Virus record (IMG/VR): IMGVR_UViG_2529293063_000017
Length of the DNA: 39,037 nucleotides
Strand: one strand, 5' to 3'
Source of the DNA: a virus
Lineage: Duplodnaviria > Heunggongvirae > Uroviricota > Caudoviricetes
The position numbers and the translations under genes were made by a program. Positions 1-39,037 of the stretch are shown piece by piece. The notes under the pieces were generated by a model, which saw only the letters and a list, made by a program, of their open reading frames with translations, had not been told where the DNA came from and made no database searches. Every line of letters begins with the position of its first letter. The stretch's first letter is position 1.

Positions 1-1005
1 TTAATCCCCCGTGGACACTGCGTGGACACTTACGCCACCTTTCAGCGGATTAAGGGCCACCGCATCCTGCAGGTAATCCGGTGCAAAATGCGCATATGCC
101 ATTGTTTGCTGAATGGTTGCGTGACCAAGAATCTTCTGAAGCGCAATAATGTTTCCTCCGTTCATCACAAAATGGCTGGCGAACGTATGCCGCAGCACAT
201 GTGCAGCCTGGCCTTTTGGTAAATCGGGCTTAACTCTTTTCAGCGCCAGGCAGAATTCCCGGTACTTCACCTCAAACAAGCTGCCTGTTTCTCTGGTTTT
301 GATCGCCTCACAAACTGCCTGCGAAATTGGCACTGTTCTCTTCCGGCCATTTTTGGTTTCAAGAAACGTTACACGGTTATGAACTATCTGTTCACCACGA
401 AGCTTACAAGCTTCACTCCAGCGCGCCCCTGTGCTTAAACACAAAAGCGCAACACGCCAGTAGTCGCCCTCCAGTGTATCGAGCAATAGCGCCACTTCCT
501 TCTGTGACAGGAACGCCATTTCTCGTGGAGATACATAAAGAATAGAAATTCCCCTTACTGGATGTTCTGCATCCCAAAGACCTATTTTTTTCAGCACGGT
601 AAACATTCCGGATAACCGATTCATGTACCTGTTAGCAGATGACGGTTTCAATCCTTCAGCTATCTTTTGAGAACGCCACGCGATAATTTTCAGCTTATCA
701 AGATCCACAGCCTGCATATCAGCGCCAAGCTCATTAATTATGTTGCGCAGTTGTTTTCGGTCTTCTTCCGCCTTACGCCTGTGCTGGCCGTGATACATCC
801 ACCACAACTCAAGCAAATCATTTAGCGTTCGACGATCACGGTAGCCCTGTATATATTCCCGCTTTTCAGCGTTCGCCATGATGTAGCGTTCAGTGGCCAC
901 CGCTACCGATTTTTTGTCAAATACCTTACGCACGCGCTTTCCCTTGCGTCCGTTCGGCCTGATGTCCAGCAAATAACGACCATCTTCGAGCTTCTTAATC
1001 GACAT
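1..1005 (-). CDS. int: Tyrosine-type phage integrase (P2 Int-like)
   Basis: 339-aa ORF track entry; ATG at 1005 gives MSIKKLEDGRY...; the C-terminal region has the tyrosine recombinase pattern (...HVLRHTFASHF...LGHATIQQTMAYAHF); position next to the C repressor as in P2. Confidence 0.9.
   Translation of the reverse strand: MSIKKLEDGRYLLDIRPNGRKGKRVRKVFDKKSVAVATERYIMANAEKREYIQGYRDRRTLNDLLELWWMYHGQHRRKAEEDRKQLRNIINELGADMQAVDLDKLKIIAWRSQKIAEGLKPSSANRYMNRLSGMFTVLKKIGLWDAEHPVRGISILYVSPREMAFLSQKEVALLLDTLEGDYWRVALLCLSTGARWSEACKLRGEQIVHNRVTFLETKNGRKRTVPISQAVCEAIKTRETGSLFEVKYREFCLALKRVKPDLPKGQAAHVLRHTFASHFVMNGGNIIALQKILGHATIQQTMAYAHFAPDYLQDAVALNPLKGGVSVHAVSTGD
11..35. repeat. Candidate attL core (direct repeat of 37857-37880)
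   Basis: gtggacactgcgtggacacttacgc; shares the 13-bp core cactgcgtggaca and flanking bases with 37857-37880; overlaps the int 3' end as expected for P2-type attP. Confidence 0.4.
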
Positions 1006-1101
1006 TACGAAGCCCTCCAATGAACCGCTCTACAATTTCTCCAGCCTCTTTCCAGCAATAATCAGACCAGACAAAAAGCAGGTCTAACCAGTTTTCTGGC
1101 C

Positions 1102-1422
1102 TCAGCGGGATAATTTTTGGATTGTTTCGGTTGAAACGCGATCTCCCTCCGAATTGCAGGAACCATCAAGAGAGAGAGCCGGAGAAATTTGCCCGACCTC
1201 CGGCATCGTTTCATCTGTTGATAACCAATAAGCATACTTCTTAAATTTAGGGTGTTTCGTAACCTTAAGTAAGGCACCCTCTGTTACTTGCTTCCCCCTC
1301 ACCTCATAGTTAGTTACCGTCCCATAAGGCAGCCCAACACAATCCGCAAACTCCTGGCGGGTCATACCTTCTGCTTCACGAATCAGGCGAAATTTTTCCC
1401 CCATGCTTGACAAAGATGCCAT
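1102..1422 (-). CDS. Immunity repressor, P2 C-like (HTH)
   Basis: Translation ...RQEFADCVGLPYGTVTNYE...KHPKFKKYAYWLSTDETMPEVGQISPALS resembles P2 C; divergent from cox. Start is ambiguous between ATGs at 1422, 1431 and 1440. Confidence 0.8.
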   Translation of the reverse strand: MASLSSMGEKFRLIREAEGMTRQEFADCVGLPYGTVTNYEVRGKQVTEGALLKVTKHPKFKKYAYWLSTDETMPEVGQISPALSLDGSCNSEGDRVSTETIQKLSR

Positions 1423-1535
1423 ATCGGGCATATCCTCCATCGCAACATGCCACATCGGGCACAAACATAAAAACACTCAAATAAGCCGATATAAGCCATT
1501 TTGAGCCATTCGAACGAATTAGGGAGATTACCACA
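1423..1535. promoter_or_regulatory. Divergent early promoter/operator region (Pc/Pe-type lysis-lysogeny switch)
   Basis: Intergenic region between divergently oriented C and cox, the arrangement that carries the face-to-face promoters in P2; individual -10/-35 boxes not resolved. Confidence 0.5.
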
Positions 1536-1823
1536 ATGAGCGAATCAGAGCTTGGGGGGTTCATTCAGGTAGCACCATATCCACTTGAAGCGGTGCCATA
1601 TCAACTATTCGCCAAGATGATCGGCCGCAAGGAATCCACAGTCAGAACCATGATTGACGCAGCAAAGCTACCGACAATTGACTTTGTGAAACCAGGTTCA
1701 GTAAAGACGCGTGCATCAGAAAACTGGGTATATCTGCCAGCATTTAACGAAGGCATGCGCAAAGCGTTTTTTGAGCAACCGAAAGAACGCCGCGACGCAT
1801 GGTTGTTGTGGCTGGGACTTTAG
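1536..1823 (+). CDS. cox: Cox-like excisionase / transcriptional regulator
   Basis: 95 aa; ...PYQLFAKMIGRKESTVRTMIDAAKLPTIDF...NWVYLPAFNEG...RRDAWLLWLGL resembles P2 Cox (...WVYLPAWNNG...WLMWLGL). Confidence 0.85.
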   Translation: MSESELGGFIQVAPYPLEAVPYQLFAKMIGRKESTVRTMIDAAKLPTIDFVKPGSVKTRASENWVYLPAFNEGMRKAFFEQPKERRDAWLLWLGL

Positions 1824-1829
1824 TCATAA

Positions 1830-2036
1830 ATGACCAGCCATATCATCAGCGCCATTCTGACCCTTGTTTTTATTGAGATAGGCGTAATAGAGATCTATTT
1901 GTTTCGCAAGTTAACGGGACATGAAGAACGCTTTATTGAACTCAGCATTGAATATATCGCCGCTTATACCAAAGGACTTTTCCCGGCAGCTATTGGGGCG
2001 ATGTTTATAGCGTTTGTTATCTGGTTTATCGGGTGA
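1830..2036 (+). CDS. Small hydrophobic early protein (two predicted TM segments), unknown function
   Basis: 68-aa ORF directly after cox; hydrophobic N- and C-terminal stretches. Confidence 0.5.
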   Translation: MTSHIISAILTLVFIEIGVIEIYLFRKLTGHEERFIELSIEYIAAYTKGLFPAAIGAMFIAFVIWFIG

Positions 2037-2288
2037 GAAACCTGACAACCCACAACTACTGCAATGAGGGTAATTATGTGTGGCATGGACAAATTGGACC
2101 TTATGTTAATTGTAATACTATCAATTAACTTCGGTTACCTCTTAAGCGGCGCAATTCTCATGTGCGGAGGCAAACGAAAATGAACCAGCAGTCCGCAAAA
2201 CGTGAAAACAATGCGATGCGATTTAATCGCAAATATTTTGAGTTCGGCCTCTATGCCGGAATAATTAAATCTGTACAGAGTCTTTAAC

Positions 2289-2630
2289 ATGAAACAGCAA
2301 CGTAATTCACGCTTTCGCAATGGTGCAGAACGCCACGCTAACCGTTTTGCTACCAGTGCATCACGCAGCAACATCCGCTACAGCCTGAGTGATACACACG
2401 CAACGCCGGATGGCTACCCAGTAAAACAAATCGGCGAGCATGCCTGGCTGATTGAGAAAGCTGGAATCGTGATCCACAAATGCCCACACAATCCGTTTAC
2501 CGGAAACCGCATTTTTGCTCTAAGCAGTGGCGACAATCAGTTCGGGCAGGATTTCACATTATACGAAGCACTTCGCACGGTTGATCGTCTGCTTCGCGGG
2601 CAAAGTTTTATTAAACAGGCTGATTTATAA
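2289..2630 (+). CDS. Hypothetical early-operon protein
   Basis: 113-aa ORF in the co-oriented early block; no family recognised. Confidence 0.55.
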   Translation: MKQQRNSRFRNGAERHANRFATSASRSNIRYSLSDTHATPDGYPVKQIGEHAWLIEKAGIVIHKCPHNPFTGNRIFALSSGDNQFGQDFTLYEALRTVDRLLRGQSFIKQADL

Positions 2631-2640
2631 CAGGTGCTTT

Positions 2641-2928
2641 ATGACCAAAGACCATGCACAAGGTGTATTTATCCGTTTTATTGATTTTCGCGGTGAACTG
2701 TTATTACGTGCATCCGCTATTGACGGAGTGACTCCGGCGGGTAAAAACGGAGCCGACGAAGCCACTTACGTTTATCTGAACGGCACGCGACTGCTTCTGG
2801 AACTTCCGTACCAGACCGTACGAGAAATCATTAGCGAAGCTGAAAAGGCACGCCAGGCTAATGGCGATGAACCCTATATCGAAATTATTTGTATGGATTC
2901 AGAAGCTGAAATACAGAAAGCAGATTAA
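2641..2928 (+). CDS. Hypothetical early-operon protein
   Basis: ATG at 2641 (MTKDHAQGVF...); about 95 aa; tightly packed with neighbours. Confidence 0.55.
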   Translation: MTKDHAQGVFIRFIDFRGELLLRASAIDGVTPAGKNGADEATYVYLNGTRLLLELPYQTVREIISEAEKARQANGDEPYIEIICMDSEAEIQKAD

Positions 2929-2936
2929 AGGGCGTT

Positions 2937-3182
2937 GTGATGGGCAAAGAATATAAAACTCTCATTAACAAAGCACTTGAGCGTTTTTATTTTCGCTTAA
3001 GTGCATCAGGCGCTCATGCTGAACGTGCGGCCCGTGACTCATTGACCAGAGCAATCCGAAGTCTGTATGACGTGGCTTTTTACGCTGATGATCTGGATGC
3101 ACTTAACGAACTTTCCGAGCTGATCTGTGCCGCAGAATGCGGGGAACATATTGAACCGTATAAGCTGGGGAATATCGCATGA
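2937..3182 (+). CDS. Hypothetical early-operon protein
   Basis: 81-aa ORF; its stop overlaps a downstream small ORF (ATGA). Confidence 0.55.
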   Translation: MMGKEYKTLINKALERFYFRLSASGAHAERAARDSLTRAIRSLYDVAFYADDLDALNELSELICAAECGEHIEPYKLGNIA

Positions 3183-3378
3183 GTATATTTATCTCATGGC
3201 TTGTTCTGATTATTTCGGTGGCCTGCGCTATTGGGATTATGCGAATTATTCATTCAATAAAAAAGATTGAACGTTTTTTCACTGGCGAATAACAGAGCAA
3301 ATAAAACCACAGATAAAATAAGAAAATGTAAAAACAATCCGCATTAGCGGAGGTATTCGCACACGCCAAGGAGGCGTA

Positions 3379-3582
3379 ATGGCAATTAAGCATTTTCCTG
3401 TCGTTCGTTTTACCTCCAGAGGGCGTGAATACGAAGTCGACGAACGCCTGATTACCACAATCGACAAACACCGTTCGGAAAAGGATGCACACCACATCTA
3501 CCTCACTGACGGCACTTACTTCTGCGCCACCAACGTGGCGCGGGTGAATCTTATCCGACAGGTACAGGAGCCACGCAGATGA
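3379..3582 (+). CDS. Hypothetical early-operon protein
   Basis: 67-aa ORF preceded by a strong RBS (aaggaggcgtaATG). Confidence 0.6.
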   Translation: MAIKHFPVVRFTSRGREYEVDERLITTIDKHRSEKDAHHIYLTDGTYFCATNVARVNLIRQVQEPRR

Positions 3583-3845
3583 CCATTCTGGACTACATCG
3601 CTACCCATCCGGGTTGTAGCGGCGGAGAAATCGCCGCAGCATTGAATACCCCAACCACAGCCATCAATGCTGAGTTACGCCGACTCTGGCGCGGCGGCTT
3701 AGTCATCAGAACAAACCGCAGCACAGGTGGTCGCGCTCGCAAAGCAGGAGGCCAAGCTTCTTACCACGTAAACCCGATGCCGTTCGGGTGTAGCAATCCA
3801 CTTACTCACATGTTTAACCAGCTACTGAAGGAAACCAGAGCATGA
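3579..3845 (+). CDS. Hypothetical protein, possibly winged-helix DNA-binding
   Basis: 88-aa ORF; start overlaps the previous stop (ATGA), i.e. translational coupling. Confidence 0.55.
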   Translation: MTILDYIATHPGCSGGEIAAALNTPTTAINAELRRLWRGGLVIRTNRSTGGRARKAGGQASYHVNPMPFGCSNPLTHMFNQLLKETRA

Positions 3846-4141
3846 GCACCATCAATCACCAGAAGCTACGCGAACTGGCATTTGCCCTGCAACGAATGGC
3901 AACGCCTCAAAAATTACTGGTATTTCGCGCAATGCTCTCGCCGTCTGCTGTGCTGGCACTGCTGGATGAGCTGGAGCACGCCAGAACCACGGCTCCTGCC
4001 ATTCGCCTGACGCTCCATCATGAAATCGCTGATTTCTGCGCGACGTTGAAGGCGCCAGGCGAACCGGAAACACCGGAAGCAATACAGCAAGAGCTGCTGC
4101 AACGCATTGACAAGGTTTTTGATTTTTTTCTGAACCAGTAA
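3842..4141 (+). CDS. Hypothetical early-operon protein
   Basis: 99-aa ORF; start overlaps the previous stop. Confidence 0.55.
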   Translation: MSTINHQKLRELAFALQRMATPQKLLVFRAMLSPSAVLALLDELEHARTTAPAIRLTLHHEIADFCATLKAPGEPETPEAIQQELLQRIDKVFDFFLNQ

Positions 4142-4766
4142 GAAACCAGAACATGCACACACAAAAAAACCGCTTGCCATGCCGCAATCAGTCAGGTTAC
4201 ATTTCCGCTGCACCTCACAAAACGGGTGTCGGGTTTCGCAGCCTGCTGACTACACAAGCGCACAACCGCGCCAGCGGTTTTTTTGTGCGTACTGTATTGC
4301 CACGTTTTTTTCGCGTCAGAATTATGGCGGGGCGTACGGGGCCGACTTCGGTCGGGCCGGGTTCTTGTGTAGCCGGTACTGCGAACCTCGTACGTCTCGC
4401 CACCCACAGTTTCGCAGCTCTGGATGGTGAGTTTTCACAACTTACTACACAAGGGGCCACACCATGGCAAACCGCAAACCACACCGCGCTATCGCGGAGC
4501 GTCGTCACATCCAGACTGAAATCAACCGCAGACTTTCCCGCGCATCACGCGTCGCGCAAATCATGCACATCAATATGCTGCATGAGCGCAGCCACGCACT
4601 ATCAAACATTTATTCCGCCTCTGTTTTCAGCTATCTGGCGGATGATCTGCACTAGCTTCAACAGCTCATCCAGCAGCAAAACAAACTCCATTAATTCCTG
4701 TTCCGGGCCTTTCCTGCACCTTGCGGCGGGAGGCCTTCGCACATCTGTAACAAGAGGATTGCCGCA

Positions 4767-5132
4767 ATGATTCTCGCCAACGACTTTCTTGAATACCTGC
4801 TCAACACAGAACGTGATCTTGCCGCTCGCGTGCGTGATCGTTATGACATGTACCTGAAATCCCTGCCTGTACCGCAGCTCGCTGACGGAAAGATTGTTAT
4901 TGATGGTCGCTACATGATTGACAGCCACGAGGGAAATTACAGGCTTTACCGCATTGAAGGTGGCACCCCGTCCGTTATTGGCATTTACCAGCGCCCATCC
5001 TCTGCAATCGTCGATGTGATTGCCGACAGCATCCGCATCACACATCGCCATGCCGACACAGAAGACACCGTGCTGGAAATTCAGCGGCTGGCTACAGTCT
5101 GCCGCGACACCCTGAATGGCATGTCGAAGTAA
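4767..5132 (+). CDS. Hypothetical protein immediately upstream of replication gene A
   Basis: 121-aa ORF with RBS (aagaggattgccgcaATG); ends 6 bp before the A start. Confidence 0.6.
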   Translation: MILANDFLEYLLNTERDLAARVRDRYDMYLKSLPVPQLADGKIVIDGRYMIDSHEGNYRLYRIEGGTPSVIGIYQRPSSAIVDVIADSIRITHRHADTEDTVLEIQRLATVCRDTLNGMSK

Positions 5133-5138
5133 ATCACT

Positions 5139-7946
5139 ATGACGGCAGAGTACATCAGGGACTGGCAACAACCGCGCCACGCAGTGGGGCGTGAAGGAAC
5201 GGGGATCCCCGCTCCTGAATCCGCGCTTTCCTCCTGGCTGGATGCCTACCGGGTAGAGAACGAGCGCTGCCAGGAAATGGCTGATGCGGCGTTCTCCGCA
5301 ACGCCGCTGGGCAACCTGATTAATAAAAGCCTGGACGCACAGGAAAAACAGGACAAAACCATCACACTGGCAGGAGACGCCAGAAAACAGGCACGCGGCG
5401 CGGTGGATGAAGCCATGGCTTCGCTGCGCCTGCTGCCGTCCTATCTGCGCGATCCGCTTATTCGCCACCTCTCCTTCCTGCGCAAAAAACAGGAAGCCGA
5501 TCGTCAGAAAGGCAAAAAGAGCTGGCAGGCTGAACGCTACGCGCGCGGAAACCTGCGCAAAATATTCGAACGTCTGGAGCGCACCGATCACCGCTGGCTG
5601 ACACAGGGTTATCGCTCCCTTGCCGGACGCGAACGCCTGGATGATTTGCTTTACCTGCCGCAGCTCAACCAGCACCAGATACAGACGCTGGCCACCATGA
5701 CGGCGGCGATGTTCAGCAGCACCTTCGAAAAACTCTGCGATGGCTTTGGCGCGACCGATGGCGAACTGACCATGGATGTAACGCTGAAGGCGTATCAGAT
5801 GCTGGCCCGCATGGCGTTACACCTGCACGCCATGCCGCCACATTACGAAGCTCTGAACAAGAGCGATCCGGATACGGAACTGTTACCGGGCGCAATCCTT
5901 CGCCTGACCTGTGCGGAATGGTGGAAACGCAAACTGTGGCTGTTACGTTGCGAGTGGCGGGAAGAACAACTCCGCGCCGCCTGTCTGGTTTCCAGAAAAA
6001 CATCGCCCTATCTGAGCCAGGACGCGTTAAGCGAGTTTCGCGCACAGCGCGAGAAAACACGCGATTTCCTGAAAAGTTTCATGCTGGAAAACGAAGACGG
6101 GTTCACGATTGATCTCGAGACAGTGTATTACGCGGGAGTAAGTAACCCGGTTCACCGTAAGGCAGAAATGATGGCCACCATGAAGGGGCTGGAACTTCTG
6201 GCCGAAGCCCGTGGCGACAAAGCGGTGTTTCTGACCATCACCTGCCCGTCAAAATACCACGCCACAACAGAGAACGGTCATCCGAATCCCAAATGGAACG
6301 GGGCCACCATGCGCGACTCCAGCGATTACCTGGTTAACACGTTTTTTGCGGCGGTCCGCAAGAAACTGAACCGCGACGGCCTGCGCTGGTATGGCATCCG
6401 CACGGTGGAGCCTCACCATGACGGCACCGTGCACTGGCATATGATGGTCTTTGCTCATCCGGAAGAAATCGACACCATTGTGTCCCACACCCGCGATATT
6501 GCCATTCAGGAAGATCGTCACGAGCTGGGTGATGATATTACCCCACGCTTTAAGGCGGAGTACGTCGACGGCTCAAAAGGCACGCCAACCAGCTACATCG
6601 CCACCTACATCGGAAAGAACCTGGACAGCCGCGCCGTAGATGGCATCGACCCGAAAACGGGCAAGCCACGCGTTGACCACGAAACCGGAAAATCAATGGC
6701 CGAGAGCGTGGAACGCGCCATCGGCTGGGCGCGCCTTCACCGTGTCCGCCAGTTCCAGTTCTTTGGTATCCCCTCCCGTCAGGTGTGGCGTGAACTCCGC
6801 CGCCTTGCCAGCCAGATGGCACGCAACCCGGAAGGCCCGCAACGGCTGAAGGATGACGCAATGGATGCGGTACTCGCTGCCGCTGATGCCGGATGTTTTG
6901 CCACCTACATAGAGAAACAGGGCGGCGTACTTGTTCCACGCCAAGACTACCTGATTCGCACCGCCTACGACCTCGCAGATGAGCTGAACGATTACGGCGA
7001 ACAGAGCGTACAGATTTACGGGATCTGGTCGCCGCTCATCGGGGAGTCTTCCCGCGTATGCACGCATCCGGATAACTGGAAGCTGGTAAGACGCAAACCG
7101 GAAGCGGAAGACAGCTCCCACGAAAATGGTTTTGACCTTCAGGGCGGCCCTGCCGCCCCTTGGACTCGTGGCAATAACTGTCCCCGTGTACAGGAAACGG
7201 ACAACAACGGGACAGAACAGCCGGAAGAACGGCCAGCACCGTGGCCGCAGCTTCCTGACGGCGTTGACGTGAATGAATGGATGCGCTCACTGAAACGGCA
7301 CGAACGCCGGGCGCTGATGCGTTCGCTGCGTGACAAACAGGCAAAAAACAGCAGTGATGAAATGCAGAACTGGACACAGAGCCGCAAACAGCCACAGCCT
7401 TTGCCTGATAACCACGAGTTACTCGCTAAAGAATGGCGGGAGTCTGCTGAATCTCTCGGCCTGCATATCGGTGAACAGCAGATGCAGCACCTGTTACGGG
7501 GCGGCAGTCTGTACGTTGACGGCAGCATCATTGCACCGCAGGGATTTGAAATTGTACGCAAACCGGATACCCGCCCGGACAGCCGAATCACGCAGCTCTG
7601 GCAACGCCTGAGTCGTAATCACGGCGTAAGCAGCACGGAGATCCGCCATAACCCGGTCGCCAGCTATCTGGAACAACTAGAGGCATCAGACCCTGAAGCC
7701 GCCGCACGCCTGGCATCCACACTTCAGCAAGACCAGAACACCATGAAAACACCAGTTACCGTACTTTCTGACATGCTGCGCGCCATCCGCGACGCAGAGC
7801 ACGCACAGAGAATCAGTGAAACCACTGAACGCGCCCGCCGCAAAGCAGACCTGCTGCGGGGTGGCCTGAGCAGTGGAAACAAAAAACAGACAAAAACGGG
7901 ATTCACAAATCCCGTAAATGAGCAAAAAACGCGCCGCGATATATGA
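5139..7946 (+). CDS. A: Replication initiation endonuclease (P2 gpA-like, rolling-circle)
   Basis: 935 aa; contains a ...VHWHMMVFAH... histidine motif and ...SYIATYIGKN... paired-tyrosine motif typical of gpA-family initiators; the C-terminal part is longer than I recall for P2 gpA. Confidence 0.9.
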   Translation: MTAEYIRDWQQPRHAVGREGTGIPAPESALSSWLDAYRVENERCQEMADAAFSATPLGNLINKSLDAQEKQDKTITLAGDARKQARGAVDEAMASLRLLPSYLRDPLIRHLSFLRKKQEADRQKGKKSWQAERYARGNLRKIFERLERTDHRWLTQGYRSLAGRERLDDLLYLPQLNQHQIQTLATMTAAMFSSTFEKLCDGFGATDGELTMDVTLKAYQMLARMALHLHAMPPHYEALNKSDPDTELLPGAILRLTCAEWWKRKLWLLRCEWREEQLRAACLVSRKTSPYLSQDALSEFRAQREKTRDFLKSFMLENEDGFTIDLETVYYAGVSNPVHRKAEMMATMKGLELLAEARGDKAVFLTITCPSKYHATTENGHPNPKWNGATMRDSSDYLVNTFFAAVRKKLNRDGLRWYGIRTVEPHHDGTVHWHMMVFAHPEEIDTIVSHTRDIAIQEDRHELGDDITPRFKAEYVDGSKGTPTSYIATYIGKNLDSRAVDGIDPKTGKPRVDHETGKSMAESVERAIGWARLHRVRQFQFFGIPSRQVWRELRRLASQMARNPEGPQRLKDDAMDAVLAAADAGCFATYIEKQGGVLVPRQDYLIRTAYDLADELNDYGEQSVQIYGIWSPLIGESSRVCTHPDNWKLVRRKPEAEDSSHENGFDLQGGPAAPWTRGNNCPRVQETDNNGTEQPEERPAPWPQLPDGVDVNEWMRSLKRHERRALMRSLRDKQAKNSSDEMQNWTQSRKQPQPLPDNHELLAKEWRESAESLGLHIGEQQMQHLLRGGSLYVDGSIIAPQGFEIVRKPDTRPDSRITQLWQRLSRNHGVSSTEIRHNPVASYLEQLEASDPEAAARLASTLQQDQNTMKTPVTVLSDMLRAIRDAEHAQRISETTERARRKADLLRGGLSSGNKKQTKTGFTNPVNEQKTRRDI

Positions 7947-7992
7947 AGCGCGCACAAAACAGGCGAAAACGGGATTTAAAAATCCCGTAAAC
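7893..7992. repeat. Two 26-bp direct repeats, each an 8-bp perfect palindrome with 4-bp spacer; candidate operator/centromere (parC-like)
   Basis: 7893-7918 aaaacgggattcacaaatcccgtaaa and 7967-7992 aaaacgggatttaaaaatcccgtaaa (24/26 identical); the first lies in the last codons of A, the second in the intergenic region just upstream of the parM-like gene. Confidence 0.5.
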
Positions 7993-8022
7993 GATTAATT
8001 AATCAACATAAGGAAAAGCTAC

Positions 8023-8982
8023 ATGAAAATTTGTATCGACGACGGCTCCACCAACATCAAGCTGGCATGGACTGAGAACGGCGAATGCCGCAACGCCATC
8101 AGCCCGAACAGCTTCAAGTCGGAATGGTCTGCGCCGTTCGGTGTCACGCAGCCCGCGAACTACATGCTTGATGGCGTGCGCTATGGTTTTGATCCGGTCA
8201 GCGATCGCTTTGTCCAGACGACCGACACGCAATACCAGTACAGCGATGTGAATGTCATTGCCATTCATCACGCGCTGGTCAAATCAGGCATCACGCCACA
8301 GGAAGTGGATGTGGTTGTCACCCTGCCACTGAGCGAGTATTTCGACACAAACGCACAGCCGGATATGACCAACATCAACCGCAAAAAAGCGAACGTCATG
8401 CGCCCGGTGGAGTACCAGAACGGTGAGGCATTCACTATCCGTAACGTGCGGGTTATGCCTGAATCCATTCCGGCTGGCTTTAAGGCACTGGCTAACATGA
8501 GTCCGTTTGAATCCCTGCTGATTGTGGATTTAGGCGGAACCACGCTGGATGTGGCAAAGGTTCAGGGGCAACTGGCAGGTATCAGCCAGGTGTTTTGCGA
8601 TCCACACGTAGGCGTTTCTCTGATGGCCGATGCCGTACTGTCGGTGATGGCCACTAACGGTATGCGCACCAGTCACCACATCGCCAATACCATTATCGAA
8701 CATCGCCATGATGAAGCCTGGCTGCGCCAGCACATCCACAATGACGCGCATTACGCCAGCCTGATGGCGGTTATTCGTGAAAAGGAAGAAACACTGAAAC
8801 AACGCGTGATCCGCGCGCTGGCGGTTTTTTCGGGTTACGGGCGGGTGATGGTTGTCGGTGGCGGGGCGGAGATTGTGGCACCCGCTATCCGCGAAGCCTG
8901 CGGAGTTAATGCGACTTTCATCGCGGACGGGGTGCCACAGTTTGCTCTGGTTAATGGGCTGTACGCAATGGACAAGGAGTAA
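8023..8982 (+). CDS. parM: ParM/StbA-like actin-type segregation ATPase
   Basis: 319 aa; N-terminus MKICIDDGSTNIKLAW...ISPNSFKSEW...QYSDVNVIAIHHAL closely matches the plasmid R1 ParM N-terminal region as I recall it. Confidence 0.8.
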   Translation: MKICIDDGSTNIKLAWTENGECRNAISPNSFKSEWSAPFGVTQPANYMLDGVRYGFDPVSDRFVQTTDTQYQYSDVNVIAIHHALVKSGITPQEVDVVVTLPLSEYFDTNAQPDMTNINRKKANVMRPVEYQNGEAFTIRNVRVMPESIPAGFKALANMSPFESLLIVDLGGTTLDVAKVQGQLAGISQVFCDPHVGVSLMADAVLSVMATNGMRTSHHIANTIIEHRHDEAWLRQHIHNDAHYASLMAVIREKEETLKQRVIRALAVFSGYGRVMVVGGGAEIVAPAIREACGVNATFIADGVPQFALVNGLYAMDKE

Positions 8983-8987
8983 ACCAA

Positions 8988-9301
8988 TGACGACATCAAC
9001 CAGACGGATAAGTTTCTATCTGAAGCCAGACGCCGTCAAGAGTGAACAAGAGGCGTGCAATTACCTCGATAGCCTGCCAGCCTCCGAACGCAGCCGCGCG
9101 CAACGCGCGGCCTTTCTGGCCGGACTGGCACTCATAAAACGCAACCCAGCATTTGCCTACTGGATGGCCGAATGGCCAGAGGATAACCTCCCCTTCAATA
9201 CCATTAGCACCAAGGAAACATACCAAGATAATCCGCCTAGCGGAATTGAATGCAATTTTTATAAAATAAAAAAGAATATTCAGACCTTATTCCCTGAATA
9301 A
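8988..9301 (+). CDS. parR: ParR/StbB-like centromere-binding adaptor
   Basis: ATG at 8988 with RBS aaggag; MTTSTRRISFYLKPD...LDSLPASERSRAQRAAFLAGLAL resembles R1 ParR (...RRTIAFKLNPD...LDSIPQGERSRLNRAALTAGLAL); sits downstream of parM as in parMRC loci. Confidence 0.75.
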
Positions 9302-9350
9302 TCTGATAATTGAATTTGAACTAATAAAACACATACCAACACATCATTCT

Positions 9351-9372
9351 GGCACCCTTGCTAACAGGGTGC
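9351..9372. terminator. Hairpin between convergent genes (possible bidirectional terminator)
   Basis: ggcaccct-tgctaac-agggtgcc, 8-bp stem; lies between the parR-like stop (9301) and the stop of the minus-strand membrane gene (9386); no clear U-tract. Confidence 0.35.
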
Positions 9373-9385
9373 CAATGATTTCAAA

Positions 9386-10228
9386 TCATGATGAAATTGC
9401 CGAAGTTTTTTTATCGTGCTGAAGTACCGCAAATGCCATCAAAACCTCAAGAGAATAGCGGCGATAATACTTAACAAAACCATAATAAAATACTCGAGAT
9501 GCAGCAAGAAAAAACAAGAAAAGAGGACCAAAAGGTAACAATCTGATATTTATATCTATTAAGTAAGATAGAGGGGCTAGACACATAATCAACCAGACTG
9601 AGGCGAGAAAAACGAATGTAATGTTTCTACAAAAACCATATAGAGCAACATAGTTTTGTATTTTCAACTGATGATTTTTCGAATGTTCATACACATAATG
9701 ATAAGCAAGACGAAAAAGATCTCCCCTCAACCCTTTGCGTCGATACAACGTAGAAACAGAAAAATTATTTATATAGCCATTTCGTATTTGCGGCCAAAAG
9801 GCCTTAATAAGTATAGGATGTAGTGTGGTTTTATGACACTCAGCTTTATCAAGAATTGATACAGGAAACAAAAAAACTCTACGAATAAAATTAAATATCT
9901 GGAATCCTGTACCACGGCGTTTTATTTTCAGGGGGTTTTTCGGGGAAAACAGATAAGTCGAAGGATATCCAAGCTTACTGTTCATGTATTTTTCAATTAA
10001 ACAGGATGATAGAATAGATATGAAGTGACCTAAAATATATGATAGAACGATCAATGTCACATACATAAACACACTTATTATTTCTTTATATTTCAAGATG
10101 TGGTTTAGAATACTCTCGACATAACCAGGGTTAATTTCAATAGAAAACAAAAAAAGGATAAACAGGAATAATCCACCTGGAATTAGATACCCCAAAAAGT
10201 CATAAAATGAAAACGGATTCTGTGTCAC
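9386..10228 (-). CDS. Polytopic membrane protein (about 4 TM segments), unknown family; accessory cargo
   Basis: 280 aa; hydrophobic helices near the N-terminus and C-terminus flanking a basic soluble segment; markedly AT-rich DNA compared with the phage backbone. Confidence 0.7.
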   Translation of the reverse strand: MTQNPFSFYDFLGYLIPGGLFLFILFLFSIEINPGYVESILNHILKYKEIISVFMYVTLIVLSYILGHFISILSSCLIEKYMNSKLGYPSTYLFSPKNPLKIKRRGTGFQIFNFIRRVFLFPVSILDKAECHKTTLHPILIKAFWPQIRNGYINNFSVSTLYRRKGLRGDLFRLAYHYVYEHSKNHQLKIQNYVALYGFCRNITFVFLASVWLIMCLAPLSYLIDINIRLLPFGPLFLFFLAASRVFYYGFVKYYRRYSLEVLMAFAVLQHDKKTSAISS

Positions 10229-10267
10229 ACTTCCCCCTGTGCTACTTGTAAATTAAAGAGTCAAACA

Positions 10268-10765
10268 TTATTTGTTTTTCCGTAAAGGATTAGCTTTCCA
10301 TCTTCTTACTAACCATTCGAATTCTTGATATGTAGTATCCGAATTAATGCTTTCTCTGATTGCTTTAATTAATGGCTCGGCAATATCATATGTCTCTACA
10401 ACTGTTGTGTAAGATGTTCTTTTTATCATTTTTTCATCATAAATACCTTCACGAATACTTACAGCAACTCGCTCGTAAAAATTTAAAATATATTGAAATT
10501 TTCGACGCTCGGCCATTTCCTCATCTGTTATTGTACAACCATCACAAGGAAAAACATAAGAACGAAATGATTTGCCTGAACGATGCACTTGTTTCAGGGT
10601 ATGCAATGACTCTATATATTGCATATCTTGCCGACTCTCAAAAAGAAAGTTAGCCGTTTGAGTTTTCTTTGCGGTACGCACATTGTAGATAATGGTTCCA
10701 ATGGCAACCAAAACGCCAAGCAGAACAATAGCATTGCTGATGATTTGTAGTGTTATTGGGTTCAT
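10268..10765 (-). CDS. Single-pass membrane-anchored protein (N-terminal TM plus about 130-aa cytoplasmic domain), unknown family; accessory cargo
   Basis: 165 aa; N-terminal ITLQIISNAIVLLGVLVAIGTIIY helix; AT-rich; co-oriented immediately upstream of 9386-10228, so a likely two-gene operon. Confidence 0.7.
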   Translation of the reverse strand: MNPITLQIISNAIVLLGVLVAIGTIIYNVRTAKKTQTANFLFESRQDMQYIESLHTLKQVHRSGKSFRSYVFPCDGCTITDEEMAERRKFQYILNFYERVAVSIREGIYDEKMIKRTSYTTVVETYDIAEPLIKAIRESINSDTTYQEFEWLVRRWKANPLRKNK

Positions 10766-10786
10766 CCTATTTCATCCATAAAAAAG

Positions 10787-10812
10787 GCGGGGAGCAAATC
10801 CCCGCCTCATTA
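10787..10812. other. GC-rich palindrome; terminator or cos-proximal element
   Basis: aaaaaaggcgggga-gcaaa-tccccgcctc; partial resemblance to the G-rich P2/186 cohesive-end sequence as I recall it; lies in the about 650-bp non-coding stretch next to Q where P2 carries cos. Confidence 0.3.
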
Positions 10813-10961
10813 GAGGTCAACGTAGCTTAGAAACCATCAAATTCATCATACATTTTTTTCATATCAACCCCCTCATAGAAATCATAACCACGTTTTGTGG
10901 TTTTTGTGACGCATAAACTACATCAAAGGCAAGCCACGGTCAAATATATAGGCATGCTTAC

Positions 10962-10988
10962 CTGCACAAAAGTGCACAAATTTGCACA
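10962..10988. repeat. Three tgcacaa direct repeats at exact 10-bp spacing (helically phased)
   Basis: tgcacaa at 10962, 10972 and 10982; upstream of the membrane-protein cassette promoter region and within the presumed cos-proximal non-coding DNA. Confidence 0.4.
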
Positions 10989-11413
10989 ATTTTTTTGAAC
11001 GACTTTTTGCCCTTCCGGCCCGCGTGGCGGCTGGAGCCGTCAAGGATCCGTGCATGCACAAAAAAACGCGCTTTTTCTGCGCGCAGGTGACGGGGGAACA
11101 GCCCGCGTTTCAGGGGGTAAATAGCATCCCCTGAACGATGTCGCAGCGACACAACAGAATGGCTGTATTTCTCACGCTGAGCGTGAAGAATACGTGAGGG
11201 ATTCTGATTTGATGGGGTGAAAGGTAAGGCCGTCAAAATCGCACTGAGGCGGCGAGAACATGCAGTCAACGCGGTGGGATTGCGTAAGAGTCTGACCGTC
11301 GATGGTGGCGATAAACTGGAAGGCGTCGTGAAATTATCTGACTGATACAGGAGCTGGAGAGTCGGGGCATAAATTTTTTATGCCCCGGCGAAGCAGCAGA
11401 CAAGCGAAGCGCG

Positions 11414-12460
11414 TCAGGATGTGGGCAGGGTGTCTAACAGTGCGTAAGGGTTAAAGCGGATCACCTCTTCGCCAAGCCAGTCATTGATGTGCTTCATGGC
11501 CTCCATGACGGGCATCAGCTCGTTAATTGCGTAAACCCGCGCGGCCTTCTCCACATCACCAAACGCACTTTTTTCACCCGGCATCGCCCCCATCAGTTGC
11601 GGCGGAACGCGGTGCGCAGCCAGCACATCATCACGGGATGCCGCCTTAACATTCATGAACTCATCCTTTGCGGTGATCTGCTGGAACGGCAAAATTTGCA
11701 CCCCCTCTTTGCCCCCGTTGGGCGCATGAATGAGCACGTTTTTAAACGCACCACCACCACGCGCACCCTGTAGCGTTTCTTTCAGGGAGTCCATGCTTTC
11801 GCGGTTTACCTGCGCTGCACCGATGTAGATGATGCACCCGGCGTGGGATCCGTTGTCGTAATACAGTTTTCTGAACATGTCCGCCGAATGAGACAGGCTG
11901 GCCGAGAGTAATGCGCCGAGATATTCCGGCATGCCGTAGATTTCCTGGTTAATGTCCGGATTCATCAGGTGGCACACTTTGCCTGGGCGAAACTGAAACG
12001 CATCCTTGCCATCCTGCACATACCACCATGATTCAAGATCGCTTCCGCGTCGCATGTATTTCGCCAGGGCGTGCCGTAATTTAAGCGGTTCGCCGAGCAT
12101 ATTGCTTCGAAGCTCAAGGAATGCGTTACCGAACACAAACCAGTCCAGCGCCAGCGCCGAGAAATCCTGCCGGGAAAGCAGCGGGTGCGGGATGTAGCAA
12201 CCGAGCAATACATTGCGCTTAAAGTAAAGCGCAGACTGATGCCAGGACGTTTGCCGGGCGGCTCTTGCCAGACCGTACCAGTCCACCGGGGTTTCATACC
12301 ACCGCCCGTTATCAGCACAGTACATATTGTCCAGCAGGTCATGCCCGGTCAGGCGATAAGGACCATCAAATGTGAATGCACTGAGCGATGATTCTTTCCT
12401 GAGCGCATCAGCGAGATCAATGCGTGAACTCATGCGCACTTTTTTATTTTTTCTGCTCAT
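11414..12460 (-). CDS. Q: Portal (capsid vertex) protein, gpQ-like
   Basis: 348 aa; size and position (leftward operon with the terminase, divergent from O) match P2 Q. Confidence 0.8.
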   Translation of the reverse strand: MSRKNKKVRMSSRIDLADALRKESSLSAFTFDGPYRLTGHDLLDNMYCADNGRWYETPVDWYGLARAARQTSWHQSALYFKRNVLLGCYIPHPLLSRQDFSALALDWFVFGNAFLELRSNMLGEPLKLRHALAKYMRRGSDLESWWYVQDGKDAFQFRPGKVCHLMNPDINQEIYGMPEYLGALLSASLSHSADMFRKLYYDNGSHAGCIIYIGAAQVNRESMDSLKETLQGARGGGAFKNVLIHAPNGGKEGVQILPFQQITAKDEFMNVKAASRDDVLAAHRVPPQLMGAMPGEKSAFGDVEKAARVYAINELMPVMEAMKHINDWLGEEVIRFNPYALLDTLPTS

Positions 12461-14211
12461 CAGAACTCCATAACCGTGAAACGCTCGTTTTCTCCTTCGC
12501 CGCCAATTGGTTCGTTAATGACAGCAAGCATGGTTGCCCACGCAAGGTCGCCGTGGCTGATCCCCCTCGCGCGGTCCGTTTCGTAAGTGATAAAGCCGCC
12601 CGGTGTTTTCACCTTACGCACGGCGTTAAAGGCCGCGACCAGCTCGCGTTCGGCGCGATCGTATTCCCACCGCCCGGCACGCATTATTTGCAGCATTTTC
12701 AGTACCAGCGACCGTTTTGATGACAGCGTGAAGGTGTACGGAATAGCGGCAGGGAAAAACCGTTTCACTATCTGATAAACAGCCTCCCCGTTCCCGCCCG
12801 TCACATCAATGCCGATGTGTTCCACGTTGTAGCGACACGTGAACTCTTCAATGACTCTGGCCTGTTCTTCAAACTCCAGCCCCTGAACGCGTCGCGTCTC
12901 CACCGTTCGAAAACGGCCACCAGGAACAGACGGAGGAACCACCACGGACACAGCGCCGCTGTCGCCGTTGCCACTGCTGCCGTTTGCGTCATACCCAATC
13001 CATACCGGACGATTCCCCATCGGGCGGGGAGCAAAAGGTTTCCAGTCTTTCCAGTCGTCGTATCCGTCAACGCCACAGCCAATCAGGATATTCAGGTTAA
13101 ATGCCGATTCCCCTTCGCGGACAAACTCACACATATAGAGATTGAGGAACTCGTCTTCGGTGTTTTCATCACGAATTTCATCAATATCGGTGTGTTTCCA
13201 GCCGTGATTAACCACATCTTCCAGCGTGACAATTTGCCGCCACGTCCGGTCAGGGCAGATAAGCCCGTTATGCAGCGTTTTCCAGTCCACAGAAAAACGC
13301 TGGCGTTTATGCGAGGCCTTTTTCTCGTTCCAGCGGTCGCCGTTCCAGTAGGCGTATGCCTCGTGCGTTTCGGTGGATGGCGTGGAGAAGTAGGTGCGCC
13401 GCAGTCCGCTGAGGGTTGCCATAGCGCCAGCCACCTTGCGCAGTTCAGCAAAGCGACTGACCCAGAAAAATTCATCAAAATAAAAATTGCCCGTATAGGA
13501 CTGTGCCGACGCAGCAGAAGTGCCGAGAAAATGCAGCTCTGCGCCGTTGGAGAGGATGATTTTATCGCCCCCTTTCAGCTCCACATCAACTTCAGCCGCG
13601 GCCTTCTGAATAATGCTTTTAAACTGGAACGCCTGACGACGCGACGCAGACAAAAAAATCTGGTTACGCTGGTAAGGTTGCGCCACATCGTCACGCAGCG
13701 CCATCAGCAGTGCTTCCTGTGCAAAATACCAGGTCGCCCCAATCTGTCGGGATTTCAGGATCATCCTGTTACGTATCCCGGCTTCCCTGCAAAGGGTCAG
13801 GGAGTCAAACCAGCCCCGCTGATGCCACTCCAGCCTGCTGATGATTTTTTCCCGCAGTGCGGCAATCTGTTCCGGCGTGAAATGATTTTTGAGTTTTTTC
13901 GCCCGGCCTTTCTTTCCTGTGGCCGTCGCATCCGGCTGGCCATCATGCAGTTTTTTAAGCTGCCGGGTCAGCAGGTCTATTTCCTTGAAGTCACCACCTG
14001 TTTTATTCTGTTTTTCAGTGAGCTGGATGAGGCGCGCATCGATGGACTGCGTGACACGCTGCACGGGTGGCGTTTCATCCCACTGGTCGCGTTTTTTCCA
14101 CGCATAAATCGTGTTCGGGTTTATTCCCATCAGACGTGATATTTCTGCGGGCGGATAACCCTGCCAGTAAAGTTGCCGCGCACGCTGGCGCACAAAAGCG
14201 TCCTGAATCAT
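12460..14211 (-). CDS. P: Terminase large (ATPase) subunit, gpP-like
   Basis: 583 aa; N-terminal HTH-like segment then a large ATPase/nuclease body; size and position match P2 P. Confidence 0.85.
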   Translation of the reverse strand: MIQDAFVRQRARQLYWQGYPPAEISRLMGINPNTIYAWKKRDQWDETPPVQRVTQSIDARLIQLTEKQNKTGGDFKEIDLLTRQLKKLHDGQPDATATGKKGRAKKLKNHFTPEQIAALREKIISRLEWHQRGWFDSLTLCREAGIRNRMILKSRQIGATWYFAQEALLMALRDDVAQPYQRNQIFLSASRRQAFQFKSIIQKAAAEVDVELKGGDKIILSNGAELHFLGTSAASAQSYTGNFYFDEFFWVSRFAELRKVAGAMATLSGLRRTYFSTPSTETHEAYAYWNGDRWNEKKASHKRQRFSVDWKTLHNGLICPDRTWRQIVTLEDVVNHGWKHTDIDEIRDENTEDEFLNLYMCEFVREGESAFNLNILIGCGVDGYDDWKDWKPFAPRPMGNRPVWIGYDANGSSGNGDSGAVSVVVPPSVPGGRFRTVETRRVQGLEFEEQARVIEEFTCRYNVEHIGIDVTGGNGEAVYQIVKRFFPAAIPYTFTLSSKRSLVLKMLQIMRAGRWEYDRAERELVAAFNAVRKVKTPGGFITYETDRARGISHGDLAWATMLAVINEPIGGEGENERFTVMEF

Positions 14212-14365
14212 TGCTCCCCCTGAGTAATTACAGGAAGATTACCCGCGCGCGAAACCGTTCTCCTTAACCCCCTGTTCTGGCCGTTTTCTTACAACAAAAG
14301 CCCTTTGTATCAGCCTGTTACGCTTTGCCATCATGACTGAAGAACCAGTCAGAGGGGCAAAAACT

Positions 14366-15202
14366 ATGGCTAATGAAAAAAAGACATCCCGCAAAAAGTT
14401 TCGCGTGGCTGTCTCCGGATCAACTGTTGATGGCCGCGAAATCAGCCCGGTACATCTGCGTGAAGCCGCCGAGAACTTCAACCCGGATGTTTACGCTGCC
14501 CGCGTGAACGTTGAGCACTATCTCTCGCCATGCCCGTCAAGCGAATTTTCCGCAATGGGCGATGTCACCGCGCTGAGTACGGAAGATATTACGGAAGGCC
14601 CGCTGGCCGGACGTACTGCGCTGTATGCAGAAATCGAACCGACCGAGCGCATGAAGCAGCTTGTCGCTGACGGCAAGAAAATCTATTCCAGTATCGAACT
14701 GCACCCGCAGTTCTCCGTTAACGGGCGTGCCTATCTGGTCGGACTGGCGATGACCGACACCCCGGCAAGCCTGGGCACTGAGCGCCTGAAATTCACGGCA
14801 CAGCAGCGTCAGGCGGTGATGACGTTCAACAGTATCCAGGGTGAAGCACCGCTTATCTCCGAAGCCATCGAGTCTGAAATCATCGAAATGGCAGAACAAC
14901 GCCAGGAAGAAGGCACCCAGTGGTTTAACCGCGTAATGGGGATTATTGGTCGTGGCCGCAAAGCGGATGACGCCAGTTTCTCCCGTATTCAGGAAGCGGT
15001 GGAAGGCGTTGCAACGTCACAGGCCGACATTATCGACCGTTTTAATGTGCTGGAAACCCGCCATCAGCAGGACCGCCAGAAAATCACGTCACTGACCACA
15101 GAGCTGACAGCACTGAAGGAAAAACTGCGCACGCAGGACGGCGATCCGCAGAACCGCTTCACCGCAACGGGCGCAGCCTCCGACCAGCTGGCTGACTTCT
15201 GA
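14366..15202 (+). CDS. O: Capsid scaffolding protein, gpO-like
   Basis: ...KKFRVAVSGSTVDGREISPVHLREAAENFNPDVYAARVNVEH... resembles P2 gpO; ATG at 14366 is preferred over the upstream alternative start at 14333. Confidence 0.85.
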   Translation: MANEKKTSRKKFRVAVSGSTVDGREISPVHLREAAENFNPDVYAARVNVEHYLSPCPSSEFSAMGDVTALSTEDITEGPLAGRTALYAEIEPTERMKQLVADGKKIYSSIELHPQFSVNGRAYLVGLAMTDTPASLGTERLKFTAQQRQAVMTFNSIQGEAPLISEAIESEIIEMAEQRQEEGTQWFNRVMGIIGRGRKADDASFSRIQEAVEGVATSQADIIDRFNVLETRHQQDRQKITSLTTELTALKEKLRTQDGDPQNRFTATGAASDQLADF

Positions 15203-15225
15203 TAAGACAAAGGAGCAAATTTTTT

Positions 15226-16278
15226 ATGAATCTGGTGATGTCAGATATTACCCGCAACAAGCTGGGTTGCTATATGGCGCAGCAGGCGTCGCTTAATAAT
15301 ATCCCGGTTTCCGCACTGGTATCGCGATTTACCGTAGAACCCTCGGTGCAGCAGCGTTTTGAAAACGCCTCAAAGGAAAGTACCGAATTTACGAAAAGAA
15401 TTAACGTGATCGGCGTGACCGACCAGAAAGGCGAAAAAATCCTCCTGGATACCACAGGACCGATTGCGCGCACGAATACCAGTTATGACGGCACAAAACG
15501 CCGTAACCCGAATAACGTGGTTGATCTGAAAAACCGCAAATACCAGTGCGAACAGGTGAACTACGACACGTTTATTTCGTATCCGCAGCTTGATGCCTGG
15601 TCGGCACACCCTGATTTTCAGTCCCGCATCAGCGCACAGATTGCCCGACAGGTGGCACTTGACCGCATCATGATCGGTTTCAACGGCACGTCTCACGAGG
15701 ATGAGTCCAACTTCAGCACCAACAAGCTGCTTCAGGACGTTAACGTGGGGTGGCTGGAGCACATCAGAACCGACGCCAGCGAACGCGTTATGAATGACGT
15801 GACGCTGACCTCCCGTAACATGGACAACACCGTGGCGCACGCGGGTAAGTATGCGAACGCTGATGCACTGGTACAGGACGCGCGCTCATCCCTGCTGGAT
15901 GAATGGCACAAGGAAGCTGACGACCTCGTGGTGATTATGGGGCGCAACCTGTTTAACTCGCTGCGTCTGCCCGTGCTGAACAGCATCAGCGGCCAGAATC
16001 CCAATGCGGAATTACTTGCCGGGCAGCTCATCCTGTCATCGCGCACCATTGGCGGGCTGGGCGTGTTCCTTGCGCCGTTCTTCCCGGATGCGACGATGCT
16101 GATCACCTCGTTCAACAACCTGTCGATTTACTGGCAGAAAGGTTCAATGCGTCGTCTGATGAAAGACGAACCGGAATACAACCGCATCGCCACCTACCAG
16201 TCCATCAATGACGCTTATGTCGTTGAAGACTATGGCAAGTGCGCGATGGTCACAGGCCTGAAGTTCGCCGACAGCTAA
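15226..16278 (+). CDS. N: Major capsid protein, gpN-like
   Basis: 350 aa; ...RFTVEPSVQQRF...INVIGVTDQKGEKILLDTTG...KYQCEQVNYD... matches P2 gpN motifs; RBS aaggagc upstream. Confidence 0.9.
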   Translation: MNLVMSDITRNKLGCYMAQQASLNNIPVSALVSRFTVEPSVQQRFENASKESTEFTKRINVIGVTDQKGEKILLDTTGPIARTNTSYDGTKRRNPNNVVDLKNRKYQCEQVNYDTFISYPQLDAWSAHPDFQSRISAQIARQVALDRIMIGFNGTSHEDESNFSTNKLLQDVNVGWLEHIRTDASERVMNDVTLTSRNMDNTVAHAGKYANADALVQDARSSLLDEWHKEADDLVVIMGRNLFNSLRLPVLNSISGQNPNAELLAGQLILSSRTIGGLGVFLAPFFPDATMLITSFNNLSIYWQKGSMRRLMKDEPEYNRIATYQSINDAYVVEDYGKCAMVTGLKFADS

Positions 16279-16323
16279 TCAACTCACGGCGGGCATCATG
16301 CCCGCCTGTAACGGAGAGAAAAA

Positions 16324-17124
16324 ATGATTACTCCTGCACAGCAACACTGGCAGAACGTGATGGCACAGCGCGCAGGCCGGGCGAATGAAGGCGTGGACCA
16401 CGCCGCGCGTACCGCGCATGAAGAGGTGCTGTATCGTCTGCGTCTGGCACAGGCCCGGCTTAAGGGCGTACAGGCCAGAAGCGCGAAAGCCGCCATCAAA
16501 AAAGAGTTGTTGCCGGACTTTTCCGGCTGGATTGAGGGAACGCTGGAGGCTGACGGTGGGCAGCAGGATGAAGTGATTGCCACGCTGATGGTGTGGGCGA
16601 TTGACTGCGGCGATCTTCCGCTGGCGCTGCGTATTGGTGCATATGTGGTCCGTCACAACCTCATCATGCCGGATAACTTTGGCCGTACTGCTGCCACAGT
16701 GCTGACCGAAGAAATCTGCAATCCGGTACTGACGCAGGCCGGGACGGATGCCGACGCGGATTTGTCCGCCTTTATCGAACCACTGGACACCCTCCGGGAG
16801 ATTGTCACCGACCAGGACATGCCGGACGAAGTGCGCGCCAAATTATGCAAGGCGTGTGCCTTTGCCCGTCGTGGCCTGACCGATGCAGACAGCATGGCCC
16901 TGTCACTGAAGCTGCTGCGCGAAGCGATGCACCTGAACCCGAACGCAGGTGTGAAACGCGAGATTGCAACCCTTTCCCGCGCCCTGAAGAAAGCCGATTC
17001 CGCAGCCGCACCAGAAGACGCCAGCGCACAGCAGGCGCAGGACGAAAGCAGCAAAAGTAAAAAGACAACGCGGAAGCCTGCAACACGAAAAACCACCGCG
17101 ACGCAGAAGGCGAAGCGCGGTTAA
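16324..17124 (+). CDS. M: Terminase small/endonuclease subunit, gpM-like
   Basis: 266 aa; ...KKELLPDFSGWIEGTLEADGGQQDEVIATLMVWAIDCGDLPLALRIGAYVVRHNLIMP... resembles P2 gpM. Confidence 0.85.
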   Translation: MITPAQQHWQNVMAQRAGRANEGVDHAARTAHEEVLYRLRLAQARLKGVQARSAKAAIKKELLPDFSGWIEGTLEADGGQQDEVIATLMVWAIDCGDLPLALRIGAYVVRHNLIMPDNFGRTAATVLTEEICNPVLTQAGTDADADLSAFIEPLDTLREIVTDQDMPDEVRAKLCKACAFARRGLTDADSMALSLKLLREAMHLNPNAGVKREIATLSRALKKADSAAAPEDASAQQAQDESSKSKKTTRKPATRKTTATQKAKRG

Positions 17125-17225
17125 CGACTGACCCCGTCAGCGGGCGGCGTGCGCGGTGTTCCGGTTTGACTCCGTGACCGTTTACACCGCGCACCCACCG
17201 CCCGATTTTTTCAGGAGTGAACCCC

Positions 17226-17720
17226 ATGAGTATGGTTGCCAGAACCAACCCCGGACCCGCAGAGGACGACATCACCGATACCGATGATGGTGATACCCGT
17301 ATTTCAGCGGGCGCATTCTGGCCGGATATTGTGCTGCGTGAGCTGCGTCTGGCGGTACGACTGCCGGGCCGTGTGACCACCTCCCGCCTGCTGCATACCG
17401 CCACCGGGGCCGTGGCACACGTTACCCGCGAGCTGGAAGCGTGGCAGCAGGAACAGCAGGCGGCTGGCCATCAGACGCTGGCCGATGTTCCGGCACCCGT
17501 AATTAACGGAGAAAGCGTCAATCTCTGGCACTGGCGCAATGCTGTTTATACCGCCACACGCGCCCTGATTCTGGAGCGTTACCGCGATGCGGACACAACG
17601 GACAAGGGCGACCGCCGGGCGGACGCACTGGATATACAGACATCGGATTTGTGGCGCGATGTGAGCTGGGCCATCTCTGACATTCTGTGCCGCCCGCGAA
17701 TCTTTGCGGAGTTGTGCTGA
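17226..17720 (+). CDS. L: Head completion/stabilisation protein, gpL-like
   Basis: Position after M; ATG at 17226 with RBS aggag; stop overlaps the X start (ctgATGa). Confidence 0.8.
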   Translation: MSMVARTNPGPAEDDITDTDDGDTRISAGAFWPDIVLRELRLAVRLPGRVTTSRLLHTATGAVAHVTRELEAWQQEQQAAGHQTLADVPAPVINGESVNLWHWRNAVYTATRALILERYRDADTTDKGDRRADALDIQTSDLWRDVSWAISDILCRPRIFAELC

Positions 17721-17920
17721 TGAAAGTGAAGGCACTGGAAGGCGACACCGTGGATTCGCTCTGTTTCCGGTACTACGGCACGACGCAGGGCGTCACCGAA
17801 AAGGTGCTGGATGCCAACCCCGGACTCTGTCAGCAGGTAGTTCTGGACGCCGGGCAGGACGTGGAGATGCCGGAGCCGGAGAAGAAGAAACGAGAAATGA
17901 TTCAGTTGTGGGGGGAGTAG
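17720..17920 (+). CDS. X: Tail protein X-like (LysM-like fold)
   Basis: MKVKALEGDTVDSLCFRYYGTTQGVTEKVLDANPGL... resembles P2 gpX (MKTFALQGDTLDAICVRYYGRTEGVVETVLAANPGL...). Confidence 0.85.
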   Translation: MKVKALEGDTVDSLCFRYYGTTQGVTEKVLDANPGLCQQVVLDAGQDVEMPEPEKKKREMIQLWGE

Positions 17921-17922
17921 TA

Positions 17923-18246
17923 GTGAGCACCATTCAAACAGGGATCACAGAGCAGGTTATTGTGTGGCTCTTTGACCACCTGCCAACGGTGTATGCAGCA
18001 GGCGCGGCGGTCAGCATTTCCGCGCTGATGAGTCTTTATGACGGACGAACGCTGGTTCAGACCGTAACGGGATCGCTGGCGTGCGGCGTTCTTGCCATGG
18101 CCGTGGCCGGGTCGTTGCGCTTCTTCGGAGTTCCTGAAGATGCCGTGACGTTTTTCGGCGCATCTATCGGTTTTATGGGCGCAGAAAAAGCACGCGACAA
18201 GATCATTGCCGCCTTTAACCGCATAACCCAAAAGGGAGATGAATAA
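17923..18246 (+). CDS. Holin (gpY-like), two to three TM segments
   Basis: GTG start at 17923 after RBS ggggggag; hydrophobic helices; sits between X and the endolysin. Start codon uncertain. Confidence 0.55.
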   Translation: MSTIQTGITEQVIVWLFDHLPTVYAAGAAVSISALMSLYDGRTLVQTVTGSLACGVLAMAVAGSLRFFGVPEDAVTFFGASIGFMGAEKARDKIIAAFNRITQKGDE

Positions 18247-18300
18247 ATCGCAGGCTTAAAGCCGGTAATCACCATAAAAATCATTCACAGAGATGACGAA

Positions 18301-18846
18301 ATGAAATCGAAAGACGAAATTTTTGATGCCGTTCTTGGCAAAGAAGGCGGCTACGTCAATCACCCGGATGACAGAGGCGGTCCGACAAAATGGGGCATCA
18401 CTGAAAAGGTGGCACGGGCGCACGGATACCGTGGCGATATGCGTGATTTAACGCGCGGACAGGCACTGGAAATCCTTGAAGCTGATTACTGGTACGGACC
18501 GCGTTTTGATCAGATAGCGAAGCTGTCCCCGGATATTGCCGCAGAACTGTGTGACACCGGAGTAAATATGGGACCGTCTGTGGCAACCAGAATGCTTCAG
18601 CGCTGGCTGAACGCATTCAATCAGGGCGGGAAACTGTATCCCGATATGGACACAGACGGACGCACTGGCCCACGCACGATTAACGCATTACGTGCATATC
18701 TGGAAAAACGCGGTCGGGGCGGCGAGATGGTGATGTTAACAGCACTGAACTGTACACAGGGTGAACGCTATCTGGAGCTGGCGGAAAAACGCGAAGCCAA
18801 CGAGTCGTTTGTCTACGGCTGGATAAAGGAACGCGTGGCAGCATGA
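18301..18846 (+). CDS. Endolysin, GH108-type N-terminal domain with C-terminal peptidoglycan-binding domain
   Basis: 181 aa; ...GGYVNHPDDRGGPTKWGIT... motif characteristic of GH108 muramidases; in lysis-cassette position. Confidence 0.8.
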   Translation: MKSKDEIFDAVLGKEGGYVNHPDDRGGPTKWGITEKVARAHGYRGDMRDLTRGQALEILEADYWYGPRFDQIAKLSPDIAAELCDTGVNMGPSVATRMLQRWLNAFNQGGKLYPDMDTDGRTGPRTINALRAYLEKRGRGGEMVMLTALNCTQGERYLELAEKREANESFVYGWIKERVAA

Positions 18847-19250
18847 GGTTATGGACTTCTCTGGGCGTCGCTTTTCTTCTGATTGCCGCATGGGGAACAT
18901 CCATGCGTCTGTCGTGGTCGCTGGGCCGGGAGAACGCCAGAAACGAAGCGCAGGCCAGCACCCTGAAAAGTACCGTCGACACCCTGAATATCATCAGCGC
19001 CGGGGTACAGGATATGCAGCAGGTGCTGGCACAACTCCGCACGGAAAATCAGCAACGCAATCAGGACGGAGAGGCCAGACGTGAACAGCTACGCAACGAT
19101 ATTGCAAAAGATGAATGCGCCCACGCTTTGCCTGACGCTCGTTTTACTGACAGGTTGCGCAGGCACGCAGAACGCGCCACGGCCAGCGCCGTCAGTCCGG
19201 CTTATACCGCAGACGCTGACCATACCGGTAACGCCTCCCCCCTTCCCTGA
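18843..19250 (+). CDS. i-spanin (Rz/LysB-like): N-terminal TM plus coiled coil
   Basis: MRLWTSLGVAFLLIAAW... TM then Q/E/R-rich coiled-coil; start overlaps the endolysin stop; C-terminal end uncertain because of the embedded o-spanin frame. Confidence 0.6.
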   Translation: MRLWTSLGVAFLLIAAWGTSMRLSWSLGRENARNEAQASTLKSTVDTLNIISAGVQDMQQVLAQLRTENQQRNQDGEARREQLRNDIAKDECAHALPDARFTDRLRRHAERATASAVSPAYTADADHTGNASPLP

Positions 19251-19401
19251 CACTCCCACATGGGGAAATCTCGGTATATGGGGCGACCGCCTTCTGGATG
19301 CACTGGAAACCTGTAACGCGGATAAACGGGCCATTGAATTACTGGAACAGCGCAGGCTGCAACGACTGAACAACGAGGACAACAACCATGCTGAAAACTG
19401 A
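19111..19401 (+). CDS. o-spanin (Rz1/LysC-like) outer-membrane lipoprotein, overlapping the i-spanin in another frame
   Basis: MNAPTLCLTLVLLTGC lipobox signal; proline-rich mature part; overlaps 18843-19250 out of frame. Confidence 0.6.
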   Translation: MNAPTLCLTLVLLTGCAGTQNAPRPAPSVRLIPQTLTIPVTPPPFPDTPTWGNLGIWGDRLLDALETCNADKRAIELLEQRRLQRLNNEDNNHAEN

Positions 19402-19855
19402 TTCCCTGCGTGAAGCCATGACCCGTTCATGCCGATGGTGTCAGGCCAACCCGGAAAAATTCACCATTTTCGTGGAGAGCGGCAACATTGAAACGACCGG
19501 AGAAACCCCATCGTTTGTTTACCGCTATCAGATGGTGATGTTTGTTATGGATTACGCCGGGGAGCTGGACGACCTCACGCTGCCGCTGCTGGCGTGGTTA
19601 TCCGAAAATCAGCCACAGTTGTTGCTCAACCCTGAGCGTAATCAGGACATCAAATTCTCCGCCGTTATCAATGACGATGACAGCGCCGATCTCCTGTTTA
19701 CGCTCCCCCTGCGGGAACGCGTTCGCATCACGCGCAGCAGTCAGGACACACCGCAGGCAGAACACCTGCCGGAGCCAAAACCCCGCCTGCCATCTTCCGA
19801 AGGCGACTGGTCGCATGTATTCCAGGATGTGACGTGGGGTGAAAGCGATGGATAA
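19388..19855 (+). CDS. R: Tail completion protein, gpR-like
   Basis: MLKTDSLREAMT... and ...LPLLAWLSENQP... resemble P2 gpR. Confidence 0.85.
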   Translation: MLKTDSLREAMTRSCRWCQANPEKFTIFVESGNIETTGETPSFVYRYQMVMFVMDYAGELDDLTLPLLAWLSENQPQLLLNPERNQDIKFSAVINDDDSADLLFTLPLRERVRITRSSQDTPQAEHLPEPKPRLPSSEGDWSHVFQDVTWGESDG

Positions 19856-20483
19856 GGCATTCCCCCGCGTGGATGAAACCTTTGAGGCCATCCGCGACAG
19901 CCTGAATCAGCAGGCCATCAATAACATCGCCAGAAAGCTGGCACAGGATTTACGCCGCGCCCAGCAGGCGCGTATCCGGTCACAGAAAGCGCCGGACGGG
20001 ACCGCGTGGACACCACGCAGACGCCGCGTAACCCGGATACAGGAGCGCATTCGCTTTATCTGGAATAACGAAGCACGCACGCTGAAAAACTGGCATCACG
20101 ACACGGGGAAATACGGGCAAACCATTACCGGGTGGGATGAGGATAAAAACAATATCCGCACGTTTTACCGGGATGACATCGACCGTTTTCTGGAAATACG
20201 CACCCGGCGCATCAACCAGGACAGCACAAAGCGCGTCCCCATGTTCGTAAAACTGCGCACCGCCCGCTACCTGAAAGCCCGTGCAGATGCTTCCGGTGTG
20301 ACGGTGGGTTACAGCGGCGTGGCCGCACGTATTGCACGCGTTCATCAGTTCGGTGAGCGCGATCAAGTTGCGCCGGGCATTTTCACCGATTACCCGGTAC
20401 GTGAGCTGCTGGGTATCAGCCAGGCAGATGAGCGCCTGATTTATAACACGGTGCTGGGCCGGATTGCGGAGGCTGTACGGTGA
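19848..20483 (+). CDS. S: Tail completion / virion morphogenesis protein, gpS-like
   Basis: Position between R and V; start overlaps the R stop; longer than I recall for P2 S. Confidence 0.7.
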   Translation: MDKAFPRVDETFEAIRDSLNQQAINNIARKLAQDLRRAQQARIRSQKAPDGTAWTPRRRRVTRIQERIRFIWNNEARTLKNWHHDTGKYGQTITGWDEDKNNIRTFYRDDIDRFLEIRTRRINQDSTKRVPMFVKLRTARYLKARADASGVTVGYSGVAARIARVHQFGERDQVAPGIFTDYPVRELLGISQADERLIYNTVLGRIAEAVR

Positions 20484-21061
20484 GCGCAGAACTCATGCGA
20501 CTGCTGAGCAACATCATTCGCACCGGGATCATCTCTGAAGTTGATGAGAAGTCCTGGCGCGTGCGCGTTCGCAGCGGCGAACTGGAAACAGGCTGGCTGC
20601 GCTGGAACACCACGCGCGCGGGAGCCTTCAATGTGTGGCTGCCGCCATCACCAGGCGAACAGGTGGTAATTGCCTGCATTGGCGGCAACCCGGAAACCGC
20701 CATGATAATTGGCAGCCTGTGGAGTGATGCCAGTCCGGCCCCCGGCAAAAGCCTGAAAGAAATCGTGGTCAGCGCGCCGGATGGCGCGGTGTTCCGCTAC
20801 GACGCAGACGCTGGCGCACTGAGCGCCAGCGGCATGAAAACAGCCACCCTGCAGGCATCCGTCAGCGTGACACTGGATACGCCCGTCGTGGAATGCACAG
20901 ACCTTCTGAGAACAGCGACGCTTGACGTCACAAAAGGGGGAAAGATGAGCGGCAATATCACGCACAGCGGCGGCGATTTCACCTCAAACGGCATCACAGT
21001 GCATACGCATAAGCACGGTGGCGTTAAAGGTGGCAGCGATTCGACAGGAGGCCCGCAGTGA
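20480..21061 (+). CDS. V: Baseplate spike protein, gpV-like
   Basis: ...NIIRTGIISEVDEKSWRVRVRSG...GNITHSGGDFTSNGITVHTHKHGG... matches P2 gpV; GTG start overlapping the S stop. Confidence 0.9.
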   Translation: MSAELMRLLSNIIRTGIISEVDEKSWRVRVRSGELETGWLRWNTTRAGAFNVWLPPSPGEQVVIACIGGNPETAMIIGSLWSDASPAPGKSLKEIVVSAPDGAVFRYDADAGALSASGMKTATLQASVSVTLDTPVVECTDLLRTATLDVTKGGKMSGNITHSGGDFTSNGITVHTHKHGGVKGGSDSTGGPQ

Positions 21062-21408
21062 CAACCCGCTACACAGGAATGAATCCGGACGGGACGGGAA
21101 ACCTGAACGATACGGAGCACCTGAAACAGTCAGTCAGGGACATCCTGACCACCCCGCTGGCAAGCCGGGTTATGCGACGGGAATATGGCAGCCTTGTGCC
21201 TGATTTAATTGACGAACCCATGAATAACACCACGCGTCTGCAATGCATGAGTGCTGCCGTGATTGCGCTGACACGATGGGAACCCCGCATTGCCCTGGAC
21301 GCCATCGACGTTGTCTGGAAGGCAGGAGGCCGCGCCGGGGTGACGCTGTCGGGCACTGTCATGCAGACCATGCAGAATGTTGAATTAACCATCACGCTAA
21401 GGGAGTAA
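21058..21408 (+). CDS. W: Baseplate wedge protein, gpW-like (gp25/lysozyme-like family)
   Basis: MTTRYTGMNPDG...RVMRREYGSL... resembles P2 gpW (MTARYLGMNRSDG...RVMRRDYGSL...). Confidence 0.9.
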   Translation: MTTRYTGMNPDGTGNLNDTEHLKQSVRDILTTPLASRVMRREYGSLVPDLIDEPMNNTTRLQCMSAAVIALTRWEPRIALDAIDVVWKAGGRAGVTLSGTVMQTMQNVELTITLRE

Positions 21409-21411
21409 ATC

Positions 21412-22308
21412 ATGCCTGCTGTTGACCTTTCCCAGTTACCGGAACCCGCCATCATCGCGGAGCCTGATTTTGAGGCAATTCTGGCTGACACAAAGGCCAT
21501 GATGATTGCGTCCTATCCTGCCGAACAGCGTGAAGCCGTCTCCGCCGCGCTGGAGCTGGAATCGGAACCCCTGAACGTTATCGCTCAAACCATGTCTTTT
21601 CGTGAAATGCTGTTACGCCAGCGGGTCAATGAGGGTGCACGCGCCTGCATGCTAAGCCACAGCGCTGGGACAGACCTGGACAACCTCGCGGGCAATATGA
21701 ACACAAAGCGCCTGGTTATCACTCCGGCAACGGATACCACCGACGCAGTGATGGAAAGTGACACCTCGCTGAGACTACGGGCGCAACGGGCATATGACGG
21801 TCTGAGTGTTGCTGGCCCGTCAGGTGCATACGAGTATTTTGCACGCAGCGCCAGCGGTCTGGTACGCGATGCGCGGGCCATCAGCCCGTCTCCGGCCAAC
21901 GTGACGGTTTCCATCCTGTCCACTGAGGGCGACGGCACAGCAACGGGGGCGTTGCTTAATACCGTTCGCGCCGTTCTGAATGCAGAGGATACCCGCCCGG
22001 TGGCCGACCGCCTGACCGTACAGAGTGCCAGAATCGTGACATGGCGGCTGAATGCAAAACTGTACTTTTACCCCGGCCCGGAATCCGAACCTATTCTGGC
22101 CGCGGCAGAATCGTCGTTCAGGAAGTGGCTGTCTGAGCAGGGGCTTATCGGTCAGGACGTGGCGTTGTCAGCCATTGCTGCCGCACTGCATGTGCACGGT
22201 GTGCAACGCGTGGAGATAATCGAACCCACACAAAATATGGCCATCAGCGACATACAGGCGGCGCGCTGTGAGTCATTCACCATCAGCGAAGGTGGGCGTA
22301 ATGAGTAA
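21412..22308 (+). CDS. J: Baseplate protein, gpJ-like
   Basis: 298 aa; position and size match P2 J. Confidence 0.85.
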   Translation: MPAVDLSQLPEPAIIAEPDFEAILADTKAMMIASYPAEQREAVSAALELESEPLNVIAQTMSFREMLLRQRVNEGARACMLSHSAGTDLDNLAGNMNTKRLVITPATDTTDAVMESDTSLRLRAQRAYDGLSVAGPSGAYEYFARSASGLVRDARAISPSPANVTVSILSTEGDGTATGALLNTVRAVLNAEDTRPVADRLTVQSARIVTWRLNAKLYFYPGPESEPILAAAESSFRKWLSEQGLIGQDVALSAIAAALHVHGVQRVEIIEPTQNMAISDIQAARCESFTISEGGRNE

Positions 22309-22831
22309 TTCACTGTTACCGCCATCAGCCAGCAATTTCATGCGTTGTGCCGAAGCTGTCGGAACGCGCATTACAGACATTCCGGTAGACCTCAACACAC
22401 TGTGGTCGCCGGACACCTGCCCGGTGCATCTGCTGCCTTATCTCGCCTGGGCATTTTCCGTTGACCGCTGGGATCGCAACTGGCCGGAAGAGACAAAGCG
22501 ACAGGTGATTCGTGATGCATGGCTGATACACCGACACAAAGGGACCATCAGCGCACTGCGCCGGGCCATTGAGCCGCTGGGATACCTCATTCGTGTGTCT
22601 GAGTGGTGGGAGTTCGGCGGAGAACCGGGAACATTTACCGTTGAAGTCGGCACGCTGGAGAGTGGCGTGACGGAGGAAATGTATCTGGAAATGGAGCGGT
22701 TGATTGCTGATGCCCGCCCGGTCAGCCGCCACATGACAGGGCTGAATATCATTCAGGAGATCCCGGGGGATATTTTCGCGGCGGCAGCAACTTACGACGG
22801 TGAAGTCATTACCATTTATCCGGACGATTAA
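22301..22831 (+). CDS. I: Baseplate protein, gpI-like
   Basis: ...NTLWSPDTCPVHLLPYLAWAFSVDRWD...EMERLIADARPVSRH... is near-identical in motif content to P2 gpI; ATG at 22301. Confidence 0.9.
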   Translation: MSNSLLPPSASNFMRCAEAVGTRITDIPVDLNTLWSPDTCPVHLLPYLAWAFSVDRWDRNWPEETKRQVIRDAWLIHRHKGTISALRRAIEPLGYLIRVSEWWEFGGEPGTFTVEVGTLESGVTEEMYLEMERLIADARPVSRHMTGLNIIQEIPGDIFAAAATYDGEVITIYPDD

Positions 22832-22833
22832 GC

Positions 22834-24999
22834 ATGAGTACCACAACACGAAAATTTAAAACCATTATCACTGATACTGGTGCCAAAAAATTAGCTCAGG
22901 CAGCCGCGCCAGGTGGTAATCCTGTCCGCCTGACTCACATGGCCGTGGGCGACGGTGGCGGCACGTTGCCCACACCAGACAGTAAGCAGACCCGTCTGGT
23001 GCATGAGGTGTGGCGACATACTGTTAATCGCGTCATCCTGGACGCAACACATCAGAACCGCATTATTGCGGAGCTGGTTATTCCTCCTGAAACGGGCGGA
23101 TTCTGGATCCGGGAAATTGGTGTATTTGATGAGCACGGCGATTTAATCGCGGTGGGCAATACTGCCGAAAGTTACAAACCAACCGTTGCCGAAGGGTCCG
23201 GACGTGCACAAACATTTCGCACCATTCTGACCGTATCCAGCACTGCCACCGTGGCGCTTACCGTGGATAACACCATGGTGATGGCCACAGTGGATTACGT
23301 GGATGACAAACTGAAAGAGCATGAACAGTCACGACGTCACCCGGATGCCTCGCTGACCGCAAAAGGCTTTGTTCAACTCAGTAGCGCCACTAACAGCGAT
23401 TCTGAAACGCTGGCTGCAACGCCGAAAGCGGTTAAGGCCGCGTATGACCTGGCTAACGGAAAATATACCGCTCAGGACGCCACGACGGCACGAAAAGGGA
23501 TAGTCCAGCTCAGCAGTGCAACCAACAGCACGTCTGAAACGCTGGCAGCGACACCAAAAGCGGTTAAGGCGGTAATGGATGAAACGAACAAGAAAGCCCC
23601 ATTAAACAGCCCGGCACTGACCGGAACGCCAACAACACCAACTGCACAACAGGGAACGAATAATACCCAAATCGCAAGCACGGCTTTCGTTATGGCCGCG
23701 ATTGCCGCACTTGTAGACTCTTCACCTGACGCACTGAACACGCTGAACGAACTGGCGGCGGCGCTGGGCAACGACCCGAATTTTGCGACCACCATGACTA
23801 ACGCGCTTGCGGGTAAGCAACCGAAAGATGCCACCCTGACGGCGCTGGCCGGGCTTGCTACTGCGGCAGACAGGTTTCCGTATTTTACGGGGAATGATGT
23901 TGCCAGTCTGGCAACCCTGACAGAAGTCGGGCGGGATATTCTTGCGAAATCGACCGTTGCCGCTGTTATCGAATACCTCGGTTTACAGGAAACGGTAAAC
24001 AGGGCTGGTAACGCCGTGCAAAAAAATGGCGATACCTTGTCCGGTGGGCTTACTTTTGAAAATGACTCAATCCTTGCCTGGATTCGAAATACTGACTGGG
24101 CGAAGATTGGATTTAAAAATGATGCTGATGGTGACACTGATTCATACATGTGGTTTGAAACAGGCGACAACGGCAATGAATATTTCAAATGGAGAAGCAA
24201 AAAAAGCACCACAACAAAAGACCTGATGAATCTTAAATGGGATGCTTTGTTTGTCCTTGTTAAAGCCCTTTTCAGCAGTGAAGTAAAAATATCGACAGTC
24301 AATGCACTAAGGATATTTAATTCATCTTTTGGTGCCATTTTTCGCCGTTCTGAAGAATGCCTGCATATCATCCCGACACGAGAGAATGAGGGAGAAAATG
24401 GTGATATAGGGCCACTACGCCCCTTTACGCTTAATCTTAGAACTGGTCGGATAAGCATGGGGCATGGTCTTGATGTTACAGGGGATATATTTGCAAACCG
24501 TTTTGCAATTAACAGTAGTACCGGCATGTGGATTCATATGCGTGACCAGAATGTTATTTTGGGACGCAATGCGGTATCCACCGATGGTGCACAGGCATTA
24601 CTTCGTCAGGACCATGCTGATCGCAAATTTATGATTGGTGGGCTGGGAAATAAGCAATTTGGCATCTACATGATTAATAACTCAAGGACAGCTAATGGCA
24701 CCGATGGTCAGGCGTACATGGATAATAACGGGAACTGGCTTTGCGGCTCGCAAGTTATTCCCGGCAACTATGGCAATTTTGATTCCAGATATGTGAAAGA
24801 TGTTCGACTTGGTTCACAGCAATATTATGGAGTGAACAACTGGCAAACATGGAATTTCCAGTGCCCGTCAGGTCATGTATTGTCTGGTATTAATGTTCAG
24901 GATACAGGGTCCAACTCTGCCGATAATATAGCGGGCGTTTATTACAGACCCGTTCAAAAGTATATAAATGGCACCTGGTATAATATAGCGAGCGTTTAA
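22834..24999 (+). CDS. H: Tail fibre protein, gpH-like; C-terminal part lies inside the invertible segment (currently expressed variant)
   Basis: 721 aa; Ala/Thr-rich repeats; C-terminus ...[12 protein letters not shown]; a gix-like crossover site at 23966-23999 lies in-frame inside the gene. Confidence 0.9.
23966..23999. other. gix/hix-like inversion crossover site (left inverted repeat, about 34 bp)
   Basis: ttatcgaatacctcggtttacaggaaacggtaaa; reverse-complement match to 27030-27063; resembles the Mu gix site as I recall it (TTCCTGTAAACCGAGGTTTTGGATAA). Confidence 0.75.
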
Positions 25000-25000
25000 T

Positions 25001-25528
25001 ATGATGCACTTAAAGAACATAAAAGCGGGTAATGCTAAAACACTGGAACAGTATGAGTTAACAAAGAAGCACGGAGTCATCTGGCTTTACTCTGAGGACG
25101 AAAAAAACTGGTATGAGGAAGTGAAAAACTTTCAGCCAGACACCATAAAGATTGTTTACGATAAAAATCAGATTATAGTCGCTATCACCAGAGATGCTTC
25201 AACGCTTAATCCTGAAGGTTTTAGCGTTGTTGAGGTTCCTGATATTACCTCCAACCGACGTGCTGACGACTCAGGTAAATGGATGTTTAAGGATGGTGCT
25301 GTGGTTAAACGGATTTATACGACAGATGAGCAGCAACAACAGGCAGAATCACAAAAGGCCGCGTTACTTTCCGAAGCAGAAAGCGTTATTCAGCCACTGG
25401 AACGCGCCGTCAGGCTGAATATGGCGACGGATGAGGAACGCGCACGACTGGAGTCATGGGAACGCTACAGTGTTCTGGTCAGCCGTGTGGATACGGCAAA
25501 TCCTGAATGGCCACAAAAGCCTGAATAA
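25001..25528 (+). CDS. G: Tail fibre assembly protein (gpG / Mu U-like)
   Basis: 175 aa; immediately after H; paralogous to the minus-strand ORF 25557-26090. Confidence 0.85.
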
Positions 25529-25534
25529 AAATTA

Positions 25535-25554
25535 AGGCCCGCTATAGGGCCTTG
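25535..25554. terminator. Hairpin between convergent G and G' (bidirectional terminator candidate)
   Basis: aaggccc-gctata-gggcctt, 7-bp stem, at the centre of the invertible segment. Confidence 0.45.
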
Positions 25555-25556
25555 TC

Positions 25557-26090
25557 TCATTCAGGTTGTTCGGGAAACGTTACTGGCAGGCTGGAAGTGT
25601 CTGTAGATTCGACTTTCTGCGCAAAGAGCATCCACTCTGTTAATTTTTGTTTATTCTCGTCGGAAATGATGCCCAGCCGTAGCTGTGAGTCCCATAGCTG
25701 GGTTTTATCCCTGACGAGCTGTAGCAGGCTTTGCTTTTCATTTTCCGCCTGCTGCCTCTGCTCTTCCTCGGTATAAGTTCGCTTTACCACTACGCCATCT
25801 TTGAACATCCATTTACCCGAAATGTCAGCACGGCGATTTGCTGTAATATCAGGTAATTCAACGACGCTTGCGCCTTCCGGATTAATTGCTGAAACATCCT
25901 TTTCAATACAAATAATAACGCCGTTATGGCCATAGACCATTTTCAAAGTGTCTGGCTGGAAATTCTTTTGTTCCTCATACCAGTTTTTTCCATCATCTGA
26001 ATAAAGCCATTTGATGTTAAATTGCTTTGTTAGCTGGTATTGCTCTTTTGTTTTAGGGTTGCCAGCAGTAATGTTTTTTAAGTGCATCAT
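25557..26090 (-). CDS. Alternative tail fibre assembly protein (G'/U'-like)
   Basis: 177 aa; MMHLKNITAGNPKT... paralogous to G ([14 protein letters not shown]...). Confidence 0.85.
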   Translation of the reverse strand: MMHLKNITAGNPKTKEQYQLTKQFNIKWLYSDDGKNWYEEQKNFQPDTLKMVYGHNGVIICIEKDVSAINPEGASVVELPDITANRRADISGKWMFKDGVVVKRTYTEEEQRQQAENEKQSLLQLVRDKTQLWDSQLRLGIISDENKQKLTEWMLFAQKVESTDTSSLPVTFPEQPE

Positions 26091-26092
26091 CG

Positions 26093-27037
26093 TTAAATAC
26101 TCCCCGCGTTATACCACGTCCCATTAATGCAATACTGAATTGGCCTTGCCTGAGTTGTATCAATTAATGCATCACGGTTTCCGTTGACTGAACCCGTAAC
26201 GACATAACCTGACCTGTCAGACCAGCCGGGGCCATTCCATGTCTGAACAGATGACAGACCGCCAAGGCGAATACCTGTAATAAACCTTGAGTTACATTCT
26301 GCCTGCGTGTATGCACCAACATCTCCCGCAGAGGGTTTGCGGGTCGTGGTGTAAAACTCTGACCAGTCAACCTCAAATCCATAACCATCACGCGCTGAAC
26401 GATAAAAAATACCGCCGTTCCTGTAATTCACGCGGAACTGTACAGCAGGGCAGCTCCCCGTATTCATATTGAAGTGGAGGATTAATGTCGATGCGCCACC
26501 AATGTTTGCGTTATAGACCCCGCTATTCCAGTTCCAGCCAACAGCTTTATCATTTCCGACAGTGCTTCCTGTTTGCCCTAAAGCAAATGCAGGTTGTTGA
26601 TTTTTCGTGTTGTAGTCTCGTCGCCAGCCAGGAGCATAAGCATCACCATGATTAATATAAGTGAATTGAGCGTTAGTAATTCCGCCACCGCTGGACGTGC
26701 TCGGCGTGGTAACGCGTATGGTCATTGCGCCGCGAGTGCCAATAACTTCCACCACAGCACCTGCAAGACAAATATTTCCGCAACCTGTATCTGTAATGAC
26801 CTTATTATTTGCATAAGCCCATGAGCCTTTGCACATCCAGTAAGGATGGTTAAATGCTCCCTGACTCTCCAGCCACGAAATAAATTGCGCGGTTGTCCAG
26901 ACCTGACTATCGCCACCAATATCCAGCCATGCGCTATATGCGCGGCAGGCCCCAATATTTTTGGTGAAGGTATCTTTTCCCGGAATATCTGCGCCGTTCT
27001 GGTTTTTCTGTAATGCGCCAGAAGCCTGATTTACCGT
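26093..27037 (-). CDS. Alternative tail-fibre C-terminal variable segment (H'-variable), start-less; fuses to H constant part after inversion
   Basis: Reading frame is open on the minus strand from the gix-like site down to the stop at 26093 and in phase with H across the shared crossover sequence; ends ...INGTWYNAGSI, parallel to the H C-terminus. Confidence 0.75.
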   Translation of the reverse strand, partial: TVNQASGALQKNQNGADIPGKDTFTKNIGACRAYSAWLDIGGDSQVWTTAQFISWLESQGAFNHPYWMCKGSWAYANNKVITDTGCGNICLAGAVVEVIGTRGAMTIRVTTPSTSSGGGITNAQFTYINHGDAYAPGWRRDYNTKNQQPAFALGQTGSTVGNDKAVGWNWNSGVYNANIGGASTLILHFNMNTGSCPAVQFRVNYRNGGIFYRSARDGYGFEVDWSEFYTTTRKPSAGDVGAYTQAECNSRFITGIRLGGLSSVQTWNGPGWSDRSGYVVTGSVNGNRDALIDTTQARPIQYCINGTWYNAGSI

Positions 27038-27063
27038 TTCCTGTAAACCGAGGTTTTAGATAA
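27030..27063. other. gix/hix-like inversion crossover site (right inverted repeat)
   Basis: ttcctgtaaaccgaggttttagataa at 27038-27063, 25/26 to the Mu gix sequence as I recall it; inverted copy of 23966-23999. Confidence 0.8.
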
Positions 27064-27117
27064 TGGCCGTTTCCGGCCTGCATGGCATGATTTGCGCTTT
27101 TGGACGGGAGATTCAGC

Positions 27118-27705
27118 GTGCTGATTGGCTATGTAAGGGTATCAACAAATGACCAGAATACAGACCTGCAACGAAACGCTCTTGTTTGTGCAGGATGTGA
27201 ACAAATATTTGAAGATAAATTAAGCGGGACAAAGACAGACCGACCGGGATTAAAACGCGCTTTAAAGCGCCTTCAAAAAGGTGACACGCTGGTTGTCTGG
27301 AAACTGGATCGCCTCGGGCGAAGCATGAAACATCTGATTTCTCTCGTCGGGGAACTACGGGAGCGAGGAATTAATTTTCGCAGTCTGACCGACAGCATAG
27401 ATACATCTTCTCCAATGGGGCGTTTTTTCTTCCACGTGATGGGTGCCCTGGCTGAAATGGAACGTGAATTAATTGTTGAACGTACACTGGCCGGACTGGC
27501 GGCAGCACGCGCACGGGGGCGCACAGGCGGACGTCGACCGAAGCTGACAAAAGAACAGCATGAGCAAATAGCAAGGCTGATCAAAAACGGGCACGACAGA
27601 AAACAACTGGCAATAATTTACGGCATTGGTATATCGACGATTTATCGTTACCACCCCGCAGGAGAATCAATCGGAACAATAGAGAAGAGTCAGGAAACAA
27701 AATAA
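27118..27705 (+). CDS. Serine DNA invertase, Gin/Pin/Cin/Hin family
   Basis: MLIGYVRVSTNDQNTDLQRNALVCAGCEQIFEDKLSG...LVVWKLDRLGRSMKHLISLVGELRERGINFRSLTDSIDTSSPMGRFFFHVMGALAEMERELI... is close to Gin-family invertases; GTG start at 27118 (the ORF track extends to a TTG at 27100). Confidence 0.9.
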   Translation: MLIGYVRVSTNDQNTDLQRNALVCAGCEQIFEDKLSGTKTDRPGLKRALKRLQKGDTLVVWKLDRLGRSMKHLISLVGELRERGINFRSLTDSIDTSSPMGRFFFHVMGALAEMERELIVERTLAGLAAARARGRTGGRRPKLTKEQHEQIARLIKNGHDRKQLAIIYGIGISTIYRYHPAGESIGTIEKSQETK

Positions 27706-27737
27706 CCGCTAATCTGACCATTAGCGGTTTTTGTGTT
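27706..27737 (+). terminator. Rho-independent terminator after the invertase gene
   Basis: ccgctaat-ctgacc-attagcgg hairpin followed by tttttgtg. Confidence 0.5.
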
Positions 27738-27740
27738 AAA

Positions 27741-28235
27741 TCAGAACAGCCCTTTAACTGAACTGGCCGCGCTGTTAAGAGATGATGTCACCTTATCTTT
27801 GAAGCCGGACAGCATATCGCTGAATGATGAGGATTGCAGGCGCTCCCGCAAATCCTCATCACAGCGTTCAAGGGTCAGTGAAAATTCTATCTTTTTCGCC
27901 TTACCGTAGCGATCAAACTCGGAACGGGTCGTATTAGTTTCAGTCAACACATACATGCCGTAAATCTGCCCGACACCATCAATCAGAGGCCAGGGGCGTC
28001 CTGTATATGCCTGCGTGGTCAGCAACGAAAGCGACACTTCGCCACCTGTAATTTCAGGATAAAGCACGCCAGAAAGCACAATGCGATCATCACCTGCACC
28101 GATATACTGCCAGCTTGCTGAGCGGTTAACGCGTTCATTTTTCACATGCCGCCAGCTTTTGTTTTGCTGTAACTGCTGATGCGGCAATGTGCGCAGCTCA
28201 AAAACAAACATGCCGTAGATCATCATCATGACCAT
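27741..28235 (-). CDS. U: Tail protein, gpU-like
   Basis: ...FVFELRTLPHQQLQQNKSWRH...WPLIDGVGQIYGMYVLTE... resembles P2 gpU. Confidence 0.85.
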   Translation of the reverse strand: MVMMMIYGMFVFELRTLPHQQLQQNKSWRHVKNERVNRSASWQYIGAGDDRIVLSGVLYPEITGGEVSLSLLTTQAYTGRPWPLIDGVGQIYGMYVLTETNTTRSEFDRYGKAKKIEFSLTLERCDEDLRERLQSSSFSDMLSGFKDKVTSSLNSAASSVKGLF

Positions 28236-28241
28236 GACTCC

Positions 28242-31085
28242 TCAATCTTTATCGTAAAAACTGCCACGTCCGGCACGGGCGCGCCGTTCCATCTCTGCCC
28301 TGACCATTTCACCGACCAGTTTCGCCAGTTCGCGGGGATTCTGCGTAACAACGTTATGCAGATGAACATGAATTTCACCACCAAATCCGGAGGCAACAGG
28401 CTCCCGGTTACGGGAAGTTACAGGAACTGATGCCACTGGAGATCGTATGGCCTCCGCCACCGGGCGGGAGCTGGCCGCAACAACAGGGACCAGCGCCGGA
28501 GGCAGCGGAGCCGGAACCACGGGTGTGATATTAATTGCGGGGGCAGGCTTACTGACCTGCGCAATCTTCCGCTCCTGCCACTCCCCACGAACAGCAAGTG
28601 CTCGGGGCAGGTTTTTAAAGACAATATCGCCGGGGCCAATACGTTTTTTCGTCTCCTCAACCAGCTTACCTGTGTTATCAGCAATTTTGCTGAGTCTGCG
28701 CAGCGTACCGGTATTGCTGTCTGTGAGCGGTTTATTGTCTTTGGGGTTATCACCTCCGGTGCCATTGCCATTTTCCACAGGCTTCGGCGGATTGATTTTC
28801 GCCAGGTCCCCCTGAAGCAAGGCAACCTTGTCCTGAAGAATGGCCGCACGCTGTGCGTCTTCGATTTTCTTTCTCGCCCTTTCCGCTTCATCCGGAAGAA
28901 CACCGAGTTTTTCAAGTATCCACGCCAGCGTATCCAGCAACATTTTTGCAGGCGTCAGAACAAGCTGTAACGCGCCACCAAGAACGTTACCGAATATCTC
29001 GCCAGCACTGGTACATTTATCCAGCGTTTCCTTGCTGGACTCCATCGGTGACAGCAGCGATTTAAACCAGTTAAACACCTGGCTGATCCCGCTTCCGATT
29101 GCGTCAAAAACAGGGCCAAACCGTTCAAAGGTTTCACGCAACGGGTTCAGCCTTTCCATAATCCCGCTGAACACCCCGGCAAAAAATGCCCTGATGGGAT
29201 CCCAGTATTTCCAGATAAGAACGGCAGCTCCGGCAAGCGCAGCCACGATAAGACCAACCGGACTGAACAGCGCCCCGATAGCTCCTCCCAGCAAAGAAAC
29301 GGAACCCGTCACCATTCCCCACAGCGCAGGCAACACCCTGACGACATTCATTGACCGGGTAAGAATGTCAAAACCAAGACGCAGGGTGGCCAGCTTCCCG
29401 TAAAGCACCCCAATAACCAGCGACAACGAGCCAATCGTTGCAGTCATTGCCAGCAACGCACCGCCTGCTATCAGTAGCTGGCGCGTCAGTACCGGATGGG
29501 CCTGCGCCAGCGAGGTGATTGTTTCAAGCACCCGCGTGAGCCACTGCGTGACAGAACGCAGCGGACCGTCAACCAGATCACTGATGCGAATACGAAGACC
29601 TTCCCATGCGCTGTCGAGATTTTTCAGGTCCCCATCAAGATTATCGGCCATTACTTTTGCAACGCGATCGGCCTCTCCCCTTGCCCCCTGCAATTCTCTG
29701 GTCAGTTTTTGCAGCTCTCCTGAACCAGCCGCCGCAACAAGCGTCTGCAAACCAACGAACGCCTCTTCTCCGGCGATGTCCTTGAAGAAGGAGACCTGGT
29801 CCACCTGTCCGTATTTTTGTGTCGCCTTATAGAGATCAAGCAGCACATCCTCCATCGGGCGCATTTTGCCTCTGGCGTCAGCAACTGACACCCCCAGCTC
29901 TTTCAGTGCATCAGCCGCAGCTTTTGGCGGTGATGCAAGGCGGGACAGACTTGCGCGCATGGCCGTGCCAGCATCGCTTCCGCGAAGACCATTATTGGCA
30001 AGCATCCCGGCCATGGCCGCCGCTTCTTCAAGACTGATACCAAGTTTTGCGGCAACCGGACCGGTATACTTCATGGTTTCGCCCAGCGCGCGTAAATCAG
30101 TATTGGTCCGGGTAAATGCTGCTGTCAGCGTATCGCCCCCCCGGTCCATTTGATCGGCTGTCAGGTTGAACTGTGTGAGGATATTGGAGCCTATATCAGC
30201 CGTCTCGCCGAGTTCGACGCCCCCTGCCAGCGCCATATTAAGAACACCGGGCAATGCGGCCTGAATGGCCTGCGGAGTAAAACCAGCCATTGCCAGAAAG
30301 CTCTGCCCACTGGCGGCATCACTCGCAGTAAACTGTGTTTCAGAGCCAAGTTTTAACGCCTGCTCACGCAGCGCCTTAAACTGCGGGCTGTTTTTGTCGA
30401 TTCGCGTCAGTGCCTGAACGCGGGACATCTCTTTGCCGAACCCGATCGCAGGCTGCAAAAAACGCCCGGCAGCATAGCCGCCCGCTGCTGCCGCACCAAT
30501 TGCCAGCGCACCACCTGTTTTCAGTTTTCCCGCGGTTTCCTGCGCGCGCGAATACCGCTCACGCGCCTGCGTTACACGCGCAAGCGCCTGCCGTTCGCGT
30601 TCAAGCTGGTTGTTGTATTGTTCGGTGCGTCTGATGGCCTGCTGAATGGTGTTATCGCTGCCTGTCAGGGAAATGCCGTGGCGTTTCAGTTCTCCGCCAA
30701 GCTCCCGCATTTTCTGAATTTCCCGTGTGCGCGATTCATTCAGGCGTTCAAGCCGGGTGCTTAACTGCTGCATTAGCTTTTGTTGTTTTTCGCTGAGCAC
30801 TGTACCCGTGCGTTGTAACTGATTAAGGGCGTTAAGCTGGCGTCGTGCTTTCACGATACCCGCATCCGCTTTACTGACAGCGTCGCGGGCGCGCTCAAAT
30901 GATCGCGCCTGACGCTCGAGATTTTTGATCGCCCCCTGCGTTCGCTGGATGGAGTCACCAAACTGCCCCATCAGGCGGCGGGCGTTTTCGGCAGGCCGGG
31001 TCAGCCTGTCAACGGCGCTGAAAGCGACCCGGATATCAAGAGTCTTCATTGTCTGCATTCCCGCTGCGAAGTGCCGCCCGCTCAC
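28242..31085 (-). CDS. T: Tail tape measure protein, gpT-like
   Basis: 947 aa; coiled-coil-rich N-terminal part, hydrophobic central segments, Ala/Gly-rich; position after E/E'. Confidence 0.9.
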   Translation of the reverse strand: MSGRHFAAGMQTMKTLDIRVAFSAVDRLTRPAENARRLMGQFGDSIQRTQGAIKNLERQARSFERARDAVSKADAGIVKARRQLNALNQLQRTGTVLSEKQQKLMQQLSTRLERLNESRTREIQKMRELGGELKRHGISLTGSDNTIQQAIRRTEQYNNQLERERQALARVTQARERYSRAQETAGKLKTGGALAIGAAAAGGYAAGRFLQPAIGFGKEMSRVQALTRIDKNSPQFKALREQALKLGSETQFTASDAASGQSFLAMAGFTPQAIQAALPGVLNMALAGGVELGETADIGSNILTQFNLTADQMDRGGDTLTAAFTRTNTDLRALGETMKYTGPVAAKLGISLEEAAAMAGMLANNGLRGSDAGTAMRASLSRLASPPKAAADALKELGVSVADARGKMRPMEDVLLDLYKATQKYGQVDQVSFFKDIAGEEAFVGLQTLVAAAGSGELQKLTRELQGARGEADRVAKVMADNLDGDLKNLDSAWEGLRIRISDLVDGPLRSVTQWLTRVLETITSLAQAHPVLTRQLLIAGGALLAMTATIGSLSLVIGVLYGKLATLRLGFDILTRSMNVVRVLPALWGMVTGSVSLLGGAIGALFSPVGLIVAALAGAAVLIWKYWDPIRAFFAGVFSGIMERLNPLRETFERFGPVFDAIGSGISQVFNWFKSLLSPMESSKETLDKCTSAGEIFGNVLGGALQLVLTPAKMLLDTLAWILEKLGVLPDEAERARKKIEDAQRAAILQDKVALLQGDLAKINPPKPVENGNGTGGDNPKDNKPLTDSNTGTLRRLSKIADNTGKLVEETKKRIGPGDIVFKNLPRALAVRGEWQERKIAQVSKPAPAINITPVVPAPLPPALVPVVAASSRPVAEAIRSPVASVPVTSRNREPVASGFGGEIHVHLHNVVTQNPRELAKLVGEMVRAEMERRARAGRGSFYDKD

Positions 31086-31565
31086 GCCAGCTAACCACTT
31101 CGCCGGGCGTCATCATGAAGATTTCGGCGGGCGACCAGTTAAAAATGGCGGCAATATCCGCCACAAAGTCTTCTATATGCTCAAAGCACACAACCGTGAT
31201 CAGGCTTCCGTCGCCTGTTCGTTCTTCCCGCCAGAGTCCGCACCGCTCAAAAAATTTACGGCAACCACACATAACTGAATAAAGTCACGGGATGCCATTT
31301 TTTTGATCGTCACTTCATCCAGTCGCGGTGATGTCACGCGTGACAGCAGCGTAAACATGGATTCCGCTTTCAGATTCAGCACATCAGACAGCGACAAATC
31401 TCGCAGAGATCCAGCCTGCTCAATAGCCCCGGTGATCTCCACATACGTGATTTTTTCGCCGCCTCGCTCAATTGGTTGGGTAAGTTTTCCCCCACGCTCA
31501 CTGGTTTCTTTCACAGTGTCAGTAACTACCGTGTTTTCGGTATCGATGTTTTTCGTCTCTTTCAT
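31036..31565 (-). CDS. Tail assembly chaperone frameshift product, gpE+E'-like (-1 programmed frameshift)
   Basis: The -1 frame opened at ttttttg (minus strand, 31256..31250) continues as FFERCGLWREERTGDGSLITVV... to the stop at 31036, overlapping the T start, as in P2 E/E'. Confidence 0.75.
31200..31565 (-). CDS. E: Tail assembly chaperone, gpE-like
   Basis: 121 aa; ends just downstream of a T6G slippery heptamer; position between FII and T. Confidence 0.85.
   Translation of the reverse strand: MKETKNIDTENTVVTDTVKETSERGGKLTQPIERGGEKITYVEITGAIEQAGSLRDLSLSDVLNLKAESMFTLLSRVTSPRLDEVTIKKMASRDFIQLCVVAVNFLSGADSGGKNEQATEA
31250..31256 (-). other. Slippery heptamer TTTTTTG for the E/E' -1 frameshift
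   Basis: Plus-strand caaaaaa at 31250-31256 is ttttttg on the coding (minus) strand; located 16 codons before the E stop. Confidence 0.7.
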
Positions 31566-31619
31566 CAGGAAACTCCTTTCAGTCAGAGGCGACGCACTGC
31601 GCCGCCTGCATATTACTTA

Positions 31620-32132
31620 TCAGCCAAGCCCGAGCGCGGAACGGATGCGATCGGGCACAATGTCCTTGCCGTCCTTCCGGTAAATGAAGTTCAGCAGGTC
31701 AATCTCCCACAACGGGCGATCGTTAACACTCAGCTTGTAGTAGGTGTTTTTAATGGCGTAAGTGTGTGATGTGGCTTCGCCCTGTTTGGCTTCCCCCATA
31801 TCAATTTCCGTCACACGTCCGCGCATTTCGACTTCATACAGGTCGCTTTCTGCATCGGTGTAGTATTCACCCGCAAAACGCAGCAGCGTGCCGTCAATCG
31901 TGCCGCCATACTTAAGGAACAGCTCACGAACTGCGCCCCCCATGACAAAGCTCGCATCAAGCGCGGAGTCGTCCAGACCGAGATCAATACTTACCGCACC
32001 CATCATGCCGCCCCCCCGGTAGCTGTCGGTTTTGCGCGTCAGTTTGGGCAGAGTGACGGACGTCACCTTACCCACTTCGTTTTCACCATCCACAAACAGC
32101 GTAAAAAAGCGAAGATGTTTTGGCACAGCCAT
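31620..32132 (-). CDS. FII: Tail tube protein, gpFII-like
   Basis: ...VTLPKLTRKTDSYRGGGMMGAVSIDLGLDD... matches P2 FII (...VTLPKLTRKLENYRGAGMNGAAPIDLGLDD...). Confidence 0.9.
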   Translation of the reverse strand: MAVPKHLRFFTLFVDGENEVGKVTSVTLPKLTRKTDSYRGGGMMGAVSIDLGLDDSALDASFVMGGAVRELFLKYGGTIDGTLLRFAGEYYTDAESDLYEVEMRGRVTEIDMGEAKQGEATSHTYAIKNTYYKLSVNDRPLWEIDLLNFIYRKDGKDIVPDRIRSALGLG

Positions 32133-33316
32133 CAGGCACCTCCCAGCACCGCAAATGCGGGTTCAAAGTATTCATCAGTAAACGTCTGGTAAAGCTCCAT
32201 GTCTTCCAGTGGCGGAACGGGCGTATATTTGTAGCGAATACGCACACGCCCCTGACGTAAATCCGTGGTGCTGTTATCCACCACGTCATACCAGCACTCC
32301 GCGCCAATCAGTTTCCCGGCAGTAACCAGTGAATCCAGTTTTGCCCTGATGGCACTGATAACATCCTTCACGTTCGCAGGCGTCAGTGGACTGTCGATGG
32401 TTTCAAACTGCGCTTCCGCAATTGAATCAGCCAGCACCTGTGCGGTTCGGGTATACACCTCAAAGATGTAGGCGTTCGTTTCCGGTGTGCGGTTGCCCCA
32501 GAAGCGGAACCCGTTGCGACGAATAATGGTCGTGATTTCTTTGTTGTTGAGGCTGTTGGCATCGCTGTCTTCGGCCTGCAACGACCAGAACACATGCCTC
32601 GACATCCCCAGCACATTTTTAACCGGAACGTTGGACAGTGATTTGTGCCACCCCTGCTCATGGTCAATGTACGCACGAAGGCCGCACGCATAGGCAGGCG
32701 CGGGGAACGTTTCGTTTTTGCCACTTTTCGGGTTGTAGGCGATGAAGTCCGGCCATAAGAGCATCATCTCACGTTCGTTGAATTTCTGGCGGTAGGTAAT
32801 CGCCTCAGCCATCGTGTTACAGCCGTGACATGAGGCATACACAAACGCGCGCAGTTTACCTGCAATCACGCACAGGGATTTTGTTACCGCCTCCGTGTCC
32901 AGCTCCGGCGCGGCCAGAATACGCGGACGGTATCCGATGCTTTCATCCTGCTCTGCAACAAGCAGCGCATACATCCCCGTATAGCTGCCGTCAGATTCAG
33001 AACCACCGATAACCAGTTGATCCTGCGTTTTTCCGTCTTCTTCTTTGTGTTCAGCCACGCGAACGACGATCACCTTTGTGCTCACCTGGTCTGCGATGGC
33101 CTTAAGCGCACGATAAAGCGTCCCCGTTGTTCCGCATTTTCCCAGCACGTCATTGACGCGGGTCAGCAGTGTGGGCTTGTTCAGCGGGAACAGCTCCGCG
33201 TCCGCATCATCCGCCGTTGCCACGATACCGATAACACTGGAATCAACATCATTAATCGCTGTTACCAGGTCGGTACTTTCCGTAACACGGGCACCATGAA
33301 AACGAGTTTCACTCAT
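32132..33316 (-). CDS. FI: Contractile tail sheath protein, gpFI-like
   Basis: 394 aa; size and position upstream of FII. Confidence 0.9.
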   Translation of the reverse strand: MSETRFHGARVTESTDLVTAINDVDSSVIGIVATADDADAELFPLNKPTLLTRVNDVLGKCGTTGTLYRALKAIADQVSTKVIVVRVAEHKEEDGKTQDQLVIGGSESDGSYTGMYALLVAEQDESIGYRPRILAAPELDTEAVTKSLCVIAGKLRAFVYASCHGCNTMAEAITYRQKFNEREMMLLWPDFIAYNPKSGKNETFPAPAYACGLRAYIDHEQGWHKSLSNVPVKNVLGMSRHVFWSLQAEDSDANSLNNKEITTIIRRNGFRFWGNRTPETNAYIFEVYTRTAQVLADSIAEAQFETIDSPLTPANVKDVISAIRAKLDSLVTAGKLIGAECWYDVVDNSTTDLRQGRVRIRYKYTPVPPLEDMELYQTFTDEYFEPAFAVLGGA

Positions 33317-33482
33317 AGCTTCAGCCCCTTGTATCCGTTAAATGATTCGGCAACAATCATCACCCACCACGCGCGTAATCTCACCCCTGCGACGTTCTCC
33401 CGCCACGGCGACAACAAAAAGCAGTAACCCCCTCCGCACGCACATGCGACCATGCCGCACAGGGAGGGAACAGATGACCGAC

Positions 33483-34583
33483 ACCACCATGCAATTGATC
33501 AGTCAGGGCACAGACCCCGTGAAAATGCCGGATTTTGATATTCTCGCGGAGGGTAAAACGCTGTCAGGCGTGGCAGAGCGCCTGATGAGCCTGTCACTGA
33601 CCGACAACCGGGGATTTGAAGCAGACCAGCTCACCATCACGCTGGATGATGCAGATGGTCAGTTGCATCTACCGCCACGGGGCGCGCGCCTGACGGTTCT
33701 CATTGGCTGGAAAGGGGAACCGCTGACAGAAAAAGGCACTTACATTGTTGATGAAATCGCTCACGAAGGACCGCCGGACAGGCTGACTGTTTCAGCCAGA
33801 AGCGCAGATTTTCGGGATGAATTTAACGTTAAACGAGAGGTGTCCTGGCATGATGTGACCGTTGAGCGTGTGGTATCCGCCATCGCTCATCGGTATGGTC
33901 TGAAACCGCAAATCAGCGAAATGCTGATGGATATCGAAATCGACCACGCCGACCAGACCGAAGAAAGCGACATGTCCTTCCTTACGCGCATGGCGGAAAT
34001 GCTGGGCGCAATCACCACGGTAAAAAGCGGCAATCTGTTATTCATCATGCCAGGTGGTGGCGTGAACGCACAGGGCCAGCCGTTGCCCTCGTTCGCCATT
34101 ACACGCAGCAGCGGCGATCGCCATCAGTTCCGTATTGCTGATCGCGAGGCGTATACGGGGGTACGCGCCTACTGGCTTGATCTTAATTACGGGAAAAAGA
34201 AAAAAGTCAGCGTGAAACGCCGTAAACCGCCAAAACCCAAAAAGGAGAAAAGCAGCAGCCGTGAAGGTGATTATATGGAAGGCGCGGAAGGCAATGTGTT
34301 TGTGTTACGCAAGACTTATCAGAACGAGCAGGCAGCAAGACGCGCAGCGGCGGCAAAGTGGCAGCAGCTACAACGCGGAGCCGCATCATTTTCCATCACG
34401 CTGGCACGTGGACGCGCAGAACTCTACCCCGAAATGCATGGCACGGTAACAGGATTTAAAAGCGAGATTGATAATCAGGACTGGATTATTGCAAAAGTCG
34501 AGCACACCGTTGATAACAGCGGCTTTACCACGCAGCTTGAGCTTGAAGCAAAAATCCCGGAATGGATAGCGGAAACAGAATGA
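33483..34583 (+). CDS. D: Tail protein gpD-like (late gene D)
   Basis: ...SWHDVTVERVVSAIAHRYGLKP...HADQTEESDMSFLTRMAEMLGAITTVKSGNLLF...GGVNAQGQPLP...FVLRKTY...RGAASFSITLARGR... matches P2 gpD; ATG at 33483 after RBS gggaggg. Confidence 0.85.
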   Translation, partial: TTMQLISQGTDPVKMPDFDILAEGKTLSGVAERLMSLSLTDNRGFEADQLTITLDDADGQLHLPPRGARLTVLIGWKGEPLTEKGTYIVDEIAHEGPPDRLTVSARSADFRDEFNVKREVSWHDVTVERVVSAIAHRYGLKPQISEMLMDIEIDHADQTEESDMSFLTRMAEMLGAITTVKSGNLLFIMPGGGVNAQGQPLPSFAITRSSGDRHQFRIADREAYTGVRAYWLDLNYGKKKKVSVKRRKPPKPKKEKSSSREGDYMEGAEGNVFVLRKTYQNEQAARRAAAAKWQQLQRGAASFSITLARGRAELYPEMHGTVTGFKSEIDNQDWIIAKVEHTVDNSGFTTQLELEAKIPEWIAETE

Positions 34584-34694
34584 GCGATTTGGAGATATTA
34601 AATCAAACATGAGTAAATATTACCAATAACAGAGTGTACTTATTGGATGTATAGTTCTTTCATTTTTTAGGAGAAATTAAGAAAATTAACTCAA

Positions 34695-34727
34695 TGTGCA
34701 CCTTATAAAGGCGCACACTTTGTTTTG
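34695..34727 (+). terminator. Rho-independent terminator candidate after D
   Basis: Imperfect hairpin tgtgcacc-ttataaa-ggcgcaca followed by tttgttttg. Confidence 0.45.
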
Positions 34728-34731
34728 CATG

Positions 34732-35790
34732 TTAAAAATTATTTATTATGTGTTCAGCTAAATGATCATACTCACCAGCCATCTCATTCATTAGTTCTAC
34801 CTGATTAACTGCCCATTGCCCCCGCCCACGAAGAGCATTCGTTGGCCTAACTCGAGACAAATAGCGAATAGGTATATTTTGAATAATACTATCAGGAGCC
34901 ATAACGTTGAGGTCCTCAATCTTTCCAACTGGTTCATAATCAGTAAAATCAGGAACCGCGTTGTAAGATGAAATCTGTGAAAGCTGAGGAAGCATTTTTT
35001 CCTCTATCGCTTTTCTTATTGAACGGTGATGAACTGCATCTGCACCAACCTCTTGTTTAACATCATTTTGCTTTCTCGTATCAAAACCATTGAATATCCA
35101 ACCGCCAAATTTAGGCATCCCTTTCTGAGATATAATATTATCTCGTGGGTTACCTGATAGATATCTTTCCTTGCCCTGCTCCCAATCACGTATAAATGAT
35201 GGCAACATCTCACCAATCAGCCCTACACAATATGAAGAGAATAAATCAGGTGTGCATGGAACTAAAAAATAGTCCGAGCAGTACAATGACGATCTAACAA
35301 GCGTATTGAATGAGGGAGGTAAATCTATTAGGACATAATCATAAATAACATCATTTTTCTCTGATGCTTTTTTTGTTATCAAATCTGGCAAAATAAAACG
35401 ATATAACCCTGCGCCACTTATAACATCAGTGCCGACATTTAAAATATCTGAAAATGTATTAAGCCAAAAGTCTCCAGGAACAATATGCAAAACGCCTGCA
35501 TCTGTCTTAGTCTTAGGTTCTGTTGTATAAACTTCACCTATAGTATTTTGTTGTATGTAAGGCAATGCAAATGCTTTAACCGTTTTTCCAAAAGGGAAAT
35601 CATCTGAAGGTTCCAATAACTCTGAAAATTCCTCATCACCAATACATGCAATTGAGAGATTACACTGGGGATCAAAGTCTATTAATAAAACACTTTTTCC
35701 TTTATCTGCTAGCGATACTGCAAGATTCCAAATTATAGTTGTTTTACCAACACCACCTTTGTTATTAAAAATCGATATAGTTTTTGTCAT
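34732..35790 (-). CDS. ParA/MinD-family Walker-type ATPase with about 100-aa C-terminal extension; solo accessory gene
   Basis: 352 aa; N-terminal deviant Walker A (MTKTISIFNNKGGVGKTT); AT-rich; no ParB-like partner gene nearby. Confidence 0.8.
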   Translation of the reverse strand: MTKTISIFNNKGGVGKTTIIWNLAVSLADKGKSVLLIDFDPQCNLSIACIGDEEFSELLEPSDDFPFGKTVKAFALPYIQQNTIGEVYTTEPKTKTDAGVLHIVPGDFWLNTFSDILNVGTDVISGAGLYRFILPDLITKKASEKNDVIYDYVLIDLPPSFNTLVRSSLYCSDYFLVPCTPDLFSSYCVGLIGEMLPSFIRDWEQGKERYLSGNPRDNIISQKGMPKFGGWIFNGFDTRKQNDVKQEVGADAVHHRSIRKAIEEKMLPQLSQISSYNAVPDFTDYEPVGKIEDLNVMAPDSIIQNIPIRYLSRVRPTNALRGRGQWAVNQVELMNEMAGEYDHLAEHIINNF

Positions 35791-36050
35791 TTACAACCCT
35801 TATTTCAGTGAAATTTTCGTTGAGAATCAGCATTTGTTTTTTTTGCATAAACCACAATTCAACTTTGAGATTAACACAAGCCTTATTGTTATACATTAAA
35901 ATCCTACTCAAATGACATCATTGAGATACTCATGTAATTTATTCGCCACGACAAAGCCTTCTTCAGTGACTTGCTCAAAGCGGAGTTGCTGTTGGAATCT
36001 GAGTTGGGGCAACTTAGAATGGTGGCAGCACCACGTTAAGGGAGGTCGCT

Positions 36051-36311
36051 ATGTTTCGTTGTCCGCTTTGTGGCGCATCTGCCCGTATCCGCACCAGTCG
36101 TCCTGAAAATGATTCAAACACCGTGCGGCAAAAGTATTACCAGTGTAACAATCTGGAATGCGGCGTATGCTTCTCAACACTGGAAGCTTTCCATAAATTC
36201 ACATCAAAACACGCCTCCGGCGCTCTCTCTTCAGAAGGTATCCCGTGGCATAAGCTGCCAGCTTCACACAGGGGAAACAATCAGATGAGTTTGCCTTTAC
36301 CTCAGAATTAA
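36051..36311 (+). CDS. ogr: Ogr/Delta-family zinc-finger late-gene transcription activator
   Basis: MFRCPLCGASARIRTSR...YYQCNNLECGVCFSTLEAF... resembles P2 Ogr (MFHCPLCQHAAHARTSR...YHQCQNVNCSATF...). Confidence 0.85.
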   Translation: MFRCPLCGASARIRTSRPENDSNTVRQKYYQCNNLECGVCFSTLEAFHKFTSKHASGALSSEGIPWHKLPASHRGNNQMSLPLPQN

Positions 36312-36502
36312 TGGGCAGAATTGCCGGAGCAACAAAAAAGCGATAGATTACGCGCGGGTGCCTTTCGGCTGATGGTCGGAGGGAATACCCGAAGGCCAGA
36401 TGTGGAAAGACCCCGGAAAACATTTCTGTTTAACCGAGGCCCTAACATATCTACCTTAAGCAAGTGATAGGTTAGCGCCTCTCCAACAAAGGAGCAAGCG
36501 CT

Positions 36503-36643
36503 ATGTCGCAAAAATCGCTTACGGCCATCACGTTCTGCGTGACGGTAATCCTCATCATCTGGATGCTGCACGGTTCGCTGTGTGAAATACGGATGAGCTT
36601 CTGGGGAGCGGAGTTTGCGGCGTTCTTACAGTGTAAGCAGTAA
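36503..36643 (+). CDS. hok: Hok/Gef-family type I toxin (small membrane peptide)
   Basis: 46 aa, below the ORF-track length cut-off; MSQKSLTAITFCVTVILIIWMLHGSLCEIRMSFWGAEFAAFLQCKQ has the N-terminal TM helix and the SLCEIR...E.AAF... signature of Hok/Gef peptides; RBS ggagcaagcgctATG. Confidence 0.7.
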   Translation: MSQKSLTAITFCVTVILIIWMLHGSLCEIRMSFWGAEFAAFLQCKQ

Positions 36644-36878
36644 GGAAACCGCGACGGGGGAGTAATCCCCCGTCAATCGGTTGCCAGGGTAAGGTCGATA
36701 AGGCACCCTATATCACAGACATGAACAACAAGCCCGCAGCGTAAAAACTGCGGGTTTTCTTTTTGGTATCCCCATCCATAAGCAATAGGCATAACAGATC
36801 GATGCAATAAATCCGATCGATAAAAACGATCGATTTGTTATCATATCGGCAGCAGTAACCACACAAGAGGTGCCGCAA

Positions 36879-37076
36879 ATGACGCAAAATGTACGATGCA
36901 AAAATTGCAACAAACTACTTGCCCGCGCCTCATTTCACTACATTGAAATAAAATGTCCGCGCTGCAAAACACTTAACCAGATAACGAGAGCCATTGAGCA
37001 CCCCACACACATGAGGAGTTATGACCGTGGGGATCGCAATCCAGCACCAACCAGCACATACACCGGAACACACTAA
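36879..37076 (+). CDS. com: Com-like zinc-finger protein (Mu Com family translational activator)
   Basis: MTQNVRCKNCNKLLARASFHYIEIKCPRCKTLNQITRAIEHPT... resembles Mu Com (MKSIRCKNCNKLLFKADSFDHIEIRCPRCKRHIIMLNACEHPT...); its 3' end overlaps the start of the methyltransferase gene. Confidence 0.8.
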   Translation: MTQNVRCKNCNKLLARASFHYIEIKCPRCKTLNQITRAIEHPTHMRSYDRGDRNPAPTSTYTGTH

Positions 37077-37812
37077 GGTTTATCAGACTGACAATGCCAC
37101 GCTCTGTCGTGGGAATGCGCTGGAAATATTGCCGCTGATTGAGCCAGAAAGTATTGATGCCTTAATCACTGACCCGCCTTACAGTTCGGGCGCGACACAC
37201 AAGGCCGGACGCACCAACCAGGGCAGCCACGCAAAATATCTGAACGGCGAGAACCTTCATCGCTTTGATGGGTTTGCGGGTGAAAACATGGATGCCCGTT
37301 CGTGGGCTTACTGGACACAATTATGGATGGCACAGGCACACCGCGCAGTCAGGCCGGGCGGTTATGCCCTGGTATTTACTGACTGGCGACAACTGCCAGC
37401 TTTAACCGATGCGTTTCAGGCCAGCGGTTTTACATGGCGTGGAATCATTGCGTGGAACAAAGGAAGGGGGTCACGAACACCCCATACGGGGTATTTCCGG
37501 CATCAGTGCGAATACATCGTCTGGGGCAGTAAAGGCCATTTAGGTAAATCGCCTTCGGGACCGTTCGACGGCTGCATGACGTTCCCGGTTATCCCATCAA
37601 AGAAAATGCACCCGACCGGAAAACCAGAAGAACTTATGGCAGAACTGGTCAGGACTGCGAATAGTGGTGGAACAGTCCTTGATCCTTTTATGGGATCGGG
37701 AACAACGGGTGTTGCAGCACTGAAAGCAGGACGCAAATTTATTGGTATAGAAACCAGTGATCATTATTTTGATGTAGCAACACAACGGCTCAAAACGGCG
37801 ATCGAACCATAA
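37021..37812 (+). CDS. DNA methyltransferase (N6-adenine or N4-cytosine class, DPPY motif), orphan
   Basis: 263 aa; motif IV ...LITDPPYSSG... precedes motif I ...LDPFMGSGTTGVAA... (beta-class order); RBS gaggag before the ATG; no adjacent restriction endonuclease gene. Confidence 0.85.
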   Translation: MTVGIAIQHQPAHTPEHTKVYQTDNATLCRGNALEILPLIEPESIDALITDPPYSSGATHKAGRTNQGSHAKYLNGENLHRFDGFAGENMDARSWAYWTQLWMAQAHRAVRPGGYALVFTDWRQLPALTDAFQASGFTWRGIIAWNKGRGSRTPHTGYFRHQCEYIVWGSKGHLGKSPSGPFDGCMTFPVIPSKKMHPTGKPEELMAELVRTANSGGTVLDPFMGSGTTGVAALKAGRKFIGIETSDHYFDVATQRLKTAIEP

Positions 37813-37856
37813 GACAAAGCCCGCAATGTTGCGGGCTTACTCTACCTCTCGAAAAT

Positions 37857-37880
37857 GTGGTCACTGCGTGGACATACGCT
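37857..37880. repeat. Candidate attR core (direct repeat of 11-35)
   Basis: gtggtcactgcgtggacatacgct; shares cactgcgtggaca with the left end; lies about 45 bp after the last phage gene. Confidence 0.4.
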
Positions 37881-38041
37881 GATACAAATCCTTTTATATC
37901 AAGAAATTAAATCTTTGTTTTTTTCATCAACAAGGATTTTCACGTTTGTGTTACCTGTATGAGACGAGAGTTAACCGGACAAGTGTGCCATAATCTCGCG
38001 GCCAGGCATACTTGCGAAGATTTCAGGTATAAGGATACGTA

Positions 38042-39037
38042 ATGATACAACCTATTTCCGGCCCTCCTCCTGGGCAACCACCAGGTCAGGGAGATAACCT
38101 GCCGTCTGGCGCGGGCAATCAGCCTTTATCCAGTCAGCAACGTACTTCGCTGGAAAGCTTAATGACGAAAGTGACCTCACTGACGCAACAGCAAAGAGCA
38201 GAACTGTGGGCGGGTATCAGGCACGATATTGGTCTGTCGGGAGATTCCCCGCTGCTTTCGCGTCACTTCCCTGCCGCTGAGCATAATCTGGCGCAACGTC
38301 TGCTGGCCGCGCAAAAAAGCCATTCTGCCCGCCAGCTTTTAGCGCAATTAGGGGAGTATTTACGTCTGGGGAATAATCGTCAGGCGGTCACGGATTATAT
38401 CCGTCATAACTTTGGTCAGACGCCGCTGAATCAGCTCTCACCGGAGCAATTAAAAACCATTCTCACCCTGTTGCAGGAAGGGAAGATGGTTATTCCGCAA
38501 CCACAGCAGCGCGAGGCGACCGACCGTCCTTTATTACCGGCGGAGCACAATGCGCTAAAACAGCTGGTGACCAAACTTGCGGCGGCAACGGGGGAACCCA
38601 GCAAACAGATCTGGCAATCGATGCTGGAACTTTCCGGGGTGAAAGATGGCGAGTTAATTCCAGCGAAACTGTTTAACCATCTGGTGACCTGGTTGCAGGC
38701 GCGCCAGACGTTAAGCCAGCAAAATACGCCGACGCTGGAATCACTACAGATGGCGCTAAAACAACCTTTAGATGCCAGTGAACTGGCGGCGTTATCGGCA
38801 TATATCCAGCAAAAATATGGCCTTTCTGCGCAATCATCGCTTTCTTCTGCCCAGGCCGAGGATATTCTTAATCAGCTTTATCAACGGCGGGTTAAAGGGA
38901 TTGATCCGCGTGATATGCAACCGCTGCTTAATCCTTTTCCACCGATGATGGACACGTTGCAAAATATGGCAACGCGTCCCGCGCTGTGGATACTGTTAGT
39001 CGCGATTATCCTGATGCTGGTCTGGCTGGTTCGTTAG
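38042..39037 (+). CDS. Probable host-side gene: Pro/Gln-rich protein with internal repeats and a C-terminal TM anchor; function unknown
   Basis: 331-aa ORF beyond the candidate attR; N-terminal PPGQPPGQ segment; C-terminal ...ALWILLVAIILMLVWLVR hydrophobic tail. Confidence 0.5.
   Translation: MIQPISGPPPGQPPGQGDNLPSGAGNQPLSSQQRTSLESLMTKVTSLTQQQRAELWAGIRHDIGLSGDSPLLSRHFPAAEHNLAQRLLAAQKSHSARQLLAQLGEYLRLGNNRQAVTDYIRHNFGQTPLNQLSPEQLKTILTLLQEGKMVIPQPQQREATDRPLLPAEHNALKQLVTKLAAATGEPSKQIWQSMLELSGVKDGELIPAKLFNHLVTWLQARQTLSQQNTPTLESLQMALKQPLDASELAALSAYIQQKYGLSAQSSLSSAQAEDILNQLYQRRVKGIDPRDMQPLLNPFPPMMDTLQNMATRPALWILLVAIILMLVWLVR

Follow-up and report, generated by a model that had tools for sequence, protein, structure and literature searches.

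A genuine hok/sok-type toxin-antisense RNA module, ordinary in its features except for the absence of mok, is located at the end of a P2-like prophage of Escherichia coli. The module extends from the -35 box of the hok promoter at 36321 to a 3′ fold-back element at 36700-36708. That the locus belongs to the hok/sok family and carries the RNA architecture of the family is considered very likely. The preliminary description of this DNA had placed a Hok/Gef-type type I toxin locus beside ogr in the range 36312-36700. Both the assignment and the neighbouring gene stand, and the range holds most of the module but is slightly short of its 3′ boundary.

The paradigm of type I toxin-antitoxin (TA) systems is hok/mok/sok (parB) of plasmid R1, and the prophage module resembles it in several respects: the Hok-family membrane toxin is 33% identical and has the same invariant residues, the leader aligns end to end with an Rfam model built on such loci, the predicted mRNA has a 5′/3′ fold-back, a GC hairpin after the stop codon and a sequestered hok ribosome-binding site, and the putative sok promoter overlaps the region of the hok ribosome-binding site, with a predicted Sok RNA made of a 5′ tail and a stem-loop. 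It differs from R1 in having no mok, in a toxin of 46 instead of 52 amino acids, in a shorter leader (hok AUG at +148 compared with about +169-174 in R1), in residing in a prophage and not on a plasmid, and in an Rfam score under the gathering threshold.

Genomic setting and distribution

The window, that is the whole stretch of 39,037 nucleotides analysed here, is a segment of an E. coli chromosome with a P88-like prophage of the P2 family. From the left end of the prophage the integrase is followed by portal, terminase, capsid and tail genes up to gpD (33342-34583). A ParA-like gene on the minus strand (34732-35790) is found at the right end of the prophage, together with ogr (36051-36311; Pfam Ogr_Delta, 52 bits), which directly adjoins the hok module. 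Downstream of the module lies a Com-like zinc-ribbon gene overlapping a DNA methyltransferase gene (36870-37812), and the host gene flk starts at 38042. In this copy the fold-back element is followed by an intrinsic terminator on the plus strand (36730-36765), recognised in the terminator scan as a 10-bp stem and then a T run. This terminator is common to many copies, and the sequence at this place differs in other genomic contexts.

With a 469-bp region as query, matches at 73-99.8% identity were obtained in 198 phage records, in 35 plasmids and in 1756 of the 5426 complete E. coli genomes, the last with up to 9 related places each. In strain Z0117EC0133 a locus of 99.8% identity lies between the same ogr and com genes, and its ORF is annotated as a "Hok/Gef family protein" (WP_000078920.1). 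The copies in phage P88 and in the related phages Chuche, P884B11 and 500465-2 are 96-97% identical on the DNA level and carry the label "MokW-like host killing". Many Stx2 phages match the query at 82.6% DNA identity, and diverged copies (73-85% identity) are found in lambdoid phages between tail genes, in an island beside a second L31 gene and on IncI1 plasmids. Cross-genus sampling was drawn from plasmids and IMG/VR. When the invariant 14-mer AGGTTAGCGCCTCT was scanned against genome contigs, almost all matches were chance occurrences in unrelated phyla.

The toxin locus was thus already catalogued, RefSeq and phage records naming the ORF, and the suggestion that it was a fresh find is not upheld. 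The non-coding half of the module, which comprises Sok, the promoters and the fold-back elements, is annotated nowhere, and neither an antisense RNA nor a mok gene is annotated in any of these RefSeq, phage and plasmid records. The label "MokW-like" suggested that the locus might be hokW, the toxin gene of the prophage-borne hokW-sokW system of Sakai prophage 5 (Sp5). This identification was rejected: HokW is a 51-amino acid Gef/RelF-like peptide (MKQQKAM...) of another Hok subfamily, and the label is a family label only. Likewise, the 82.6% match in Stx2 phages is a separate hok gene of 46 codons, distinct from hokW.

The toxin gene

The hok gene runs on the plus strand from the ATG at 36503 to the TAA ending at 36643 and encodes the 46-amino acid peptide MSQKSLTAITFCVTVILIIWMLHGSLCEIRMSFWGAEFAAFLQCKQ, exactly as the ORF with a Hok/Gef signature had been described from the sequence. 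The peptide matches Pfam PF01848 HOK_GEF with 30.1 bits (E 3.7e-7; curated cut-off 22), residues 7-44 aligning with positions 5-42 of the 42-position model, and PHROG 251 with 82.8 bits. No PADLOC model matching the 46-amino acid peptide was found. Its hydrophobic stretch comprises residues 6-23, and when it is aligned with R1 Hok and HokA the family-invariant residues C12, T14, L26-C27-E28, E37 and A39-A40-F41 are all present. They are the positions listed as conserved in a survey of 1264 distinct Hok peptides (Escalera-Maurer et al., bioRxiv 10.1101/2025.08.07.668861). Judged by its sequence, the ORF product is a Hok-family membrane peptide.

Among the NCBIfam models HokA is the nearest, and the peptide shares with chromosomal HokA the C-terminal motif E(F/L)AAFLxCK and both hard-coded cysteines, the second being C44 in the window peptide; no TadA editing would be needed in either case, since both cysteines are hard-coded. 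The two proteins are however only 41% identical, and with 35.8 bits against the HokA model the peptide falls far short of the equivalog cut-off of 89. In K-12 the hokA locus is split by IS150.

Conservation was assessed in an alignment of 52 distinct copies that reached from the predicted 5′ end of the mRNA to past the terminator. Besides the window copy it contained 13 diverse homologues, and the other 38 were distinct loci from IMG/VR. The hok ORF is intact, with 45-46 codons, in all 52, and the copies come from P2-like and lambdoid phages, plasmids and islands with protein identities down to 48%. A degenerate copy also exists: L135 carries a deletion, and its second codon is a stop.

The window peptide is 100% identical to WP_000078920.1 and to gp52 of P88. 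Two members of the 60%-identity cluster 72, listed as tested in Table S2 of the preprint cited above, bear directly on its activity: 72_1621 is identical to the window peptide in 45 of 46 residues, the sole difference being V15A, and 72_1589 is identical to the Stx2-phage copy. Both were toxic on arabinose-induced overexpression, and only three of the 45 Hok homologues assayed were non-toxic, all of them from other clusters (bioRxiv 10.1101/2025.08.07.668861). The question of toxicity raised in the preliminary description is hence in effect answered by the published assay of the 45/46-identical 72_1621. These earlier sources for cluster 72, RefSeq and P88 concern what is essentially the same protein and cover the coding sequence only, whereas the RNA anatomy and the missing mok were worked out here.

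Promoter and leader of the hok mRNA

The putative hok promoter lies on the plus strand at 36321-36349, with a -35 box TTGCCG (36321-26), a 17-nt spacer and a -10 box TAGATT (36344-49). Among 14 diverse homologues the hexamers are conserved and the sequence of the spacer is variable, and the geometry is that of an R1-type locus, in which the -10 box is placed 6 nt before the G-rich 5′ end. A simple consensus promoter scan flagged neither this promoter nor that of sok, both being weak matches, with the hok -35 box agreeing in 3 of 6 positions. Transcription is expected to start near 36356 at GGGUGCC, and the predicted 5′ end of the mRNA coincides with the tac element GGGUGCCUUU (36356-36365, plus strand), which is invariant in the 52 relatives and is where the alignment with Rfam RF01794 begins, at model position 1.

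RF01794 was matched at 36356-36513 from the first to the last position of the model, which is at the hok AUG, with 41.3 bits (E 2.3e-7). The covariance search proposed for the hok mRNA recovered the leader in full length but at a score under the gathering score of 59, and in a gathering-threshold Rfam run on the window the leader was not reported. This is a property of the clade: relatives of the window locus score 42-51 bits, all below 59, compared with 87 for the R1-type control and 70 for the hokA control. The RNA has been left unannotated by pipelines because the RF01794 scores fall under the gathering score clade-wide. Although named "sok", RF01794 represents the hok leader in sense orientation, since the R1-type control was matched on the hok strand from the 5′ end to the hok ATG.

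Folding of the mRNA and covariation

Homology across the 52 copies starts at the promoter and stops a few bases past the fold-back element, beyond which the contexts diverge. The minimum free energy (MFE) fold of the full-length mRNA is closed by pairing of 36356-36370 with 36694-36708, with the core GGGUGCCUU against AAGGCACCC. The latter core, at 36700-36708, belongs to the fold-back inhibition (fbi) element at 36694-36708 on the plus strand. A 3′ fold-back element had been anticipated and does exist, but it is not the GC hairpin that follows the stop codon, and it lies mostly outside the range first given for the locus. The tac-fbi helix (helix 1) has 96% of cells paired across the 52 sequences, and changes occur on one side only.

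The GC-rich stem-loop itself, GACGGGGGA-GTAA-TCCCCCGTC at 36653-36674 on the plus strand (helix 14), is present after the hok stop as first described. All of its 9 pairs are kept in the 52 relatives (100% of cells paired) and 4 of them have changed on both sides, which is far above chance. The R1-type locus has a hairpin at the same position, and by analogy this stem-loop is likely the stop for 3′ exonucleolytic trimming. Between this hairpin and the fbi element, the segment 36676-36692 is in the full-length MFE fold the 3′ partner of 36452-36468, which is the target of the Sok 5′ tail. Compensatory changes affect 6 of the 14 pairs of this long-range helix (helix 7), in which one pair is CG in 24, UA in 12 and UG in 10 sequences. 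In the MFE folds of the full-length and both truncated RNAs, a further hairpin at 36473-36503 (helix 8) sequesters GGAG at 36491-94, the ribosome-binding site of hok, together with the first base of its start codon. This hairpin has 97.2% of cells paired across the 52 sequences.

For the whole window-derived structure 94.6% of cells are paired, compared with 38-44% when the 3′ partners are slid by 1-3 columns. Pairs changed on both sides number 24 in the observed alignment and 13-18 in the slid ones, and the corresponding numbers of cells are 94 and 23-43. The observed covariation score was reached by none of 500 shuffles, the structure itself having been derived from one of the aligned sequences.

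As an alternative to fbi, tac may pair with the ucb-like box AAAGACCCC at 36406-36414 on the plus strand. In this conformer, which in the truncated RNA is 0.9-1.6 kcal/mol above the MFE, the 5′ end pairs with AAAG(G/A)CCCC at 36406-14, a long hairpin is formed and 36436-46 captures 36471-81, the 5′ arm of the hairpin over the ribosome-binding site. The tac-ucb complementarity has 99.1% of cells paired over the 52 sequences, in columns that are invariant and so permit no covariation test, and that of 36436-46 with 36471-81 is 89% paired in nearly invariant columns. The tac-fbi and tac-ucb helices are consistent with the model, and their covariation is no proof of it, because they are (nearly) invariant or changed on one side only. 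The window has a rare A at 36410, shared by 3 of the 52 sequences in all, which makes a C.A mismatch in tac-ucb and weakens the pairing of the 5′ end.

The predicted antisense RNA Sok

An antisense Sok gene had been expected within 36312-36502, and a candidate with a conserved promoter and a covarying stem-loop is found there on the minus strand. Computationally this predicted gene is well supported, with putative ends. Its putative promoter at 36469-36497 has a -35 box TTGCTC (36497-92), a 17-nt spacer and a -10 box TAACCT (36474-69), and occupies the place at which, in R1, the promoter of sok overlaps the ribosome-binding site of hok. Of the 37 distinct leaders, 36 share this -10 box and the remaining one has TAATCT, which is nearer to the consensus; in the -35 box TTG is invariant, and variants include TTGACT.

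The predicted Sok RNA of about 59 nt (36462-36404) is convergent to hok and fully complementary to the leader at 36404-36462. It would consist of a 5′ tail (36462-36444), a stem-loop (36443-36407) and a short U-rich end. Folded separately, each Sok variant gives a single-stranded tail of about 19 nt and a hairpin of -19 to -28 kcal/mol, in which the upper stem is kept by different sequences (AAACA/UGUUU, GGUUAAC/GUUGACU, UUGAAC/GUUUAA). The upper stem was followed by folding per variant because RNAalifold on a MAFFT alignment of the variants captured the invariant lower stem only. Two conserved G.U pairs of the minus-strand stem are A.C mismatches on the plus strand, a specificity indicating that the minus-strand RNA is the fold under selection. 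No segment of the module varies more than the target of the Sok tail at 36444-62, which is held in the covarying long-range helix of the full-length fold: its majority fraction is 0.81, compared with 0.94-0.97 in the flanks. This variability fits a recognition tail that may diversify against cross-talk among co-resident copies.

Following the R1 paradigm of Gerdes and co-workers, the full-length mRNA would be stable and could neither be translated nor be bound by Sok. The fold-back element would be lost as the 3′ end is slowly trimmed down to the GC hairpin, upon which the 5′ end would re-pair with the box at 36406-14 and the leader would refold into a hairpin exposing the Sok target. The short-lived Sok would then bind through its 5′ tail, and RNase III would cut the duplex. 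Should the supply of Sok end, by prophage loss or by a shut-off of transcription, toxin would be made and the inner membrane depolarised. The steps from trimming and refolding to the binding of Sok and the cut by RNase III are proposed from the precedents of R1 and of hokW-sokW of Sp5. For the latter, experiments demonstrated both the toxin and its antisense antitoxin, and the system depended in part on RNase III and Hfq (Takada et al. 2021, PMC8621323).

Absence of mok and translation of the toxin

The overlapping mok frame expected of such a locus is absent. In the window leader no ORF starting with ATG, GTG or TTG comes from upstream to within 15 nt of the hok ATG, and stop codons at 36443, 36457, 36465, 36468 and 36473 close all three frames in the stretch between GAGG at 36437-40, the position of the mok Shine-Dalgarno sequence in R1, and GGAG at 36491-94. 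A start codon at the R1 position of mok, 58 nt upstream of hok, is absent in every member of the clade. A leader ORF running into hok is kept in only 3 of the 52 distinct relatives (61-78 codons), and the same ORF script returned a leader ORF of 71 codons in an R1-type control locus. Phrase searches of the literature returned no relevant paper on hok loci without mok, and the preprint on Hok peptides explicitly left Mok, Sok and the mRNA ends unanalysed (bioRxiv 10.1101/2025.08.07.668861). In R1, saturation mutagenesis confirmed that mok must be translated, and that this translation has to extend at least as far as the ribosome-binding site of hok (PMC9841398).

Without a mok ORF, translation of the toxin may be direct and inefficient, may depend on 36436-46 capturing 36471-81, or may be largely silent. 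The possibility that 3′ truncation or binding of Sok opens the hok ribosome-binding site was considered and rejected, as the predicted ensemble accessibility is unchanged between states: whether the mRNA is full-length, truncated or has its Sok target blocked, the site is unpaired with a probability of about 0.2 and thus stays about 80% paired. Thermodynamics alone thus gives no activation step, and the idea that refolding frees the ribosome-binding site depends on the alternative conformer near the MFE.

The leader does contain a short ORF on the plus strand at 36400-36459, with ATG at 36400, 19 codons and TAA at 36457-59, and it appears improbable, although conceivable, that this ORF is the functional replacement of mok in the clade. 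Sok would in that case block initiation, its duplex starting 3 nt after the AUG at 36400. Ribosomes that terminate at 36457-59 would open the helix 36464-69/36504-09, which surrounds the start of hok, and so allow re-initiation there. All 52 sequences conserve the ATG and the upstream GAAGG. In 39 of the 52 distinct sequences the ORF stops at the base of the hairpin over the ribosome-binding site, 27-48 nt ahead of the hok ATG, and 36464-69 is paired with 36504-09 in the truncated MFE fold. The length of the ORF is on the other hand not maintained: in relatives without read-through it varies from 1 to 28 codons and ends in all three phases, and in diverged copies it is reduced to 8 codons or to a single one (ATG-TGA or ATG-TAG). 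Because length and phase vary in this way and the ATG sits in the conserved 3′ strand of the 5′ stem, where RNA structure explains its conservation, the short ORF is not a conserved coding feature, and the R1 data require that translation reach the hok ribosome-binding site (PMC9841398). Past its stop the frame of the short ORF is open into hok in the mok phase of R1, and in the 3 relatives with read-through it is the ATG at 36400 that opens the ORF of 61 or 78 codons overlapping hok. As a displaced mok start this ATG was nonetheless rejected as a general feature on account of the same variation in length and phase.

A more serious possibility, but still one that we would not expect to hold, is that the locus is a disarmed relic, in which the toxin ORF and the RNA folds persist but the toxin is never translated from its native mRNA for want of mok. 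Such a locus would be of no use to the prophage, or would survive only through protection by its Sok from other hok copies in the cell. In the window, as in 49 of 52 relatives, the leader has no ORF extending to the ribosome-binding site of hok, this site is predicted to be closed in every state, and R1 requires mok (PMC9841398). Reports also describe chromosomal hok loci as inactive when assayed for killing, with hokA, hokB and hokC incapable of post-segregational killing (bioRxiv 10.1101/2025.08.07.668861). The rare mismatch at 36410 in the upstream box of the window, and the presence of up to nine related places in a single E. coli genome, point in the same direction. Such a relic is, however, difficult to reconcile with a hok ORF that stays intact in all 52 distinct relatives, down to 48% protein identity and across phages, plasmids and islands. 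Maintenance of the mRNA helices by compensatory changes and conservation of both promoters would also be unexpected for a dead locus, for which L135 offers the degenerate contrast.

A reading given about the same weight as the relic, and put forward tentatively, is that the 46-amino acid prophage Hok clade (cluster 72) is an active TA system that dispenses with mok, Sok controlling hok without translational coupling. Such control might be exerted by RNase III cleavage triggered by Sok. Alternatively, Sok might strip 36436-46 off 36471-81, upon which the hairpin over the ribosome-binding site would close again.

Possible roles in the prophage

Prophage retention, phage exclusion and help in lysis as in Sp5 are the candidate roles of the module. 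The preliminary description had named prophage stabilisation or abortive infection. The one prophage hok/sok examined by experiment, hokW-sokW of Sp5, instead acts during prophage induction and aids lysis and phage release; its deletion halved the release of Sp5, and mitomycin C lowered sokW and raised HokW (PMC8621323). It is accordingly conceivable, but judged rather unlikely, that the module serves the lytic cycle of the phage and not maintenance or defence, loss of Sok on induction or infection leading to membrane damage by Hok, lysis and release. The location of the module would suit such a role, being beside the tail-fibre and lom genes in lambdoid Stx2 phages and beside the late activator ogr in P2-like phages, and the terminator scan predicted no terminator between the ogr stop (36311) and the hok promoter, making late read-through possible. 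Against it, P2-like prophages are classically not SOS-inducible, and HokW, from which the role is known, belongs to the different, 51-amino acid Gef/RelF-like subfamily.

Implications for type I toxin-antitoxin loci

As annotation the finding adds little, since the toxin gene already has a name and a near-identical sibling has proved toxic. The non-coding part of the module scores under the Rfam gathering score throughout the clade and is consequently missed systematically by pipelines. The only part that is possibly noteworthy to a specialist is the absence of mok in a very common prophage clade, which about one in three complete E. coli genomes carries. This leaves two outcomes: a large part of the hok loci in E. 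coli is not translated, or coupling as currently accepted does not hold generally. Each of them affects the way in which prophage type I TA loci are to be counted and understood. The hypervariable Sok tail and its covarying long-range partner offer a ready system for the study of specificity among up to nine co-resident copies. An active mok-less clade, if true, would be a distinct regulatory variant of the textbook system.

Strand of the Rfam match and a rare base change in the hok/sok leader

In the R1-type plasmid control L010, in the comparison locus L009 and in the window, the Rfam family RF01794 ('sok antitoxin') aligns with the hok-sense strand, beginning at the 5′ end of the mRNA and extending to the start codon of hok. 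A match to RF01794 therefore marks the hok leader. Sok itself is encoded on the strand opposite to the match, within the matched stretch. Position 36410 is an A in the window copy and a G in 49 of the 52 distinct relatives of the module. This A introduces a C·A mismatch into the predicted helix between the mRNA 5′ end and the upstream box, changes a C to a U at the base of the hairpin of the predicted Sok RNA, and shifts the folding energy of the isolated 5′ hairpin from -35.1 to -27.9 kcal/mol.

Other genes and RNAs of the prophage

The prophage's early region contains two matches above the Rfam gathering score: isrK, with 61.9 bits at 4210-4284 (+), and C4 antisense RNA, with 83.2 bits at 4320-4407 (+). 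Together they are an immunity RNA pair of the P1/P7 type. A gene for a 352-aa ParA/AAA_31 ATPase (34732-35790, minus strand) is inserted between gpD and ogr in the orientation opposite to theirs; the related phages P88 and Chuche carry no gene at this position. Its product matches the candidate defence protein PDC-M28B of PADLOC weakly and only N-terminally (30 bits), and the gene could represent a further moron or cargo for defence.

Three GATCGAT repeats lie within 36797-36845, inside an inverted-repeat region; their GATC sequences, at positions 36797, 36815 and 36828, are Dam sites. A promoter-like site (36817-44) is located directly upstream of the Com-like gene (36870-37076), which overlaps a DNA methyltransferase gene (37021-37812). 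The promoter of the com/mom operon of phage Mu is controlled via clustered Dam sites, and the arrangement of Dam sites, promoter-like site and two genes in the window recalls that operon. In the window, by contrast, the methyltransferase is of the ordinary N6/N4 kind, scoring 116 bits with Pfam and 212 bits with the PADLOC model MTase_II.

Hok copies at other loci

In L010 (pMTY1886_IncFII, 344-559) the leader ATG is located 57 nt upstream of hok and in frame with it, so that mok, instead of occupying a different frame, is fused to hok in a Mok-Hok frame of 71 codons. L136 (pSTEC1012_1, 1-603) holds a tandem pair of Hok/Gef genes about 470 bp apart and adjoining serS; since the record is labelled as a 'plasmid' of 1.2 Mb, it probably represents a piece of chromosome that was misassigned. 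L135 (E. albertii pEA5_1, 301-585) carries the same hok/sok module as the window in clearly degenerate form: hok has a stop at codon 2 and a 15-bp deletion, and neither the GC hairpin nor the 5′ element is retained. It exemplifies how a hok/sok module of the window type looks once decayed.

Follow-up and report, generated by a model that had tools for sequence, protein, structure and literature searches.

A Mu mom-type control cassette probably drives a beta-class DNA methyltransferase at the right end of a P2-like Escherichia coli prophage

Introduction

Expression of the mom gene of phage Mu is toxic, and its control by Dam, OxyR and Com has been summarised previously (PMC3378877). Transcription of mom is governed by Dam together with OxyR and needs the activator C (PMC3378877). 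The RNA target of Com, defined by SELEX and SHAPE, has the motif 5'-CC(N)2-3GAG-3'; the bipartite SELEX motif reads NGAGNNCC(N)2-3GAGNNCCNN and the Mu site reads GAAUGCCUGCGAGCAUCCCACGGAG (PMC6483171). The target RNA is bound by Mu Com in vitro, and the hairpin that carries it adjoins a translation-inhibition structure, the stem of which contains the GUG start codon of mom (PMC6483171).

Com has also been described together with true methyltransferases, including FluMu Hin1523, Pnm1 Nma1821, Hia5 and B3 ORF47/48, and Com sites were noted at hin1523 (Drozdz et al. 2012, PMC3299994). These Mu-like prophage operons resemble the locus described here in that the place of mom, behind a com homologue, is taken by a SAM-dependent DNA adenine methyltransferase. 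However, the FluMu, Pnm1 and Hia5 enzymes are related to Dam, fall into the alpha class (D12-type) and have almost no sequence specificity, whereas the enzyme described here belongs to the beta-class family PF01555. The Burkholderia P2-like phage KS5 carries a Com translational regulator and an N-4/N-6 DNA methylase as genes 21/20 (Lynch et al. 2010, PMC3091744). KS5 is close to the present case in being P2-like and in having a 60-aa Com that overlaps a 249-aa PF01555 methylase by 23 nt; its pair is located among tail genes instead of at the ogr/att end, and its Burkholderia host operates without the enterobacterial Dam/OxyR logic; the comparison was made at the level of the genes. In view of these precedents (FluMu, Pnm1, Hia5, B3 and KS5), the pairing of com with a methyltransferase is not new in kind.

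Two further kinds of system are relevant for comparison. In agn43 (flu) and gtr, GATC sites are embedded in OxyR half-sites, and the gtr operators hold a 13-bp GATC pair inside one OxyR half-site (PMC2909390). Our locus has the same embedding, here in the form of consensus matches, but agn43 and gtr control surface proteins or O-antigen modification and show proven phase variation. M.EcoGII, an orphan methyltransferase of E. coli prophages with the beta-class arrangement DPPY...FxGxG, is a non-specific adenine methyltransferase; it is silent in lysogens, and its expression does harm (PMC5778455). It differs in having 349 aa and in that its paper mentions no com, and it is set beside our enzyme by class only.

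Here we describe a com-methyltransferase pair in a stretch of 39,037 nt (hereafter the window), which is essentially one P2-like E. coli prophage. We conclude, with a probability of about 0.7, that a Mu mom-type cassette of ~250 bp (36785-37035) drives a conventional beta-class methyltransferase and that both are carried at the right end of this prophage as a unit complete in itself. An enterobacterial, P2-type version with a retained OxyR/Dam operator appears to have received no analysis in the literature searched.

Results

Location of the com-methyltransferase pair in the prophage

The prophage starts with the integrase at its left end, followed by replication, capsid and tail genes, ogr and finally the com-methyltransferase pair at the right end. 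The pair is flanked by ogr and hok/gef on the upstream side, and by a hairpin, the prophage end and host flk on the downstream side. The features of this region are the following.

36051-36311: ogr, in the right part of the prophage
36730-36757, plus strand: terminator-like hairpin and T-run; a 10-bp stem with 6 G-C pairs, then TCTTTTTGGT
36865-36870, plus strand: com Shine-Dalgarno sequence AAGAGG, 8 nt 5' of the ATG at 36879, read from the sequence
36879-37076, plus strand: com, encoding a 65-aa CCCC zinc-ribbon protein, predicted RNA-binding translational activator (Pfam, PHROG, alignment with Mu)
37021-37812, plus strand: beta-class amino DNA methyltransferase, 263 aa (PF01555, motif order)
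37817-37838, no strand assigned: G+C-rich hairpin with a 9-bp stem, just 3' of the methyltransferase stop codon
From 38042: host flk, beyond the right end of the prophage

The hairpin at 36730-36757 resembles an intrinsic terminator and is predicted to close the hok/gef unit, insulating the com operon from upstream transcription. After the methyltransferase no terminator is called on the plus strand, the hairpin at 37817-37838 being called on the minus strand only. This hairpin is close to the end of the phage-homologous DNA, since homology with the isolated P2-like phage Chuche stops at ~37940. Chuche carries the region just before its integrase, with the labels 'gpCom control of modification' and 'DNA methyltransferase', and in RefSeq the genes are named 'Hok/Gef family protein', 'Com family DNA-binding transcriptional regulator' and 'DNA-methyltransferase'; the gene pair is thus already recognised by automatic annotation. 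The RefSeq wording 'DNA-binding transcriptional regulator' conflicts with the experimental literature on Com.

A sequence-only reading of this DNA had proposed a Com-like protein, a beta-class methyltransferase, a 56-nt overlap between their genes and the lack of a cognate nuclease, and all four proposals agree with our results, the last of them as far as the adjacent genes are concerned. The overlap spans 37021-37076 (56 nt), compared with 50 nt in Mu, and it would shrink to 50 nt if translation of the methyltransferase starts at the in-frame GUG at 37027. No restriction endonuclease gene is present among the adjacent genes examined, PADLOC finds nothing other than methyltransferase models, and the pair does not classify as a type II restriction-modification system.

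The Com protein and the methyltransferase

Com begins with MTQNVRCKNCNKLL...CPRCK and contains the zinc-ribbon cysteines Cys7, 10, 26 and 29 in a CxxC...CxxC arrangement. It matches the Pfam family Zn_ribbon_Com (PF10122) with an E-value of 9.5e-12 and 44.6 bits, against a curated cutoff of 22.9, and the PHROG 'gpCom control of modification' at 2e-17; NCBIfam holds no Com model. Moreover, it shares 60% identity with Mu Com over the 42 residues of the zinc ribbon. The four cysteines are invariant columns in an alignment of 20 sequences, and the same alignment keeps the residues 'EHPT' within the otherwise variable Com tail, for which the simplest reading is a trace, in the protein, of the overlapping RNA element.

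The methyltransferase matches PF01555 (N6_N4_Mtase) with an E-value of 3.5e-33 and 115.9 bits (cutoff 26.7). Its DPPY motif (37171-37182, residues 51-54) precedes FMGSG (37687-37701, residues 223-227), which is the beta-class motif order, and among solved structures it is closest to those of beta-class enzymes, M1.HpyAVI/DpnA and CcrM being examples. The DPPY motif suggests that the modification is probably N6-adenine. The locus departs from Mu in its cargo, which in Mu is Mom, an acyltransferase-fold protein (PF25680), instead of a Rossmann-fold beta-class methyltransferase. Neither Mom (PF25680) nor D12 is among the Pfam matches of the methyltransferase (E <= 0.01). A non-specific m6A enzyme of the Hia5/Hin1523 type was considered and rejected; those enzymes are Dam-related and alpha-class, with GQK/FxGxG before DPPY, and the motif order is reversed here.

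The enzyme belongs to a very large phage-borne family, in which 7,498 of 8,000 candidates scored match at E <= 1e-10; we identified no characterised close homologue among these matches. It scores under the NCBIfam equivalog cutoffs for CcrM and YhdJ, and the literature searched held nothing usable on a methylome motif assigned to it. Homologues with at least 67% identity retain com, and those with 54-62% identity sit in Mu-like prophages without it.

Two start codons come into consideration for the methyltransferase. The AUG at 37021 is 2-4 nt from the Shine-Dalgarno sequence, and the GUG at 37027 (codon 3) is 8 nt from GGAG. Because of this spacing, and because Mom and C5 operons start translation of the cargo at the GUG within GUGGG, the true start may be the GUG at 37027. 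This choice would alter the protein by two residues only.

The Com target and the inhibitory hairpin

Two RNA elements are predicted at the junction of the two genes.

36986-37002, plus strand: predicted Com target GAG-NN-CC-NNN-GAG-NN-CC (motif match, covariation)
37001-37032, plus strand: translation-inhibition hairpin, -13.2 kcal/mol, z = -2.5

The pattern GAGNNCCNNNGAGNNCC has a single occurrence on both strands of the 39-kb window, at 36986-37002, where 0.09 is expected. Its CC(N3)GAG (36991-36998) is placed in the 6-nt loop of a short predicted hairpin (36988-37001). This Com-target hairpin is located directly 5' of the inhibitory hairpin, and the nucleotide at 37001 is common to both. 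The inhibitory hairpin has the sequence CCCCAC-ACA-CAUGA-GGAG-UUAUG-ACC-GUGGGG, which forms an outer stem (CCCCAC/GUGGGG) and an inner stem (CAUGA/UUAUG). The Shine-Dalgarno sequence of the methyltransferase, GAGGAG (37013-37018), lies at the tip of the hairpin, with GGAG as the tetraloop and the 5' GA closing the inner stem. The AUG at 37021 is contained in the inner stem and the GUG at 37027 in the outer stem. The sequence-only reading had suggested a hairpin near 37000-37040 that hides the ribosome-binding site; the hairpin is indeed predicted there, but the Shine-Dalgarno sequence is enclosed in its loop and it is the start codons that are paired, as in Mu.

The hairpin stands out locally, since only 3 of 200 shuffled sequences fold as well, whereas larger folds are unremarkable against shuffles (z = -1.5 for 101 nt and -0.2 for 271 nt). 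It aligns base-for-base with the Mu translation-inhibition structure CCCAC...GUGGG, and the Mu counterpart UCCCAC-GGAGAAACAUU-GUGGGA folds alike, with -8.7 kcal/mol. The two loci thus have in common a CC-N3-GAG in a small hairpin beside the inhibitory hairpin, a CCCAC/GUGGG stem and a GGAG Shine-Dalgarno sequence in the loop. Rfam contains no family for this element.

Conservation was evaluated over 27 distinct junctions from enterobacterial com operons with a beta-methyltransferase, Mom or C5-methyltransferase as cargo. The arrangement GCC-NNN-GAGCAYCCCAC...(GGAG or AAGGA)...GUGGG is common to all 27. Likewise, the six outer-stem pairs of the inhibitory hairpin are formed in 27/27 junctions, one of them being compensated (CG in 17, UA in 9, UG in 1), and the outer stem pair of the small Com hairpin covaries (GC in 17, AU in 8, GU in 2). 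Position 37001 (alignment column 18) covaries with both of its alternative partners, as a mutually exclusive switch would predict. These covariations go back to a very small number of independent events, in essence to two clades, and protein constraints could contribute to them because the region codes in two frames. Among 47 com-cargo junctions that span the cargo classes, 44 have CC(N2-3)GAG at ~30 nt before the start codon of the cargo gene, and this codon is paired in 33 of the 47 minimum-free-energy folds. Three Hia5-type loci also share CC(N2-3)GAG and a start-region hairpin with the present locus.

The upstream operator and promoter

The region upstream of com contains a putative operator that overlaps a predicted promoter. 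The sequence-only reading had not included this operator.

36785-36834, no strand assigned: putative Dam/OxyR-type operator, with GATCGAT at 36797, 36815 and 36828
36817-36844, plus strand: predicted sigma-70 promoter, TCGATA, 16-bp spacer and TATCAT, with TG upstream (extended -10)

GATCGAT occurs three times in the window, each time within the same 38 bp upstream of com. With GATC spacings of 18 + 13 bp, these sites reproduce exactly the arrangement that precedes com in Mu, and GATC II and III form a 13-bp pair of the type known from the OxyR half-sites of agn43 and gtr. Against the classical OxyR consensus ATAGnTnnnAnCTAT-N7-ATAGnTnnnAnCTAT, the window scores highest at 36785-36821 and 36794-36830, each with 15/20, a score that about 10% of shuffles reach anywhere; the third-best register in the window starts at 36798. 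The predicted promoter, which as a consensus match has 9/12 identical positions, is the sole promoter-like match in 36300-38100 and overlaps GATC II and III. In relatives that have other cargos its -10 position is likewise conserved, reading TATCAT or TATACT.

In the alignment with Mu, the Mu -35/-10 promoter segment is missing upstream of com, and an intact Mu C box is absent; TTAT...TAACCACAC remnants are present with a longer spacer, and the C-box dyad is interrupted. The Mu mom promoter, with -35 ACCACA, a T-run and -10 TAAGAT, is weak and dependent on the late activator C, and its layout includes a C box and a 19-bp spacer. Hence the present locus differs from the C-dependent promoter of Mu by another predicted promoter that overlaps the GATC sites. 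In addition, no P2 Ogr-type box (TGT-N12-ACA) was found by eye in 36700-36880. Since neither an intact C box nor an Ogr-type box is present, the timing of expression may not be 'late'.

The 18 + 13 arrangement recurs in Mom operons (L011, L146 and L148) and in a Yersinia homologue, with 19 + 13 in L008, and the 13-bp GATC pair is at the same distance from com in relatives with Mom or C5 cargos. In 116 distinct upstream regions, the spacings 13 and 18 make up 58 of roughly 70 adjacent GATC spacings, and the GATC cluster is limited to the enterobacterial clade. Hia5-type loci have no such cluster upstream, in contrast to our locus. The GATC spacing of K-12 agn43 is 19 + 13 as compared with 18 + 13 here, and close relatives have com operators that nearly match the agn43 CGATCGTTTATATCGATCGATAAG.

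Distribution and cargo of com cassettes

We collected 160 com loci, which contain 62 non-redundant genes immediately downstream of com. These encode a D12/Dam-like methyltransferase in 30 cases, Mom in 7, a C5 methyltransferase in 5 and an N6_N4 beta-class enzyme in 5, so that DNA-modification enzymes from four Pfam families account for 47/62. The variety of these cargos (Dam-like, Mom, C5 or beta-class) indicates that the cassette is portable. Homology between cassettes with different cargos extends from the operator through GUGGGGAAC, a few codons into the cargo gene, and then stops. The overlap between com and its cargo is 17-98 nt in most com operons. By contrast with the 56-nt overlap here, com of the Hia5-type loci ends 55-61 nt before the cargo.

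The Yersinia homologue, whose methyltransferase is 73% identical, retains hok, the operator, com and the hairpin. On the other hand, GATC sites are lost in three relatives (L005, L106 and L107) and methyltransferase ORFs are truncated in two (L086 and L104), so the circuit seems dispensable in some lineages. The 1.4-kb region is present at a coverage of at least 80% in 171 of 5,426 complete E. coli genomes (about 3%).

Discussion

From the genes, the motifs, the predicted structures, the homology with Mu and the conservation across cargos we infer a layered control of the methyltransferase, in which OxyR and Com would both act. Transcription would start from the sigma-70 promoter, whose -35 element and spacer lie inside an OxyR-type site with three Dam (GATC) targets. 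OxyR may bind the un- or hemimethylated DNA and repress the promoter, with full methylation relieving this repression. On the resulting bicistronic mRNA, com would be freely translated from its own Shine-Dalgarno sequence, while the hairpin at 37001-37032 would lock the start region of the methyltransferase. Binding of Com to the CC-N3-GAG loop of the hairpin at 36988-37001 is then expected to open the inhibitory stem, given that 37001 is common to both structures, and to allow initiation at AUG 37021 or GUG 37027. The enzyme would methylate phage DNA (and host DNA), most likely so that the DNA of newly formed phages escapes restriction when they enter the next host. Modification without control is harmful to the host, and our default reading is therefore a tightly controlled anti-restriction modification of progeny DNA; we regard this role of the methyltransferase as plausible. 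The sequence-only reading had likewise seen Mu-like control attached to a true methyltransferase; the Com motif, the homologous hairpin and the three-GATC operator support this, but the situation is not a new one (PMC3299994, PMC3091744).

The operator also raises a different outcome, namely a Dam/OxyR switch that is active in the lysogen, with heritable ON and OFF states and a part of the population expressing the methyltransferase. Such a switch would produce epigenetic heterogeneity or pre-modification and not a strictly lytic anti-restriction function. We entertain agn43-like phase-variable expression in lysogens because the promoter looks activator-independent and lies in a three-GATC OxyR site: its -10 is of the extended type and it agrees with the consensus at 9/12 positions, with no recognisable C or Ogr activator box, and the number of GATC sites equals that of agn43, the paradigm OxyR/Dam site, at a spacing of 18 + 13 versus 19 + 13. 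The overlapping alternative OxyR registers (36785, 36794 and 36798) are reminiscent of gtr, and the unit is placed at the prophage end like a lysogenic-conversion gene, with a terminator before it and a G+C-rich hairpin after it. Whether mom itself varies in phase was left as an open question by Broadbent et al. (PMC2909390). Yet the promoter prediction is a mere consensus match, and Mu mom and related non-specific methyltransferases stay silent in lysogens and do harm once they are expressed, and we consider phase variation in the lysogen unlikely, though worth keeping in mind. A bolder version holds that the cassette is a portable 'safety switch', joined by recombination, at an exact boundary, to at least four families of enzymes, which in P2-like prophages has been freed of the late activator and become phase-variable in the style of agn43, a lysogen subpopulation expressing the methyltransferase; we judge this combination decidedly doubtful.

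At the level of translation, the com ORF traverses the whole hairpin at 37001-37032 and extends 56 nt into the methyltransferase gene, and such overlap is the rule in com operons. Ribosomes on com might therefore unfold the hairpin purely in cis and make the Com protein dispensable. This is very unlikely in our view: passive coupling would need neither the zinc ribbon nor the specific RNA motif, and both are conserved; in the Hia5-type operons the motif and the hairpin persist even though com stops short of the cargo start; and the in vitro binding of the target RNA by Mu Com points in the same direction. Still less credible is a Com that acts as a DNA-binding transcription factor on the operon promoter instead of on translation, despite the RefSeq product name and one sentence in PMC3299994 that has the promoter positively regulated by Com. 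The experimental literature describes a translational activator that binds RNA at a defined motif (PMC6483171, PMC3378877), and this motif is found at the right place on the mRNA (36986-37002). Com acting on the mRNA, within a cassette of the Mu mom type, remains our preferred reading.

The present carrier is P2-like and not, as Mu is, a transposable phage. The arrangement itself would hardly surprise a specialist in phages or restriction-modification. The cassette offers a ready test bed for Com-RNA switching, and it could help to address whether mom-type OxyR/Dam operators vary in phase, a question open in the literature. Were the portable-switch and phase-variation reading true, E. coli lysogens would have a phase-variable methylome conferred by a prophage. 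Should the circuit work as we propose, ~3% of complete E. coli genomes would carry a silent or conditional orphan methyltransferase, which routine methylome surveys of lysogens could miss, and Mu's layered control of a toxic gene would be a modular cassette that is reused for ordinary methyltransferases in unrelated phage types.

Early-region RNAs and cargo genes of the prophage

The early region of the P2-like prophage gives two gathering-level Rfam matches, one of them to C4 antisense RNA, an immunity RNA of the P1/P7 type. Two protein genes are located in the interval that separates the replication and portal genes. Of these, ParM/StbA is a plasmid-type partition protein, unusual as cargo in an integrated P2-like prophage.

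4210-4284, +, isrK (61.9 bits)
4320-4407, +, C4 antisense RNA (83.2 bits)
8023-8982, +, ParM/StbA actin-like segregation ATPase (E 8.6e-82)
10268-10765, -, DUF4760 protein

Further downstream, a serine invertase adjoins oppositely oriented tail-fibre ORFs. This arrangement, at 25557-27705, suggests an invertible host-range segment, likened to the G segment of Mu.

25557-26836, -, tail-fibre C-terminal and tail-fibre-assembly ORFs
27100-27705, Gin/Cin-type serine invertase

Tail gene D and ogr flank what appears to be a slot for variable cargo, since it holds an ATPase gene in the window, and a PIN-domain gene in a near-identical O145 prophage (compare locus L001, 2297-3367). The ATPase gives a weak PADLOC candidate match, PDC-M28B.

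34732-35790, -, ParA/AAA_31-like ATPase

Surroundings and variants of the com cassette

A toxin ORF lies directly 5' of the com operon and is followed by a putative terminator.

36503-36643, +, Hok/Gef-family toxin ORF (Pfam 3.7e-7)
36730-36757, +, terminator

In Yersinia kristensenii (loci L168/L169), hok, com and the methyltransferase gene likewise sit side by side as a block at the end of a prophage; the neighbour there is ihfA/pheT, whereas flk adjoins the block in the window.

Some variants of the com cassette carry changes. In loci L005 (2400-2500), L106 and L107, GATC I and II have been lost through a 31-bp deletion between GATCGAT repeats; in the latter two the last GATC site is additionally changed to AATCAAT, and they are therefore wholly without operator. 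L089 carries GAAC in place of GATC II, and the methyltransferase ORFs of L086 and L104 are truncated. L005 (NZ_JBQPOM010000071.1) is a contig of a Firmicute assembly, 'Vagococcus sp. WN89Y', with an E. coli-type com-methyltransferase cassette (92% identical), and likely represents assembly contamination.

Mu-like prophages in Salmonella and E. coli (L164-L167) encode methyltransferases that share 54-62% identity with the window enzyme; the genes for these methyltransferases are positioned in the lysis cassette or directly ahead of the terminase/portal genes. No com gene is present at these four loci; com was first discovered in this same Mu-like phage type.

Possible relation of the com operator to agn43

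The OxyR/Dam operator of agn43 and the com operators of C5-methyltransferase and of Mom prophage cassettes have in common a near-identical 24-nt core, CGATCGTTT(A/T)TATCGATCGATAAG, as compared between the region upstream of E. coli K-12 flu/agn43 (L170, 318-353) and locus L006 (about 2410-2440). Moreover, agn43 is located within the cryptic prophage CP4-44. Judged from this core sequence and location, the agn43 operator and the com operators of prophage cassettes may share a common origin.
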